Positions 1 to 13,484 of a DNA stretch of 13,484 nucleotides are shown piece after piece. Location: contig JBDHJS010000088.1 of the NCBI GenBank assembly GCA_039586795.1, forward strand, positions 1 through 13,484, read 5' to 3'. Below the pieces are notes generated by a model. That model was not told the origin of the DNA. It did no database searches and saw nothing but the letters and a program-made list of their open reading frames with translations. The first letter of the stretch is position 1. Each line of letters opens with the position of its first letter. The position numbers and the translations under genes were made by a program. This DNA comes from Gemmatimonadota bacterium. GTDB taxonomy: Bacteria > Gemmatimonadota > Gemmatimonadetes > Palauibacterales > KS3-K002.

Positions 1-261
1 GCCGGGCAGCATGTATCGACCCTCGAGGTCGATCACTCTCGCGCCCGCCGGCACATCCGCACCGCCCGCGCCAACCAGCACGATCTTGCCGCCGGAGACA
101 ACCACCGTGGCTTCCGGGATGATCGCCGACGAGACCCCGTCGATGACATTGACGTTCGTAAACGCGACGGTCTGTGCGGCCTCTTGAGCGATAACTCCGC
201 CGGTCAAGCCCGCAATCAAGACGGTGCCGAGAGCGAGCCTGCGGATACTGTTCAGGATCAT
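1..261 (-). CDS. Secreted amidohydrolase-family protein, N-terminal part (runs off the window at position 1)
   Basis: Not in the ORF track; translated by hand from ATG at 261: MILNSIRRLALGTVLIAGLTGGVIAQEAAQTVAFTNVNVIDGVSSAIIPEATVVVSGGKIVLVG...VPAGARVIDLEGRYMLPG. This is a signal peptide followed by the N-terminal beta-sandwich of metal-dependent amidohydrolases (VIDLxGxxxxPG precedes the HxH motif). AAGGA lies 7 nt upstream of the ATG. Confidence 0.88.
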   Translation of the reverse strand, partial: MILNSIRRLALGTVLIAGLTGGVIAQEAAQTVAFTNVNVIDGVSSAIIPEATVVVSGGKIVLVGAGGADVPAGARVIDLEGRYMLPG

Positions 262-351
262 AGCTTCATCCTTATCCCTGGCTAGTTCACTTCACGGGTC
301 GGGGGCATCGAAGGAGTAGAAGAACTGAGCCCTATACGGTCACTGGCTCGC

Positions 352-1077
352 TCATTCTTCCTCTTCTGGGCCGCCCCCAATCGGGATCGACCCGAAGACC
401 GACAGGACCCGGTTGTAGACCGCGTCGCCGGGGTTGTCTTTGACGGTATCCGTCAACCCGAGATAATAGCGGGCCGTCAGGCTCGCGGCGAACGGATTGT
501 CCTTCAGCTTGAATTCGACGTGGAACGCGACGCCGGCATCGAACGAGTTGAGGCTATCCCCAATGTCTTCATTAACCGTAATCTCGTTGTTGATGACCCC
601 GGAGAAGACGTCCGTCGCCCCCAGCAGGAACCCGAATTGCGGGCCCGCCCCGAGATGTAAACGCCGCTTCAACGCACCGTATTTCACAATCACCGGTATC
701 TCGAAGTAGTTGAGGTTGCGCTGGGCCGACCGGTCTGCAACCAGGGTGTCAAACGGAGGCGGCGCACCGAACAACTCCGGCGGCATGTCCTTGGCACCCG
801 CCTGGTAGAAAGGCAACAGCTCCGGCTGTAAGTAGAAGTCGCCCGAGACCCTCCACTCGGCGACCAGACCGAGCAGCAAGCCCGGCTTCATCTTGGTACC
901 GTCGATGCCCGAAAGGTCGGCGAGGTTCGCTCCCACGTTGAGACCGATGTGAAAACGCTCGCTGGCGAGCTTGTCGCCAAACAGTATCCCCAGCAGCACC
1001 TGACCCTGCGCCGGCTGGAAAGACGCGAGGGACAGAAGCACCGCTGGCAAGATTGCCCTGGCAAGGGTCTTCTTCAC
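352..1077 (-). CDS. Outer-membrane beta-barrel protein (PorT / OMP_b-brl_2-like porin family)
   Basis: GTG start at 1077 has AGGAG 7 nt upstream, which is better supported than the track start at 1101. Signal peptide ends AQG-Q. Amphipathic strands include GLNVGANLA, YLQPEL, LNYFEIPVIVKY, LGAGPQFGFLL, FDAGV and ARYYLGL. Confidence 0.8.
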   Translation of the reverse strand: MKKTLARAILPAVLLSLASFQPAQGQVLLGILFGDKLASERFHIGLNVGANLADLSGIDGTKMKPGLLLGLVAEWRVSGDFYLQPELLPFYQAGAKDMPPELFGAPPPFDTLVADRSAQRNLNYFEIPVIVKYGALKRRLHLGAGPQFGFLLGATDVFSGVINNEITVNEDIGDSLNSFDAGVAFHVEFKLKDNPFAASLTARYYLGLTDTVKDNPGDAVYNRVLSVFGSIPIGGGPEEEE

Positions 1078-1126
1078 GATGTTGCTCCTAGTGTGATTCA
1101 AGAAATACAGTCTTGCGGTGGCGCCA

Positions 1127-1155
1127 AACGTAGACGGGACTCAAACCCTGTGCAA
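1127..1155 (-). promoter_or_regulatory. Putative sigma70 promoter for the porin gene
   Basis: Minus strand reads TTGCAC (1155-1150), 17 nt, TACGTT (1132-1127), about 50 nt upstream of the start codon. Confidence 0.55.
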
Positions 1156-1244
1156 GACGGGTTGTTGCCTTTTTCCCCTTTCCCTCTCGACGAGCCACTC
1201 ACGAGTCAGCCTCGCGGCATAGACGCTCTAATCGCCTACCTGCC

Positions 1245-2009
1245 TTACCGGAAGTCGAAGTTGTGGGTGTAGAAGATCTGTAGCCTGAAGAAGTCAGCCG
1301 ACGTACGTGCCTGCCAAAGCAGGCCGAGTTGTAGGTTCGATAGCCTTGTGAACTGATACCCTCCAGCCACATAGAACCGGTTCTGGTCGAACGCGCGTAC
1401 GTCGTCGAAGCTGATGAAGATCTCGTCGTAGGCGTTGATGAAGAAGACCCCCGCCTCCATCGTCGGCCGGGTCAGTGGCGTCGTCACCTGCAACCGGTAA
1501 CGCGCCCGATTGGAGTAGTCGGTTACGTCATTCCGTTTCAGCCAGCGTTGCTCGAGTCGATAGCGGTGCTCGAACAGGGCGCGTCCCACGAAGTGCCGGA
1601 TGGCAAACTGCTGATACAGCCGGTTCTCGATCCGATCGCGGTCACCGTCCTCGAATGGCCAGTGGTCGGCGCGGACGTAGCCGAGACCAACCATGACGTC
1701 CGGGGTGAAGTTGTAGTGCGCCGCGACCCGCACGAGGAGCTCGTTCACGTTCGAAGCGACCTCCCACAGTCGCACTTGCCCCTCGGTAAACAGGCTCCAG
1801 TGGTCCGAGAAGAAAAAGGTGCCGTTGTAGATGAGCCAATTGCCGAGCTCGTCGCCGGCGTCTTGGGCCCGGGCGGGTCCAGCAGCTGTGCCCAACAGGC
1901 CGAGCGCAACGATGATCGCTGCCAATGGCTGTCGCGGCACGCGCCAACTCGACCGCAACGACGGCTGCTCAGCCAGATCCTCCAACTTCTCCCTCCGCCG
2001 TGGATTCAC
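1245..2009 (-). CDS. DUF2490-like outer-membrane beta-barrel protein
   Basis: Signal peptide ends ARA-QD. Motifs include GNWLIY, W-SLFTEGQVR, ENRLYQQ, HRYRLEQRW, RARYRLQ, AYDEIF and FDQNRFYVAGGY, and the protein ends HNFDFR. Start taken at GTG 2009 after GGAGG; the exact start is uncertain. Confidence 0.85.
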   Translation of the reverse strand: MNPRRREKLEDLAEQPSLRSSWRVPRQPLAAIIVALGLLGTAAGPARAQDAGDELGNWLIYNGTFFFSDHWSLFTEGQVRLWEVASNVNELLVRVAAHYNFTPDVMVGLGYVRADHWPFEDGDRDRIENRLYQQFAIRHFVGRALFEHRYRLEQRWLKRNDVTDYSNRARYRLQVTTPLTRPTMEAGVFFINAYDEIFISFDDVRAFDQNRFYVAGGYQFTRLSNLQLGLLWQARTSADFFRLQIFYTHNFDFR

Positions 2010-2114
2010 TCTTCCTCCCTGACTCGAGTCCCGGGTCATCCAACAGGAACTTCCGATACGACCGAGCGCCGGCGTTGTCAACGCTGGATGGGAAAGCAAG
2101 AAAAGACTGCGAGA

Positions 2115-2143
2115 TTGAGGAACCGGTAAGGGTCGAATAGATT
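2115..2143 (+). promoter_or_regulatory. Sigma70 promoter of tRNA-Ala
   Basis: TTGAGG (2115-2120), 17 nt, TAGATT (2138-2143), then a GC-rich discriminator (AGGGCGCC) typical of stable-RNA promoters. It ends 16 nt before the tRNA. Confidence 0.7.
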
Positions 2144-2159
2144 AGGGCGCCGATCGAAG

Positions 2160-2232
2160 GGGGCGGTAGCTCAGCTGGGAGAGCGCCTGCCTTGCACGCA
2201 GGAGGTCGAGGGTTCGAATCCCTTCCGCTCCA
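2160..2232 (+). tRNA. tRNA-Ala (anticodon TGC), CCA not encoded
   Basis: Acceptor stem GGGGCGG/CCGCTCC carries the G3:U70 alanine identity pair and discriminator A. D-arm is TAGCTCAGCTGGGAGAGC, anticodon arm CCTGC-CTTGCAC-GCAGG, T-loop GGTTCGAATCC. The gene is followed by TTC rather than CCA. Confidence 0.97.
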
Positions 2233-2267
2233 TTCCCCTATAGTTGAAAGCACACAGGAGGTAGAAG

Positions 2268-3743
2268 GTGAACCGTCGAAGCCTTATAGTGCTCGCTCTG
2301 CTCTGCGGATCGCCACAAGCGGCCGCGGCCCAGCAGGCGACGGAACGGAGCTACGACCCGTCCCGGCAATACGGAGTCGACGAGCTTAGATCGGACTTCG
2401 CCGTCCTGCGCGGCGCACTCGAGGAAGGCCACGCCGGGCTCTATCGCTATTCCAGTGTGGCGGAGATCGACGCCGTCTTCGATGCGACCGAGAACCGCAT
2501 CACTGGTCCGATGACGGAAGCCGAGTTCCTGCGCCTCCTAGCGCCGGCCATCGCCGCCGCCAACGACGGGCACACCCGCTGGAACAGCTCGCCGGATTAC
2601 GCCGATTACCTGGAATCGCGGCCGATCTCCCTACCATTCAAGCTCAGGTTCCTGGATGGCGTTGCCTACGTGCACCGCAACTACAGCGACCTGTCCGACG
2701 ACCTGCTCGGCGCGCGTTTGATCTCCATCAACGGCGTGGCAATCGACGAACTCGTGGGCAGGCTGCTGCCGCTCATGTCTTCTGACGGGCGCATCGAGAC
2801 GTCCAAGTACCGAACGCTGGAAAGCACGACGCTCTTCGGCCGTATGTACAGCCTGCTCAACGGACTCACCACCCGGTTCGAGCTCGCCTACGTCGATCCA
2901 CAAACCGGACGCGCCGAGACCGTGACCGTCGATGGGCTGACCGGTGCCGAATTGACCGAGCGATTCAACAGCCGCTACCCGGAAGCGGCAGTGAGCGGAC
3001 CGGCGATCGAACTCGAGTATCGCGATGACATAGCGATCCTCACCGTGCGCACCTTTGCCGGCAGCGTCTACCAGCGGGAAGGCATCGACTACCCGCAGTT
3101 TCTCGAGGACAGCTTCGAGGAGTTCCAGCGGAGAGGCGTCCGGGATCTTATCATCGACGTGCGAGACAACGGTGGCGGTTCAGATGTGTTCGGAAGACTT
3201 CTCGTTGCCTACCTGATCGATGAGGACTTCGACTACTACCGCTCGCTGGAGGTCAACGACAACCAGTTCGACTTCCTCGAACACACGAACGCCGGCAATG
3301 AGAGCATGCCCGAGGAACGGCTTCGCGAGAACGATCATGGGACCTACGACCTGCTCGGACACCCCAACCTCGGCGTTCAGAGCAACCTGGATCCCACGTT
3401 CGAAGGGAATGCGTACGTCCTGATGAACGGCAGGAGCTTCTCAGCAACCGGCGAGTTCACGTCGGTGGCTCACTTCCATGGTGTGGCGCGCTTCGCCGGC
3501 GAAGAGAGTGGCGCGGGATACTACGGCAACACCTCGGGCTTCGTCCCGACGCTCACACTGCCCAACACGAGAATCCGCGTCGGCATTCCGATGGTCCGCT
3601 ACACCATGGCCGTGTCGGGCTACACGCCGGTGGACCGAGGGTTGATCCCCGACATCCCCATTGACCCGACGATAGAGGATGTACTGTCGGGGCGCGACGT
3701 CGAACTGGAGTCCCTGGTCGAATTCATCAACGAGAATAGGTGA
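2268..3743 (+). CDS. Secreted S41-family peptidase (tail-specific protease-like, with PDZ-like segment)
   Basis: GTG start after AGGAGG, and a signal peptide ending AAA-Q. Motifs include H-x-GLYRY, DGHT, a PDZ-like LISINGV, LIIDVRDNGGGS, the catalytic-Ser region SFSATGEF, GEESG and RGLIPDIPI. Confidence 0.9.
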   Translation: MNRRSLIVLALLCGSPQAAAAQQATERSYDPSRQYGVDELRSDFAVLRGALEEGHAGLYRYSSVAEIDAVFDATENRITGPMTEAEFLRLLAPAIAAANDGHTRWNSSPDYADYLESRPISLPFKLRFLDGVAYVHRNYSDLSDDLLGARLISINGVAIDELVGRLLPLMSSDGRIETSKYRTLESTTLFGRMYSLLNGLTTRFELAYVDPQTGRAETVTVDGLTGAELTERFNSRYPEAAVSGPAIELEYRDDIAILTVRTFAGSVYQREGIDYPQFLEDSFEEFQRRGVRDLIIDVRDNGGGSDVFGRLLVAYLIDEDFDYYRSLEVNDNQFDFLEHTNAGNESMPEERLRENDHGTYDLLGHPNLGVQSNLDPTFEGNAYVLMNGRSFSATGEFTSVAHFHGVARFAGEESGAGYYGNTSGFVPTLTLPNTRIRVGIPMVRYTMAVSGYTPVDRGLIPDIPIDPTIEDVLSGRDVELESLVEFINENR

Positions 3744-3749
3744 CCTGCT

Positions 3750-4211
3750 ATGAATCCTGCGCACCTCCATCTGGCGATCAATCACTTCCCCGTCATCGGC
3801 CTGGTGTTCGGCGCCGCCATCCTGGCCGCGGCGATGATCCGGCGCAGCGACGAGCTGGCCCGGGTCGGCGCCATCCTCATGATCTTCGTCGCACTGATCA
3901 CGATCCCCGTCTACCTAACGGGCGAGCCGGCGGAGGAAATCGTCGAGCACCTGCCGGGCGCCTCCGAGGATATCCTCCATGCCCACGAGGATATCGCGGT
4001 TTGGGCGATGATCCTCATCGAGATCATCGGCGCGGCGGCACTCGTGGGACTCGTCGCGTTCCGCGACAAGAGTACGCTGCCCCGCTGGTTCGTTTCGAGC
4101 TTGCTGGTTTCCAGCTTGATCGGTGTTGCTCTGGTCGGTTGGACGTCATCCCTGGGCGGTCAGATCATGCACCCGGAAGCGCGGCCGGACTTCGAAGTCG
4201 CGGAAGAGTAG
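3750..4211 (+). CDS. DUF2231-like four-helix membrane protein
   Basis: N-terminal AHLHLAINHFP, central TGEPAEE...HAHE and C-terminal LGGQIMHPE, with four hydrophobic segments. Starts 6 nt after the S41 stop. Confidence 0.75.
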   Translation: MNPAHLHLAINHFPVIGLVFGAAILAAAMIRRSDELARVGAILMIFVALITIPVYLTGEPAEEIVEHLPGASEDILHAHEDIAVWAMILIEIIGAAALVGLVAFRDKSTLPRWFVSSLLVSSLIGVALVGWTSSLGGQIMHPEARPDFEVAEE

Positions 4212-4258
4212 CCCAGAATAGAAAGGGCCACCGAACGGTGGCCCTCGAGCTTTCTGGG
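4212..4258. terminator. Intrinsic terminator hairpin between convergent genes
   Basis: Perfect inverted repeat AGGGCCACCG-AA-CGGTGGCCCT (4224-4245), followed on the minus strand by TTCTATTCT. Outer CCCAGAA/TTCTGGG can extend the stem. Probably terminates the kinase operon and may be bidirectional. Confidence 0.8.
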
Positions 4259-4265
4259 GACTCGG

Positions 4266-4565
4266 CTAGAACGGCCAGTAGAGCAGCGACGCCGGTCCGC
4301 CGACACCCATCAGTCCTGCCACGATCGTCCACAAGACAACAAGCAAGAAGATCAGCCAGATGCTGCCGATCAGCATGCCGAGCCTGCGGTTCGTCGTCTC
4401 CACCCGCTTGACCAGCTGCGCCAGGTGAGCGAGCTGACTCACGGCGGCGCTGGCCGACTTCTTGTCACCGCCCAGCTCGGCCAGGCAGACCTTACACGAT
4501 ACGTTCTCTGCCGGATTCACCTCCCCGCAAGCGGGGCATATGACGAGCGTGTCTCTCTTTGCCAT
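4266..4565 (-). CDS. Small zinc-ribbon membrane protein
   Basis: CPACGEVNPAENVSCKVC zinc ribbon, a helical linker, basic RR and then a long hydrophobic C-terminal segment. Starts 27 nt after the upstream stop and ends just before the terminator. Confidence 0.75.
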   Translation of the reverse strand: MAKRDTLVICPACGEVNPAENVSCKVCLAELGGDKKSASAAVSQLAHLAQLVKRVETTNRRLGMLIGSIWLIFLLVVLWTIVAGLMGVGGPASLLYWPF

Positions 4566-4592
4566 CCTCGATGAACCGTGGTTGCGTCGCTG

Positions 4593-6814
4593 CTATTGCC
4601 GGACTGTGAGCTTGTAGGTCAGTGGCACAGCGGGACAGCTGTCCTCGCACCAGACCCTGAGGACGTAGGGGCCGCCCGCGCCGATATTCCCCGTGTCCGT
4701 TTCTATGCCCGTCGTATCGGTCGCCGCTCCGGTCAACTGACAGATCGCGATGATGTCGGTGGGCGGGTTTCCGTTCCCGCTGCACACATAGAAGTCGATG
4801 TTGGCCACTTGCTGCCATTCCGCCGTCGCCGTCACATCGGCGCCCGCGGTCATGAAGAAGTAGAAGAAGTTGTTGTCGATGGGGCTCGTCTTCGCCGGGT
4901 CGATGCTGAGGAAGACCTCGAACGGTAGGCCGATGGAGTCCGCCGTGGTGAGCGGGAAGGTATCGTTGGGCTCGAACGGGTCTGCGACCGTACCGCCGCC
5001 GGTGAACGTATCGATCGACGGCACGCTGTCCCGGTCCGGGCTGCCATCGGCGAGCAGGTTGTAGAACAGTAGCTGACCAACTTCCGAACCGGCGCCCACC
5101 ACCGCCCGCAGCGAGTCGGTCCACGACGTATCGGCGAACAGCACCGTGCCGTTCGGGAAGAAGATCCGCGTGCTGTCGGTAAACGTATGCACCTGCGACC
5201 CGCGGACGATCACCGTGTCCCCGAAGTCTCCGGACAGCGTGGAGAACGTACCGTAGAACCGCTCCTCGGTTATCGTCGTCGGCGCCAGCGCATCCGAGAT
5301 CGTGCTGTCCGGGTTCGGCAGCGCGGGAGCGACGAGGTCCACGCTCACCGTCGCCGTCCCGATGTCTCTCGCAAAGGCTCGGCCCGTCGCAGCGGTTACG
5401 ATCTCGATCACCGTTGCATCGCTTGTCTGGAAGTCGGCCGTATAGGTCGCGATCGTTGTATCGCCCCGGGTGTCCGTCACGGTCACGTCATAGTCGAGCG
5501 AGTCGCCCATCACCGGCGTCCCGGGGTCGCTGATCGCCGCCACATAAGTGCTGATCTCGAGATCGATGGAGTCGCGCAGCACGGCCCGCGGCAGCGTCGG
5601 CTGGGCCAGCGTCACGTACACCCATGCCTGCCCCGTATCCGCGAACAGCACCTCGCCTGCCGGACCGTCGATGATCGCTACGATAGACGAGTCGCTGGAT
5701 TCCGTGGTCGCCAGCAACTCCGCCTGCGGGGCGCCGTTCTTCGTCACGTCGACTCCGACGCCGACGCTGTCGGTGACCAGCGTGTCCGTATCGGACCCGG
5801 TGTAGAACGACTGGAGGTCCAGGCTGGTCACGTAGGTGGTAACCGGAACGATCATCGAGTCGGTATTGATCGGCACGACCGGATCGTCGAAGGTGACGCT
5901 CACCACCGCGGTCCCCACACCGTCGAACGTGCCGATGCCTGCCGCGGAATCCGTTATACGAACGGCACTCGTATTCGACGACGTCCACGTGGCACTCGTT
6001 ATCGGCGTCGTGTCGTTGCCCGCCTCGATGACGATCCCGCTGAACTGCACCGAGTCGGTGACCAGCGTGTCTCCGTTGACGTTGAGGTGGTCCGAGCCGG
6101 AGCCGGGCACCAGCGACTCGACTTTCAGCTCGATGATCAGGCTCTCGACGTTGACGTTGATGGAGTCGCTGAGCAGGCCACCGCCGGGTATCGCCGGCTG
6201 GGTCATCTGGACGACCAGGTTCGCCTGGCCGACGCCCACCAGCGCCGCCTCATCGTCAGCCAGGCTGGGCAGATTCGGGTGATGGTCAGGCCCCCAGACG
6301 GAACGGTCGCGCCGTTCAGACGCACCTGGGCCACGACCTGCACCGTGTCTTCGACCAGCGCGTTAGCCGAGTCGACTGGAGTGTCAGTGACGCTCGAGCG
6401 AAGTGACAGCTCCACTTCGTATTCGCTGACGCTAACGTCCATGAAGGCCGTCAGCGGCTCGGCACGATTCTCGAGGGACGGCCTCTCGAACGTGACCGTG
6501 ACCCGGGCGCTCCCAACTTGCTTCAACAACGCTTGCCCCGTACTGGAGTTCAGGATCTCTACCACGTCGGAATTATCGGAAGTGAACTCGAGCCCCGACG
6601 ACGGGACCTCGGAACCGCCGCTCATCACGCGACCCTCGAACATGACCTGGTCACCTACCAGAGTGTCGCCGCTCGCGATGAAACCAGACGAAGCAGGGTC
6701 GATGCCGATCTGCGCAGAGAGCGTTCCCGAACCGCTCTCGGTAGACGTCTTCTCACAGCTGACGGTGAGCAAGACCGAAACAAGTATCGCGAAGACCTGG
6801 ACTCTGTATCTCAC
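4593..6814 (-). pseudogene. Large multi-Ig-like (Big_2-type) repeat lipoprotein with C-terminal PPC-like domain, interrupted by a frameshift at about 6276-6280
   Basis: GTG start at 6814 overlaps the upstream stop (GTGA), giving MRYRVQVFAILVSVLLTVS-C20 (lipoprotein-like signal). The frame of track ORF 6203..6985 is sensible up to GGLTIT; the protein then continues in the frame of ORF 4593..6239 (PNLPSLADDEAALVGVGQA). Five ~95-aa repeats span both halves. It could be a true pseudogene or an assembly error. Confidence 0.8.
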
Positions 6815-7845
6815 GACTTGACCCGTAAGAAAGTGATCTCGGTGTAGCCGTTCCGGGAAACACGAATTCCATCGACAGGCACCACCTGCAATGAGAGCCC
6901 CGGATCCCCTTCCATGTCTTCCGGCGACGGCGGGACCCGAGAGTTCTTGGCCGCGATCATTCCATCGATCAGTCCGTACAGCCACAGCGCGCCCGCCACA
7001 GCTGCACCGACCACGACGTAGTTCGTCTCGTTGATCGTGGCGTTCACGTCCACGGGATAGCTACAGGACGTCTCGCTACAACTAGGTGGGCCCGTGGCAG
7101 TGAAGGCCACGTCGGACGTATCCTCCGACGTCAGCAGCACGCCCACACCAATCGCCGCTGCCGAGCCGACCAGAATTGCGATGCCCTTGGCCGTGTTGCC
7201 CACGTACAGCTCCCCGCCGCCCGGGATGATCCCCAGCGCCGCCGCGGTGCCCACGCTCTTACCCGCGATGAGCGAATCCGGCGGCTCCTCCACCCCCGGA
7301 TCATCGACCGCCACCGGCCGCGTCACGCTGACGTCGACGGTGCCCTCCGGCCCTTCCTCGCTCCGCGCGATGACGCGGGTTTCGCCGATGCCCTTCGCCG
7401 CGATCGTACCATCGGCCGACACCTTGGCGATGCTGGTATCCTGCACGCTCCACTCGAACGCGATATCCGGGATCTGCGTGCTGTCCGGCCCCAACGCCTG
7501 AGCTTGCAGGACCACCGTATCCCCGATCGTCAGGTCGAGCTCGGCCGGCGTGATCATGACCCAAGTGACCGGAAGCTCGACGCAGGCCTCGCTCAGCCCG
7601 TTGAGCAGGTCCACCGAGGCACCCGCCGACAGCAGCGTTCGTACAGGCTCACCCTGCACACGAAACGCGATGCAGTTCTCCTGCGCCAACGCGATGATAC
7701 GGTCGTCCGAGAAGACGCCCGACTCCAGCAGTCGGACGATTTGGTCCAGCGTGTAGGGCTGCACGTCTTGGCCATTAGCCCGCGCCGGCCAAGCGCAACT
7801 GATGAAGACACAGAGGAGGGAGATGAGGTAGATGGCCCGTCGCAT
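6811..7845 (-). CDS. Secreted protein: N-terminal helical domain, Ig-like Big_2 domain, and TM2/DUF5683-like hydrophobic hairpin region
   Basis: Signal peptide MRRAIYLISLLCVFISCAWPARA. Big_2 signature ITPAELDLTIGDTVVLQA...FEWSVQDTSIAKVSADGTIAAKGIGETRVIA. Motif KSVGTAAALGIIPGGGELYVG followed by two hydrophobic helices ending LWLYGLIDG. An alternative start is GTG at 7899. Confidence 0.8.
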   Translation of the reverse strand: MRRAIYLISLLCVFISCAWPARANGQDVQPYTLDQIVRLLESGVFSDDRIIALAQENCIAFRVQGEPVRTLLSAGASVDLLNGLSEACVELPVTWVMITPAELDLTIGDTVVLQAQALGPDSTQIPDIAFEWSVQDTSIAKVSADGTIAAKGIGETRVIARSEEGPEGTVDVSVTRPVAVDDPGVEEPPDSLIAGKSVGTAAALGIIPGGGELYVGNTAKGIAILVGSAAAIGVGVLLTSEDTSDVAFTATGPPSCSETSCSYPVDVNATINETNYVVVGAAVAGALWLYGLIDGMIAAKNSRVPPSPEDMEGDPGLSLQVVPVDGIRVSRNGYTEITFLRVKS

Positions 7846-7902
7846 CACGTCGGTTGACGGGTTACCGATTGGGTCGCGCAGTCCGTTCTCTAACCGCACA
7901 GG

Positions 7903-9780
7903 TTATGGGCAGCGGGTTTGATCGTCACGGCGACAGAATTCCTTCGCCTTGTCTATCTTCTCACGGACGCTAGTCAGCATCGCTTCGAGTGTGTCGGTGT
8001 TCCGATAGTCGATGATCGCATCGGTGGCCAGGCGCTCGATCTGTCTATAGAGTTCGGCCGCATCATAGTAGCGATACGTCGTGAAGAGCAGGACATCGCC
8101 CTGCTGCATCAGGCTGTCCAACCGGGCGAGTAGGTCCGCCGGCACAAGCGGCCGGCTGTCCACGACGCGCTCCGGTGTCGACCGCGGCGCTGGAACTTCT
8201 TCGAGCATCACCTCGAGTATCGCGTTCTCACCAGCCTCAATGTCTACATCGCGCGTGAATGTGTTGAAGCCTGCGGCGCTGATACTAATCGTCTGAGCGC
8301 CGGGCGTCACATCGAACTCCCGGTTGTCGCCGATCAGTTCGTCGATGCCCGCGCCCGCGATCTCCAAACGCGCTCCCTGCGGCAGGTCCCCAGTAATGGT
8401 CAGCCGACCGGTTTCGGGTATGGCCGCTGCCCCATTGACGCCGGGGGCGAGGACTTCCCCGCCGGGCTCTGCCGGGTTGAGCGCTTCGCCGCTTTCCCCA
8501 TCAGACGTCAATTCGGTCGCAACCCCCGCGCCGAACCTATCGCGCCACGAACCTTCGAAGCCGACGCCCTGCGTGATCGCATAGACGGCGCCGACGGAGA
8601 TCGCAACGACGGCGACGGCCAGCGCGCCCATCGCGTAACGATGGAAGCGACCCCCCGAAGCTTCCGGGCGATCCCGTTCTCGTCCGTTGGCGATCGCCAA
8701 CTTCTCCGTCGTCGGCGGATCACTGGACCGCCGAAACGGATGCTCGCCCGGCTGCGGCGTGTTGACTCGACGATCGCCCTTCTCGTCCAGCCACGGTACG
8801 TACACCGGTGGACCCTTCCCTTCGACGGCGAGCCGGAAATCCTCCATCGAGTCGAAACGGTCCGACGGATCCTTCGACAGGGCCTTGTGAATTGCGTCCC
8901 GAAGTGGCAGCGGTGTTTCCGGCCTCACCGCGTTGAGCGGTCGCGGCGGCGTGAACAGATGATGGTAGAGCAGCTCCTTCATCGAGTCGGAGACGAACAC
9001 CGGCTGCCCGGTCAACAACTGATAGCCGACGGCGGCAAGCGAGTACTGATCCGCACGACCGTCCACCATACGGCCCTCGCACTGCTCCGGCGCCATGTAC
9101 TGCGGCGTCCCGATCACCGCGCCCGTCTCAGTGAGGTGCGTGCTTCCCACCAGCGCCTTGGCGATTCCGAAGTCCGTCAGGTGAACGTGACCTTCCGCAT
9201 CGATCAGGATATTGGCGGGTTTGACGTCGCGGTGAATCACGCCGCGCTTGTGCGCGTAGCCCAGACCGGCCGCCGCCTCCAGCAGAGTCCGCTCCACTTC
9301 CTGGAGCGACGGAATCCGGTTCGGCCCCATTTCTGCCAACGAACGCCCGGGCACGAAGTGCATCGTGTAGAAGGCTAGGTTCTGGCTGTGATGGACACGA
9401 TAGACCGGTATGATGTTCGGATGATGGAGCTTCGCCACCATCCGCGCCTCGCGCTTGAAGCGCTCGATCAGCCCCTCGTCGAACATCAGGTTGGGAGGCA
9501 GTACCTTGATGGCGACCAGGCGATCCAGCCCGACTTCCCGTGCCAAGAACACCGAGCCCATGCCCCCGCGGCCCAGTTCGTGGTGCACCTCGTATTCCCC
9601 GGTGGTCGCCATCTGAAGCGCCTGGCGCAGGTCGGTGGGGAATCCGTTGGCGTAGCGAGCCCCGGCCAGCCCGGGTATGGGCGTGCCGCACTCCCCGCAG
9701 AACTTGCTACCTACGGGTAGCGGAGTGGAGCAGCGGTCACATACCACGTTGTCCATCTGAGCTGACGGGTGCTCGATCAC
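7903..9780 (-). CDS. Membrane-anchored Hanks-type Ser/Thr protein kinase with N-terminal zinc ribbon, PEGA-like domain and C-terminal helical domain
   Basis: Zinc ribbon CDRC...KFCGECG. All catalytic motifs are intact: LGRGGMGSV, VAIK, RFKREA, HRDVKPAN, TDFG, GTPQYMAPE, DQYSL. TM segment ALAVAVVAISVGAVYAI; PEGA-like GRLTITGDLPQGARLEI...VTPGAQTISISAAGF. Start is GTG 9780 (after AGAAGG) or ATG 9756. Confidence 0.93.
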   Translation of the reverse strand: MIEHPSAQMDNVVCDRCSTPLPVGSKFCGECGTPIPGLAGARYANGFPTDLRQALQMATTGEYEVHHELGRGGMGSVFLAREVGLDRLVAIKVLPPNLMFDEGLIERFKREARMVAKLHHPNIIPVYRVHHSQNLAFYTMHFVPGRSLAEMGPNRIPSLQEVERTLLEAAAGLGYAHKRGVIHRDVKPANILIDAEGHVHLTDFGIAKALVGSTHLTETGAVIGTPQYMAPEQCEGRMVDGRADQYSLAAVGYQLLTGQPVFVSDSMKELLYHHLFTPPRPLNAVRPETPLPLRDAIHKALSKDPSDRFDSMEDFRLAVEGKGPPVYVPWLDEKGDRRVNTPQPGEHPFRRSSDPPTTEKLAIANGRERDRPEASGGRFHRYAMGALAVAVVAISVGAVYAITQGVGFEGSWRDRFGAGVATELTSDGESGEALNPAEPGGEVLAPGVNGAAAIPETGRLTITGDLPQGARLEIAGAGIDELIGDNREFDVTPGAQTISISAAGFNTFTRDVDIEAGENAILEVMLEEVPAPRSTPERVVDSRPLVPADLLARLDSLMQQGDVLLFTTYRYYDAAELYRQIERLATDAIIDYRNTDTLEAMLTSVREKIDKAKEFCRRDDQTRCP

Positions 9781-9884
9781 TACCTTCTCTTTTCCGGTTA
9801 GGGCACGGAAGCTACTGCCGGAGTGAGACTTAGACAATATGAGTCCATCGGGTCTCACTCACAGACCGGTCAGGGAACATTAGT

Positions 9885-9916
9885 TTGACGGGGTTGATTG
9901 GGACAATAGTATAACA
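9885..9916. promoter_or_regulatory. Candidate overlapping divergent promoters
   Basis: Plus strand: TTGACG (9885-9890), 16 nt, TAGTAT (9907-9912). Minus strand: extended -10 TG-T-TATACT (9916-9908). Both lie in an AT-rich patch of the divergent intergenic region. Confidence 0.45.
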
Positions 9917-10060
9917 GGGAAACGGCCGTTTGCGCCAGAACCCGCACGCTTGAAAGGTAAAACACGAAACGGCTGGCTCCTCGAGGGGTACCCGCATATC
10001 TTGTTGGACGCTAGAGACCCGCTCGAGCTGGACTTTTACCCGGATACCTGAAGCAGCGAA

Positions 10061-12190
10061 ATGGCGACACGCACCAAGCCTGCCGGCAACAAAGACCGTT
10101 ACATGGGGCTGGACCCGGAGCAGCTGATCGGGTTCTACCGCACCATCTACCTGTCGCGCCGACTTGACGACCGGGAGATGCAGCTCAAGCGGCAGAACCG
10201 AATCTTCTTCCAGATCAGCGGCGCCGGGCACGAGGCGATCGGCGTCGCCGCCGGGACGGCACTCAAAACCGGCTACGATTGGTTCTATACTTACTATCGC
10301 GACCGGGCGCTCTGCCTCCAGCTGGGCGTCACACCTTACGAGATGTTGTTGGAGGGCGTCGGGGCCGAGGAGGATCCCGCATCCGGCGGCCGTCAGATGC
10401 CGAGCCACTGGGGGCACAAGGAATTCAACATCGTTACGTCCTCCAGCCCGACCGGCTCCCAGTTCCTGAACAGCGTCGGCTGCGCCGAAGCGGGTCATCG
10501 CTTCCAACTCATCGAAGCGCTCAAGGACCGAACGGACCTCTTCACGGATGACGAAGTCGTCCTGGTCACCTCCGGCGATGGCACCACCAGTCAGGGCGAG
10601 TTCTGGGAGGCGATCAACACGGCGGCGACGCTCAAGCTGCCGGTCATCTTCCTGATCGAGGACAACAAGTACGCCATCTCGGTGCCGATCGAGGTGCAGA
10701 CGCCAGGCGGCAGCATCTCGAAGTGCATGAGCGGCATTCCCGGGCTGTACATCGAGGAAGTCGACGGCTGCGACCCCATTGCGAGCTACGACGTCATGTC
10801 GCGCGCCGTCGACTACTGTCGGGCCCGCAAAGGGCCGGCGCTGATCCATGCGCACGTTATCCGGCCGTACTCACACTCGATGTCCGACGACGAGCGCCTC
10901 TATCGTTCGCCGGAGGAGCGAGAGGAAGAAGCGAAGCGTGATCCGCTCACGACGTTCGCCCAGTTCCTCGTCGACGAATCGATCCTTTCCGACAAAGAGC
11001 TCGAGAAGCTGAAGGACGGGGTGGACGCCGAGATCGAGGAAGCGACGGATCGCGCCTTAGAGGCGCCACAGCCTCCACCCGAATCGGCGATGCTCTACGT
11101 CTACTCACCGGATGTCGACCCGACGACCGACGAGTTTGCGACGGAACCGGAGTTCGGCGACACCGACCCGACGACGATGGTCGATCTGTTGAACGCCTGC
11201 ATGCGCGATGAGATGGAGCGCAACCCGGCGATCCTCGTATTCGGCGAAGACGTCGCCGACGCCAGCCGCGAAGATGCGCTGGACGAGGTCAAAGGCAAAG
11301 GCGGCGTGTTCAAGGTCACCTGGGGCCTGCAAAAGAGATTCGGTTCCGCGCGCGTTTACAATTCGCCGTTGGCGGAAGCGAACATCGTCGGCCGCGCCGT
11401 CGGCCTCGCGCAGCGCGGACTGAAGCCGGTGGTCGAGATCCAGTTCTTCGACTACATCTGGACCGCCATGATGCAGCTGCGCGATGAGGTGCCCCTCATC
11501 CGCTGGCGCTCCAACAACGCTTTCAGCTGCCCGATGGTCGTACGCGTGACCTACGGCGGCTACCTAAAGGGCGGAGCGATCTACCACTCGCAGACCGGCG
11601 CCAGCATCTTCACGCACACGCCCGGCATGCGAGTGGTCTGCCCGGCGACCGCCGAAGATGCCAATGGGCTGCTCCGCACGGCGATCCGCTGCGACGACCC
11701 TGTACTGTTCCTCGAGCACAAGCACCTCTACCGCCAGACCTACAACAAAGGCCGCTATCCCGGACCCGAGTATATGATCCCGTTCGGCCGCGGCCGGCTC
11801 GTTCGAGAAGGTTCGGATCTCACCATCATCACCTATGGCGCCACCGTCGAGCGCTCGTTCCGCGCCGTCAAGGCGGCGGCAGAGGAATCTGGAATCGAAG
11901 CCGAGGTCATCGACCTGCGCACGCTCAGCCCGTTCGACATGGAGATGATCGCCGAGTCGGTCAAGAAGACCAACAAAGTGATCGTCGTCTACGAGGACTC
12001 GCTGTCGTGGGGTTACGGTGCCGAGATCGCCGCCCGCATCGCCGACGAGCTCTTCGAATGGCTGGACGGCCCGGTGAAGCGCGTCGCCGCAACGGACACC
12101 TTCGTCGCCTACGCTCCGGACGTCGAGGATTACATCTTGCCGCAGGTGGAGGATGTGAAGGCGGCGATTGTCGAGTTGGCGGGCTACTGA
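10061..12190 (+). CDS. 2-oxoacid dehydrogenase E1, fused alpha-beta subunit (probably branched-chain 2-oxoacid dehydrogenase type)
   Basis: Alpha domain: [16 protein letters not shown], the ThDP motif [15 protein letters not shown]...IEDN, and HSMSD. Beta domain: [33 protein letters not shown] and IDLRTLSP. Substrate specificity is inferred. Confidence 0.95.
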
Positions 12191-12193
12191 CTG

Positions 12194-12263
12194 CGGTAAG
12201 GGGTGAGGGGTAAGGGGTGACCATCTTAGCCACTCCTTACCCCTTACTCCTTACCTCTTACCG
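12194..12263. repeat. Inverted array of 7-nt tandem repeats (GGTAAGG-like) forming a 25-bp hairpin between convergent genes
   Basis: Left arm is GGTAAGG GGTGAGG GGTAAGG GGTG (12195-12219), then an 11-nt loop. Right arm is CAC TCCTTAC CCCTTAC TCCTTAC CTCTTAC (from 12231). Confidence 0.9.
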
Positions 12264-13484
12264 ATTACGATACTCCTCCCAGCTCCGCCGCGGCTGCCGA
12301 CACTGCGGCCACGTCATCTGCTCACCGGTCCGCTGACTCACCGGCAGCACCCGCTGCTCCCGGGGCATCAACTCCGGGTCCTCTGAGGCCAGGTAGGTCA
12401 GCATCGCGAACAGCGTCGCGTTGTTCTTCAGATCGTCGGCCACGATCTTGTCGAACGTGTCACGGTTCGTATGCCACGTGTAGGGGAAGTAGCTCCAGTT
12501 GTGGGCGCCCAGGAAGAACGACGGCGCGCCGGCGCAGACGAACGCCGCGTAGTCGCTGCCACCGCCGCCCGGCGTTCCCGGTATCTGCAGGTCGATGTGC
12601 TGCGTGATCTCCGGCGGAACCTGTGCCAGCCAACTGGAGAAGAAGTTGCCCGCCTCCAACAGACCCTGCATCGAGATCCGCACGATGCGACCGGTGCCAT
12701 TGTCCTGGTTGAACAGCGCCTGAAGACCTTCTGTGACCTCGGGGTGATCGGCGGCGAACGCCCGGGATCCGATCAACCCTTGCTCCTCGGCGTTCCAGTG
12801 GCCAGCGATGATCGTACGCTTCGGGTTCGGATACGCTTCCTTGATGATCCGCATCGCCTCGAGGATCGTGATCGTGCCCGTCCCGTTATCAGTCGTGCCC
12901 GAGCCGCCGTCCCACGAATCGAAGTGAGCGGACAGCACCACGTACTCGTCCGGCTTCTCGCTGCCGCGGATCTCCGCGATCGTGTTGAAGACCGGGACCT
13001 CGCCCTTGAAATCTGCCTTCGCCTCGACTTCCAGCACCGGGTCCTGCCCGTTCTCGGCCAGCCGGAAGACCAGGCCATAGTCCTCGCAGCTGAGGATCAA
13101 GGTCGGGATCTCCTCGGTTCGCGCGCTGAACACACGATACGTGCCCCATCCCAACGACCGTCCGCCAGTCACGATGCCCGCAGCGCCGGCGTCCTCGATC
13201 GCGCCGACCAGCCCGCTGAACGAGAGACCCGTCGCTTCTGAGCGTGCGCCCCACGCCTCACGCGCCGCATCGCGTTCCGCCTGCATCGCTTCGAACGACG
13301 CCTCGGTCGCGTTCTCTTGCCAGTTGCCGTCCGGTCGACAGGTCGGCTCCGGGAACGACATCAGCACGTACTTGCCTTTGGCCTGCGGCAGCCAGGCGAC
13401 AAAGGATGCCGAGTCCGCTACATCCGGCATGATCGCCACGCCCGCCTTCTTCTTCTTCGTTCCGGGACTCCAGGCGAGCATCGT
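12258..13484 (-). CDS. M28-family metallopeptidase (carboxypeptidase Q-like), 5' end outside the window
   Basis: Zinc-ligand motifs SAHFDSW, DNGTG, AEEQGLIGS, NQD, GSDY and YTWHTNRD, with a PA-like region upstream. The frame is open to the window edge. Confidence 0.92.
   Translation of the reverse strand, partial: TMLAWSPGTKKKKAGVAIMPDVADSASFVAWLPQAKGKYVLMSFPEPTCRPDGNWQENATEASFEAMQAERDAAREAWGARSEATGLSFSGLVGAIEDAGAAGIVTGGRSLGWGTYRVFSARTEEIPTLILSCEDYGLVFRLAENGQDPVLEVEAKADFKGEVPVFNTIAEIRGSEKPDEYVVLSAHFDSWDGGSGTTDNGTGTITILEAMRIIKEAYPNPKRTIIAGHWNAEEQGLIGSRAFAADHPEVTEGLQALFNQDNGTGRIVRISMQGLLEAGNFFSSWLAQVPPEITQHIDLQIPGTPGGGGSDYAAFVCAGAPSFFLGAHNWSYFPYTWHTNRDTFDKIVADDLKNNATLFAMLTYLASEDPELMPREQRVLPVSQRTGEQMTWPQCRQPRRSWEEYRNR

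Follow-up and report, generated by a model that had tools for sequence, protein, structure and literature searches.

The window, i.e. the whole stretch of 13,484 nucleotides of Gemmatimonadota DNA that was analysed, contains four genes on the minus strand, which encode a kinase, a hairpin protein, a lipoprotein and a Zn-ribbon protein, in this order (Table 1). The layout given in an earlier note, with gaps of 3-57 nt, a GTGA overlap and 27 nt between co-oriented genes, was borne out by the coordinates: the kinase stop codon lies 57 nt from the hairpin ATG at 7845 (3 nt from a longer GTG start), the hairpin and lipoprotein genes share a GTGA at 6811-6814, and 27 nt separate the lipoprotein from the Zn-ribbon gene. 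The proposed candidate promoter upstream of the operon is probably conserved, as all 10 orthologous regions that were aligned have the promoter-like TTGTCT-17-TAGCTT (spacer 16-18), the pattern having been defined post hoc from the alignment already inspected. It is arranged back to back with that of a divergent fused 2-oxoacid dehydrogenase E1 gene. The kinase start had been placed at 9780, but ATG 9756 is most likely because it aligns in 10/10 regions; a start at GTG 9858 was ruled out, because the conserved promoter would fall inside such an ORF. As for the strong terminator that had been claimed, the hairpin at 4246-4223 does fold stably (z = -5.56), but the terminator scan as a whole, with 5 found versus 8.5 expected, was not above chance. 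In the RNA runs only 5-8% of the words were present.

Table 1. Features of the operon and their positions in the window.
Feature	Position	Strand	Characteristics
Receptor Hanks-type Ser/Thr kinase, 617 aa	7903..9756	-	Domain matches, intact motifs
Khel, C-terminal TPR-like helical tip (kinase residues 530-617), predicted 'plug'	7906..8169	-	Two invariant Cys
Hairpin protein, 344 aa	6811..7845	-	Signal peptide, Ndom, Big_2, linker, membrane hairpin domain
Ndom, four-helix domain (hairpin protein residues 27-91), predicted 'socket'	7573..7767	-	Two invariant Cys
DUF5683/Borrelia-P13-like domain, likely outer-membrane anchor	6814..7269	-	PGGG motif, helices, beta tail
Acidic multi-Ig lipoprotein, 749 aa when intact	4593..6814	-	Lipobox Cys20, Ig repeats, tip domain
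Zn-ribbon + single TM protein, 99 aa	4266..4565	-	Family-restricted
Candidate sigma70-type promoter	9809..9837	-	-35 TTGTCT 9837-9832, 17 nt, -10 TAGCTT 9814-9809
Intrinsic terminator-like hairpin	4223..4246	-	Between operon and convergent DUF2231-like gene

The kinase is composed of a Zn ribbon (CxxC...CxxC, residues 6-23, a weak match), an RD-type catalytic domain (55-302), one transmembrane helix (373-400), a linker, a PEGA-like beta-sandwich (about 450-520) and a helical tip. The catalytic domain matched Pkinase with an E-value of 1e-45, and the motifs GxGGMG, VAIK, HRDVKPAN, DFG and APE are all intact. The PEGA match had an E-value of 0.01 in the window protein and passed the cut-off in three orthologs. 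The domains thus agree with the proposed cytoplasmic kinase with a transmembrane helix and a PEGA-like/helical periplasmic part, the topology being predicted from the sequence. The tip, Khel, is a disulfide-capped helical domain with a weak likeness to TPR (E 1e-4).

The hairpin protein had been described as a secreted Big_2 protein with a hydrophobic hairpin and a beta-rich tail, and the signal peptide, the Big_2 domain, two hydrophobic helices and the beta tail were all found. Its Big_2 domain resembles LigA in structure (Z 13.9, rmsd 1.6 A over 85 residues). The 65 residues of Ndom have no sequence relative in Pfam, NCBIfam or the PDB (best E-value 0.2 among solved structures), the Atlas similarity was just 0.77, and structure searches for Ndom and the hairpin were swamped by Big_2 matches. 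In the C-terminal domain, the two hydrophobic helices are bridged by a long beta-hairpin with two invariant cysteines and followed by the beta tail; its structure model is of low confidence (pLDDT 30-68). Atlas language-model features placed this domain at 0.92 to a DUF5683 cluster, 44% of whose members carry DUF5683, and at 0.90 to a P13 cluster, with 167 shared features. The window protein had no DUF5683 or DUF6677 profile match at E <= 1; DUF5683 was matched in 3/19 orthologs (best E 0.006) and DUF6677 in 11/19 (best E 0.002), and some distant relatives exceeded the DUF5683/P13 family cut-offs. Relatives of the domain carry N-terminal SPOR or TPR domains. Because the domain resembles DUF5683/Borrelia P13, its location is probably the outer membrane. 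As a phylum-wide query the full hairpin alignment gave no useful information, as 378 of 401 genomes were matched, nearly all via Big_2, and no full-length match outside the family was present among the 150 matches listed.

The lipoprotein had been taken for a protein of about 740 aa with five Ig-like repeats and a tip. The lipobox and the acidic composition (95 D+E versus 27 K+R) were confirmed, but the 2222-nt region 6814-4593 is not one ORF, as the reading frame switches near 6278. At this point 28 additional bases are present in a contig from a different run, which is identical over the rest of 6238-6440, and an intact 749-aa protein in the protein collection shares 99.4% identity with one half and 99.6% with the other. 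The gene is therefore broken in this assembly and intact at the species level. The 28-nt deletion may be a strain deletion or an assembly error; in a search for a second read set, no contig from four runs crossed the break. The lipobox cysteine was found in 15/15 orthologs checked (Cys21 in one). In the model of an intact ortholog (pLDDT 84), one further beta-sandwich is predicted between the five Ig repeats and the tip domain, which has an EPND motif and four cysteines. Foldseek matches were tandem-Ig stalks; Pfam yielded no Big_2 match, only a weak NUP210-like Ig, and PF26918 is annotated (precomputed) on two relatives. Pfam and PDB sequence searches with the tip gave no useful match, and by impression it may be 'PPC-like' or 'IPT-like'. 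A hypervariable adhesin tip was ruled out among orthologs, the tip aligning with 37-66% identity to the window and 19 invariant columns. The fourth gene encodes a small protein with a Zn ribbon and one transmembrane helix, in line with the proposed inner-membrane Zn-ribbon protein.

Synteny across related genomes was found to be conserved, as the earlier note had anticipated. Among 23 same-family Gemmatimonadota genomes, whose carriers are sediment-dwelling, the hairpin gene directly followed the kinase gene in 22, the lipoprotein gene came next in 20, and all four genes were contiguous in 12; the Zn-ribbon gene was present after 14/18 complete lipoprotein ends. In most family members the operon is single-copy and has a fixed chromosomal site beside the housekeeping dehydrogenase gene. 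Conservation is highest in the catalytic domain (80-97% identity), followed by the Zn-ribbon protein, which at 62-74% in orthologous loci is highest among the non-catalytic parts. The expectation of a variable lipoprotein beside two conserved first genes did not hold among orthologs: the lipoprotein identity of 34-58% (two partial or unrelated hits set aside) compares with 42-58% for the hairpin protein (one at 32%) and 26-40% for the kinase tip. In the distant loci L039, L095 and L102 unrelated lipoproteins replace the window type. The window's operon contains no FHA, phosphatase or other output gene; five FHA matches are present elsewhere in the genome, and FHA genes adjoin the kinase in L039, L114 and L116.

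A contact of the kinase ectodomain with the hairpin protein had been suggested, and a confident interface was predicted between Khel and Ndom. The score was 0.75 (runs 0.67, 0.79 and 0.75), in comparison to 0.01 for the best of three controls; the score mark was reached by 116/157 solved complexes and 2/215 mismatched pairs, a rough guide here as custom alignments were used. The runs shared at least 96% of contacts, and the pLDDT of the partners was at least 90. As Ndom has no solved sequence relative, recall of a similar complex is unlikely. Interface conservation failed as added support on the Khel side, where the interface columns vary more than the remaining columns of the domain (entropy 2.49 versus 2.15; equalled by 91% of random sets), while those of Ndom show a mildly raised conservation (equalled by 13% of random sets). 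Khel is predicted to bind Ndom in the periplasm, and the gene context agrees.

This context extends beyond the operon, as Khel and Ndom co-occur though the remaining domains differ: the Khel protein bears a kinase, a CHAT protease or a rhomboid, and the Ndom protein a hairpin anchor, trypsin or DUF3108. Kinase-Khel is followed by Ndom-hairpin (L102) or by Ndom-trypsin (L126-128, and 13/15 metagenome loci with upstream DNA, which are close kin), CHAT-TM-Khel by Ndom-DUF3108 (L131, identical to a Longimicrobium terrae protein), and rhomboid-TPR-Khel by Ndom-PEGA-glycine zipper (L130). Khel was found in 20 of 301 genomes, all 20 with Ndom, and Ndom in 48; this co-presence counts related genomes, which are not independent, and is partly circular because two of the four non-family Khel genomes sat in the query alignment. 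An Ndom gene without a preceding Khel gene occurs in G158, G165 and 2/15 metagenome loci, and for 13/37 non-orthologous Ndom matches no gene of a helical partner lies next to them. At interface residue 49, Arg is present in 27/29 Khel-linked Ndoms, and Glu in 18/20 Ndoms preceded by another kind of helical partner. No homology of Khel to the helical tip of the JAB family was detected (hhalign probability 0.5%), and therefore the two were treated as different putative plugs. It is tempting to speculate, at somewhat less than even confidence, that Ndom is a new interchangeable periplasmic socket on outer-envelope proteins (P13-like hairpin, barrel-like, trypsin, DUF3108), that it is matched by disulfide-capped helical plugs on inner-membrane enzymes (Hanks kinase, CHAT, rhomboid, JAB-like), and that an Arg/Glu switch chooses the plug. 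This would be a phylum-wide mix-and-match trans-envelope code, of which the window operon would be the version with a kinase and an Ig antenna.

For the operon itself, the chances seem about even that the kinase tip docks on the secreted, likely outer-membrane hairpin protein and couples the surface multi-Ig lipoprotein to cytoplasmic phosphorylation. The base of this model is the observed gene order, the domains, the intact kinase motifs and the conserved promoter and terminator-like elements. Khel of the inner-membrane-type kinase would dock on Ndom in the periplasm, as the complex prediction and the gene context suggest, and the DUF5683/P13-like domain would insert into the outer membrane as an oligomer. 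Several Ndom sockets could then cluster several kinases, which would lead to trans-autophosphorylation; for PpkA, activation is described as driven by dimerisation (PMC13713981). The lipoprotein stalk might join the hairpin oligomer and supply the stimulus, i.e. contact, a ligand or envelope strain; this contact is suggested by the adjacency of the genes, namely the GTGA overlap and a Big_2 ORF adjoining in 21/30 distant hairpin loci (the window's whole genome has 8 Big_2 ORFs). The Zn-ribbon protein, at a guess, may be a cytoplasmic-side adaptor or substrate, and the kinase bears a similar Zn ribbon.

Another, rather unlikely reading keeps the Khel-Ndom link, but sees its main task in assembling or monitoring a structure on the cell surface: the lipoprotein would be displayed or exported through a channel formed by the hairpin oligomer, and the kinase would report the state of assembly instead of an outside signal. 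P13 is reported as a porin-active homo-oligomer of about 300 kDa (PMC6879480), and the 21 distant loci mostly lack a kinase (same-strand kinase within 6 kb in only 9/30), L064 being a hairpin and lipoprotein pair without one. However, in 5 of the 21 loci the Big_2 gene is convergent and not co-transcribed, and in the window's family the kinase is nearly always attached. It is improbable that the module senses envelope damage or invaders such as phages or predators and triggers a kinase or protease response. The cytoplasmic modules of Ndom partners (CHAT, JAB, rhomboid, kinase), trypsin on the secreted side, and the sensing of membrane damage that is described for TagQR-PpkA (PMC13713981) would fit such surveillance; but the operon is single-copy at a fixed site by a housekeeping gene, unlike mobile defence islands, and VipB (PF05943), the sole T6SS marker searched, was not found in the 97.8% complete genome (G000). 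A defence-system reading from PADLOC was rejected, as the matches do not reach beyond the kinase domain and the linker next to it. Slightly less probable still is a structural tether, in which Khel-Ndom joins both membranes or positions the stalk, with the kinase domain as a dispensable extra. Kinase-less TM-PEGA-Khel genes do exist (L034, L035), such genes lie beside second hairpin or lipoprotein copies in G004 and G014, and Ndom is fused to TonB_C in three loci, but the catalytic domain is the best conserved part of all, and other Khel proteins also bear enzymes. Least probable is that nothing spans the envelope, with the hairpin as an ordinary two-helix inner-membrane anchor and a periplasm-facing lipoprotein: the two helices by Kyte-Doolittle, a weak TM2 match in one hairpin member and the lack of a terminal aromatic residue in Gemmatimonadota family orthologs (Ser in the window protein) are outweighed by the cleavable-looking signal peptide, the P13/DUF5683 likeness, a C-terminal Phe or Trp in 84 of the best 150 hairpin-domain relatives and barrel-like beta tails, by inspection, on other Ndom proteins.

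The operon would work like TagQR-PpkA of Pseudomonas, yet it is not a member of that system. The P. aeruginosa H1-T6SS pathway TagQ/TagR/TagST-PpkA-PppA-Fha1 likewise combines a lipoprotein associated with the outer membrane, an intermediate protein and a Hanks kinase of the inner membrane that has a domain in the periplasm, and the signal passes via binding to the periplasmic part of the kinase, which likely dimerises it (PMC13713981). In contrast, no common non-kinase domains were found in a comparison by domain names and size, with no Pfam or NCBIfam name beyond Big_2 on the window's two proteins. As described there, TagQ has 31.7 kDa versus a 749-aa Ig stalk, and TagR is soluble and periplasmic versus a membrane-anchored Ndom-Big_2-hairpin protein. 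Among its ORFs and domain matches the window has no TagST ABC transporter, PppA phosphatase, Fha or T6SS genes, and its coupling pair is modular and also found on proteases. In the Acidovorax citrulli TssW-PpkA-Fha axis, an outer-membrane anchor also touches inner-membrane parts including a Hanks kinase, but it positions a T6SS (PMC12607579), of which no sheath gene was found here. The window domain resembles Borrelia P13/DUF5683/DUF6677 in its PG(G/L)G motif, in the hydrophobic helices after it and in the beta tail at the C-terminus; P13 is described as an alpha-helical, porin-active outer-membrane oligomer (PMC6879480, PMC4827864). This likeness consists of language-model features and weak Pfam matches, and the window domain differs in bearing Ndom, Big_2 and a long Cys-capped beta-hairpin.

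Further systems resemble single parts. PknB/Stk1 PASTA kinases are also Hanks RD kinases with one transmembrane helix and an extracytoplasmic sensor, but the window kinase has no PASTA match and scored 270.8 with NF033483 (cut-off 450). In cell-surface signalling by a TonB-dependent receptor, an anti-sigma and an ECF sigma factor, the receptor's N-terminal periplasmic 'signalling' domain binds an inner-membrane transducer. Ndom would take the part of the 'signalling' domain, but the output here is a kinase, and the four proteins have no TonB-dependent receptor, FecR-type or ECF match in Pfam or NCBIfam. Leptospira Lig lipoproteins also combine a lipobox with tandem Ig-like domains, whereas the window's repeats lack a Pfam Big_2 match, and Lig genes are not known to lie in a kinase operon. 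As for the remark in the earlier note that no named system has this composition, a trans-envelope pathway with a Hanks kinase is known (TagQR-PpkA), but neither the gene set nor the domain pair was described in the literature searched, which covered few subscription journals.

What is new here is the Khel-Ndom pair that recurs on otherwise different proteins. The receptor kinases of Gemmatimonadota number in the dozens (this genome has 51 kinase ORFs), and in the literature searched no paper was found on what they sense. Both domains of the pair have fewer than 90 residues and the predicted interface is resolved to residues, so that it can be tested by simple binding assays; the carriers include a named species, Longimicrobium terrae, which is presumably cultured. 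If true, the model would add a further route over the diderm envelope whose parts have no relation to those of TagQR-PpkA or of ECF cell-surface signalling, it would extend such coupling to proteases, and DUF5683/P13-like proteins would gain their first role, namely that of signalling anchors in the outer membrane.

Re-examination of the window verified the four genes of the operon, the gaps between them, the GTGA overlap, the domains and the terminator hairpin, all of which the earlier note had described. Two parts of its layout had to be revised: the kinase start, which had been put at 9780, is best placed at ATG 9756, and the lipoprotein is not a single ORF in the window, which instead holds two ORFs of 203 aa and 548 aa. 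A candidate promoter (TTG-type -35 and TA---T -10, 16-18 nt apart) was present in 10/10 aligned upstream regions, a pattern that was composed only after the alignment had been inspected. The usual gene upstream of the operon in the family loci examined is a divergent fused alpha-beta 2-oxoacid dehydrogenase E1 gene, which is kept beside it in most of them and has its own conserved promoter-like motifs; of the tRNA-Ala(TGC), S41 peptidase and DUF2231-like genes, the DUF2231-like one alone is also present close to the end of the operon in relatives. The window is an entire contig of a 4.68-Mb genome (GC 62%, completeness 97.8%), its DNA was present in sediment metagenomes, and the relatives were Gemmatimonadota MAGs. 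The genome contains 51 Hanks-kinase ORFs, in contrast to a single copy each of Khel (the C-terminal helical tip of the kinase, residues 530-617), Ndom (the N-terminal domain of the hairpin protein, residues 27-91) and the hairpin domain (its DUF5683/Borrelia P13-like C-domain, residues 193-344). Elsewhere in this genome seven kinase matches lie in tandem on a single strand, and the two most similar kinase paralogs both have, in convergent orientation, a neighbouring gene for a small secreted protein that ends in a beta-rich, barrel-like region.

Location of the operon genes, their neighbours and related loci (G000, the window's own genome; L, loci in other genomes)
Feature	Location	Strand
tRNA-Ala(TGC)	window 2160-2232	+
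S41 peptidase	window 2268-3743	+
DUF2231-like membrane gene	window 3750-4211	+
Zn-ribbon protein	window 4266-4565	-
Multi-Ig lipoprotein	window 4593-6814	-
Hairpin protein	window 6811-7845	-
Kinase	window 7903-9756	-
Fused dehydrogenase E1	window 10061-12190	+
Seven tandem kinase matches	G000:C74:12193-29283	
Two most similar kinase paralogs	G000:C23:69444-75477	
Second kinase	L023:4942-6075	
Kinase-less TM-PEGA-Khel genes	L034:2163-3092, L035:8959-9804	
Variant operon	L039:3024-10405	
CHAT-TM-Khel, Ndom-DUF3108	L131:4379-6618	-
JAB-like loci	L133-L140, L144-L148, L150, L152-L156, L162	
Ndom 3' of GTPase-like cluster	L143:4300-9879	-
fn3-repeat loci	L151, L157, L160, L161, L163	
Ndom-TonB_C fusions	L158:4987-5745, L159:1211-2029, L164:4941-5714	

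The operon is real and conserved in the family. The synteny sample comprised 28 loci in 23 family genomes, which had been selected for having a match, together with one named contig. Conserved gene order, a check proposed in the earlier note, was found: the hairpin gene followed the kinase gene in 22 of the 23 family genomes, and in the exception (G016) the locus is disrupted by scaffold gaps, with a Khel match still directly upstream. The order kinase-hairpin-lipoprotein was present in 20 of these genomes, all four genes were contiguous in 12, most others stopping at a contig edge, and the Zn-ribbon gene lay 3' of 14/18 complete lipoprotein ends. Identities of the family orthologs to the window were 80-97% for the kinase catalytic domain, 26-40% for Khel, 42-58% for the hairpin protein (32% in G013), 34-58% for the lipoprotein and 62-74% for the Zn-ribbon protein. 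The second half of the lipoprotein had matches in 20/30 same-family genomes versus 0/30 sister-family genomes; the ten family genomes with no match had a completeness of 65-93%, and two of them (G005, G016) have the portion with kinase tip and hairpin protein. Another same-strand kinase followed the Zn-ribbon gene in 8 of the 14 loci, mostly of a 377-390-aa type with a hydrophobic C-terminus; it is absent from the window, and the own genome has no close ortholog (best 39-44%). Two loci carry TM-PEGA-Khel genes that lack a kinase and are convergent on second lipoprotein copies; they are possible decoys or tethers. A variant operon combines a divergent FHA-GAF-HD gene, kinase, hairpin protein, an unrelated PKD-type lipoprotein and a second Ndom-Big_2 protein.

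A contig of sequencing run X3 (one contig, depth 3.4) has 28 extra bases after 6278 and is otherwise identical over 6238-6440; four further runs yielded no contig across this site. An intact 749-aa protein, encoded on a 14,903-nt contig, matched the first half of the window's lipoprotein at 99.4% over 180 aa and the second at 99.6% over 548 aa. Because of the X3 contig and the near-identical intact protein, the lipoprotein break is peculiar to the strain or the assembly. In the model of an intact ortholog (pLDDT 84), an additional beta-sandwich lay between five Ig repeats and the tip domain, and generic tandem-Ig stalks were its sole matches in a structure search. Orthologs have four or five Ig repeats, and in G013 the lipoprotein is replaced. 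A hypervariable tip was ruled out by comparison with orthologs.

AlphaFold2 predicted a four-helix Ndom and a Big_2 domain for the hairpin protein with confidence (pLDDT mostly above 85), and, at low confidence, a C-domain of helix, long beta-hairpin, helix and beta tail; structure searches recovered nothing beyond Big_2. A search of 1.84 billion representatives with the C-domain profile gave 639 proteins at E <= 0.001. A scan of 37 relatives found some that exceed the cut-off for DUF5683 or DUF6677, and further ones with TPR, caspase or SPOR domains; the Atlas neighbours were a DUF5683 cluster (0.92) and a Borrelia P13 cluster (0.90). P13 is described as a porin-active, predicted alpha-helical homo-oligomer of about 300 kDa (PMC6879480) and appears in a table of outer-membrane pore families (PMC4827864). 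A terminal Phe or Trp occurs in 84 of the best 150 C-domain relatives. From these relationships, the hairpin protein rather likely resides in the outer membrane; the hairpin proteins of the window's family do not end in an aromatic residue. The hairpin domain was found in 31/301 phylum genomes (G209 included). Among the 30 other hairpin loci, a Big_2 ORF lay at most 500 nt away in 21 (16 same strand, 5 convergent) and a same-strand kinase within 6 kb in 9, distances being taken between stop-to-stop frames and related genomes not being independent; therefore, the pairing of hairpin protein and Ig lipoprotein is wider than the link to the kinase.

Complex prediction for the kinase ectodomain and the hairpin protein, another check named in the earlier note, gave a confident interface: the complex of window Khel and Ndom, each with a 29-row alignment in matching row order, scored 0.75 (0.67, 0.79, 0.75) versus 0.01 for the best of three controls. 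The score mark is attained by 116/157 solved complexes and 2/215 mismatched pairs, a rough guide, the alignments being custom-made. Contacts agreed by at least 96% between runs, with a partner pLDDT of at least 90. The predicted interface comprises Y31, Q35, R38, L39, S42, V44, F45, R49 and L53 of the hairpin protein and Q552, V555, T559, T560, R562, Y564 and D565 of the kinase; no conservation was found on the Khel side, which counts against the complex. Khel is weakly TPR-like, and no solved structure with a sequence relationship to Ndom was found. On this model, Khel probably binds Ndom.

Ndom was found in 48/301 class genomes (15/15 within the family), and Khel in 20 of the same 301, all 20 Ndom-positive; four Khel genomes lie outside the family, two of them already in the query alignment. 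Of 37 non-orthologous Ndom matches, two directly follow a Khel gene (kinase, L102; CHAT-TM, L131), and for two the genome encodes a Khel kinase at another, unlinked site. Twenty come after another protein type with its own Cys-capped helical tip, one TM in 18/20 (hydropathy) and a JAB-like N-terminus (weak Pfam match in 4/8 scanned). No homology of this tip to Khel was detected, and Ndom position 49 is Arg in 27/29 Khel-linked versus Glu in 18/20 JAB-linked cases. These 20 loci, from several Gemmatimonadota families, have a gene for a JAB-like cytoplasmic domain, TM and Cys-capped tip immediately 5' of that for a Glu-type Ndom-Big_1-(TPR)-barrel-like protein, a candidate second, wider pairing. 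The remaining 13 had no evident partner: five follow secreted fn3-repeat proteins and belong to Ndom-Big_1-(TPR)-barrel-like proteins, three are secreted TonB_C fusions with no adjoining partner gene, and five are other cases. At L143 a small Arg-type Ndom protein lies 3' of a P-loop GTPase-like gene cluster with neither NCBIfam nor PADLOC match; the gene upstream could be a divergent plug. In a separate search, the kinase-Khel/Ndom-trypsin arrangement turned up at three loci and rhomboid-TPR-Khel/Ndom-PEGA at a single one. Among 19 Ndom-trypsin metagenome loci (three lacking the N-terminus, one lacking upstream DNA), Khel was directly 5' in 13/15, which are close kin. The Ndom-DUF3108 protein of L131 has exactly the sequence of protein P0252 from Longimicrobium terrae, so the pair is present in its protease form in a named species.

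In the mechanism considered most likely, the hairpin protein would form an outer-membrane oligomer whose Ndom sockets, several in number and set on Big_2 spacers, would face the periplasm and catch kinase tips borne on a flexible PEGA-containing arm. The captured kinases would cluster their RD domains and undergo trans-autophosphorylation, with input supplied by the neighbouring Ig lipoprotein. Envelope-spanning signalling in this general form has about an even chance of being correct, and the lipoprotein as a sensor bound to the hairpin protein falls slightly short of that. That the operon builds an assembly or display channel is unlikely; attack surveillance is distinctly less probable, followed closely by a structural tether and then by a complex confined to the inner membrane.

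The proposed signalling operon resembles TagQR-PpkA in its working (lipoprotein, intermediate protein, Hanks kinase), in which the kinase is likely driven to dimerise by a lipoprotein of the outer membrane together with a protein of the periplasm (PMC13713981); a likeness to TssW-PpkA (PMC12607579) is also apparent. Domain searches found no TagR-like, ABC, FHA or phosphatase genes at the locus, which is therefore not a TagQR-PpkA member, and VipB (T6SS sheath) was not found in the own genome. The PEGA passages in PMC7159879 deal with other systems, and no description of the gene set was found in the literature searched. The predicted Khel-Ndom coupling pair is modular and previously unnamed, and the operon would be a new form of trans-envelope Hanks-kinase signalling.
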